From Kofleriaceae bacterium (lineage in GTDB: Bacteria; Myxococcota_A; Polyangia; Haliangiales; Haliangiaceae): a DNA stretch of 64,000 bases. The notes under the pieces are model-generated. The model worked only from the letters and a program-made list of their open reading frames with translations. It ran no database searches and was not told the origin of the DNA. The stretch is taken from the NCBI GenBank assembly GCA_964203225.1, contig CAXNMK010000002.1, positions 673,664-737,663 on the forward strand, given 5' to 3'. This document shows positions 1-64,000 of this stretch, piece after piece. Within the stretch, counting starts at the first letter, position 1. Each line of letters opens with the position of its first letter. The position numbers and the translations under genes were made by a program.

Positions 1-1262
<1,262 letters not shown>

Positions 1263-1278
1263 CGTGGCGAAGCCTACC

Positions 1279-3570
1279 CTATCCAGCGGCGGGGAGGTCA
1301 TCCGCCGGGCCGGCGGCGGGCGGAGGGGCCTCGGCGGGACCTGGCGGGGGCGAGCGCGGGCCGTCGTCGCCGGCGGCGCCCGGCGGCGGGGGCGGATCGA
1401 CACGCCCGGCGGTCACGCCTGCCAGGCCGGTCATCCGGCCGGTCTCGCTGACGTCCTCGATCTTGCTGGCCGACACCGGATCGGCCGCCGGCAGGAACAC
1501 CGAGAACGTCGAGCCCTGGCCGATCGCGGAGCGCACCTCGATGGTGCCGCCGTGCTGGTTGATGATGCGGTGGCTGATCGCCAGGCCCAGGCCGGTGCCC
1601 TTCTGCTTGGTCGTGTAGAACGGGATGAACAGCTTCTTGAGGCGATCGCGCGGGATGCCGATGCCGGTGTCGCGGAACCGGACCTCGGCGAACTGGCCGT
1701 AGCCGAGGCGCGAGCGGCGCCGGCGCGTGGTCAAGATCTCGAGCGTGCCGCCATCGGGCATCGCCTGGAGCGCGTTCTGCCCGAGGTTGAGGAACACCTG
1801 GATCAGCGACTCGGGATCCCCGGCGATCATCGGCAGCTGATCATCGAGCCGCACGCGCACGTCGACGGACTCGAGCGGTGCCTGCTGCAGCAGCTGGACC
1901 GTCTTGCGCACCACCTGGTTGAGGTCGACCTTGCCGCCGCCCTCGCGGCCGGGGCGCTCCGGCCGGGCGTAGTCGAGGAACCGCGTCACGACGTTGTTGA
2001 GGCGGTTGGCCTCCTCGACGATGATCTCGAGGAACTCGGCGTTCTCGGGGTGGCTGCCGCCCTGCTTGCCATCGGTCATCAGCAGCTGGGCCGCGCCCTT
2101 GATCGCGCCGAGGGGGTTCCGGATCTCGTGGGCGAGGCCGGCCGCCATCTCGCCGAGCGCGGCCAGGCGGTCGCGCTCCTTGACGCGCTCGTACGCCTGG
2201 CTCGACTCGATCACGCGGGCCGCGCCGATCGCGACCTGGCGAAACAGCTCGATGTCGTCGGCGTCGAACGCGGACAGCGTCCGCTCGTCGCGCAGGCAGA
2301 TCAGGCCGAGCAGCCACGGCCCCTGCTCGGTCTCGGCCGAGCCGAGCAGCGGGAACACGAGGTCCGCACCGAGCTCCTCGAGGCGGGTCTTGAGCGCGAG
2401 CATCGGGGCCCGGCGAGGCTCGGCGTCGGCGGCGCGGCCGAGTTCGTTGATCTCGCGCGCCACGCGATCGCGATCGAGGTAGCCGCCGCGCACGCGGTCG
2501 AGGAGGGCGCGGTCGGCGGTGGCGTCGATGCGCTCGACCACGCTGGTCCCGATCTGCGCCACGCGGTCGAACCCGGCGCCGTCGGCGTCGAGCAGGTACA
2601 CCGCGGCGTCGGTGACGCGCCGGGACTCCTCGAGGGCCGTGGTGATCCGCGTGACCATGTCCTGGACGTCGACGACGCCGGGCAGCTCGCGCCGGACCGC
2701 CTCGAGCCGGCCACGCAGCTCGGTGCGCTGGCGCAGCAGCCACCGGTTGATGCCGTTCTCGAGCCAGCTGCGCACCGGCTCGAACAGGATCAGGATCACG
2801 AACGAGGCGACCAGCGCGTTGAGGAGGTAGAGCCCCTTCTGCGCGCCGCCCATCCAGTACAGCAGAAATCCGTAGACCGCCGACAGCAGGATCACCAGGG
2901 TGCCGAGCACCGCCATCTTGCCGAGCAGCTCGTTGAGGTCGATCAGCCGGTTGCGGAACAGGCTCTGCGACAGGAAGTACAGGTAGAGGATGCCGAGGAT
3001 GTTGCCGACGGCGGGCCACTCGATGTCGAACCGGGGCAGGACGTCGGTGAGCTGGAGCGTCGTCGCGACGAACCCGCCGAGTGCGAGGTAGCCGACGCGC
3101 GTGCGCTCGACGCGCTTGGTGGTCCCCCGGTAGACCGTCCACATGTCCCAGACGCACCGGTACAGGCCACCGAACACGTAGGTCCCGAACGGGACGAGAA
3201 AGTAGAGCGTGTGGTGGATCGGCTGCGCGATCGCGGAGTACACGAGGCCGGCGTACGCGAGCAGCGTCCACACGATCGTCACGCGGGGACCGCGCTTGGG
3301 CCCGCCGATCGACGGCTGCGCGAGGAAGATCCGGAAGAACCGGATCGCGGTCACCGGGATCGTCGCGGCCGCCCACAGGGCGAGCCAGCGCATCACCGGG
3401 CTGTCGGTCGCCGCGTCGATGAACGTGCACAGGTGCCACGCGGACACCACGAACGTGAACTGCGCGAACGCCGTGTACATGCGGTCCTTGCGGGACCGCA
3501 GCAGCACGCTCGTCCCGATCGCGAGGATCAGCAGCGCGGCGAGAAGGGCGGAGACCGCCTGGACGTTCAC
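1279..3570 (-). CDS. sensor histidine kinase with polytopic N-terminal membrane domain, GAF-like region, HisKA and HATPase_c
   Basis: 763-aa ORF. It has multiple hydrophobic helices at the N-terminus, an H-box [19 protein letters not shown], and the [23 protein letters not shown]2 box. The start is GTG at 3568-3570 and the gene lies directly upstream of the regulator. Confidence 0.85.
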
Positions 3571-3917
3571 GGCCGCAGTCTACCTGGCAATCGCGCGGCC
3601 CGCCGACCTGGACACACCACCGGGCCCCGCGGCGCGCGGGTTCCGAAACGAGGTGCGGCAAAGGGGGGGACGCTCTCGGCCGCGCGTCGCGTGAGCCCCG
3701 GTGAGGCTCGATTCCACGGGGCTTCGCCCCTGCTCCACGCGGCAAGCCGTGCAGGGCCTCCACCCCCGTTCGAGTTCGTTTCGCGAACTCCTGGCGCGTC
3801 GGGTCCGGAGCCGACATCCGGATCGACAATGCCGCTGAGGTCGATGAGCTTGCGGGGCGCACGGTCGCGCGCACATCCCCTCCGTGCGCGCGGACGAACT
3901 GGTGGTAGCGTGCACGT

Positions 3918-5269
3918 GTGAGCGAGCTCCTCGCGCGTCTCCCCGCGGTCCATGCCCTCGTCGACGCGGCCACCGCCGCCGGCTCCGCGCCCCGGTGGGC
4001 GATCGTCGAGGCGGCGCGCCGCGCGATCGCGGACCGGCGCGCCGCGCTGCTCGCCGACCGTGCGACCGATCCGGCGATCGATCCGGCCGCCGTCGCGGCC
4101 GCCGCCACCGAGCTCGCGCGCCCACGTCTGCGCCCCGTGATCAACGCGACCGGCGTGGTGCTCCACACCAACCTGGACGCGCCCCGCTCGCGGCGGCCGC
4201 GCGCGCGGCGATCGACGAGGTCGCCCGCGGCTACTCGAACCTCGAGTACGACCTCGACACCGGCGAGCGCGGCTCGCGCCACGACCACCTCCGCGAGCTG
4301 CTGCGCGAGCTGACCGGCGCCGAGGACGCGGCCGTGGTCAACAACAACGCCGCCGCCACCGTGCTCGGCCTCGCCGCGCTCGCCACCGAGCGCGAGATCA
4401 TCGTGTCGCGCGGCGAGCTCGTCGAGATCGGCGGCTCGTTCCGGCTGCCCGAGATCCTCGCCCTGTCGCGCGGCGTGATGGTCGAGGTCGGCACCACCAA
4501 CAAGACCCACCTCCGCGACTACGAGAGCGCGCTGCGGCCCGCCACCGCCTTGCTGCTCAAGGTGCACCGCGCGAACTTCGCGATCGTCGGGTTCACCAGC
4601 GAGGTCGTCCCCGAGGTGCTGGTGGCGCTCGGCCGTCCGCGCGGCGTCGCCACCATGATCGACCTCGGCTCGGGCGCGATGATCGATCGCGAGACCCAGC
4701 GCGCGTGGGGCCTCCCCGAGGAGCCCACCGTCGCCGAAGCGGTCGCGACCGGCGCCGATCTGGTGACGTTCTCCGGCGACAAGCTGCTCGGCGGCCCGCA
4801 GGCCGGGATCGTGGTCGGCACGCGCGCTGCGGTCGAGCGCGTCCGCACGCACCCGCTGATGCGCGCGATGCGTCCGGACAAGCTCACGCTCGCCGGCCTG
4901 GCCGCCACGCTGGGACTGTACCGCGAACGCCGGCTCGCCGATCTGCCCGCGCTGCGGATGCTCGGCGCGCCCGCGGACGCGGTCGCGGTCACCGCCCACG
5001 AACTCGCCGCCGCGATCGGCGCGGTCCGCGGGCTCACCATCGCCGTCGAGGCGTGTGCGTCGACGGTCGGCGGCGGCGCGATGCCGACCGCCTCGCTGCC
5101 GTCGTGGGCGGTCACCCTGGCCGGGGCGTCCGCGGACGAGCTCGATCGCGGGCTGCGCCGGGCGTCGATCGTCGGCCGGATCGAGGCGGGGCGGATGTGG
5201 CTGGACGTGCGGACGGTGCTCCCGGCCGACCTCGCCGCCGTGGCGGCCGCCGTGCGTGCCCTCGGCTGA
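3918..5269 (+). pseudogene. selA: L-seryl-tRNA(Sec) selenium transferase (selenocysteine synthase SelA), reading frame broken by a 1-nt deletion near 4173-4180
   Basis: The N-terminal ORF 3918..4313 ends in ...RLRPVINATGVVLHTNLDAPRS. The second frame (3884..5269) continues ...GRAPLAAAARAAIDEVARGYSNLEYDLDTGERGSRH.. and matches the SelA fold through to the C-terminus. The expected HTNLGRAPL motif is restored by inserting one G in CTGGACGC. Confidence 0.7.
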
Positions 5270-5325
5270 CGGGCCGGGCGCCCCGCGCACGCAGTGCTTG
5301 ACCCCGGTGCGCGGATCGCGCTTAG

Positions 5326-6942
<1,617 letters not shown>

Positions 6943-6974
6943 CCGGGGCCGGAGCCGCCCCCTAGCATGGAGGT

Positions 6975-7241
6975 ATGGCCACCCTGATCGACAACCCGAA
7001 GCGTGCGCGCCAGCTCGCCCGCGCCATCGCCTCGGACCTGACCCTCTATCACGAGCCGAAGATTCTCGAAGGGATCAACAACGACAACCTGTTCGAGGTC
7101 ATGGCCGACGAGATCAACGAGGGCCGCGAGCTGTTCAAGAGCCGCGTCGCCCAGGACATCTTCGCTCAGCACATCTACGAGCGCGCGATCGTCGACGTCC
7201 TCGTGAAATCCAAGGGTCACGTCAAGTCCAAGATCTGGTGA
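6975..7241 (+). CDS. small conserved hypothetical protein (88 aa)
   Basis: Clean ORF with good codon usage, ATG start and TGA stop, lying between the ParA-like gene and rluD. No recognisable domain. Confidence 0.55.
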   Translation: MATLIDNPKRARQLARAIASDLTLYHEPKILEGINNDNLFEVMADEINEGRELFKSRVAQDIFAQHIYERAIVDVLVKSKGHVKSKIW

Positions 7242-7363
7242 CGGGCGACGCTGACCTCGACGCTGTCGACGAGGTCGGCGATGCCGCCGATGAACTCCTG
7301 GGGGATGACGAGTGGCTCGTCGTCGCACCCACCGGTGGTGGTGATCACCAGATCGCCATCACC

Positions 7364-8287
7364 ATGTCCGAGGTTGGCGGTCGCCTCGATGCGGTGATCG
7401 CCGCACGGGTCGCGAGCCTGTCCCGCGCCGCCGTGCAGCGGCTGATCGAAGACGGCCAGGTCCGGGTCGGCGCCGCCGTGGCGACCAAGGCCGGCCAGCG
7501 GCTCAAGTACGGCGACTCCATCGTCGTCCACGTGCCCGCGCCGGTCGCGCTCGAGGTGGCGGCCGAGGCCATCCCGCTGGTCATCCTGTTCGAGGACGCG
7601 GACCTGATCGTCGTCGACAAGCCGGCCGGCATGGTGGTCCACCCGGCGCCAGGGCACACGCGCGGCACGCTGGTCAACGCGCTGCTCCACCACTGCCAGG
7701 ACCTGTCGGGCATCGGCGGCGTGCTCCGTCCGGGCATCGTCCACCGGCTCGACAAGGACACCAGCGGCGTGATGGTGGTCGCCAAGTCGGACCGCGCCCA
7801 CGCCGCCCTGACCGCCGCGTTCGCCGCCAAGAGCCGGGGCGAGACCGGCGGCATGGAGCGCAGCTACACCGCGATCGCCGCGCCACCACCGACGGGCGCG
7901 GGCGGCACGCTGCGCACCTGGTATGGGCGCCACCCCACCGATCGCAAGCGGTTCTCGTCGAAGGTCCACGGCGGCAAGCTCGCCGTCACCCACTGGACCC
8001 TCGTCGAGCGCCTGCACGGCGCCGCCTTGCTGACGTTCGTCCTCGAGACCGGCCGCACCCACCAGATCCGCGTCCACGCGAGCGACCACGGCTGGCCGCT
8101 GCTCGGCGATCCCGTGTACGGCCACCGCCAGCGCGACGAGCGGCTCGCCGCCGCGGCCACCGCGCTCGGCCGGCAGGCGCTGCACGCAGCCATCCTCGCG
8201 TTCGCGCACCCGGTCACCGGCGCGCGGCTGTCGTTCGCGTCGCCGCTGCCACCCGACCTGGTCGCCACGCTCGCCGCGCTGCGCTGA
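7364..8287 (+). CDS. rluD: RluA-family 23S rRNA pseudouridine synthase (RluD-like, with N-terminal S4 domain)
   Basis: Contains the motifs LVVDKPAGMVVHPAPGH, IVHRLDKDTSGVMVVAKS and THQIRVHA. The ATG at 7364 is in frame with the long ORF 6809..8287. Confidence 0.8.
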   Translation: MSEVGGRLDAVIAARVASLSRAAVQRLIEDGQVRVGAAVATKAGQRLKYGDSIVVHVPAPVALEVAAEAIPLVILFEDADLIVVDKPAGMVVHPAPGHTRGTLVNALLHHCQDLSGIGGVLRPGIVHRLDKDTSGVMVVAKSDRAHAALTAAFAAKSRGETGGMERSYTAIAAPPPTGAGGTLRTWYGRHPTDRKRFSSKVHGGKLAVTHWTLVERLHGAALLTFVLETGRTHQIRVHASDHGWPLLGDPVYGHRQRDERLAAAATALGRQALHAAILAFAHPVTGARLSFASPLPPDLVATLAALR

Positions 8288-8829
8288 GTCTCGGGGACGC
8301 GACATGACGCGGAGGGGCCGGCGAAACCAACACAACTACCTGTGGGTAACTCGGCCGTCACAGCCGCCGTCAGCCCGCTCGCCACCGTCTGCCGAGCCCT
8401 GCCAGCGCGACGAGCGCGGGCGCTCTCGGGACCCGGCAGCGAGGGCGGGCGCGGACCCAAGGGCCCGTCGGGCACGCGCCGGACCGGGGCACGGACGTTG
8501 CTGCTCGTGAGGCGTGCGAACGGCCGCCGTCCTGGGCCCCTGCTGGCCAACGCACCCGGCGCGCGGGCGAACGCGCATAGGCGTCGGTGTCGTCCTCCAG
8601 CCGCGCGACCTCGGAGCGTGTGGCGGTCAGCTGCAAGACCGTGTGGCCCGCGTCCATGCCCGATCACGTTGGGCGCCCACCGCGCCGAGGCGCCTTGCAA
8701 CACGGTCGCGTGATCGCGAGGGTTTGAGTTCGCGGGCGAAGTCGACCAATGCGTCGGTGACGGTCGCCACGACGCGACGCCAGGCGGTGCGCCCGGGCTG
8801 GAACAGCGCGGCGATCCGCTCGCTGGCGA

Positions 8830-9168
8830 AGGCGCGGACGAGGTGCGCGCAGCCAGGGGGCCGAGTTGCTCCAGGGGGCCGTCGTGACGGAGTGCCGCCA
8901 CGATGCGGAGTGAACGGATCAAGACGTGGCCGATGACCGCGCCGTAGGTCAGCGCGGCGAGCGCATGCAAATCGGCGGTGAAGATCCGCCCGAGATCGGC
9001 CTCCTGCTTGAGCTCGCGAACCAGAAATTCGATGAGCCAGCGGAGCCGGTAGGCCTCGATGATCTGGGCGGCGCTCATGCGATTGCGTGGCACGGTGGTG
9101 AGGTCGAAGCGGTGGCCAAGGCGACCGCCCAGGCTGACGCTCACCACCGTTGACCGCGCCATGCGCAT
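8830..9168 (-). mobile_element. IS4/IS5-superfamily (DDE_Tnp_1) transposase C-terminal remnant
   Basis: The reverse-strand peptide ...GHRFDLTTVPRNRMSAAQIIEAYRLRWLIEFLVRELKQ... carries the YRLRWxIExxF+xLK C-terminal signature of IS4/IS5 transposases. The upstream DDE region is absent (the lipoprotein gene starts at 9176). The lower bound is approximate. Confidence 0.45.
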
Positions 9169-9175
9169 CGCGGGT

Positions 9176-10072
9176 CTATACTTCGCAGGTCGGGAAGAAA
9201 ATCGCCGCCGCCGTGCGCGCGCCCGACGTCTGCGGCGCCAGCAGGAGCCCGCCGCTGGACGACAGCACCGGGTAGACCTCGCCCTCGTTCAGCGCCGGGA
9301 TTTCGTAATACATCCGCTGCCCGTCCGGTGCTTGCGTCCAGAAGTAGCCCTCCGTGGCCGCCGGGACGGTGAACGCGCCCGAATCCTGAAAGACGATGGT
9401 CGCGCTGACTGTGTCTTCACAGGCGTTCGCCCGGGGCACCCAGCCGTACGTCACATCGCTTACCGGGAACTGGCCGCTGCGCTGGACCACGAGGCTCGCG
9501 CCGGAGGACGGCACCGTGACGTCGACGACCTTCACCAGCGGGTCGCCCGCCTGTGGCGGCACTGCGGGTCCCACGAAGACGGCGAAGAAGTCCACGAACG
9601 CGACCTGGTGCCCGCCGGCCGTGGCGGTGAAGGTCGCGGAGCCGCTGAAGTCCAGGCCGTAGGTCTGACCTGAGCAGAACGGCGGGTTGACGCACCACTC
9701 GAACCTGGCCGTGCCCGTCGCCTCGAGGGTGTGCTCACCCACTGCGATCGGGAGGAAGACCGTGTCGCGCCCCGGCAGGTCGCCCTGCGTCTCCGCCGCC
9801 AGCATCGCCATGTCGAACGCGGCCGAGAGCGCCTGGCCGTCGACCTTCAACGAGAACGCGGTGCGCCCCAGCGAGGGCCAGCCGAACCGCGCGACGACGC
9901 GCAGGTGGCCGGTCGTGTCCCCGCCGCCGTCGGGATCGCCTGTGCCCGGATCGCCCGCGTCGGGATCGCCTGTGCCCGGATCGCCCGCGTCGAGAGCGGA
10001 CGGCGCGGTGCCGCACGCGGCGAACAGGGCGGTGAACACGAAACAGCGAAAAATGAAGGCGTTCGTTCGCAT
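9176..10072 (-). CDS. secreted lipoprotein with acidic Gly/Asp/Pro repeat linker
   Basis: Signal peptide plus lipobox MRTNAFIFRCFVFTALFAAC, then DAGDPGTGDPDAGDPGTGDPDGGGD and a beta-rich C-terminal domain. Start ATG (cat 10070-10072) and TAG stop at 9176. Confidence 0.7.
   Translation of the reverse strand: MRTNAFIFRCFVFTALFAACGTAPSALDAGDPGTGDPDAGDPGTGDPDGGGDTTGHLRVVARFGWPSLGRTAFSLKVDGQALSAAFDMAMLAAETQGDLPGRDTVFLPIAVGEHTLEATGTARFEWCVNPPFCSGQTYGLDFSGSATFTATAGGHQVAFVDFFAVFVGPAVPPQAGDPLVKVVDVTVPSSGASLVVQRSGQFPVSDVTYGWVPRANACEDTVSATIVFQDSGAFTVPAATEGYFWTQAPDGQRMYYEIPALNEGEVYPVLSSSGGLLLAPQTSGARTAAAIFFPTCEV
9931..9990. repeat. perfect 30-bp tandem duplication (CGGGATCGCCTGTGCCCGGATCGCCCGCGT x2) inside the lipoprotein gene
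   Basis: Read directly: 9931-9960 equals 9961-9990. It encodes the duplicated GDPGTGDPDA peptide unit. Confidence 0.85.
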
Positions 10073-10147
10073 CGGTGAACACTCCTGGTGAGAGACGCGG
10101 CGGCGAAGGACAGGGCATTCGCTACCATCGGGCGCATGAAACGGACG

Positions 10148-10188
10148 TTCAAGATTCCGACATGATTCGGAGTTCAAGAATACTTGAA
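10148..10188. promoter_or_regulatory. array of TTCAAG / CTTGAA half-sites in a low-GC patch upstream of the lipoprotein gene
   Basis: TTCAAG at 10148-53, TTCAAG at 10173-78 and inverted CTTGAA at 10183-88. The last two form the 16-bp palindrome TTCAAGAATACTTGAA. The array lies 76-116 nt upstream of the minus-strand start at 10072. Confidence 0.3.
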
Positions 10189-10746
10189 TGACTTCAGGCT
10201 CTGCTCGGCGCATCGACTCCACGAACGGCCGGATCAGCTTCGCCGACATGGGGATGGCCGCAGCTGCTTCTTGGGACGGCCGGGGCGTCGAGCCTGGACG
10301 GAGGCGCGCCGAAACAGCTGATCGGGTTGCGCAGAGCGTGTCGTCCTGACGTCCGACGGCGGCGTTGGCAAGTCGTACCTGCTCGCGAACCTTCACGGCG
10401 ATCAGGCCGAAATGCGCGTGTGGATCGATGCTATCGCGCCGCTGCAAGAGGTCGAGTCGGCTATGCGCTGGTGGGGGTACACGCGGGCGCATCGGCGAAG
10501 GCGGTGGCGCTGACGTTGAGAGTGGCGAGGGTGAGGGCGATGAGCTTCTTCATGGTCTTTCCTGGAGCAGTGACAGGGTGATGGCCTCGTTCAAACAGAC
10601 CGGAGGAGCCAGGCTTCGTGAGCAGGTGGAGTGGGGCGTTCCCACCGTGTATGCGTTCTCGGACGCTGGGCGGAGCGAGGCGTTGCACGCTGTGCGGAAG
10701 TTTTTGTGCGCGGGCAGTTCGCGCGATGCGGGCGCCCTCCTGGGAC

Positions 10747-10933
10747 CATGCTGACTGACGGCCCCGAGCCTTGCCCGGGTGCGCCTTCATCGCGCTGCTC
10801 GAACGCGGACTCGATCTGGACGCGCGTCGGGTGCTCGACGCGCACATCGATCGATGCGCGGTCTGCAGCCGTCTCGTCGCCGACCTGGCGGAGCTCGTCA
10901 CATCCGCGGAGGTCAGCCGTTCCGGGGGCCTGA
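10747..10933 (+). pseudogene. anti-sigma-factor-like zinc-finger ORF (CPGC...HIDRCAVC) split between two frames
   Basis: An ATG at 10747 gives MLTDGPEPCPG. A frame offset at about 10772 gives CAFIALLERGLDLDARRVLDAHIDRCAVCSRLVADLAELV, which is a ZAS-like HxxxCxxC motif preceded by CxxC. The ORF ends overlapping the kinase start. Confidence 0.3.
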
Positions 10934-10966
10934 CCGTCCACGGTCGGCGTGCTACCGTGGTGCTGG

Positions 10967-12931
10967 ATGTCGACCGATCCGCTCCTCGGTCGCGAGCTGG
11001 GTCGCTACCGCATCACGCGCTTGCTCGGTGCCGGTGGGATGGGGCGCGTGTACCTGGCGGTGCAACCCGACATCGGCGCGCGGGTCGCGATCAAGGTCCT
11101 CACGCCGCGGGCCGCCGACGATCCCGACCTCGTCGAGCGTTTCTTCGCGGAGGCGCGCGCCGCCAACCAGATCGACCACGATCACATCGTCGACGTGCTC
11201 GACCTGGCGCATCTGCCCGACGGCCGGCCGTACATCGTCATGGAGTACGTCGCCGGCGCGTCGCTCGCGGCCTTGATCCGCCAGGCGCCGCTGCCGATCG
11301 GCTGGGTGGCCGAGCTCCTCGACGAAGTCCTGGCCGGGATCGCCGCCGCCCACGACCACGGCGTCGTGCACCGTGACCTCAAGCCCGACAACATCGTGGT
11401 GACGCGGACCGGGCATGCCAAGGTCCTCGACTTCGGCATCGCCAAACTGGTCGGTGGCGGCGGCAACACGGTCTCGGGTCAGGTGCTGGGGACACCGGCG
11501 TACATGGCGCCCGAGCAGATCCGCGGCCGTGCCACCGACGCGCGCACCGATGTCTACGCCGCCGGGGTGGTGCTGTACGAGGCGCTGACCGGGCGGCTGC
11601 CGTTCGAAGCGCCGTCGGCGTACGAGGTCATGCAGATGCACGTCGAGGTCGACGCGCCGCATGCCAGCGCGCGGCGCGCCGAGGTTCCGGCCGCGGTCGA
11701 TCACGTGATCGGACGTGCGCTGGCCAAGGATCCCGAGCGGCGCTTTGCGTCGGCGAGCGAGATGGCGGCCGCGTTGCGGGCCGCGGTGGCCGGCCTTCCG
11801 GCGTCGGCGTTCCAGCCGGTCGACGTCGCGGCGCTGGTCGAGGGTGACGAGCCACCGCCGGCGGACGATCGCGTGCATGGCTTCACCGCGACCCGGCCGC
11901 TGGCTGTCGCGCCGCGCGCCCCGACGTCGGATGCGGCGTCGTCCCCGAGCGGTCCGGCGACGGTGGACGCGCGGCCACCACCGAGAGCGTCGGTGCCGCC
12001 CGATGCCAGCGACCGGCCGACGCGCGCCGAACGCCCGGCGGCGCCTCTGGCGCAGCTGCCCCGGACACGCCGTCGCACGGCCTTGCTCGCCGGTGCGGCG
12101 GCGGCGGCGGCGGCGCTCGCCTACGTCGCCACCACGCGCGGCGGTCCGGACCGGCAGCCACGCCTTGGCACTGGCGCGATCGCGGCGATCATCGACGGCG
12201 GCGCCACCGATGCCCCGGCGTCGGACCTGGCGATGCGGGTGGATGCGAACGGTGCCGACGCTGGTGGCGGCACCGCCGCGATCGTCCCTCGCCGGGCGCC
12301 CGCTGTACGCGACGCCGGTGCCGTCGCGACCGATGCGGCGGCGGCCGACGCCGGGGCGCAGACCGACGTGGCGGTCGGCGACGGCGTGACCAGCGGCCCT
12401 GGCGTCCGCGGCGCGAGTGGAGCCGCCGACATCCACACCGAATCCAACCCGCTCGAGCTGGCGGCCCCGGCTAGCCCGACGAGGTTCGACGCCTCGGCGA
12501 ATCTGGCGGCCGTCACCGCGATCGCACGCCGCCTGGCGAGCGACGCGACGCTGTCGGCGCTCATGACCCGCAAGGTCCGGGATGACGGGACCATCGATCT
12601 CAACGCGCGCCTGGCCGCGGTCCACTATCGGTTTCGCTCGCGCGTCCTGTCGAGCTTCGCGGATCAGCCCGCGGGGAGCGAGCGCCCATGCATCATCTAC
12701 GTGTCGGTCGAGCCGACGCGGATCGTGGCCTACCAGCGCTACGACGACAGCTGCGAGCTCGCGCTGGTTCGGCCACCCCGGTGCCCGATCGCCCAGGTCC
12801 TGGTACGCGCGCGCGCCGCGGGCGCGCCGTCGCCAGCGCTGACCGACCTCCACTACGGTCACGTGGGCGGGGCGCTGCAATGGAGTGTGACGATTGGCGG
12901 GCTGGCGCTCGAGATCGCGGACGACTGCTGA
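10967..12931 (+). CDS. Hanks-type Ser/Thr protein kinase with long Ala/Pro-rich C-terminal region
   Basis: Catalytic-domain motifs are present: [38 protein letters not shown]. The ATG at 10967 ([16 protein letters not shown]) is in frame with the ORF 10949..12931. Confidence 0.85.
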
Positions 12932-12962
12932 GAGTCGCGAACCGACGTGATACGCTCGCCGA

Positions 12963-14315
<1,353 letters not shown>

Positions 14316-14458
14316 GCCGCCGGCGCGGCGGTCGGCGCAGGTTCCCATCCCGGCAACGCCGTGGTCGCCGCGTGGTTGCCTGACCGGCAACCATCGGCGC
14401 GACGTCCAGGTGATCGCGCGGGCTTACCTCCGGTCCGCGGCCTGCAAAGACCGTCGTC

Positions 14459-16489
<2,031 letters not shown>

Positions 16490-16583
16490 CGGCAGCAAGA
16501 CGACGCGTGCGATCGGACGCCCATCCGTCGTCGATTTCGAGCCGCACACCTACGCGAAGAGATTGCCCTCGGACAAATAGCAG

Positions 16584-16730
16584 GTGATCTGCGAGGGCAG
16601 CGCGGCGGGTGACGTGGTGAGCGAGTACGACGCCGACGGCAACCGCGTGCGCGCTCGCACCAGCGCGGGCCTCGAGGTCGCCACGGCGTTCGACGGCAAC
16701 GGCCGCCCCGTGGGCGCGGCGGACCGCTGC
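16584..16730 (+). pseudogene. RHS/YD-repeat protein fragment
   Basis: The peptide GDVVSEYDADGNRVRARTSAGLEVATAFDGNGRPVGAADR shows two YD-repeat units. It has no start codon and no core or toxin context. Confidence 0.4.
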
Positions 16731-17117
16731 TATGCGCTTTCGTTTAGCCTACCAACTTACACACAACGTCGATGCCGCGAGCGAAGGGCCCACTGCGCCC
16801 GAGGACCTCGACCAACCCGTCGACACCGGCGTCTTTGCGACCCGAAGATCACCAACTGGCACGTCTGCGACCCTCTGTGACGCCAGGAACAGCCACCAAG
16901 CCGCGCTCAACGCCCCCTTCGAACTTGGCCCTCGACAGCCCGACCCCGTGAGGTTTTCCAACACATTTTGGTTTTCCTACACACGTTTCCATCTGCCTTC
17001 GGCGACCATCAAGGATGAAAGAAAGCGATCGAACGGTCAGCATTGCTCGGCCGGCCACGCCATTTTGTACCCGACGGCACCCGAATCGTGGTGGGAGATG
17101 CCGATCGCCCTGGGCCC

Positions 17118-17145
17118 TTGACAGCCCCACCTGGTTTATTAGTAT
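17118..17145 (+). promoter_or_regulatory. sigma-70-like promoter: TTGACA (17118-17123), 16-nt spacer, TAGTAT (17140-17145), followed by a GGGAGG RBS before the GTG at 17170
   Basis: Read directly. It is a perfect -35 hexamer in an AT-rich patch, which is atypical for the surrounding 70 % GC DNA. Confidence 0.45.
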
Positions 17146-17169
17146 TACATTGCATAGGGAGGATCGTTC

Positions 17170-18120
17170 GTGAAGAAAACAATTTTGATAATTTCGGCTA
17201 CCTTTGCATCGTCATTATTCGTGGGAGCATGTGCGCTCTTTAGTGGAATGGGCGGTGGCTCGGGTGGGGGTGGTGGAGGTGACCGTCCGGCGTATTGCCG
17301 GAACGTCGAGATGTCGGCCGCTCCGGCGTCCATTGCCTCGGAAATGCGCACCAAGTCCGGGCACTTGTTCACAGCGCTCGACAACCGCTGTAGCTCGTTG
17401 TGCAACAACGAAACGGCATGTGTAGAGGGCAAGGAAATCTTGCGCCAATACTATGCTGCGAGTCTCGGGACGCACCTCGCGTCTCCTCATGCATACCCGA
17501 CCTTGCTCGAGGCGATCACAAGTTCGCATATTACCGTTGACGGTGTTCGCGAACGCTATGCGGTCACGGAGTTCCTCCCAATTGCCAATCAGATTAGCGA
17601 AGCGCGCGCAAACGAAGCTCGTTCGAAGCTATCCACGACGGGAGCGTTCGACCGTCATACCGACGGCAATGAGTGCGTTTTCTCGAAGAACGCTTTCGCA
17701 ACTCCTGAGAATCAAAATCAAGAGTTGGCGTACGTGTTTCGAGGCGCGGGAACACAGGTCTATTACCGATGCTACTCCGATCGCGCATTTCAGACTTTTC
17801 CGAATCGCGACGGGCAGGAGCTTTACCTCGTGATCGAGGCCGAAGGGATTCGCTCTGGCTTCGCAGAGGACGCCTACGTTCAGATCGACTTTCGTTCGCT
17901 CGGTGATCCACGCACGCTCGGGAAAGTCAAGGTATCCGACGGTGTGTTCACTGTTCCTGACAGCGGACGTTCCGACGCCAAGGCCGTTGTCTATCGCATC
18001 ACGTTGAGGAACCAGTACATCAATGCGTATCAGGACGTGGTGCAGGATGGCGCGATCGTTCGTCAACCGGTCTATGGAAAAGAGCAGGTTGCGTATTCGC
18101 GTTTCGCATGGTTTCGCTGA
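17170..18120 (+). CDS. low-GC lipoprotein, hypothetical (candidate immunity protein of the adjacent toxin-like gene)
   Basis: MKKTILIISATFASSLFVGAC lipobox. About 50 % GC with E. coli-like codon usage. A strong Shine-Dalgarno sequence precedes it and there is a clean TGA stop. Confidence 0.7.
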   Translation: MKKTILIISATFASSLFVGACALFSGMGGGSGGGGGGDRPAYCRNVEMSAAPASIASEMRTKSGHLFTALDNRCSSLCNNETACVEGKEILRQYYAASLGTHLASPHAYPTLLEAITSSHITVDGVRERYAVTEFLPIANQISEARANEARSKLSTTGAFDRHTDGNECVFSKNAFATPENQNQELAYVFRGAGTQVYYRCYSDRAFQTFPNRDGQELYLVIEAEGIRSGFAEDAYVQIDFRSLGDPRTLGKVKVSDGVFTVPDSGRSDAKAVVYRITLRNQYINAYQDVVQDGAIVRQPVYGKEQVAYSRFAWFR

Positions 18121-18150
18121 GCACGAATAGGTTCAGGATTCGAAACAGGA

Positions 18151-18176
18151 CGGCACGGTCAACGATGATCGTGCCG
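18151..18176 (+). terminator. hairpin CGGCACG-12 nt-CGTGCCG about 30 nt after the lipoprotein stop
   Basis: A 7-bp perfect stem is read directly. There is no U tract, so its role is uncertain. It may belong to the IS terminus. Confidence 0.3.
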
Positions 18177-18231
18177 TTCACTGATTCAGCGGGGTGCGCG
18201 GGGTGCCGTTCTTTCCCAACGACGCCTGGGC

Positions 18232-19010
18232 TCACTTCACGATGCGTAGGGCGGGCTGTTTCGAGGGCGAGGTGAGGGGCGGCGGCGTGCCGTCCTGGTA
18301 CTTCGAGGCGTGCGTTCGCTGGACGTCCTGCTGGATGTGGAACTCCCAGTAGTCGTCGAAGTCGTGGCTCTGGATGAGGGCGCGGAGCTTCATGACGGCC
18401 TCGGCACCTCCGAGGGACCGTCGGGCGCCCGTGACGTCGAGGCGGTCGTTGATGAGGGTCCGGCACGCGCCCTCGATGACGCCTGAGGCGATGGGAGCGC
18501 CCGTCGCGAGGCATGTGTCGTAGCGCATGAGGTTCTTGCGCTTGAGGAAGTACCGGGCCGCGGCGTCGATGGGCGCTCGGACGTTGGCGGGCAGGCCTCG
18601 CTTCGTCGCGCTGCGCCGCATGCCGGCGGCGACGTGGACCGCCTCGCCGTTGAGGACCTTCTCGAAGCGCTCGAGGACCCAGCGCTCGAGCGCTGGCGTG
18701 CCCTCGGCGTTCAGCTTGAGGCCAGCGCTCCAGAGGTACTGCAGGGCGTGGATGGCGTCGAGGACGACGTGCACGAGGACCCCGCGGGACCTGGCCTCGC
18801 GACGTATCGCCGCCTCGAGCTTGCCGTCCCCGTCGATGAGCACGAACCACGGCCTGTCGCCTGCCGGATCGAGCCGCGAGGCCTCATCGAACAGCTCGCC
18901 CACGACCTCCGCCAGGGTGCGCTCGAGGCTCGCCCAGACGCGCTTGTTGACCGGCCGCGGGCGCACCTCAGGTGTCACGAGGCGCACGTGGCGCAGCCCG
19001 TTGATGACGT
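18232..19010 (-). mobile_element. ISKra4-family transposase, C-terminal ~260 aa (N-terminal third missing)
   Basis: The reverse-strand peptide ...RPWFVLIDGDGKLEAAI...LVHVVLDAIHALQYLW...GVIEGACRTLINDRLDVTGARRSLGGAEAVMKLRALIQSHDFDDYWEFH matches the ISKra4-type GVIEGACR / DFDDYW signature. Upstream of about 19010 the frame becomes non-protein-like. Confidence 0.6.
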
Positions 19011-19442
19011 GCCAGAGGGCGGGCCCGCCTGGGAGTTGCTCCTCGACAGGCGCCTGCCGCCGAGTCGGCGTGTGCCAGACGCCGTCGTGCAGTCGGCGCG
19101 CTCCCTGCGCCGCGCGAACCCGACCATCAACTGCGCGTCCGCGCTCAGCCTCCTGAAGGCGGAGTTCGGCGACGGCCTCGAGGTCAGCAGCACGTGGCTC
19201 AAGCGGGTCTGGGCGCAGGCGGGGTTGAGCCGTGCGCCCAGCAGTGGGCGGCGGCCCGAGGGCGGCGGGGTGGTCGAGGTCCTCCACGGGGGCGGCGGGT
19301 TGGCGCTCATCGCGGCCGCCGACGCGGAGCTCAAGGCCTCGACGCAGCTCGCGGAGGCGGTGCTCGGGGCGGCGCAGGAGGCGAGCGCCGCGCAGGGCGA
19401 GGTGACGCCTCGGGACGAGGGCGAGGGCGCGCGGGATGACCA

Positions 19443-20246
19443 CGGGCGCTTCACCGCCGCCTACAATCACGGCTGGCGCGAGGGCGTCGCGGAGGGCGCG
19501 CGGGACGGACGCCTCGCACCCGACAAGAAGAAGCGAAAGCAGCGCGAACTCAGGACGTTGCCGACCGCGTCGCTGCGGCCGGAGACGCTCGCACAGAAGC
19601 ACTCTCCGAACTCACCGACAGCGCCTCCGTCATCGCGCAGGCGGTCGACGGGCACACCCAAGACCAACGCCGCGCCGAGGCCGCGCTCGCCACACGTCGG
19701 AAGCGTCTCGATGACCTCATCGCGCAGGGCAAGACGGCCGGCAAGACCTTCGCGCGCGTCGCACTCGACCATCAACAGGCGCTCGTCCACGCCGAGACGT
19801 GCACGCGCGCCGCGACCAAGGCATGTGCTGCGCTCGACGAAAACGTCGCGTGTCGTACGGCGATCACGGAACGGGCCGACGACATCGCGGCGCGCAAGAA
19901 GCACATCGAACCGCAACGCACCATTCGCCAGCTCGACGTCGCGCAGGACACGATCCTCACCGCGACCAAGCTCACCGCCGTGCAGCTCATCTCATTCGTG
20001 CTACGCGAGTACGTGCCGTCGATGCCGATGACGCCGCACACCTTCCTGCAACGCGTCCTCTCAATCACTGGCCGGAAGGAGATCAGTGACGACCAGGAAC
20101 TCGTCGCGTTCTACGAGAACCCTCGCGACGCGCTCGTCAACGACGCGCTCCGCGATGCCTGCGAGCGCCTCAACCGCCGCGCGCTGCGCCGCGATGACCG
20201 CCGGCTCAGCTTCGCCGTCGAGCCGCCCTCGGGCCGGGTCGCTTGA
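19443..20246 (+). CDS. hypothetical coiled-coil-rich ORF without a canonical start; probably the 3' part of a disrupted gene
   Basis: Open frame from a TGA at about 19440 to a TGA at 20246: ...ELTDSASVIAQAVDGHTQDQRRAEAALATRRKRLDDLIAQGK...VAFYENPRDALVNDALRDACERLNRRALRRDDRRLSFAVEPPSGRVA. There is no ATG/GTG/TTG until 19980. The upstream plus-strand segment (19050-19560, other frame, HTH-like NPTINCASALSLLKAEFGDGLEVSSTWLKRVW) would join this ORF only through a frameshift near 19550. Confidence 0.3.
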   Translation, partial: RALHRRLQSRLARGRRGGRAGRTPRTRQEEAKAARTQDVADRVAAAGDARTEALSELTDSASVIAQAVDGHTQDQRRAEAALATRRKRLDDLIAQGKTAGKTFARVALDHQQALVHAETCTRAATKACAALDENVACRTAITERADDIAARKKHIEPQRTIRQLDVAQDTILTATKLTAVQLISFVLREYVPSMPMTPHTFLQRVLSITGRKEISDDQELVAFYENPRDALVNDALRDACERLNRRALRRDDRRLSFAVEPPSGRVA

Positions 20247-20285
20247 TCTGATCTCTCGTTACCCGTGGTCGCCGAACTCCCTGTC
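20243..20285. repeat. copy A of a dispersed ~43-bp repeat (TGATCTGATCTC...GCCGAACTCCCTGTC), about 83 % identical to 34137-34178
   Basis: Hand alignment gives 35/42 identical positions. The flanking 5' sequences (ttcgccg...) are also related. Confidence 0.5.
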
Positions 20286-20528
20286 GGAGTGATCGCGGGC
20301 ACGCGCGAGTAACGCCGGGAGATGGTCGCGGACGACGCCGTGGAGCGTTCCGTCCTCCGGCTGGCGGCGGGCATACGCGCGCGCTGGCGCCGGCGAGCGA
20401 TGAGCCGCGAGCATGGTCGCCGATGCGTGCACGCAGGGACCGTGCCGCGCGCCCGCTCGAGAGATCTCGACAACGTGGGAGCGTGTGGGGTGACGCGGCG
20501 TCCGCCGGCTGGACGTTCATCGATCATA

Positions 20529-20545
20529 TGTCCGAATATCGGACA
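20529..20545. promoter_or_regulatory. perfect 17-bp palindrome TGTCCGAATATCGGACA in a degenerate intergenic region
   Basis: Read directly. The two halves TGTCCGA and TCGGACA are exact reverse complements around ATA. Confidence 0.3.
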
Positions 20546-21606
20546 GATTGCTGGTGGCCGTCCCTGCGTAGATCGTCGGTTCGTCGAGCGCGAGCACCGC
20601 GTCGATGGGCCAACTCCTGGCGTCGTCAGCGCTGGGGGGGACACCCGCTCCGCGTCGTGTGCCGGCACCCGCTGGCCGGTCCCATCGTGAACGCGGACGT
20701 CGTCGAACCTCACCCGCTGCCTCACCCGCTGATCGTCGTCTCGACCACGCGGCGCAGCGCTTCGCCGCGCGGAACAACGCGGCGGCCTGGGCCTGCGTGA
20801 CCCGCAGCTGGACCGCGCGCGGCCGGATCGGGCCCTACAGGTTGACGAACAACGCGCGCAGCCGCGCGACGCCCAGGGTCTGCCCGCGCAGGTACCCATG
20901 CACGCCCACGGCCAGCAACCGGCACGCCGTCGCCTGGCGCTGCCGCAGGTTGTCGCCGGTCGCCGGCGTGCACACCCGGGCCATCTGCGCCGCGGCCCGC
21001 TCGGCCCCCGCGGCCTGTGCGCGTTGCGGCGTGCGCGAAGGCGGCCCGGTGGATCGACGCCACCCGCGCCCTTGGGTAGCCTGCGGACGCGTCGGCGTCG
21101 GGTGGTTGCGCATGTTTCGCAACGACGCGACTCTCCGGATCCGGTGCGCTTTGCGATTGCTTCCGGACCCTTACGCGAGCCGGCGCCGCCAAGGATCACG
21201 GGCATGGGGGGACCACAGCGGAGGTGCTGGGCGCCGCAGCCGCCGCGAGCCTCGGGGATAACGCGTTGACGAATCGCGCGAGTAAGCGCATGGTTTGCGT
21301 CGTGTTGACCGAGTCGTGCCCCGAACTGGAGTTCTGCCCTTTCGCGAGGGCATTGTCCCTCGTCGCCGGTGCCCGTGCTCCCTGGGACAACCTCTCGATT
21401 CCCGCCTCCGGCTAATCCGCGGTACGGGCAGACACGAGCGATACCAAACCAGCCCCGTACCTCGGCAGAGGACGCGGGCTCTACGTTGGTGCCCTCTCCC
21501 CTCTGCGAGGTGTGTGGCAGACCTCATCCAAGGGAGCACGCACTGTGAACACGACACGCGCCACGATCGAAACCGCTTCACTGACCTTCGCGCCGTCGAG
21601 GCTCGC

Positions 21607-22482
21607 GTGAGCGCGCTGCAAGTCTGGATCGACGGCAAGATCGTCTCACTCGACGACGCTCGCACCTCGCCGCTGGCGCACGGTCTTCACTACGGAACCG
21701 GCGTGTTCGAGGGCATTCGCTGCTATGCGACTCCCAAAGGGCCGCGCATCTTTCGTCTGGGAGCGCACCTGGACCGAATGCGCCGGGGAGCCGAACACCT
21801 CGGCATCAGCCTCGACGTCGAGACGATGACACGCGCCTCGGTGGAGGTCGTCGCCGCCAACCACTTCGACGACGCGTATCTGCGACCGCTCGCGTACTAC
21901 GAGTCGGGTGGGCTCGGTCTCGATGTCGCGCCGCTCACCGCGCGCACGATGGTCGCCGCGATGCCGTGGAAGAGCCACCTCGGTGACAGTCATGCCTCGC
22001 GTGGCGTGCGACTTCGCACCTCGTCGTGGCGTCGGATCGCGTCGTCGGCGGTGCCCGCGCTCAAGATTTGTGGTGTCTACGCGAACTCGATCATCGCGAA
22101 ATGGGAGGCTGTGAAGGCAGGCTTCGAGGAGGCGCTGTTCGTCGACGATCGCGGCTTCGTCTGCGAGGCCACGGGCGAGAATGTGTTCCTCATCAAGAAC
22201 GGTCGCGTCATCGCGCCTACCCACCAGGACGCGCTGCCGGGCATCACCCGGGCGACGATCGTCGCGCTCACCGGCGCGGAGGAGCGCGCGGTGACCAGGG
22301 ACGAACTTCGGGACGCGGACGAGATCTTCCTGACGGGCACCTCCGCGGAGGTCGCGGGCGTCGGGGTGTTCGACGAGCGCGAGATCGGCGTGGGCGCGAT
22401 GACCCGCGAGATCGCCGCGCAGTACCTCGCCATCGTTCACGGCCAGACCGCCGATCCTGGCAATTGGCTCACGGAAGTCTGA
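21607..22482 (+). CDS. ilvE: branched-chain amino acid aminotransferase
   Basis: VSALQVWIDGKIVSLDDARTSPLAHGLHYGTGVFEGIRCY..., class IV aminotransferase fold. GTG at 21607 is in frame with ORF 21295..22482. First gene of the ilv cluster. Confidence 0.85.
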   Translation: MSALQVWIDGKIVSLDDARTSPLAHGLHYGTGVFEGIRCYATPKGPRIFRLGAHLDRMRRGAEHLGISLDVETMTRASVEVVAANHFDDAYLRPLAYYESGGLGLDVAPLTARTMVAAMPWKSHLGDSHASRGVRLRTSSWRRIASSAVPALKICGVYANSIIAKWEAVKAGFEEALFVDDRGFVCEATGENVFLIKNGRVIAPTHQDALPGITRATIVALTGAEERAVTRDELRDADEIFLTGTSAEVAGVGVFDEREIGVGAMTREIAAQYLAIVHGQTADPGNWLTEV

Positions 22483-22521
22483 GCGCGTCGCACCCCCACG
22501 CACGGAGACGAACATCGCATC

Positions 22522-24210
22522 ATGCCCGGTAAATACAGCCGTCTCGTGACCTCTGACCCCTCGCAGCCCGCGGCTCAGGCGATGCTCCATGCCATCGGTT
22601 TGTCGCGGAGCGATCTCGACAAGCCGCAGGTTGGAATCGCCAGCACCGGGTTCGAGGGAAATCCGTGCAATATGCATCTGAACGAGCTGGCGCGCGCGGT
22701 GAAGAGGGGCACCGCCTCGTCAGGTCTTTGTGGCCTGGTGTTCAACACCATCGGCGTCAGCGATGGCATCTCGATGGGCACGCCGGGAATGCGGTTTTCG
22801 CTGCCCTCGCGAGAAATCATCGCAGATTCGATCGAGACCGTAGTGAGCGCCCAGAGCTACGACGCGGTGGTGGCGGTGGTGGGATGCGACAAGAACATGC
22901 CCGGCGCGGTGATGGCGATGGCGCGGCTCGACAGGCCCGGACTGATCGTGTTCGGGGGCGCGAGCGCGTCGGGGAGTCACAACGGGCGCAAGCTCAACAT
23001 CGTCTCGGCATTCGAGGCGCTCGGCGAAAAGCTCGCGGGTAAAATCGACGAAGCCGAGTACCAGGCGGTCATCGAGCGTGCCTGCCCTGGCGCGGGCGCA
23101 TGCGGAGGCATGTACACAGCCAACACGATGGCTTCGGCCATCGAGGCGCTCGGGCTGTCGCTTCCGTACAGCGCGTCGACGCCTGCGCTCGCGCCTGAGA
23201 AGGTCGCCGAGTGCGAGGCTGCGGGGACGGCGATGAAGTGGCTCATCGACCACGACGTGACCCCGGGCCAGTTGCTCACCTCGCAGGCCTTCGAGAACGC
23301 GATTCGCGTGGTGCTGGTGCTCGGCGGTTCGACCAACGCCGTGCTCCACCTCATCGCCATCGCGCGCACCGTCGGCGTGCCCCTTCAGCTGGCTGATTTT
23401 GCTCGACTGAGCGACGAGACACCGCTGCTCGCCGACTTCGCTCCGAGCGGGCCCTACCTGATGGAAGACCTTCATCAGATCGGAGGGACGCCGGCGGTGC
23501 TGAAGCTGCTGCTCGACGCCGGAATGCTCCACGGCGGGTGCCTCACCGTTACCGGACGCACCCTCGCCGAAAACCTTCGGGAGCTGCCCGGACTGTCGGC
23601 GGGTCAGCAGATCGTGAGGCCGCTCGCGCGTCCGATTTCCCCCAAAGGTCATCTGAAAATCTTGAGCGGCAACCTCGCGCCGGAGGGTGCAGTGGCAAAA
23701 ATAACGGGAAAAGAAGGCCTGCGCTTCGAGGGGACGGCGCGGGTTTTCGACAGCGAATATGCCACCAATGACGCGATCGCAGCGGGCGAGGTCCGCAAGG
23801 GCGACGTGGTCGTGATTCGCTATGAAGGCCCTCGTGGAGGTCCGGGAATGCCGGAGATGTTGAAGCCGACCGCCGCGCTGATCGGGGCCGGACTCGGCGG
23901 TCACGTAGCGCTGATCACCGACGGCCGCTTCTCGGGCGGCACCCACGGATTCGTCGTCGGGCATGTCACGCCAGAAGCGCAACAGGGCGGCCCGATCGCC
24001 CTGGTGAGGGACGGCGATCGCATCTCGGTGGACGCCGTGGCCCTCTCGGTCACCGTGCACCTCAGCGATGCCGAGCTGGACGCGCGACGCACGGCATGGC
24101 GCGCGCCGGCGCTCAAGTTCGACCGTGGGACTCTTGGCCGATACGCGCGGACGGTCTCGTCGGCGGCGGATGGATGCGTCACCGACGGTTCTGAAGGAGG
24201 GGTCCGATGA
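22522..24210 (+). CDS. ilvD: dihydroxy-acid dehydratase
   Basis: 562 aa. Contains the motifs CDKNMPG and GGSTNAVLH, and the ...[16 protein letters not shown] cysteine cluster. Confidence 0.9.
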
Positions 24211-25931
24211 GCCCGACACTCGCAGCGCTGCCGGCGACCGGCGATCTGGTGAGCGGCGCCACCGCGCTGGTGCGGGCGCTCGTCGCGGAAAACGTGAAGC
24301 TGCTGTTCGGCTATCCGGGCGGGGCGATCATGCCGGTGTACGACGCGCTGTACGACGTGCGGGACTCCCTGCAGCACGTCCTGGTTCGCCACGAGCAGGG
24401 CGCGGTTCACGCGGCGCAGGGCTACGCGCGGGTGAGCGGCAGGGTCGGGGTGTGCATCGCTACCTCGGGCCCGGGCGCCACCAACCTCGTGACGGGCATC
24501 GCCGACGCGCAGATCGATTCGACGCCGCTGGTCTGCATCACCGGTCAGGTCTCATCGAAGGTGCTCGGAACCGACGCGTTCCAAGAGACCGATGTGGTCA
24601 ATGTCACCGCGCCGATCACCAAATGGAACTGCCAGATAACGCGCGCGTGCGACATCTCGGACGCCATCGCGAAGGCGTTCTTCATCGCGCGTACGGGTCG
24701 GCCTGGGCCGGTGCTCATCGACTTCACGAAAGACGCGCAAATCGAGCTGACTCGCTTCGTCTACAGGGCGTGCTCGAAGATTCGCAGCTATGTGCCCCAC
24801 GCCATCGCGTCTCCGGACGCGCTCGCGGCGGCAGCGGCGATCATCGAGGGCGCGACGAAGCCCTACCTGATCGCGGGGCAGGGCGTGACCCTGTCGGGAG
24901 CGGAGAGCGCCCTGCTCGCCTTCGCCGAGAAGACGGGTGTGCCAGTGGCCACGACGCTACTCGGCCTATCGAGCTTCCCGACGCGCCATCCGCTTTCGGT
25001 CGGCATGGTGGGCATGCACGGAAAATACGGAGCCAACATCAAGACCAACGAGTGCGACGTGCTGATCGCCGTCGGCATGCGTTTCGACGATCGGGTGACC
25101 GGTGATTTGAAGCGGTACGCGCGTCAGGCGAAGGTCATTCACCTGGAGCTGGATGCCTCGGAAATAGGCAAGAACGTGAAGCCGGAGGTGGCGCTCCACG
25201 GCGACGCCCGCGAGACGCTCGAACGCCTCGGCGTGCTGGTGACGCAGCGCACCCACGATCGCTGGCTGGCCGAGTTTCGGGCGTGTGACGCCATCGAGCA
25301 CGACAAAGTCGTGCGCGACGAGCTGTGGCCTTCGAGCGGCGAACTTCGCATGGGCGAAGTGGTGCACCGCATCGCGAGCGCGACGGGCGGCGACGCGGTT
25401 ATCGTGAGCGACGTCGGCCAGCACCAGATGGCGGCGGCCCGTTACTCGAACTTCGCGCGCAAGGTCAGCAGCGTGACCTCGGGTGGCCTCGGCACGATGG
25501 GCTTCGGCCTCCCCGCGGCGCTCGGCGCGAAGCTGGGCGCCCCTGACCGCACAGTCATCGTGTTCATCGGCGACGGTGGCTTTCAGATGACGCTACAGGA
25601 GCTCGGGACGATCAAGCAGACCGGGGCTGCGGTGAAGATCGTGATCTTGAACAACAGCTTCCTCGGCATGGTGCGCCAGTGGCAGGAGCTCTTCTTTGAA
25701 CGGCGATATTCACAGACCGAAATGCACAATCCCGACTTCGCTCAGATCGCCGCCGCGTATGGCATCGCGGGGCTCAAGGTGCCCGATCGCGCCACGCTAC
25801 CGGGCGCGATTGCAGCCATGTTGGCGCATCCTGGCGCCTTCCTGCTCGACGTGACGGTTGACCGCGAGAGTAACGTGTTTCCGATGGTTGCGTCGGCCGC
25901 GAGCGTCTCCGACGTGCGGCTGGAGCCCTGA
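24207..25931 (+). CDS. ilvB: acetolactate synthase large subunit (ThDP-dependent)
   Basis: [23 protein letters not shown] and ThDP-binding motifs. The ATG overlaps the ilvD stop (ATGA). Confidence 0.9.
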
Positions 25932-25934
25932 GCG

Positions 25935-26474
25935 ATGCCTTCGAAGCTGACCCTTTCTGTGTTCAGTGAAAACCATGTCGGTCTGCTCGCGCGGGTGACC
26001 AGCGTGTTCACGCGCAGGAGCGTGAACATCGAGAGTCTGACCGTCTCGGAGTCGGAGGTGAGTGGCATTCATCGCTTCACGATCGTGGCCTTCCTGACCC
26101 GCGATCTGGCCGACAAAATGGCGGCTCAGATCGAGAAACAGGTCGAGGTCATCAAGGCGTTCGTGCACGATGAGCACGAGGTGATTCACCGCGACCTCGC
26201 GCTGTATAAAATCGAGCGGCAGCACGGCGAACACGCGGGGACGATGCGGGATATTCTGCAGGCTCACGGGGCGCGCGAGCTGTCGGTCGAGGATGACTTC
26301 AGCGTCGTCGAGAAGACGGGCTCCGCGGACGAGATCGCGTCGTTGCTGACTGCACTGGAGCCGTTTGGCGTGCTCGAATTCGTTCGCTCGGGGAGCGTGG
26401 CGCTCACCAGGCCGATGAAAAAGTTATCGGCGTTCTTGAGAGAGCTTGAAGACGCTCACGCCGCGTCGTTGTGA
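25935..26474 (+). CDS. ilvN: acetolactate synthase small (regulatory) subunit, ACT domain
   Basis: LSVFSENHVGLLARVTSVFTRRSVNIESLTV ACT motif. 179 aa, immediately after ilvB. Confidence 0.85.
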   Translation: MPSKLTLSVFSENHVGLLARVTSVFTRRSVNIESLTVSESEVSGIHRFTIVAFLTRDLADKMAAQIEKQVEVIKAFVHDEHEVIHRDLALYKIERQHGEHAGTMRDILQAHGARELSVEDDFSVVEKTGSADEIASLLTALEPFGVLEFVRSGSVALTRPMKKLSAFLRELEDAHAASL

Positions 26475-26498
26475 CAACGCACCGGAGAGGGAACAGCC

Positions 26499-27542
26499 AT
26501 GGCGAAGATGCAGTTCGGAGACACCTGGGAGAACGTGGTCACGCGCGAGGAGTATCCGCTCGCGCGCGCCAAGGAGACGATGTCTGGCGAGACGATTGCG
26601 ATCGTCGGCTACGGAGTGCAGGGGCCGGGTCAGGCGCAGAACCTCCGCGATAACGGGTTTCGCGTGATCATCGGTCAGCGCTCAGGAGGACGAAGCTACG
26701 ACCGCGCTGTCGCGGACGGGTGGGTCGCCGGTGAGACGCTCTTCGAGATCGAGGAGGCCGCCGAGCGCGCGACGACGATTCAGTATTTGCTCTCGGACGC
26801 CGGGCAGATTTCGATGTGGCCGCGCATCCTGCCGCGCCTCACGGCCGGGAAGTGCCTGTACTTTTCGCACGGATTCGGCATCACTTACCGTGAGCAGACC
26901 GGCATCATCCCGCCGCCAGACGTTGATGTCGTCCTCGTCGCGCCGAAGGGCAGCGGGACCTCGTTGCGTCGGCTGTTTCTCGCAGGCACAGGGCTGAACG
27001 CGAGCTTCGCGGTGTTTCAGGACGCGACGGGCCGCGCGCACGACAGGGCCGTGTCGCTCGGCATCGGCATCGGTTCGGGTTACCTGTTCGAGACCGATTT
27101 CGAGAAGGAGGTATTCTCTGATCTCACCGGTGAACGGGGCGTGCTCATGGGGGCGCTCGCGGGACTGATGGAGGCGCAGTACGCGGTGCTTCGCAAGCAC
27201 GGCCACTCCCCGTCGGAGGCGTTCAACGAGACCGTCGAAGAGCTTACCGAGAGCCTTGTTCCGCTGATCGGCGAGCGCGGAATGGCCTGGATGTTCGCCA
27301 ACACCTCGGTCACCGCACAGCGGGGGGCGCTCGACTGGCGTCACCGATTCCGCGAGGCCGCGGCGCCCGTGTTCGACGAGCTGTACGAGCGCGTCTCGAC
27401 GGGTGAGGAGGCGCGCGTGGTGATCGCGGCGGGAATCGATCCGAACTACCGGGCGAAGCTGGACGCCGAGCTGGCAGGGGTCGCCTCGGCGGAGATCTGG
27501 CGGGCAGGAGATCAGGTGCGCCGCCTGCGGCCCACCAAGTGA
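26499..27542 (+). CDS. ilvC: ketol-acid reductoisomerase
   Basis: IAIVGYGVQGPGQAQNLRDNG Rossmann motif plus the KARI catalytic domain. 347 aa. Confidence 0.9.
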   Translation: MAKMQFGDTWENVVTREEYPLARAKETMSGETIAIVGYGVQGPGQAQNLRDNGFRVIIGQRSGGRSYDRAVADGWVAGETLFEIEEAAERATTIQYLLSDAGQISMWPRILPRLTAGKCLYFSHGFGITYREQTGIIPPPDVDVVLVAPKGSGTSLRRLFLAGTGLNASFAVFQDATGRAHDRAVSLGIGIGSGYLFETDFEKEVFSDLTGERGVLMGALAGLMEAQYAVLRKHGHSPSEAFNETVEELTESLVPLIGERGMAWMFANTSVTAQRGALDWRHRFREAAAPVFDELYERVSTGEEARVVIAAGIDPNYRAKLDAELAGVASAEIWRAGDQVRRLRPTK

Positions 27543-29098
27543 GCCGGGTCGATGCGACCGCGCCCGGGATCGATGAGTATCTGCGTCGATCGCTGCTAGC
27601 TACGGTTTACGACGTGGCTCGGGAGACGCCGCTCGAGCTGGCGCCGAGGCTGTCGGCGAAGCTCGGTCACCAGGTGCTCGTCAAGCGCGAGGATACACAG
27701 CCGATCTTCTCGTTCAAGCTACGAGGGGCGTACAACAAGATGGTGCGGCTGTCGGCCACCGCGCTGGCGCGGGGTGTGGTGGCGGCCTCGGCGGGCAACC
27801 ACGCGCAAGGGGTGGCCCTCGCAGCCACCCGTCTCGGGTCTCGCGCGGTGATCGTGATGCCCCGTACGACGCCTTCGATCAAGGTCGAGGCCGTGCGTGC
27901 GCTCGGGGCCACGGTCACGCTCGTGGGCGATACGCTCGAGCAGGCAGCCGAGCACGCGACGGCGCTCGCGGAGCAGGGCGGTCTGACGTACGTGCATCCT
28001 TACGACGACCCGGACGTGATCGCGGGGCAGGGCACCATCGGAATCGAGTTGCTGCGCCAGTGCCCGGGCCGACTCGATGCCATCTTCGTGCCGGTAGGAG
28101 GCGGCGGGCTCATCGCGGGTATCGGTGCGGTGGTCAAGGCGCTGCGGCCCGAGGTGCGGATCATCGCGGTCGAGCCCGAGGGTGCCGACGCGATGATTCG
28201 ATCGTTGCGCGAGAAGCGGCGGGTCACCCTCGCTGCCGTGAGTCGCTTCGCGGAGGGGGTGGCCGTAAGCGCGCCAGGCGTGGAGACCTTGCGTATCGCC
28301 GAGCGCGTGGTCGACGAGGGCGTGGTGGTCTCGAACGACGAGATTTGCGCGGCGATACGAGACCTCTTCGAGGACCGACGCGCGATGCTCGAACCGTCCG
28401 GCGCTCTCGCGTACGCGGGCATGAAACGTTGGGCGCACGAGCATCCGCAGGTGCGGGGCGCGACGATGATCGCGATCACGTCAGGCGCGAACGTCAACTT
28501 CGACCGCCTGCGATATGTGTCCGAGCGCGCCGACGCGGGAGAGCAGCGCGAGGTCATCTTCGCGGTCACGATTCCTGAAAAAACGGGCAGTTTTCGGCAG
28601 TTTTGTCAGGTGCTAGGCGACCGCCACGTGACCGAGTGCAGCTACCGAATCGCGCAAGGCGCGCGCGCGCAGGTATTCGTTGGGCTTCGCGTCGAGGCGC
28701 GCGATGAGGCAGCGGGTCTGGTCGGGGCGCTTCGTACCGAAGGATACGGCGTCATCGATCTGACCGACAACGAGGTGGCCAAGCTGCACGTGCGACACCT
28801 CGGCGGCGGCCGCGCTCCGCATGTTCGGGACGAGCGGTTGCTGGCGTTTTGGTTCCCCGAGCGGACCGGCGCTCTGGCTCAATTTCTCGCCGCGATGCGC
28901 CATCCATGGAGCATCAGCTTGTTCCATTATCGCAACCACGGCTCGGACTTCGGGCGCGTGCTCGTGGGCCTCGTGGTGCCTCGTGAAGACTCCGCGGCGC
29001 TCGCGGAGTTTCTCGCGGCGCTCGGCTTCGAGTGGTCGGACGTCGGCGACGACCCCGCGTGTCAGACCTTCCTGGGAAGACCGGACGCGCAGGCCTGA
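27539..29098 (+). CDS. ilvA: biosynthetic threonine dehydratase (PLP fold plus two C-terminal regulatory domains)
   Basis: SFKLRGAYNKM PLP-lysine motif. 519 aa. GTG overlaps the ilvC stop (GTGA). Confidence 0.9.
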   Translation: MSRVDATAPGIDEYLRRSLLATVYDVARETPLELAPRLSAKLGHQVLVKREDTQPIFSFKLRGAYNKMVRLSATALARGVVAASAGNHAQGVALAATRLGSRAVIVMPRTTPSIKVEAVRALGATVTLVGDTLEQAAEHATALAEQGGLTYVHPYDDPDVIAGQGTIGIELLRQCPGRLDAIFVPVGGGGLIAGIGAVVKALRPEVRIIAVEPEGADAMIRSLREKRRVTLAAVSRFAEGVAVSAPGVETLRIAERVVDEGVVVSNDEICAAIRDLFEDRRAMLEPSGALAYAGMKRWAHEHPQVRGATMIAITSGANVNFDRLRYVSERADAGEQREVIFAVTIPEKTGSFRQFCQVLGDRHVTECSYRIAQGARAQVFVGLRVEARDEAAGLVGALRTEGYGVIDLTDNEVAKLHVRHLGGGRAPHVRDERLLAFWFPERTGALAQFLAAMRHPWSISLFHYRNHGSDFGRVLVGLVVPREDSAALAEFLAALGFEWSDVGDDPACQTFLGRPDAQA

Positions 29099-29105
29099 GC
29101 CTGCG

Positions 29106-29290
29106 TCAATCGAGCGACTGCGGCGTGACCGCGACGAACGGCGGCGGTGGCCGGGCGAAGAAATATCCCTGCAATAAATCGCACCCCAGATCGACGAGCA
29201 CGTGGGCCTCTGCCGCCGTCTCGCCTCCCTCCGCGACCAGCGTGTTGACGTCGAGCCCGGTGAGCGGTACGTGAGCGACGCGATCCTCAG
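29106..29290 (-). pseudogene. EAL-domain (c-di-GMP phosphodiesterase) C-terminal fragment
   Basis: The reverse-strand peptide ...VPLTGLDVNTLVAEGGETAAEAHVLVDLGCDLLQGYFFARP ends with the EAL signature GCDxxQGYxFxRP. The upstream EAL/GGDEF portion is absent. Confidence 0.45.
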
Positions 29291-29475
29291 GTACCACCGC
29301 GTCTGCGCGCAGACAGCGGAGACCGCGTGCTACTTCGAACGCGGCACGGCGGTGACGCCAGAGGTGTTTCGCGCGCGTAGCACCGCGAACGCACACACGC
29401 ATGACCACCCGGCATCGACCTGGGATCGGACAGCGCCATGGCCCAGCAGCCGGCGTCGTCGATCAGGCCGGCGAC

Positions 29476-30070
29476 CTACGGGACGACCGGGCTGCTCGGC
29501 TGCGGATTCACGATGTGGACGATCTGATGCGCGTGGTCGTTCGCCACGTACGTCAGCACCTTCGCGCCGACCAGGTTGAACGGCGGCGCGGTGACGTCGA
29601 GGTGGCGGTAGCCCCCGACCGCGATGTTGGTGTTGTCCGCGGTCAGCGTCTGCTGGTCGACACCGTTGATGATCAGGACGTGCTTGTACTTGGGGAGTTG
29701 CCGCAGGAACGCGTGGACCGCGCTGGTCGGCAGGTGCTGCAGCACGTGCTTGGAGATCAACAGATCGGCGGCCGGCAGGTCGGTCTCGAGGATGTTGCCG
29801 GCGAAGAACTGGATGGTCGGCTTGCCGAACCGGGCGCGATCGCGCTCGATGACGTCGCCGACGATATCGTAGCCTTTGTAGTCGATGCCGCTCCAGTCGA
29901 TCGCCTGCGAGAACTCCCAGTCCCCACACCCCGCGTCCACCACCGAGGTGATGCGCCGGTCCGCGAGGAACTGCTGGAGGAACGTCCGGTAGACGAAGCA
30001 CTCCGACCCGCGACGCCACCGCGCGCCCCGATCGAACAGACCTCGCTTGCTGGCGAGCCCGTGCGCCACA
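29476..30070 (-). CDS. class I SAM-dependent methyltransferase
   Basis: Motif I VVDAGCGDWEF, then ...GYDIVGDVIERDRARFG...ISKHVLQHLP. The start is uncertain (a GTG at 30070 is chosen). The long ORF 29476..30510 has an implausible N-terminus. Confidence 0.6.
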
Positions 30071-30675
30071 CCGCGCAGCTCAAGCTCGTCGCCGACGTCC
30101 TCCGGATCGTCTGCGCGAACATGGACGCCGACCTCGCGGCGGTGCGGGCGGTTCACCTCGGGCGGCCGCGGGAGGCGATGAAGGTCCTCGCGAACCTGTT
30201 CGCGGCTCCAGGCAAGGTCGCCGTCACCGACGTATCCATCCGGGTCCGCCTCGCCCCCGCGGCGAATCCATCGGAGCGTACGGCGATCGGACAGGTTCTC
30301 ACTGCCATCAACCAGCGCGCGCTGGTCCTGCCCTGTGATCCGAAGCGCCTTCCGCTCCGCTTCGAACTCCAACCCTTGTGAACACTCCGTAATCAACCCT
30401 GGTGCTCGAGGAGACCCTGCGCTGCGACCCCACCAAGACCGCCGCGATCCACGCGCTCGGCACGCGCGACGATGTGAAGCTGCTCGAGCAGCTCGCGCCA
30501 TCGGTTCCACGCTGACGCGGTCAGCGGTCGCGTGGCGGTGCAGCGGTCGTCGCGCGCGCCGTACCCGCGGCCGTGGTCGTGCGCGCGTCGAGGTCCTCGC
30601 GGGCGATCGCGCGGACGGCTGTCATGACGATCGAGACCGCAACCAGCCCGAGGACGAAGATCGGCCAGTCGACCA

Positions 30676-30861
30676 TCAGCGCACCGTCCGGTTTGCGAGC
30701 AACAGCGTTCCCAGCGACAGGATCGACGGCACCCAGAGCCCGACGTACAACCCTTGCTCCTTGTGCCCCGAGAACCACAGACCCACGGACGCGACGAACG
30801 ATAATCCTGCCGCAGCGCAGAAGATCACTTGAGAACGGCTGAATCGCGGAACTTCAATCAT
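30676..30861 (-). CDS. small hypothetical two-helix membrane protein
   Basis: 61-aa ORF MIEVPRFSRSQVIFCAAAGLSFVASVGLWFSGHKEQGLYVGLWVPSILSLGTLLLANRTVR with two hydrophobic helices. A second overlapping hydrophobic ORF (30521..30778) suggests a possible frameshift. Confidence 0.3.
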   Translation of the reverse strand: MIEVPRFSRSQVIFCAAAGLSFVASVGLWFSGHKEQGLYVGLWVPSILSLGTLLLANRTVR

Positions 30862-30940
30862 GGTACTATGACGATGCGATCACCTCGCGCGTTACCGTCC
30901 ATCGCACGTCGACCGGCGTCACCCTCTGTGCCAATGCTGC

Positions 30941-31459
30941 TTGAGACAGCCGCTCCTCGAGGACGCTGTAGCGAGTGGCGGAGAATGGTCCCACGTTCGT
31001 GCCCTCGGCATCCTCGCGTTGTTCCTCCCCATGGTCACGGTCGAGGGCGGCCTCGTGACGGCCTCGATCAGCGCGTTTCAGATCATCAAGGGCCTCGACG
31101 AGGTCACCGTCCATTTCGACGACAAGGACCTCAAGGTGGCCGTCGCGGACGTCATCTCGTCGGCCGCCGAGACCAACGAGGGGCTGGCCTCGATGAAGTG
31201 GATCGTCATGGCGGTCCTCGCGCCGGCGCTGCTGCTGGTCCTGATCGGTGGCCTCGCGGTCAAGAACCAGCGGTTCGGCCGCGGCGTGGGCATCCTGGTC
31301 TTGCGGATCGGGCTGGTCGTCCTGGGCCTCGGTTCGATCATGTTCAGCGCGGCGGGCAAGGACGGCGGCATCGCCCTGACCCTGCTCCTCGTCACCGGCA
31401 TCTCCGGCGTGGTCGGTGGCCTGCTCGCGCTGGTCATGCCCGAGCCCGCTGCCGCGTAG
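30941..31459 (+). CDS. hypothetical integral membrane protein
   Basis: Four hydrophobic segments, for example MKWIVMAVLAPALLLVLIGGLAV and GIALTLLLVTGISGVVGGLLALV. The start is uncertain (TTG 30941 or an internal ATG). Confidence 0.5.
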   Translation: MRQPLLEDAVASGGEWSHVRALGILALFLPMVTVEGGLVTASISAFQIIKGLDEVTVHFDDKDLKVAVADVISSAAETNEGLASMKWIVMAVLAPALLLVLIGGLAVKNQRFGRGVGILVLRIGLVVLGLGSIMFSAAGKDGGIALTLLLVTGISGVVGGLLALVMPEPAAA

Positions 31460-31704
31460 CATCCGCGCCGGTTCGCTCCTCCGGACGGGCCGCGGCTCCA
31501 GCAGGGACCGAGCGCGGGGCTGCCGCTCGCCACAGTCCGTGGTCTCCGCGCCCGCTGCGGAAGCCGCGCGGCTCACGATCTCCGCGGGTTCACCGGGTCA
31601 GCTCCCCGCCGGTCCAGGTGGTCATCGGCATCATCGCCGCGTCGAGGTCACGCGCCGAGTCGGCGTGGGGCGCGCAGAACTAAGGGCTGGTGCTGCTGCT
31701 CGTG

Positions 31705-31904
31705 TGAGATCGTCGGCGGTGTCCGCGCCTCGTCCCGCCATCTCGGTCGTGATCCCGGCCAACAACGAGGACGCGCGGCTGGGCCCGGTGGTGACCGCGA
31801 TCCGCGACCACCTGGTGGCGCGCGGCGGCTACGCCGACTGGGCCGATCCGCAGAACGGCATGTTCTCGCCGGTCAACTGGCTGGGCTGGCTCGATCGCCG
31901 GTGA
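31705..31904 (+). pseudogene. family-2 glycosyltransferase N-terminal fragment
   Basis: The peptide ISVVIPANNEDARLGPVVTAIRDHL is the classic GT2 N-terminal beta1-alphaA motif. The ORF terminates after about 65 aa. Confidence 0.4.
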
Positions 31905-31969
31905 GCGCCACACGCCACCCACCTGCCTGGCGTTCCTGCGCCGCGGCGTCTCGTGAGAGGCTGCCGCGG

Positions 31970-32203
31970 ATGGGCAAGGCCTGGCTGCTCGGCGCGATCG
32001 CGATGGCGGCGGTCGGCTGCAAGAAGGACGAGCCGGCGGCCGCTCCAAAACCGCAACCGCCACCGGTCGATGCGACGGGGGCCCGTGCCGCCGCCAAGGA
32101 CAGGGGGGAAGCTACGCCCACCGCCTGCCCGCGCACCCCAAAATGCGGAGCCGACTGGCCTCGGGGTACTTTCGCGATCCGCCGGACAGGCCCATCGTGC
32201 TGA
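31970..32203 (+). CDS. small lipoprotein (77 aa)
   Basis: MGKAWLLGAIAMAAVGCKKDEP lipobox followed by a Pro/Ala-rich sequence. Confidence 0.45.
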   Translation: MGKAWLLGAIAMAAVGCKKDEPAAAPKPQPPPVDATGARAAAKDRGEATPTACPRTPKCGADWPRGTFAIRRTGPSC

Positions 32204-32454
32204 GTATTTACCAGCCGCAGATGCACCCTTCTGCGCCCGAGCAGCAAACGCCGCTTGCCGGGGTCGTAGAACGGCGCCAAGCCACGGGTGGCGCGTCGTG
32301 CCAGTCCCCTGGGCTGAGAGGGCGGGCGGACGCCGGGGACCGGAGAGGCTTGCGCGGACTCTGTACTTGTCAGCCCGGACTTGGCCGTAGTATATGCCCC
32401 AGGCAGCAGGGCGGGATTGGATCCTGCCTTGGCTTCCACCTGAAGCACACCCTG

Positions 32455-33312
32455 ATGACAAGGAACGTTCCGATGAACGCCAAATTCCCCTCCGCGATGT
32501 GCGCCGTGCTGGCGACCCTGGTGCTGACCGCTGCCCCCGCCTTTGCCGCCGCACCCGACAAGGTTCAGGTCTGCCATCGAACCAACGGCAAGCCGCAGAC
32601 CATCGTCATCCACGTCGGCGCCCGTGCGGTGCCCGCTCACGAGGCCCACGGCGACCACGTCGTGGCCGCCGAGGCATGCGGAGACGGCGTCGACAACGAT
32701 TGCGACGGACTGGTCGACGAGGACTGCAGCGGCCAGTGCACGCCCTGGACGTCCTTCACCGACACCTTTACGTCCGGCGCAAGTTCCGCGTGGGACATGT
32801 CGTTCGGCACCCTCACGCCGGACAATGGCCAGGTGTGCGCGGACGAGCAGGCAGTGCTCCTGCGCTCGTGCATCAGCTCGGCGCCGACGTGGACGGTCAG
32901 CTTCGACTTCGTGGCCAGTGACGCATCGGGGCGGGAGGCGTACGCGCTGTTCACGACCGGCACAGACCTGTTCAGCGGCGGGGAGACCTACCTTCTCGGC
33001 TGCAACGGAGGCGCCAACGACCCGACGACCGGCCAGTCGACCTGCTTCCTGGGCATCGGAAGCCTGCAGAATGGCCCGCTCGCCACCTCGGTCTTCGCCA
33101 ACCTCGCCGTCGGTGTGACCTACCACATGGTGGCCACCACCGACGCCACGGGCGCCCTCGCGGTCGAGATCTACCAGGGCAACACGCTCCTCGTCGGTCT
33201 GGCCGCTGACACGGGCAGCCCGATTGCCGTCGCCGCCGCTGGCTTCCTGGTCGGCCGCAACGCCGACGGCAACCTGACCTGCGCCGACAACGTCACCATC
33301 AGCGCCAACTAG
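32455..33312 (+). CDS. secreted hypothetical protein with acidic CDGLVDEDC calcium-binding-like motif
   Basis: Signal peptide MNAKFPSAMCAVLATLVLTAAPAFAAAP, then GDGVDNDCDGLVDEDCSG and a beta-rich domain. Alternative start at ATG 32473. Confidence 0.65.
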   Translation: MTRNVPMNAKFPSAMCAVLATLVLTAAPAFAAAPDKVQVCHRTNGKPQTIVIHVGARAVPAHEAHGDHVVAAEACGDGVDNDCDGLVDEDCSGQCTPWTSFTDTFTSGASSAWDMSFGTLTPDNGQVCADEQAVLLRSCISSAPTWTVSFDFVASDASGREAYALFTTGTDLFSGGETYLLGCNGGANDPTTGQSTCFLGIGSLQNGPLATSVFANLAVGVTYHMVATTDATGALAVEIYQGNTLLVGLAADTGSPIAVAAAGFLVGRNADGNLTCADNVTISAN

Positions 33313-33610
33313 GTCCACGGACAGGGCCACCCTCGTCGCGGCGCGCCGCCCTGGCCGACCTTTGCCGGTCGCCGCTACCGCGGCGGTTCCCACTGGCGAA
33401 GGCATCGTCGCGATTCGCTGACCGCCTCAAGGCCTCTGGCCCGCAGACGATCGGCTCCCATCGAGGGTCAGGGAGTGACCGGAGCCGGTGAAACGGGCCG
33501 GATCCGTCCCTGCGGTGGGCTCGTGATGGACCTGGCCTCAGCGAGAACTGCGAACGGCAGCAACGGTGGGCTGGTGGTTCCTACGCCATCCAGTCTGCTG
33601 ACGGGCTGCC

Positions 33611-33937
33611 GTGCGCATCAAGATGCTTCTCCGCGTACTGCTCGGGCTGGAATCCACCCGCGTGGTCGCTGTCACGTTCGTGGACGACGGGCTTCAGGTC
33701 GACGTGGCACCCACGTGGCGCACGCCGCGCTGCTCGGGCTGCGGCCACAACTGCCCGGGCTACGACCGGCAGCGCGACCGGCGCTGGCGCCACCTGGACC
33801 TCGCGGGCATGAAGTTCCATCTGCGGTACGGCACCCGGCGGGTCGACTGCTCGCGGTGTGGCGTTGTTCTGGCTCGGGCTCTGCGGGCCCAGTTCGAGGC
33901 CCATGTCTCGCGCTCGCATCGTGAGATCTCCGGCTGA
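33611..33937 (+). mobile_element. ISL3-family transposase N-terminal zinc-finger fragment
   Basis: The peptide MLLRVLLGLESTRVVAVTFVDDGLQVDVAPTWRTPRCSGCGHNCPGYDRQRDRRWRHLDLAGMKFHLRYGTRRVDCSRCGV has the LLGL...CxxCG...RxxRDL...RRxxCxxCG pattern of ISL3 transposase N-termini. The remainder of the transposase is missing. Confidence 0.5.
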
Positions 33938-34136
33938 AGAATCCGTAGGCGTCGAGGCCAGGGTGAGACGAGACGGACGGGTTGCGCAGAACGTCATGCG
34001 CGGATCGACGACGCGCGTTCGGCGGAAGAGGGTAGGAGTCCCGGCGCCGCAGGCCTACCATCCTCACCGTCCAGGAGCTGCACAAGCGGTTCGGCAATCG
34101 CGTCGTGCTCGAGGGCGTGTCATTCGCCGCTCCGGG

Positions 34137-34178
34137 TGATCTGATCTCGCGCCATCCGCGCTGGCCGAACTCCCTGTC
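34137..34178. repeat. copy B of the dispersed ~43-bp repeat (see 20243-20285); preceded by an ABC-transporter ATPase N-terminal fragment (about 34058-34150)
   Basis: TGATCTGATCTCGCGCCATCCGCGCTGGCCGAACTCCCTGTC. The upstream peptide LTVQELHKRFGNRVVLEGVSFAAPGD is a typical ABC ATPase start, truncated. Confidence 0.5.
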
Positions 34179-34237
34179 AGCGCCGCCTGGGATCCGCACG
34201 GGCGGCGTTGGCGGCGACAACCGTCATGCAGTCCAGG

Positions 34238-35595
<1,358 letters not shown>

Positions 35596-35599
<4 letters not shown>

Positions 35600-37428
35600 G
35601 AGATGTTGGGTATCACGAGCCGAAACTCGGCGCCACGACCGTCTGGAGGGGCGCCGACCTCGATCGAGCCACCGACGGTCGTGATCAGGTGCCTGCACAC
35701 CGCGAGGCCGAGGCCCGTGCCCACGCCCGCCGCCTTGGTGGTGAAGAACGGATCGAACACGCGCGCGCGATCGGCCACCGGGACGCCGGGGCCTTCGTCG
35801 CGCACGGTGATCGCGGTGGCGATGCCGCCCGGTGCGGGCGCGACGGTCAGCGTGATCGTCCTGCCGCCACCGTCGGCGTCCGGATCGAGCGTCTGCATCA
35901 TCGCCTGCGCCGCGTTCTGGACGAGGTTGACGAGAACTTGTTGCAGCGCGTGCGCCTCGATCGCGACCGGCGTGCTCGAGCGGACGTCAGTGACCAGGCG
36001 CGCGCGGGCACGCTTGAGCTGCGGCTCGAGCAGCGCGCCGACGTGCTTGACCACCGCGGCGGGCTCGGTCGCGGGCGGGGCCTCGGCGCGGCTCGCGGCG
36101 TCGCTCAGCGTCGGCGAACTCGGGCGCGGCGTGCGCGCGTACTCGAGCAACCCGCCGATGATCTTCTTCATCCGGTCGGCCTCGTCGGCGATCAGCTCGA
36201 GGCCCGCGCGGTCGGGGTGGCCGTCGGGCTTGTCCTCGAGTAGCAGCTTTGCGTAGCCAAGCACGGTGGTCAGCGGGTTGTTGATCTCGTGGGCGACCTG
36301 CGCGGACATCACGCCCACCGAGGCCAGCCGGTCGCCGCGCGCCAGTGCGCTCTGCAGCTCGTGGCGCTCGGCGATCCGGCGCGCCATGTCGTCGATGCGC
36401 TGGCCGAGCACGCCGATCTCGCCGGGCCCTGCGATCGGCGGGCCGGGCTCGGAGCTACCGGCCGCGATCGCATCGGCGCGGCGGGCGAGGGCGGCGAGCG
36501 GGCGGGTCAGGCGGGTTGCGAACCACACACCGAGCGCGAGGGCGAGGGCGACGGCGATGCCGCCGATCAGCAGCGTGTCGCGGGTGGTGCGGCGGGCGAG
36601 GGCGTACGCCTCGCGCTCGGGCTGCTGGTGCAGGATCGCCCACCGCACGCCGCGCAGCGACTGGTAGCTCGACAGGTTGCGGTACGCGCTGACCCAGCCG
36701 TCCGCCGACAGCGTGCCCTCGACCGACGAGCCGAGTGCGCGCGCGACCGCGGGATCCGAGCCGGCCAGCGAGCTCGCGCCGGCCGGGGCACCATCGCTGG
36801 TCGCGACCGGGACGCCGGTGCCGTCGACGACGACGACGCGTGCGCCGGGCCCGAGCCGCGCTGCGGCGAGCAGGTCGCGCACGAACCCGAGATCGAGCGA
36901 CGCGACGAACACGCCGATCAGCTCGCCCGTGCGGCCGCGAGCCTGCACCACGAGCTGCACCACCGTGCGGCCGCCGCTGCGCACCGCGTCCCCGACGTAG
37001 CCGCCGAAGCTGTGCGAGCCGATGTCCGCGCCCGGCGGCACCGGATCGCCGTAGCGCAGCGTGCCGTCGGGATCGAGGATCGACAGCGCGTGGACGATCG
37101 GCACCTGCCGGCGCAGCCGGCGCAGCAGCAGCTCGGTCTCGCGGACGTCGTCGGGCGCGTCGGCCCAGGTCGCCGCCCCCAGCTCCACCGTGCGCCGCGC
37201 GTCCTGCAGCGTGCCGTCGAGCGCGGCGCCGAGGGCGCGGATGTGGGCGAGCGCGCCGCGGATCACCTCGCGCTGGACGTCGGCCCGGGCGCGCCCGATC
37301 GCGAGCGCCCCGACGATCAGCGTGGGCACGAGCGCGGCGAGCGTGAGCACGAGCAGCACGCGCCACCGCAGCGACGACGGGCGCGGCGGGGCAGGGGGCG
37401 GCGCGGGGACCTGCTCGTCGTCGCTCAC
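35596..37428 (-). CDS. sensor histidine kinase with periplasmic sensor domain, HAMP, HisKA and HATPase_c
   Basis: Two transmembrane helices flank a ~300-aa periplasmic region. H-box SAQVAHEINNPLTTVLGY and G-box GTGLGLAVCRHLITTVGGSIEV. GTG at 37428 overlaps the stop of the upstream binding-protein gene, and its own stop overlaps the regulator start. Confidence 0.8.
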
Positions 37429-38564
37429 GGCGCCTCCGGCGTCAGGCGCTGCCAGCCGCGCCGCACGCCGTCGATCGCCTCGGCGGGCATGGCCTCGCCG
37501 GCGACCACGGCGGCGAGCGCGGGGTTGAGGTCGTCGAACAGCAGGGGCGTTTGTGGCTCGCGCGGCAGCATCCGCGCGTCGGCGAGCGCCGCGTACGCCG
37601 CGCGCACCAGCGGCGGCGCCCCGGCGAGCGCGGACACCCGCGTCGGGATCGTGCGGAACGCCTGCGCGAGCTGCACCGCGACCGGCACGCTCGCGAGCTC
37701 CGTGGCCAGCCTCCAGCCCTCGGCGGGGCGCGCCGCACACGCGGGGACCACCAGCAGCTGCCCGCCCCGGGGCGCGCCCGCGAGCGGGCTCAGCGCCACG
37801 CGGTCGGCGTCGCGCAGCGCGCCGAGCTGCCACGGCCCGGTGACCCAGTACGCGACCTCGTGGGCGGCCCACCGCCGCAGCTCGTCGGGCGCCTCGGCGC
37901 CGGCCGGTGGCGGCGGGGCGGCCACATCGTCGAACAGCGCCGCGAACTGCGCGAGCGCCCGCGCGGCGCCCTCGCCCTCGATCGCGCCGAGCGCGAGGTC
38001 CGCGCCCTCGGCGCGCAGCCACGGGATCAGCCAGTAGCCGTCGACGCGCACGCCCAGCGGGTGGCGCCGCCCCTCGCTGCGGGCCGCCCGCGCGGCGGCG
38101 ATCAGGTCGGCGAGGGCGGGGCTGGCCGGCGCCGGCGCCGCCGCGTCGCGCACGACCATCAGCCCGTCCACGGCCTGCGGCACGCCCCACCAGGTCCCGC
38201 CCTGCTGGGCGAGGGCCGCCGCCTCCAGCGTCCAGTCGAGCGCGGCGAGCACGGCGGGCACCGGCGTCAGGCGCGGGGCGAGGCCGGGCAGCCAGGTCGC
38301 GTCGATCCGGATCAGGTCCGGGCAGCCGGTCCCGGTGGCGAGGATCGCCGCGATCACCTGCTGGCCGCGCGCGAACGGCACCAGCGACGCATCGACCGCG
38401 AGCCCGCGGTCCGCCGCGATCGTGTTGAACAGCTCGGTCTCGTCGGGCGAGAACGTGTGGAGGAACCGGATCGGCGTCGGACCATCGCCCGGCGTCCGGC
38501 CACACGCCCCCCCCGCCACGGCGAGCGCCGCGGCGCACGCGACCACGCGGGGGACGGCGACCAC
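37425..38564 (-). CDS. periplasmic solute-binding lipoprotein (ABC-type SBP family 1-like), first gene of a three-gene sensing operon
   Basis: Lipobox VVACAAALAVAGGAC. The content is that of a sugar-binding-protein-like bilobal fold, with a WLIPW motif. It is translationally coupled to the kinase. Confidence 0.7.
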   Translation of the reverse strand: MVAVPRVVACAAALAVAGGACGRTPGDGPTPIRFLHTFSPDETELFNTIAADRGLAVDASLVPFARGQQVIAAILATGTGCPDLIRIDATWLPGLAPRLTPVPAVLAALDWTLEAAALAQQGGTWWGVPQAVDGLMVVRDAAAPAPASPALADLIAAARAARSEGRRHPLGVRVDGYWLIPWLRAEGADLALGAIEGEGAARALAQFAALFDDVAAPPPPAGAEAPDELRRWAAHEVAYWVTGPWQLGALRDADRVALSPLAGAPRGGQLLVVPACAARPAEGWRLATELASVPVAVQLAQAFRTIPTRVSALAGAPPLVRAAYAALADARMLPREPQTPLLFDDLNPALAAVVAGEAMPAEAIDGVRRGWQRLTPEAP

Positions 38565-38641
38565 GGCGCCACTGTGCGGGAGGTGCCGCGTGTTATCAAC
38601 GCCTGCGATGACGGCCCCGGTGGTGAATCGATGGTGAACCG

Positions 38642-39499
38642 ATGAAGAGCATGACGGGGTTCGGCCGCGGGACCGCCGTGGCCGCGGGCGTGCGCGCGAC
38701 GGTGGACATCCGCACCGTCAACCACCGGTTCCTCGATCTCAAGCTGCGCGGCGCCCCCCTCGCCCCGGCGGTCGAGGAGGCGGTCGCGACCCGGATCCGG
38801 GCGGCGCTCGAGCGCGGTGCGGTCAGCGTGACCATCCACGTCACCCACGAGGGCGCGGCCGCCGGCCCGGCGATCGATGCCGCGGTCGCGGAGCGCGTCC
38901 ACCGCCAGCTCGCGGACCTCGCGGCGCGGCTCGGGACCGCGCCCCCGGACCTCGCGCTCGTGATCGCCCAGCCCGGCGTGCTGGTGACCCAGGAGCGCAC
39001 CGATGACGATCCGCCGGTGCTGCCCGCGCTCGATGCCGCGCTCGCCCAGCTCGGCGAGATGCGTCTCGCCGAGGGCGCGGCCCTCGCGGCCGAGCTGACC
39101 GCGCGGCTCGACACGCTGACCGCACTCCGCGTGCAGGTGGCCACGGTCGCCGCGACGGTGCCCCAGCAGCTGACCCGCCGGCTGCACGAGCGCGTCCGCC
39201 GGCTGCTCGACGACATCGAGGTCGAGCCCGCGCGCCTGGCGCAGGAGGTGGCGCTGCTCGCCGATCGGTCGGACGTCACCGAGGAGCTGGTCCGGCTCGC
39301 CAGCCACCTCGACCAGGCCCGCGCGCTGGTCGCCGGGCCGGGGTCGGCCGGCCGCCGGCTCGACTTCCTGATCCAGGAGATTGGCCGCGAACTCAACACG
39401 ATCGGCAGCAAGTCCGCGGTCACCGAGATCAGCACCACGATCGTCGAGGGCAAGGCCGTCCTCGAGAAGATCCGCGAGCAGGTCCAGAACGTCGAGTGA
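38642..39499 (+). CDS. yicC: YicC-family stress-induced protein (YicC N-terminal plus DUF1732)
   Basis: MKSMTGFGRG N-terminus and ...LDFLIQEIGRELNTIGSK... C-terminal motif. Confidence 0.85.
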   Translation: MKSMTGFGRGTAVAAGVRATVDIRTVNHRFLDLKLRGAPLAPAVEEAVATRIRAALERGAVSVTIHVTHEGAAAGPAIDAAVAERVHRQLADLAARLGTAPPDLALVIAQPGVLVTQERTDDDPPVLPALDAALAQLGEMRLAEGAALAAELTARLDTLTALRVQVATVAATVPQQLTRRLHERVRRLLDDIEVEPARLAQEVALLADRSDVTEELVRLASHLDQARALVAGPGSAGRRLDFLIQEIGRELNTIGSKSAVTEISTTIVEGKAVLEKIREQVQNVE

Positions 39500-40248
39500 T
39501 CACGGGCGATCCCAGCGCGCGATCCGAGCGCCCGGCGGGAGCACGCGTCGGGGTGGTCGGGTATGATGACGGCGTGACCGACCGTGGCGTCCTCGTGATC
39601 GTCTCGTCGCCCTCCGGGGCCGGCAAGACCACGCTCACTCGTCGGCTTCTGGCCGAGCACCCCGGCCTCGAGTTCTCGGTCTCGCACACCACGCGGCCGA
39701 TGCGCCCGGGTGAGGTCGATGGCCGCGACTACCACTTCGTGTCGCCCGAGACGTTCGAGGGCATGGTCCAGCGCGGCGAGTTCGCGGAGCACGCGTTCGT
39801 CCACGGCAACCGCTACGGCACCGAGATGGCGCCGGTCGAGGCGGCGCTCGCCCGCGGCCGGGACATGATCTTCGATGTCGACTGGCAGGGCGGGGCGGCC
39901 CTGTCCGAGCGCTGGCCGCGAGATTCGCTGAAGATCTTCATCCTCCCGCCGGACCTCGAGACCCTGTCGAATCGGCTCCGTCAGCGCGCCACGGATGCGC
40001 CGGCGATCATCGAGCGGCGGCTGCAGAAGGCCAAGGAAGAGCTCGAGCACTACGACGAGTACCAGCACCTGATCGTCAACGACGATCTCGAGCGCGCGTA
40101 CGCGGTGCTGCGGGCGGTCTACCTGACCCGCCGGTTCGGCAGCGTCGACCGTCCGGAGCTGGCGTACCCGCTCGCCGCGCTCGCGACCGTGGTCGGCGGC
40201 AACGGTGCGGCCGAGGCGCACGCCCGGCACCTCGTCGGCCGCGCGTAG
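39496..40248 (+). CDS. gmk: guanylate kinase
   Basis: GVLVIVSSPSGAGKTTL P-loop and HTTRPMRPGEVDGRDYHFV. The start is GTG 39496 (GTGA overlap with yicC) or GTG 39574. Confidence 0.85.
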   Translation: MITGDPSARSERPAGARVGVVGYDDGVTDRGVLVIVSSPSGAGKTTLTRRLLAEHPGLEFSVSHTTRPMRPGEVDGRDYHFVSPETFEGMVQRGEFAEHAFVHGNRYGTEMAPVEAALARGRDMIFDVDWQGGAALSERWPRDSLKIFILPPDLETLSNRLRQRATDAPAIIERRLQKAKEELEHYDEYQHLIVNDDLERAYAVLRAVYLTRRFGSVDRPELAYPLAALATVVGGNGAAEAHARHLVGRA

Positions 40249-40380
40249 GTCGGCCTGCGACAGCGGTGGAGGCCTCACCTCGCGGCGGCCTGACCTCGCC
40301 GAACGGGCCGGTGGCCGCGGAGTTGGGGCGTGCCGCGGTGCGTGGTACCCTTTCGTTCAGCAGGGTTCGACGCGCCGTAT

Positions 40381-42537
<2,157 letters not shown>

Positions 42538-42586
42538 GCGCCGGAGCGCCGGAGCGCCTGAGCGCCGGCGCGCCGGAGCGCGTGAG
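42538..42586. repeat. 8-bp x6 microsatellite (K)GAGCGC(S) immediately 3' of the relA stop
   Basis: The sequence is GCGCCGGAGCGCCGGAGCGCCTGAGCGCCGGCGCGCCGGAGCGCGTGAGCGC. GAGCGC recurs with 8-nt periodicity. Confidence 0.5.
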
Positions 42587-42598
42587 CGCACGCAAAAA

Positions 42599-42626
42599 AC
42601 GGCCGGAGGCGACAGGCCTCCAGCCG
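42599..42626. terminator. bidirectional intrinsic terminator: ACGGCCGGAGGC-GACA-GCCTCCAGCCGT
   Basis: 12-bp stem (one mismatch) with GACA loop. A6 precedes it, giving U6 on the minus-strand transcript, and TTGTT follows it. It lies between convergent relA and the small minus-strand gene. Confidence 0.6.
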
Positions 42627-42652
42627 TTGTTCCGGCAGCGCCGGCGAACAGG

Positions 42653-42811
42653 TCAGATCTTGGGGGTGGGCTGGCCGGGCTCGCCCAGGCCGGCGAACAG
42701 CTCGGCCGTCGACGACGTCGACTTGCGGGCGAGCTTGTTCTTGCGGCGACGACCCGCCTTCTCGTGCTTGTTCTTGCGCTTGACGGTCGTGGCTTTGGTG
42801 TTTGACGCCAT
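42653..42811 (-). CDS. 52-aa lysine/arginine-rich small protein (not in the ORF track)
   Basis: Reverse translation: MASNTKATTVKRKNKHEKAGRRRKNKLARKSTSSTAELFAGLGEPGQPTPKI. ATG with a GAGG Shine-Dalgarno-like sequence upstream. Its TGA stop sits 27 nt before the bidirectional terminator hairpin. Confidence 0.45.
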   Translation of the reverse strand: MASNTKATTVKRKNKHEKAGRRRKNKLARKSTSSTAELFAGLGEPGQPTPKI

Positions 42812-43000
42812 GGGAAACCTCGGAGTGGAGCGGGGGTTCTAGCCTTCCTGGAGGCTGGTTGTCAACGACACGGGGCGCCCCGACGGGGGACAGCGTCGTT
42901 TGCTTTCCACCGCCGTTATCCATACGATTCGGTCGATTGTGCGGTCGTGCGGTGCCCCCTGGGCACCCGCGGGCCTGGCACCCCGAACAAGGACGCGTCG

Positions 43001-44717
43001 ATGAAACTCTGCCCGAAGTGCCAGAAGCAGTTCAGCGATGACGCGAACTTCTGCCCCGTCGACGCGGCCCGCCTCCACCCGATCGAGGCCCAGGCGCAGG
43101 GGCCCGATCCTCTGGCCGCGCGGTTCGAGCTCGGGCCCCGCCTCGGCGGCGGGCGCACCGGCGTCGTGCAGCGCGCCACCGACAAGCAGGCCGGCGGCGC
43201 GGCGGTGGCGATCAAGCTGGTCGCGCCCGCCGTGCTGGCGCTCCCGGGCGTGGCCCAGCGCCTCGAGCGCGAGCTCAAACAGCTCGAGCGCGTGCAGAGC
43301 AGCGGCGTCGCGTGCGTGCTGGCCTCGGGCAAGCGCGGCGACCAGACCTGGATCGCCACCGAACTGGTCGAGGGCGGCCAGACCCTGGCGCAGGCGATCA
43401 CCGCGCGCGGGCCGATCCCGCTCCAGCAGGCCGCCCACCTGATCGAGGTCGTCGGCGAGGCCCTGATCGAGGCTGCCCAGGTCGGCGTGGTCCACCGCGA
43501 TCTCGCGCCCAAGAACATCATGTTCGTCGGGCAGGACATCAAGGTCATCAACTTCTGCCTGCCCGTCCCGACGAGCGACAAGGTCCCGGGCGTGCCCGAG
43601 TTCGTCGCGCCCGAGCAGGTCGACGGCAAGCCGGTCGATCAGCGCTCGAACCTGTACTCCCTCGGCGCGCTCTACTACTACGTGCTGACCGGGTCCCCCG
43701 TGCACGCGGGCTCCGTCGACGAGGTGCACCGCGCGCACGTGGGCAGCGCGATCCGCACGCCGTCGTCGCTGGCGCCCGTGCCCGCGCCCGTCGAGGCGCT
43801 GATCATGCGCGCGCTCGACAAGAGTCCGACCAAGCGGTTTCTGACAGTGCGCCAGTTCGTCGACGAGGTCACGCGCGTGGCCAAGGGCGAGTTCGACCCG
43901 AAGTCGACCCAGCCGATGGGCACGATCGGCCGCCCCAAGGCCGAGCTCGTGCAAACCCTCCTCGGGTTCCGCACCGACCTGCCGTCCACCGGCACGCCGG
44001 CCGTGGCCGCGTCGGTCGCCGGCGCCCCGGTCTCGATCCCCGTGATCGCGTGGCCCGCCGAGGCTCCCGCGATGCCGGCGCCGGTCGCCGCGGCGTCGCC
44101 GTCCGCGGTCGCCGCGCCGGTCGCCGCAGCGGGCGCCGAGCGACTCGCCGTGGGCGCCGCCGCGCGCAGGCGCTCGACCCCGGGCTGGCTCCCACGCCCG
44201 CGGCGCCCGCGCCGGTGGTGGCGGCGCCGGTGGTGGCGCGGCCGGTGGTGGCGGCGCCGGTGGTGGCGGCGCCGGTGGTGGCGGCGCCGGTGGTGCGCCG
44301 CCGGTGGTGGCCAGCAAGAAGAAGGGCGAGGACGGCAAAGGCGCCAGGGGCCGGTTCCGCGAGACCCTGTGGTTCAAGAAGGGCGAGCTCGACGCCACGG
44401 CGGCGGATGCCGCCGCCGAGGAGCGCGCGCGCACCGGCAAGGATGGTGCCCCCGACAAGGCCGACTCGCTACCGATCGAGGATCGCTACAAGGATGACGG
44501 CTCGCTGTCGCGCGGCGACAAAGAGAAGTACAGCGTCAAGACCGGCGCCACCGAGATGATGCCGACGATCAAGGACGCAGGCGCTAGCCAGAGCATCGCG
44601 CGGGTCTCCGAGGACGCGCTGATCGACGAGATGAAGGGCGGTCGACGGAAGGTGATCGCGCTGATCCTCGTCGGCGTGGCGCTGATCGGCGCGCTGATCG
44701 TCTGGATCGCGCTCTAG
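43001..44717 (+). CDS. Ser/Thr kinase-like protein with N-terminal zinc ribbon and C-terminal TM anchor; reading frame interrupted within a GC-rich tandem repeat (44150-44300)
   Basis: MKLCPKCQKQFSDDANFCPVD zinc ribbon. Kinase core with HRDLAPKNIMF but no DFG (INFCL). The kinase frame degenerates into RRWWRRRWW. The other two frames read APVVA x5 or AGGGG x5 and lead into the ORF 44304..44717 (...RFRETLWFKKGELD...VIALILVGVALIGALIVWIAL). Confidence 0.6.
44211..44300. repeat. 15-bp x6 tandem repeat GCCGGTGGTGGCGGC (last unit degenerate)
   Basis: Read directly. The units begin at 44211, 44226, 44241, 44256, 44271 and 44286. Confidence 0.85.
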
Positions 44718-44735
44718 CGTCGCCGGGGGCGCCGC

Positions 44736-45596
44736 TCAGGCGGCCGTGACGACGCTGCGGTGGTCGTCGGTCGGCGTTGGACTCGTGTTCGCCACCAGGT
44801 CGATCTCGCCCTTGGCGCACAGCGCGGCGCACTCGACCACGAGGTCGGGGTGGGCCGCGGCGACACCGATCGTCAGGACCTCGCGCGCCAGCAGATCGCC
44901 GGGCAGGGCGACCACGGTGCCGGCGGGCGCGAGCACCGTCAGCGTCGCGCGCGGGCCCGCGAGCGCTGCGGCGATCACGGCCCCGGCCGGGGTGGTCGCG
45001 AGCAGGCGCCACGGGCGCGCGCCCAGTCCCTGCTGCGCGAACGCGTCGACGATGGCGGGGCGCACCGCGGCCGCGGCGGTGCCGGACGCGACCACGGCGC
45101 CGGCGCCGGTCAGCCATGCGGTCCACGCGGTGGCAGCCGGGTCTGCGACGACGACGGGTGTGATGCCCTTCTGGCGCAGCACCAGGACCAGCAAGCGCGT
45201 CACCGCCGAGGCGCCAGCCAGCACGACGGGCTCACGCGCCGCGACACCGGTCCGCGCGTACAGCGTGTACGCGACGGCGAGGTCGCCGGGGACCGCGGCG
45301 GCCGCGGGCACCGGCAGGTCCGCCAGCCCATCCTCGAGCGGCACCAGCCAGCGGCCCTTGGCGATCCAGCGCACACCGGCCGGCGCCGTCCGGTGACGCG
45401 CCAGTGGGCACACCGGGGCACCGCCGCGGCGGCACACCTCACACTCCCCGCACGCGTCGACCGCGCCGACCAGCACGGTGCGGCCGGCGAGAGCGGTGGC
45501 GCGGTGACCGGCCTCGACGACCCGACCAACACCGACCTCGCCCTGCGTCGCGATCAGCTCGAGCGCGACATCGTCATCCCCAGGAGCGGCGCTCAC
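44736..45596 (-). CDS. zinc-binding alcohol dehydrogenase / MDR-superfamily oxidoreductase
   Basis: GAVDACGECEVCRRGGAPVCP structural-zinc motif and a Rossmann segment VVLAGASAVTRLLVLVL. Confidence 0.75.
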   Translation of the reverse strand: MSAAPGDDDVALELIATQGEVGVGRVVEAGHRATALAGRTVLVGAVDACGECEVCRRGGAPVCPLARHRTAPAGVRWIAKGRWLVPLEDGLADLPVPAAAAVPGDLAVAYTLYARTGVAAREPVVLAGASAVTRLLVLVLRQKGITPVVVADPAATAWTAWLTGAGAVVASGTAAAAVRPAIVDAFAQQGLGARPWRLLATTPAGAVIAAALAGPRATLTVLAPAGTVVALPGDLLAREVLTIGVAAAHPDLVVECAALCAKGEIDLVANTSPTPTDDHRSVVTAA

Positions 45597-46000
45597 CAGT
45601 CGGCTTGATCGGCGGCGGCGCGGGGCGCGGGCTGCTCCTCGTCGATCTCCGGCGCGCCGGGGATGGCGCCGATCGCCGTGGGCTCGATCTCGGAGCCGAC
45701 GACGTCGTCGTCGGCCACGTACGCGAGCTCGTCGGCCTGGGCCTCGGCCTCGACCTCGCCGTCCGCGGCAGCCTCGTAGGCCTCCTCGACCGGGGCGTCC
45801 TCGACGTAGTCCGCGTCGTCGAGCGACTCGACCACCGACGGCGCGCGCGGCGGCGGCGCGACCGGGGGCGCGGTGCGGGCCGGGCCCGAGCCGGCGCTCG
45901 CACCAGAGCTCGCACCAGGCGTGACCGCACCGGAGGCGGGGAGGCCCTGCTTGCCCCGCCAGCCCTGCAGCGCGGAGACGAGGTCGTCATACGCAATCAT
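45593..46000 (-). CDS. acidic hypothetical protein (135 aa)
   Basis: MIAYDDLVSALQGWRGKQG then a Pro/Ala linker and a very acidic tail. Its stop overlaps the ADH start (ATGA), suggesting an operon. Confidence 0.45.
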   Translation of the reverse strand: MIAYDDLVSALQGWRGKQGLPASGAVTPGASSGASAGSGPARTAPPVAPPPRAPSVVESLDDADYVEDAPVEEAYEAAADGEVEAEAQADELAYVADDDVVGSEIEPTAIGAIPGAPEIDEEQPAPRAAADQADW

Positions 46001-46032
46001 GGTGTCGAGATTACCATGGTAAGCCCGCGGAG

Positions 46033-46827
46033 ATGTCCGAGCTGGCCACCCCGCGCGTGCCGACCCCGACCACCCCGATCGTGATCGGGCGCTCCTCCGT
46101 GATCCCCGCGGTGGGCATCATCCACGGGTTCCCCGAGCGGACCGGTGGGGTGTCCGAGGGGCCACGCGCCTCGCTCAACCTCGGCGTGCGGTGGGGCGAC
46201 GACGCCGAGCGTGTGGCCGCCAACCGCCGTCTGCTCGCCGCCCACGTCGGCTACGATCCGGACCAGCTCCAGGCCACCCGCCACGTGCACGGCACCGGCG
46301 TGTGGATGGTCGGCGAGCCCCTGCCCGACGCCGCCGAGTTCGATGGCCTGGTCTGCGATCGCCCGGGGCCGGTGCTCGGCGCGTTCGCGGCGGACTGCGT
46401 CCCGATGGTGTTCGCCGATCCGGGCGCGCGCGTCGTCGGTGCCGCCCACGCGGGCTGGCGCGGCGCGGCCGCCGGGGTGGCGCTCAACGTGCTGGCCCGG
46501 ATGGCCGAGTGCGGGGCCCGGCCCGCGGACATCCGCGTGGCGCTCGGGCCGTCGATCGGGCCGTGCTGCTTCGAGGTCGGGCCCGACGTGGTCGAGGCGT
46601 TCCGCGCGGCGGTCGGCGACGTGCCCGGCCTGGTCGTCACCGGCGGGGCCAAGCCGCACATCGACCTGCGCGTCGCGCTGCGCGCTCAGCTCGAGCGGGC
46701 CGGCGTCCTGCCCGCGCACATCGACAGCGCCCCGCCGTGCACGCGCTGCGAGGCGGCGCGGTTCTTCAGCTACCGCCGCGACGGGCGCGAGGGCGGCGTG
46801 CACATGGCGTTCATCGGCCTGGTGTAG
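46033..46827 (+). CDS. pgeF: YfiH/PgeF-family multicopper polyphenol oxidoreductase-like protein (DUF152)
   Basis: HGTGVWMV, DGLVCDRPGPVLGAFAADCVPMVFAD and ARFFSYRRDG motifs. Confidence 0.8.
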   Translation: MSELATPRVPTPTTPIVIGRSSVIPAVGIIHGFPERTGGVSEGPRASLNLGVRWGDDAERVAANRRLLAAHVGYDPDQLQATRHVHGTGVWMVGEPLPDAAEFDGLVCDRPGPVLGAFAADCVPMVFADPGARVVGAAHAGWRGAAAGVALNVLARMAECGARPADIRVALGPSIGPCCFEVGPDVVEAFRAAVGDVPGLVVTGGAKPHIDLRVALRAQLERAGVLPAHIDSAPPCTRCEAARFFSYRRDGREGGVHMAFIGLV

Positions 46828-46833
46828 CGCGCG

Positions 46834-48423
46834 TCAGCGGTCGTCGATGGTGATGCCGAAGCCCGGCAGCAGATCGCCGGTCAGCGCCTGCACCACGGTC
46901 TCGGCCTTGTGCCCATCGATCATCGCCTGCGACCGCCGCAGCTCGGCCTGGCGCAGCTCCTCCTGGCGGTTGAGCACGTCGAAGTTCGTGGCCTTGCCCA
47001 GGTTGAACCGGTCGCCCTCGACCTGGATGTTCTCGCTGGCGAGGGCGATCGCGCGCTCGCTGAGGAGGACGCGGCGGCGGGCGAGCTCGAGCTGGGCCAC
47101 GGCGCGCGCCATGGTCTGGGCGATCTGCGCGCGGAGGTCGACGGCGCTCACGGCGAGGCGCTGCCGGCTCGCGCGGAGCTCCCGGGTGCGGCCCTTGATG
47201 TTCTCCTGGCCGAGCGCCTGCTCGTAGGTCAGCGAGCCGACGATCGCGAACGCACCGGGCCGCGCGATGTCGCGCCACGCGCTGCCGAACTGCTCGTTCT
47301 GCACGCGCGGCCCGAGCGTGAGCGCGGCGTCGAGGCGGGGCAGCAGGCCGTTCTCGGTGACCTCGATGTCGAGCTGCGTCGAGGCCTCCTGGGTCGCGAG
47401 CTGCGCGAGCTCGGGGCTGGCGGCGTACGCACGCTCGGTCAGCGCGCCGAGATCCCATGCCTGATCGCGCGTGGCCAGCTCGGGCGTGACGCGGAGCGCG
47501 AGTTCGCCCGCGCCGATCGGCAGGCCGACCGCGCGTCGCAGCACGATCGACCGCTCGAGCACGGCGAGCTCGGCCGACAGCAGGTCCTCCTCGCGGGTCG
47601 CGATGATCTGCTGCACCGCGGGGATCTCGCTGCGGGGGACCTTGCCGCCATCGGTGCCGATCTGGGTGATCCGGAGCCGCTCGCGCGCGAGATCGAGGCT
47701 GGCCTGCGTGATCGCGACCTGGCGCTCGGCCAGGACGAGGTCCCAGTACGCCGACACCACGGTCTGGATCGCCGCGATCGCGGCCGCGCGGCGCGCGAGC
47801 ACGCTGACGTCGCGCGACAGCGTGGCGCGTCGCTCGCTGGCGTCGTAGAGCGCGCGCCCGCGGCCCCGCATCAGCGGCTGGGTGAGCTGGACGTTGAGCT
47901 CGTCGGACCAGTTGGTGTTGATCGAGCTGTCGATCGGCGAGCTCACGCGTGCGTACTCACTGCCGACATGAAGCGTCACGGTGCCGCCGCTCGGCAGCGC
48001 GCGCCCGATGTCGGCGGTCACGCCCACCGTCGTCGACCGGTCGATGCGGAAGCCACTGAAGAACCCCGCGGCGCTCTGCCCGTAGGCCTGCGCGCGCAGC
48101 GTCCAGTCGTCGCGCGACATCGTCTGCTCGATCCTCGCGGCCGCGATCTCGATGTCGATCCTCGCGGTGGCAAGCGCGGGGGCCTGTCGCACGGTGGTGA
48201 CCAGCAGGTCGGGCAGGGTGGTCGCACGCGCGGGCCCGGCCCAGCTCGCGAGATCGTCCGGGCCGGGGGGCGCGGCGCTGCCGCCTCCGCCTCCCCCGTC
48301 ATCCGCCGCGGTGAGGAGGCGACCGAGCACGTCCGCGTGTGCGAGCGAGGGCACCGCTCCGACGAGGAGCGCGAACAGCGCGGGGTAACCAGCTCGGACG
48401 GGCCGCATCGGCGAGCGCATCAT
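46834..48423 (-). CDS. TolC-family outer membrane efflux protein
   Basis: Signal peptide, then two OEP repeats rich in coiled-coil segments ([25 protein letters not shown]...; ...[31 protein letters not shown]). Confidence 0.8.
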
Positions 48424-48570
48424 GGCACGTGGTCCCGGGGGGCGCAGCTACGACAACCTGCGACCCTGGCGGTGATCGGTGCCGTGGTCCAGGTGACTCC
48501 AGGGGACGCGCGGATCTGCCACGCAGCCGTTGGACCTCCGCGATCGGGGCGTGTTAGCGTCGTCCGCACA

Positions 48571-49209
48571 GTGGCAACGGTCCTGCGCACGTACTGCTTC
48601 CTCGACGCGCTGCAGCCGCAGCAGGCGACGTTCATCGGCAAGACCGCGCGCGGCTTCTTGCCGGTGCCGTTCCAGGCGTCGCTGTGGGTGGAGATCGCCC
48701 CGGGCATCGCGATCAACCAGGTGACGGACGCGGCGCTCAAGGCGACCGCGGTCCAGCCGGCGGTCCAGGTCGTCGAGCGCGCCTACGGCCTGCTCGAGGT
48801 GCACCACCACGACAAGGGCGAGGTCCTCGCGGCCGGCGCCACCATCCTCAAGTACCTCGGGGTCGAGGAGGGCCAGCGCCTCAAGCCGAAGGTGCTGACC
48901 AACCAGATCATCCGTGGCGTCGAGGCCTACCAGACGCAGATCATCAACCGCTCGAGCGCGGGCATGATGGTGCTGCCGGGCCAGTCGCTGTTCATCTTCG
49001 AATGCGAGCCCGCCGGCTACGCGGTGCTCGCGGCGAACGAGGCGGAGAAGGCGGCCCAGGTCAACCTGGTCAACGTCACTCCGTACGGCGCGTTCGGCCG
49101 CCTCTACATGGCGGGCTCCGAGGCCGAGATCGATGCGGCGGCGGCGGCGGCGACGGCTGCCCTGAATGCCGTCACGGGCAAAGAGCCCGACAAGTTCGTC
49201 GACCGCTAG
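48571..49209 (+). CDS. bacterial microcompartment tandem-domain shell protein, permuted (BMC-T, CcmP-like)
   Basis: 212 aa. It has two BMC-like halves ([28 protein letters not shown]... and ...[56 protein letters not shown]). The GTG start is assigned by frame and the N-terminus is uncertain. Confidence 0.65.
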
Positions 49210-49279
49210 GTCGGCACCCACGGTTTTTCGTCTGCGTGACGTAGTGATGACGGCCGCTAAGGCTCGATAGGAGAACGCG

Positions 49280-49573
<294 letters not shown>

Positions 49574-49861
49574 ATGGTCCTCGGGAAGGTCATCGGCACG
49601 CTCGTCGCGAGCCGCAAGGAGCCGACGCTCGAGGGCCTCAAGCTCCTCGTGGTCCGCGCCTGCGACGTCGACGGGAATGCCACGGGCTCGGTCGCGATCG
49701 CCGTCGACGCTGTCGGCGCGGGTCTCGGAGAGGTCGTGCTGTACTGCGCCGGCTCGTCCGCGCGCCAGACCCAGGTGACCCAGAACCGGCCGGTCGACGC
49801 CACCATCATGGCGATCGTCGACCAGATCGCCATCGAGGGCGAGAACCGATACGTGAAGTGA
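49574..49861 (+). CDS. bacterial microcompartment vertex pentamer (BMC-P, EutN/CcmL family)
   Basis: [27 protein letters not shown]...[27 protein letters not shown] fits the EutN_CcmL fold. It starts 1 nt after the BMC-H stop. Confidence 0.8.
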
Positions 49862-49899
49862 CGCGCTGACCGGGCGCGCGGCGCCAGGTCGCACGCGGG

Positions 49900-51351
49900 G
49901 TGATCATGCTCAACGACGCCAAGATCGACGAGATCGTCTCGCGCGTGCTCGAGCGGCTCGGTGGGGCAGGGGCCACGGCCGCGCCCGGCCGACCGGCGAG
50001 CCAGCCCGAGGCACCGGCCTCCGGGCCGAACATCCCGCGCGGCACCAACGGGGTGTTCGCCGATGCCGATGCGGCGGCCAAGGCCGCCCGGCGAGCATTC
50101 GAGCAGAACGAGCGGCTGCCGGTGGGCACCCGCTCCAAGATGGTCGCGGCGATGCGCCAGGTCACCCTCGCCAACAACGAGGCCCTGGCGCGTTACGCCG
50201 TCGAGGAGACCGGGCTCGGGCGGTACGAGGACAAGCTGTCCAAGAACCGCCTGGTCGCCGAGAAGACGCCGGGCGTCGAGATCCTTCGGCCGGTGTGCTT
50301 CACCGGTGACGACGGGCTGATGATCACCGAGCGCGCTCCGTACGGCGTGATCCTCGCGGTCACCCCGACGACCAACCCGACCGAGACCATCCTCAACAAC
50401 GCGATCGGCATGGTCGCGGCGGGGAACGCGGTCGTGTTCAACGTGCACCCGTCCGCGGCGCGCACGAGCAACTACTTCGTCCACCTCCTCAACGAGGCGA
50501 TCCAGGGCGCGGGCGGCCCGCGCGACGTGATCTGCACGGTCGAGAAGCCCACGGTCGACAGCGCGCAGGTGCTGATGAAGCACCCGCTGGTCCGGCTGGT
50601 GGTCGTGACCGGCGGGCCGGTCGTCGTCAAGAGCGCGATGAACTCCGGCAAGAAGTGCATCGCCGCCGGCCCGGGCAACCCGCCCGCGGTCGTCGACGAC
50701 ACCGCCAACCTCGCCAAGGCCGCCGACGCGATCGTCCGCGGCGCGACGCTCGACAACAACATCGTCTGCATCGCCGAGAAGGAGATCGTCGCGGTCGACG
50801 CGATCGCCTCCGAGCTGATCCGCCAGCTCCAGAAGCAGCCGGTGCTGCTGCTCGATCAGCGGCAGACCAAGGAGCTGGAGAAGGTCCTGCTCGAGGGCGA
50901 CCACGTCAACAAGGCGTGGGTCGGCAAGGACGCGGGCGTGATCGCCAAGGCGATCGGCATCAACGGCCATGGCCACGATCTCCGCATGATCCTGTGCGAG
51001 GTCGACGAGCAGCACCCGTTCGTCCAGCACGAGCTGCTGATGCCCGTGATCCCGCTGTTCCGGGTCAAGGACACCGCCGATGGGATCGCCGCGGCGCTCC
51101 GCGTGGAGCACGGCTTCCACCACACCGCGACCATGCACTCGACCAACGTCGACAACATGTCGGCGATGGCGCGCGTGTGCAACGCGAGCATCTTCGTCAA
51201 GAACGACGCCTCCTACGCCGGGCTCGCGCTCGGTGGCGAGGGCTACACCTCGTTCACGATCGCGAGCCCGACGGGCGAGGGCCTGACCACGGCCGTGCAC
51301 TTCTCGCGCGAGCGACGGTGCACGCTCAAGGAAGCCTTCCGGTTCGTATGA
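49900..51351 (+). CDS. CoA-acylating aldehyde dehydrogenase (EutE/PduP family) with N-terminal encapsulation peptide
   Basis: N-terminal amphipathic helix [13 protein letters not shown] followed by a linker. The ALDH core has the motifs [25 protein letters not shown] and [15 protein letters not shown]. Confidence 0.85.
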
Positions 51352-51941
51352 CCACCGCTTCGCCCGCGCGCGGTCCGGCGCTGGGCGTGCTGGAGGTCGG
51401 GACGATCTCGCGCGGCATCGTCGCCGCGGACGCGGCGCTCAAGCGCGCTCCGGCGATCCTGATGTCGTCGCGCGCGGTGTCGGGCGGCAAGCACCTCGTC
51501 ATGCTCGAGGGCGGCGTGGCCGAGGTCGAGGAGGCGATGGCCGCCGGACGGCTCGCCGCCGGGACCGCGCTGCTCGACTCTCTCGAGCTGGCCTACGCCG
51601 ATGCGCAGGTGTGGCCGATGCTGGGCGCGCCGGTCGCGGCCCCCGACTGGACCGACGATCCCACGGCCGAGGCGGTGGCGATCATCGAGACCTCGACGGT
51701 GGTCGCCGCGATCGCCGCTGCCGATGCGGCGTGCAAGGTCGCCGACGTCACCGTCCGCGACGTGCGATTCGCCGTCGACCTCGCCGGCAAGGCGTACTTC
51801 ACCCTGACCGGCTCGCTCGACTCGATCGAGGCTGCCGCCGACGCGGCCCGCGCGGCCGCGACCGGGACGAGCGATCGCCTGGTCGGCCTCGAGGTGATCG
51901 CGCAGCCGTCGCCCGACCTGCGCGGCCGGCTGTTCCGCTGA
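51348..51941 (+). CDS. bacterial microcompartment tandem-domain shell protein (BMC-T, PduT-like)
   Basis: Two BMC domains (LGVLEVGTISRGIVAADAALKRAPAIL... and AVAIIETSTVVAAIAAADAACKVADVTV...). The ATG overlaps the ALDH stop (ATGA). Confidence 0.8.
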   Translation: MTTASPARGPALGVLEVGTISRGIVAADAALKRAPAILMSSRAVSGGKHLVMLEGGVAEVEEAMAAGRLAAGTALLDSLELAYADAQVWPMLGAPVAAPDWTDDPTAEAVAIIETSTVVAAIAAADAACKVADVTVRDVRFAVDLAGKAYFTLTGSLDSIEAAADAARAAATGTSDRLVGLEVIAQPSPDLRGRLFR

Positions 51942-51960
51942 CCTTGCGACGACACCGGCG

Positions 51961-54102
51961 TCAGCGCAGCGGGTTGCCCGGCGCGAGGTTCCCGAGGTCG
52001 CCCCAGGAGGGCGCCCGCCAGCGCTTGCGGTACGCGAGGAACATGCCGGCGGCGTCGCGGAGCGTGCGCCGGGCCAGCGCCGCGTCGTCGCCGAGCGGCA
52101 TCGTCTCGTCGGGATCGACGCGCACGTCGTACAGCGCGCTCGTCCCGTCGTAGTCGACCACCAGGTGGTGACCGCTGGTCCGCAGGGCGTAGCTCTTGCC
52201 ATACTCGCTCGCGGTGATGCGCGGCCACGCCGGGCCGAGCGTGTCGGGGATGAGCGAACGGCCCTGCATCCGTGGATCGGCGGGTTGCCCCAGGAGCGCG
52301 AGCACCGTGGGGGCGATGTCCGCGTTGCTCGCCGGCGCGGTCACCCGCGCGATCCCGACGCCCCCCGCGATGATCAGCGGGACGTCGACCAGCTCGCGGT
52401 GCAGGCTGTAGGCGTGCCCGGCGGCGCCCGCGCGCTCGCCCATGCCCTCGCCGTGATCGGAGGTGATGATGATCGCCGTCTGGTCGAGCACGCCCGCGGC
52501 GCGCAGGCCGTCCGCGAGGGCGCCGATGCAGGCGTCGACGTGGGTGACCTCGCCGTCGTACAGCGCCCGCACCTGGGTCCAGTCCGGGTGATCCGCGGGC
52601 AGGGCCTTCATGCGGCCCAGCTGCTTGCTCGAGGTCTGTTTCCCCAGCGGCGGGCGCCACGGCCCCGCGTGGTACTGGTCGGTGACGCCGTCGTGGAACC
52701 GGTAGGCCACGTGCGGGTCGATCGGCAGCAGCGACAGGAAGAACCGCTCACCCTGGGCCTTGGCCGTGGCCACCAGCGCGAGTGCGCGCGTCACGATCGG
52801 GCCACAGTCCTTGCCGGACCGGTAGAACGGCGTCTCGGCCACCTTCCACCGCGCCGCGCGCGCGAGGCGCTCCATGGCGAAGTCGTTGTTGCCGACGAAC
52901 CCCGTGAACACGCCCGCCGCGCCGAGGATGGCCGACAGCACCGGGGTGTCGGGGCCGGGCCCGCCGGTGTCGCCGACCACGCCGTGGACGCGCGGCACCT
53001 GGCCCGTGTGGATGGTCGCGTGCGAGGGCGGCGACGACGGGGCCATCGACTGGTTGTGCAGGAACACGGCGCCCCGCGCGGCGAGCGCGGTGATGCGGGG
53101 CGTCAACACGCGCGTGGCCCCGTACGCCGTCAGCCGATCCGAGCGCAGCGTATCGACGACGACGAGCACGACGTTGGTGACGGTTGGCGGCGGCGGCACC
53201 GCCGGGCCTGCCAGCACCGCCAGCTGCGCGCCATCCCAGGTCGTGCACGCGTCGCCCTCCAGATCGAGGCGGGCGAGCCGCTCGCTTCCCTCCGCGTCCG
53301 GAACCAGGGGCAGCTGCGCCGGCAGGTCGTCGGGCGGCCCGTCGTAGACCACCACGCCGCCGGGCGCGGCCTCGGTGGTGACCCGCACGCGGACGGGACC
53401 GGCGCTCCTCGGCCGGGCGACCAGGCGCGCACCCGCGGGCAGCTCACCGTAGAGCGACACGCGCCGCCAGCCCGCGTCGCACGCCGCCGGTGCGTCCGCG
53501 GCGTGGAGCTCGACGGCGGCCAGCTTCGCCCGCGCGCCGGACATCGTCAGCTCGTGCTCGCCGACGGTCACGCGTCCGGTGGGCACCTCGATCGTGGCCG
53601 CGCCCCATCCCGCGGGCAGCTTGACCGTTCCCAGGGCCTTGCCGTCGAGCGCGAACTTCAGCGTCGCCGGGCCGAACCCGCTCACGGTGGCCCGTGTCGC
53701 CTCCCCGCGGCCGCCGATCCACGGGAAGGTCAGCGTCGCCTTCCCCGCGAGCGTGCGCACGGCGTGACCGTCGACGACGACACTCTCGGACCACGCGGAG
53801 CGCGCCACGAGCTCGTACTTCGCGAGCCCGGGGCCGCCGATGGTCAGCACCAGCCCGCGATCGACGACGTGCCAGCGCGGGCGGTTGGCGTCGAGATCGA
53901 CGCGAGGGCGAACGGCCAGGGCCGGCGTCGCCGTCGGTGTGTCGGTCGGGCCCGCGGGGCCAGGTGGCGCGCCCTCGGCGTCACGCCCGACGTCTGCGCT
54001 CCCGCGGGCCGGCGGCACGCGCTCCGGCGCGGTGGTGGCGGAGCCTCCGCACGAGGCGCCGCACGCGACGACGGCCGGCAGCAGCAAGTGACCTGAGCGC
54101 AT
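51961..54102 (-). CDS. sulfatase-family (alkaline phosphatase superfamily) lipoprotein with N-terminal beta-rich extension
   Basis: Lipobox LLLPAVVACG. The sulfatase core contains VLVVVDTLRSDRL, GQVPRVHGV and ITSDHGEGMGE. Confidence 0.8.
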   Translation of the reverse strand: MRSGHLLLPAVVACGASCGGSATTAPERVPPARGSADVGRDAEGAPPGPAGPTDTPTATPALAVRPRVDLDANRPRWHVVDRGLVLTIGGPGLAKYELVARSAWSESVVVDGHAVRTLAGKATLTFPWIGGRGEATRATVSGFGPATLKFALDGKALGTVKLPAGWGAATIEVPTGRVTVGEHELTMSGARAKLAAVELHAADAPAACDAGWRRVSLYGELPAGARLVARPRSAGPVRVRVTTEAAPGGVVVYDGPPDDLPAQLPLVPDAEGSERLARLDLEGDACTTWDGAQLAVLAGPAVPPPPTVTNVVLVVVDTLRSDRLTAYGATRVLTPRITALAARGAVFLHNQSMAPSSPPSHATIHTGQVPRVHGVVGDTGGPGPDTPVLSAILGAAGVFTGFVGNNDFAMERLARAARWKVAETPFYRSGKDCGPIVTRALALVATAKAQGERFFLSLLPIDPHVAYRFHDGVTDQYHAGPWRPPLGKQTSSKQLGRMKALPADHPDWTQVRALYDGEVTHVDACIGALADGLRAAGVLDQTAIIITSDHGEGMGERAGAAGHAYSLHRELVDVPLIIAGGVGIARVTAPASNADIAPTVLALLGQPADPRMQGRSLIPDTLGPAWPRITASEYGKSYALRTSGHHLVVDYDGTSALYDVRVDPDETMPLGDDAALARRTLRDAAGMFLAYRKRWRAPSWGDLGNLAPGNPLR

Positions 54103-54216
54103 GCCCTGGTTCTATCCAGGATCCACGGGCGGGGCCCGATTTCGGACCACCCGCCGGGCTCGACGACCAGCGTGTTCCGGCTGATGGTCAGCCCGTGACG
54201 CGCCGGCCGCGCGCGC

Positions 54217-55008
<792 letters not shown>

Positions 55009-55119
55009 CGTGGCGGGACCATGGCGCAAACCCACGGCCGCCGCAATCCTGCCGGGTACCGACGGTGGGGCGCCGACCGGGGGGCGCGCTCGAGGGCCGC
55101 GCGGGCTATCCTGTGCGCG

Positions 55120-57879
<2,760 letters not shown>

Positions 57880-57950
57880 GGTCCGTGCCGAAACGACAAC
57901 GGCCGCGGAGGGCCTCCGCGCCCAGGCTGCTCACGCGAGCGGTCGGGTGG

Positions 57951-58115
57951 TTAGGGCCCGCGAATGGACATCTCAATCGCCCTCGCGGTCGATCCATCCC
58001 CGGGGGCGTCGTTGCTCCTCGGTCGCGTACCGACGGGTACGCTCCCTCGTCGCGCCTCGCCCGCGGGGCGGCTCGCCCACGAGTATCGATCGATTTGTCC
58101 ATTCGCGGGCCCTTA
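57951..58115. mobile_element. MITE-like element: perfect 17-bp terminal inverted repeats GGGCCCGCGAATGGACA (57954-57970) and TGTCCATTCGCGGGCCC (58096-58112) flanked by TTA direct repeats
   Basis: The two 17-mers are exact reverse complements, read directly. A 125-bp core lies between them and contains the small palindrome GTACC-gac-GGTAC. TTA appears immediately outside both repeats. It is located in the HK-RR intergenic region. Confidence 0.5.
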
Positions 58116-58420
58116 CTTGCCGAACCGGTAGCTCGTGAACATCGCGTCCATGCGGGCGTCCTGGCCCGCGGTGAACGTGTTCATGCAGGCGTCGTCGGTG
58201 AGCTCCCTGAAGTTCTCCGCGGTGTCACGTGGCGGCCTCCATCGTGATCAGGGGCTCGACCTCCGGCAGGCATCCCGCGGGTTTGCCAGATTGTCAGCGG
58301 TGATCCGACCGGCTGACATGGTGGCACGGCAGGCCCTTCGGACCGGAGAGACCTGCTAGTAATTCCTGATGGTTGCATGGAATCACAGGTGGCCCACGGC
58401 TTGTTAAGGGGAACAGGGAG

Positions 58421-59988
<1,568 letters not shown>

Positions 59989-59993
59989 CCGCG

Positions 59994-60911
59994 ATGCAAG
60001 ACCTGATCAAGCGCTACTTCTGGGTCCTCGGCGCGCTCGTCGTGATGACCTGCGCCGTGTTCGCCGCCAAGGCGACCGGCCATGTCATCGAGGCCAGGTT
60101 CCTCGGGGATCCGAAGACCGGCGCCAAGGCCGCCGTGGTCGCGCTGGCGCCGGCGGTGACCACGCCGACCCGCAGCAAGGACGGCGCGCCGATGGCCGCC
60201 CGCAACATGTTCTGCTCGGACTGCACCCCGGCGGTTCCTGTGGCGTCCACGAGCACGGACCCGAGCTCGATCCAGCTGACCTCGCTGCCGCTGATGCTGG
60301 TCGCGACCAGCGTCGGCTCGTCGGATGACGGCTCGTTCGCCACGATCGTGCACACCGAGAACCACCGGCAGGGCTCGTTCAGCATCGGCGACCCGGTCCC
60401 GGGCGCGACGGGGACGCTCAAGGCGATCAAGTTCAAGTACGTCGACTTCGAGAACAACGGCCACCTCGAGCGGATCGTGCTGGTCGGCGTGGCGCCGCCC
60501 CCCGTGGTCGCGGCCGCCGAGCCGCCTCCGTCCGACGAGAACAAGGACGAACTCCAGGCCTCGATCGACAGCGGCATCAAGAAGATCGACGACAACAACT
60601 ACGAGATCGACAAGGCGCTCGTCGACAAGATCCTCGCGAACCCGATGGCCGTGGCCAAGGGCGCGCGCGTGGTCCCGGCCGTCAAGAACGGCAAGCCCGA
60701 CGGCTTCAAGCTCTACGCGATCCGTCCGAGCTCGGTGTACTCGAAGCTCGGCCTGACCAACGGCGACACGATCCAGTCGATCAACGGCTTCGACCTGACC
60801 ACGGCCGACAAGGCGCTCGAGGTCTACACGAAGCTGCGCGAGGCGACCTCTCTCGAGATGGAGGTCACTCGTCGCGGCAAGCCGGTCACCCTGAAGTACC
60901 AGATCCGATGA
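59994..60911 (+). CDS. gspC: type II secretion system protein C (GspC), N-terminal TM anchor and C-terminal PDZ domain
   Basis: TM helix YFWVLGALVVMTCAVFAA. The C-terminal PDZ-like region is YAIRPSSVYSKLGLTNGDTIQSINGFDLTT. It sits directly upstream of gspD. Confidence 0.75.
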   Translation: MQDLIKRYFWVLGALVVMTCAVFAAKATGHVIEARFLGDPKTGAKAAVVALAPAVTTPTRSKDGAPMAARNMFCSDCTPAVPVASTSTDPSSIQLTSLPLMLVATSVGSSDDGSFATIVHTENHRQGSFSIGDPVPGATGTLKAIKFKYVDFENNGHLERIVLVGVAPPPVVAAAEPPPSDENKDELQASIDSGIKKIDDNNYEIDKALVDKILANPMAVAKGARVVPAVKNGKPDGFKLYAIRPSSVYSKLGLTNGDTIQSINGFDLTTADKALEVYTKLREATSLEMEVTRRGKPVTLKYQIR

Positions 60912-63315
60912 AGGGCACGAACGAACCGATGCACGCCTCCACGTCCACCCGTACGCTCGCCGCGATCCTGGTCGCCTCGCTCGTGCTGTCCCTGGTGCCG
61001 GTCAGCCCGGCGCTCGCGCAGCCCGCGCCCGCCGCTGGTGCCGGCTCCGCCACCCCGGCCGCCGACGACGCGCTGTACCCGTGCAAGAAGGTCAAGGGCG
61101 GGCAAGTGTCCGTCACGTTCAAGCCCGAGACCGAGCTCAAGGACCTGATCACCTGGGTCATGGGCTTCACGTGCAAGAACTACGTGCTCGATCCGCGGAT
61201 CGTCTCGACCGGCAAGAAGGTCACGATCATCGCGCCGAACAAGATGAGCCCGTCGGCGGCCGATGACCTGTTCCTGGTCGCGCTGTCGACCATGGGCCTC
61301 ACCGTGGTGCCCAAGGGCAACGTGTGGAGGATCGTCGAGTCGGCGACCGCCAAGAGCGAGACGGTGCCGATCTACAGCAAGGGCGTCCCGGGCAACCGCG
61401 ACCAGATCGTCCGCTACATCCTGCGCCCGACCCACGCCAACGTCGAGACCTTGCGCGGCGCGCTCGACTCGATCCGCTCGGCAGCCGGCAACGTCCAGGT
61501 CGCCGGCTCGATGCTGGTGATCACGGACTACGCCAGCCAGATCCGGGACATGATGTCGCTCGCGCGCGCGATCGACGTCCCTGGCAACAACGAGGGCATC
61601 TACACGATCAACGTGAAGTTCGCCGATGCCACGCAGCTCGCCACCAAGATCAACGAGATCCTCGGCGTGTCGGCGGCCGGCGCGGCGGGTGGGGGCGGGG
61701 CACCCGCGGGTGGGGGCAAGCGCGGCGGCGGGGCGGCGGGCGCGGCCCCTGCGGCCGACGAGGTGTCCGGCGCGGTACCGTCGAAGATCCTCGTCGATGA
61801 CCGCACGAACACGCTGATCGTCGTGTCGAGCGAGGCGGGCTACGCCCGGGTCAAGGCCCTGGTCGAGCGCCTCGACATCTCGCTCGACACCGAGGGGGGG
61901 ACGTCGATCCGCGTCCACTCGCTCGAGAACGCGCTCGCCGAGGAGCTCGCCACCACGCTCAACAACGCGATGGGGCAGGGCCAGCAGGGCGGCGCGCAGC
62001 AGGGCCGTCGCCCGAGCGCTGCCGGGGCGGCCGCGGCCGCCCAGGCGCCCTCGCCGGTCAGCGACCTCGGCGCCTCGCTCGAGGGCCAGGTCCGCGTGAT
62101 CGGCGACAAGCCGACCAACTCGCTGATCGTGATGTCGAGCGGTCGCGACTACATCGCGATCAAGGACGTGATCCGCCGCCTCGACCAGCCGCGCCGCCAG
62201 GTGTTCATCGAGGCGATGATCCTCGAGGTCCAGCTGTCCAAGGACCTGTCGATCGGCTCGAGCTCGCACGGCGCGAGCCCGTTCGGCAGCGGCGACAGCA
62301 ACGTGATGATCGGCGGCGTGCAGACCCCGTCGCTGCGCTCGCTCGATGTCACCTCGCTCGCCACCGCGACCGGCCTGATCGGCGGCGCGCTCGGCTCGCC
62401 GACCAACTTCTTTGGCACCAGCATCCCGTCGTTCGGGATCCTGTTCCAGGCGCTCGCCACCCAGGACAACTCGAACATCCTGTCGGCGCCGCACGTGATC
62501 GCCATCGACAACGAGAAGGCCGAGCTGTCGGTCGGCAACAACATCCCCTACAAGGCCGGCCTGACGTTCGGCGGCTTCGGCCTGCCGCAGGGCGGTGGTC
62601 AGCAGCTGCCGGGCTCGATCGGGCAGAACATCCAGCGCGAGAAGCTCAACCTGACGCTCAACGTCACCCCGCACATCTCGAGCAACGACGCGGTCCGCCT
62701 CGAGATCGAGCAGGAGACCAAGGACATCGGTGGCAACGACCCCGAACTCGGGCCCACGTGGACCGAGCGCAAGCTCAAGACGCAGGTGGTGGTCAACGAC
62801 CAGCAGAGCGTCGTGATCGGCGGCCTGATCCAGGAGAAGGACATCTACAGCGTCACCAAGGTGCCGCTGCTGGGCGACGTGCCGCTCCTCGGGTATCTCT
62901 TCAAGTACTCCAAGAAGAGCAAGCGGAAGACCAACCTCTTGATCCTCCTCACGCCTTACATCATCAAGGATCAGAACGACATGCAGACCATCCGCGAGCG
63001 CAAGACCCGCGAGCGCGAGGAGTTCGTGAACTCGTTCACCAAGCTCAACGAGATGAAGTACCAGCCCCGGACCGATTACCGCCGCAAGCGCGGCCTGATC
63101 GAGGACATCAACCGGGCCGTGCTCTCGGTCGAGGCGGACCTCGAGACCATCCGCGCCATGGGGGCGCGTCAGCGCGTCGAGACCGGCGCTCTCGACTACG
63201 CCCCGTCGAGCATCGACGACCCGGACGCCGCGCCCGCCCCCGCGCCCGCGCCCACCACCGACGCGCCCACCACCGCGCCCACGCCGGCGCCCAAGGCTGG
63301 CGCCAAGGTCAAGTG

Positions 63316-63316
<1 letters not shown>
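60908..63316 (+). CDS. gspD: type II secretion system secretin GspD
   Basis: Signal peptide and N0-N3 domains. The secretin C-domain motif is VVIGGLIQEKD...KVPLLGDVPLLGYLFKYSKKSKRKTNLLILLTPYII. Confidence 0.9.

Positions 63317-64000
<684 letters not shown>

Follow-up and report, generated by a model that had tools for sequence, protein, structure and literature searches.

The window, by which we mean the whole 64-kb stretch of DNA analysed, carries on its plus strand a sensor histidine kinase (HK) gene followed by the gene of a sigma-54 activator, and in the gap between them, from the kinase stop codon (57877–57879) to the regulator ATG, lies a perfect 17-nt inverted repeat made of GGGCCCGCGAATGGACA and its exact reverse complement, with TTA on both outer sides (Table 1). 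Perfect 17-bp terminal inverted repeats with TTA flanks had been reported here by a first-pass annotation of the sequence, and they are found exactly where it placed them; a repeat finder returns the same two arms, extended to 37 nt at 81% complementarity. The annotation had also placed the element in a gap of 540 bp between kinase and regulator. The position between the two genes holds, but the 541-nt gap contains in addition, on the minus strand, the relic of an M43 metalloprotease gene.

Table 1. Features of the kinase–regulator gap and of the adjoining genes, in window coordinates
Feature	Position	Strand	Remarks
Sensor histidine kinase, HAMP/HisKA/HATPase	54346–57879	+	3' end toward the element
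Short G+C-rich hairpin	57901–57923	.	GGCCGCGGAGG / CCTCCGCGCCC; also in L084; the element lies between this hairpin and the relic
Left copy of 3-bp target-site duplication	57951–57953	.	TTA
Body of the proposed MITE, 159 bp	57954–58112	+	Family-model orientation; fold-back, without coding capacity; from nhmmer and hairpin folds
Left terminal inverted repeat	57954–57970	+	17 nt without mismatch in this copy
Apical stem-loop of the fold-back	58025–58042	.	GCGTACC-GACG-GGTACGC
Right terminal inverted repeat	58096–58112	-	Exact reverse complement of the left repeat
Right copy of target-site duplication	58113–58115	-	TTA; on the minus strand the TAA stop of the M43 relic
Relic, C-terminal end of an M43 metalloprotease gene (pappalysin/ulilysin/mirolysin type)	58113–58247	-	Insertion target
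Upstream block of the regulator	58282–58420	+	Inverted repeat TGTCAGC...GCTGACA and TGGC motifs; kept in four of four aligned loci
NtrC-family sigma-54 activator, receiver and AAA+ domains	58421–59608	+	Frameshifted

The relic can be identified most clearly through its 77-aa version in the closest relative of the locus, L084 (5353–5586), which among PDB sequences has matches to ulilysin, to pappalysins and, with E 4.4e-8, to the C-terminal part of mirolysin; Pfam Peptidase_M43 reaches a sub-threshold E of 0.031 on that version, and the 37–39-aa relic of the window has no Pfam match. The minus-strand translation in the window ends ...NFRELTDDACMNTFTAGQDARMDAMFTSYRFGK*, with the right-hand TTA as its stop codon. 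Compared with L084 the window relic is shorter, with further deletions and an in-frame stop 44 codons upstream. Among the orthologous loci it was seen only in these two, and it is more degraded in the window. It is thus the stop codon of a defunct gene remnant that the element occupies, and this remnant and the kinase gene are arranged tail-to-tail. The short hairpin that precedes the element would be the native 3' hairpin of either the relic or the HK.

Both flanking genes need some qualification. The true start of the kinase is probably further downstream, since its orthologues have ~920 aa. In the regulator, a net 2-nt insertion relative to L084 at 59596–59610 (GAGCTATGACTTGG versus GAGTATGGTTGG) brings in a premature TGA at 59606–59608, and the remainder of the lid and the HTH run on in another frame to ~59978, with orthologues having 494–539 aa (mostly 500–526). 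Either the gene is truly a pseudogene or the frameshift is an assembly error. The protein is 87–98% identical to proteins of Kofleriaceae MAGs in a homology search, which places the window in this family or close to it, and an exact look-up of the window regulator protein gave no match, probably because of the frameshift. Type II secretion genes (gspC, D, E and F homologues) follow downstream of the regulator. The conserved block upstream of the regulator is probably its own promoter and activator-binding region. An effect of the element on regulator expression, as had been suggested by the first-pass annotation, is unlikely, since this block begins ~170 nt downstream of the insertion and is intact. 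Most likely the element is neutral at this locus, and its strong hairpin could at most hinder read-through from the kinase gene.

A dispersed family and its insertion sites

An nhmmer profile built from short copies of the element matches the window copy over model positions 1–159 (126.5 bits, E 4.8e-37) and finds at least 70 copies or fragments in total, window included. Within the window there is one copy, both by the profile and by a search for the 17-mer with up to 3 mismatches. A 17-mer scan across one genome per species returned at least 83 loci, among the listed matches mostly in three Myxococcota MAGs: Deltaproteobacteria bacterium SJ783 (JADZDP01) with at least 35 copies or fragments, Myxococcales bacterium Baikal-deep-G131 (SHYY01) with at least 23, and Myxococcales bacterium BP4.bin10 (JAJXSP01) with at least 4. 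A Kofleriaceae MAG (L021) contributes at least one copy or fragment, and six metagenome matches represent five distinct sites, four of them with the element and one (L088) with a weak fragment. Counting copies of the 17-mer and of the whole element had been proposed as a check on the initial idea of a transposon, and the outcome, a multi-copy element in related Myxococcota genomes, supports it. The copies in the carrier MAGs all have different flanks. Many of the 17-mer matches lie within ~150 nt of contig ends, as would result from a repeat that breaks short-read assemblies.

Matches to the 17-mer in 22 non-myxobacterial genomes are due to chance: their surroundings are unrelated, none of the 22 matches the profile (among the matches listed), and by our own estimate ~50 chance matches to the 17-mer are to be expected in a collection of this size. 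One of these loci, in Arthrobacter sp. UYEF3 (L062 660–900 and 2600–3100), contains an unrelated local repeat without a profile match, in which the 17-mer or near-copies of it occur three times within 350 nt together with repeated GGGACATGCTCAT motifs.

The window copy is 92.5% identical to a metagenome copy (L090) and 78–84% identical to the three MAG subfamilies, while the Kofleriaceae-type subfamily extends to four more metagenome sites. These Kofleriaceae-type metagenome copies are few and have decayed ends, so that in the lineage of the window the family may be inactive by now and present in low copy number. Nor is the insertion demonstrably recent, to judge from a window copy that is 7.5% off its nearest known relative. 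The termini are retained by every complete copy of the family, whose consensus terminal inverted repeat extends to ~26 nt (GGGCCCGCGAATGGACAACTCAGTCG), and GGGCCCGCGAATGG is the form of the terminus that would have to be matched in any partner element. The element has polarity: just inside the termini, the two arms consistently differ in sequence. The arms are spaced by either 141–143 nt or ~165–181 nt, giving a short form of 158–160 bp and a long form of 182–198 bp, which has an extra hairpin of ~32 nt. In long variants of 189–192 bp (for example L005 6241–6431, L025 3894–4084, L035 1262–1452 and L065 6983–7173) the 32-nt insert is near model position 58 and contains a G+C hairpin with TTCTGT directly after it (GGGGGGCTTGCCCCCCTTCTGT); in one BP4 copy (L042) this position is taken by a different insert. 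At L002 2364–2617 a 93-bp internal-deletion derivative adjoins a full copy with one TAA common to both, which implies that the second insertion used the duplicated target of the first. In the papers that could be searched we found no description of this MITE family, of myxobacterial MITEs or of MITEs that target stop codons, and the family is apparently undescribed.

A 3-bp target-site duplication had been proposed from the TTA flanks, and the family bears it out: identical 3-nt flanks are found in 20 of the 33 complete copies (10 TAA/TAA, 9 TTA/TTA and 1 TCA/TCA), compared with 2.5% expected by chance for identical flanking 3-mers, and mixed TAA/TTA flanks occur in only 3 of the 33, the rest being decayed. 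TWA (TAA plus TTA) makes up just 0.19% of positions in the carrier genomes. C precedes the duplication in 32 of 49 ends and G follows it in 31 of 52, which gives S-TWA-S as the target, with CTWAG preferred. We also considered a 2-bp TA duplication of IS630/mariner type, and rejected it because flanks of TAA/TAA or TTA/TTA cannot be re-registered as TA plus a longer terminal inverted repeat.

Orthologous loci allow the filled site to be compared with an empty one. In L084, where the regulator is 98% identical, the layout is kinase, minus-strand 77-aa ORF and regulator, with a gap of 530 nt, and the window without the element and one TTA is colinear with L084 across the junction (window ...GCGGTCGGGTGG-TTA-CTTGCCGAACCGG...; L084 ...GCG---GGGTGGGGC-CTA-CTTGTTGAAGCGG..., which begins CTTG after CTA). 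The empty site reads CTA, not TTA; a TTA would have been the pre-insertion target at the window site, L084 having CTA. As the L084 site is empty, insertion is placed after the two lineages separated; that L084 lost the element by excision is unlikely, since its site bears no visible footprint. A search of relatives for an empty site, likewise proposed beforehand, thus came out in favour of insertion, with five further orthologous loci also lacking the element: the profile has no match below E 0.2 in any of the six (L084, L085, L086, L093, L094 and L095). In L085, L086, L093 and L095 only 161–206 nt separate the kinase stop from the regulator start, with neither relic nor element.

The kinase–regulator gap gathers foreign DNA which differs by lineage. 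In L094 (1887–2826) it holds fragments of a sodium:dicarboxylate symporter gene, and L084 has ~82 extra nt just past the kinase stop (~5195–5275), with CTGAG repeats at both bounds.

Fold-back structure, stop codons and alternative readings

The 125 bp between the terminal repeats were originally thought to contain internal small palindromes. RNA folds of both strands reveal instead one continuous imperfect hairpin: the fold of 57940–58126 reaches −113.7 kcal/mol on the plus strand (z −7.1) and −125.9 kcal/mol on the minus strand (z −10.5). A consensus hairpin of 48 pairs, derived from 24 short copies of four subfamilies, has 96% paired cells versus 32–48% when partners are slid, and compensatory changes in 12 pairs versus 2–4 in the slid controls, where near-identical copies within a subfamily mean few independent events. 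In the apical stem the sequence differs per subfamily while the stem is kept (GTGG/CCAC in SJ783, ATAC/GTAT in Baikal, ATCC/GGAT in BP4). Symmetric changes in a DNA palindrome can, however, also arise by hairpin-templated repair, without selection. Five half-elements break exactly at the apex of the fold-back (L008 1437–1515, L013 5428–5513, L021 3906–4032, L073 48–172 and L081 4884–4985), a pattern that would fit breakage in vivo at the tip of a hairpin or cruciform followed by repair.

Between 57600 and 58500 we found no U-tract or terminator-like site of an intrinsic terminator on either strand, and no promoter-like sites. No Rfam family reaches its gathering score, the best being che1 with 28.1 bits versus 54.1 required (E 0.074). 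This weak match covers 57904–57973, that is, the short hairpin and the left terminus, and we take it as chance.

For the position of the copies relative to genes, we counted only genes that read toward the element with their stop codon, since in high-G+C DNA the antisense frame looks coding as well. With this restriction the duplication is the true stop codon of a long ORF (GC3 ~0.84–1.0) in 13 of the 32 complete copies. Element-free TWA sites in the same loci comprise 6 true stops, 75 sites inside coding sequence and 176 elsewhere, so that stop-codon occupancy is 13/32 versus 6/182 for non-coding background TWA sites (Fisher p 2.5e-8). With single ends included, the stop codon is the duplicated triplet in 20 independent genes. 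This excess would follow from the loss of insertions that fall in genes, from the preferred G/C-flanked TWA that is typical of stops after G+C-rich coding sequence and from the duplication restoring the stop. At true stops, the end next to the gene is the right one in 16 cases and the left one in 4 (binomial p 0.012), and the strand that would be in mRNA sense in the right-end orientation has the more stable fold in 27 of 33 copies (mean difference 7.9 kcal/mol), the window copy being no exception.

How, then, should the feature be read? Very probably it is one copy of a non-autonomous DNA transposon (MITE) of a family abundant in some Myxococcota: it has terminal inverted repeats, a duplicated host target and small size, carries no transposase gene, is multi-copy in three MAGs, and its sites are found both filled and empty. 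An accidental palindrome is a negligible prospect. Although short inverted repeats abound in high-G+C DNA (13 pairs in 900 nt here), only ~0.02 perfect 17-nt inverted repeats with arms within 400 nt are expected per window at 70% G+C composition, and the full-length match to the profile (E 4.8e-37) and the rest of the family evidence refute such an origin in G+C-rich intergenic DNA. The first-pass annotation had offered a regulatory hairpin or sRNA as its alternative, which finds no support as the primary identity, given the sub-threshold Rfam scores and the many unrelated contexts of the family. That the feature is an immobile cis-regulatory hairpin or small RNA dedicated to the kinase–regulator locus is highly improbable: the very stable fold (z −7 to −10) and the position between the gene of a sensor kinase and that of its partner regulator would suit such a role, but the hairpin is missing from six orthologous loci, the closest relative included, the same sequence with target duplications stands beside dozens of unrelated genes, the che1 score is far from its threshold, and the conserved regulatory block of the regulator is elsewhere, at 58282–58420. 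We give as little credence to a palindromic element of the REP/REPIN or IS200/IS605 type, which a Y1 (HUH) transposase would move via single-stranded hairpins and without target duplication. It would explain why the entire element is a hairpin, why half-elements are broken exactly at the apex and why no DDE partner turned up in flanking DNA, plasmids or viral contigs. Yet the flanks vary between TAA, TTA and TCA and still pair within a copy on both sides (19 paired TWA versus 3 mixed), which marks them as duplicated host sequence and not a one-sided motif, whereas IS200/IS605-type elements insert 3' of a fixed tetra- or pentanucleotide and have neither terminal inverted repeats nor a duplication; the element ends in genuine inverted repeats of some length, without mismatch in the window copy, and neither a REP-like GTAG head nor a REP-doublet arrangement is visible.

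A further reading adds to the MITE interpretation instead of competing with it. The MITE may also have been co-opted as an RNA module which, placed at stop codons, would supply a 3'-UTR hairpin as a stabiliser or a read-through barrier; we regard this as conceivable, if doubtful. It draws on the right-end bias at true stop codons (16 versus 4, all 20 genes being independent), on the better-folding strand being the one that such mRNAs would carry (27/33 copies) and on the stem being kept by compensatory changes across subfamilies. On the other hand, copies 4–55 nt past a stop codon have no such bias, if anything the opposite one (9 left versus 4 right), the largest subfamily, SJ783, lacks strand asymmetry, copies within one subfamily are not independent, which reduces the sample to about four lineages in effect, neither a U-tract nor a terminator-like site is present, and hairpin-templated correction could have produced the compensatory changes. 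In the window an RNA role is inapplicable, as the adjoining gene is a dead relic. The more specific proposal that Myxococcota recruited the family as a portable 3'-end RNA hairpin, with its preference for TAA stops, favoured orientation and compensatory pairing, whereby mRNA would be stabilised or read-through blocked, we consider unlikely. Should the orientation bias be borne out by complete genomes, a role at the RNA level would be suggested.

Proposed mechanism and comparison with known systems

For the MITE that we favour, the following scheme can be proposed. A DDE transposase supplied in trans would bind both GGGCCCGCGAATGGACA termini, excise the element and insert it at 5'-S-TWA-S-3' with a 3-nt staggered cut, the repair of which would duplicate TWA. 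From the type of duplication alone, the transposase would be of the IS5 or PIF-Harbinger kind (IS1031/IS427-like). In a genome of ~70% G+C, TWA is rare and G/C-flanked TWA would be found largely at TAA stops, so the element would often land on stops, which the duplication would rebuild. Here it would have entered the TAA stop of the decayed M43 fragment on the minus strand, so that two convergent 3' ends are now separated by a hairpin of great stability that lacks a U-tract.

A link to IS5-family transposases had been drawn in the first-pass annotation. The type of duplication (TWA, in a C-TWA-G-like target) agrees with it. No transposase, IS end or autonomous element with matching termini was found in ~420 kb of MAG flanking DNA, in plasmids or in viral contigs. 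Paired 14-nt termini 400–4000 bp apart were sought across 95 loci, where all partners had 3 mismatches and are put down to chance; blastn against plasmids returned nothing beyond short chance matches in Streptomyces, and the 17-mer is absent from the viral contigs. The ORFs adjoining two half-copies (L008 and L081) were examined as a possible parent IS and set aside as ordinary genes or spurious frames.

For annotation, the feature should be labelled as a copy of a mobile element and not as a regulatory RNA of the kinase–regulator pair, and the profile can be used to mask dozens of similar repeats that break assemblies of Myxococcota MAGs. More generally, an element that targets TWA in a 70% G+C genome is funnelled onto TAA stops and rebuilds them, a tidy example of how target choice together with base composition can make insertions harmless. 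Only the landing on stop codons and the orientation bias might repay more work; apart from these two points this is an ordinary MITE copy of modest importance.

Among known elements, IS1237 of Leifsonia xyli, a member of the IS427/IS1031 group of the IS5 family, produces a TTA/TAA duplication in a high-G+C actinobacterium (PMC2516522). The present element resembles IS1237 and IS5-derived MITEs in its short size, terminal inverted repeats, 3-bp TTA/TAA duplication, high-G+C host and many copies mostly outside genes. The termini of IS1237 (GAGGTGGTTTCAGTAGTCG) are, however, unrelated in sequence to GGGCCCGCGAATGGACA, and in contrast to IS5-derived MITEs the body is entirely fold-back, not a deletion derivative with IS-internal sequence, and no cognate IS was found. 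PIF/Harbinger elements and Tourist-like MITEs of eukaryotes also duplicate TWA, within a CTTAG-like extended target. The TWA duplication, the palindromic target of C-TWA-G type and the G-rich termini are all features shared with our element. Canonical Harbinger elements likewise generate 3-bp duplications (PMC12730594). The likeness is one of duplication and target type, not of sequence, and the present host is bacterial, with no transposase or Myb-like partner found.

Correia elements have a TA duplication, IHF sites and promoter elements. The present family differs from them in duplicating TWA, in its 70% G+C and in that no promoter-like or terminator-like motif was found. With the Correia (CREE, Neisseria), ERIC and RUP elements as a group (listed in PMC3184786) it shares a 100–160-bp fold-back with terminal inverted repeats, dozens to hundreds of copies, a frequent position just downstream of genes and very stable RNA hairpins. 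The working definition of a bacterial MITE combines terminal inverted repeats and direct repeats with a stable fold and with sites that are filled in some genomes and empty in others. It was applied to the Nezha MITE of Anabaena/Nostoc, for which ISNpu3, the partner IS with matching ends, has been seen in another species only (PMC3184786). The same defining logic applies here, including filled and empty orthologous sites in related species, although the phylum and the sequence are different and for Nezha the partner ISNpu3 was identified, while for the present element none was found. Finally, RAYT-mobilised REP/REPIN sequences are also extragenic palindromic repeats near the 3' ends of genes, but REPs are units of 20–40 nt without target duplication, whereas the element described here has 159 bp, long terminal inverted repeats and a 3-bp duplication.
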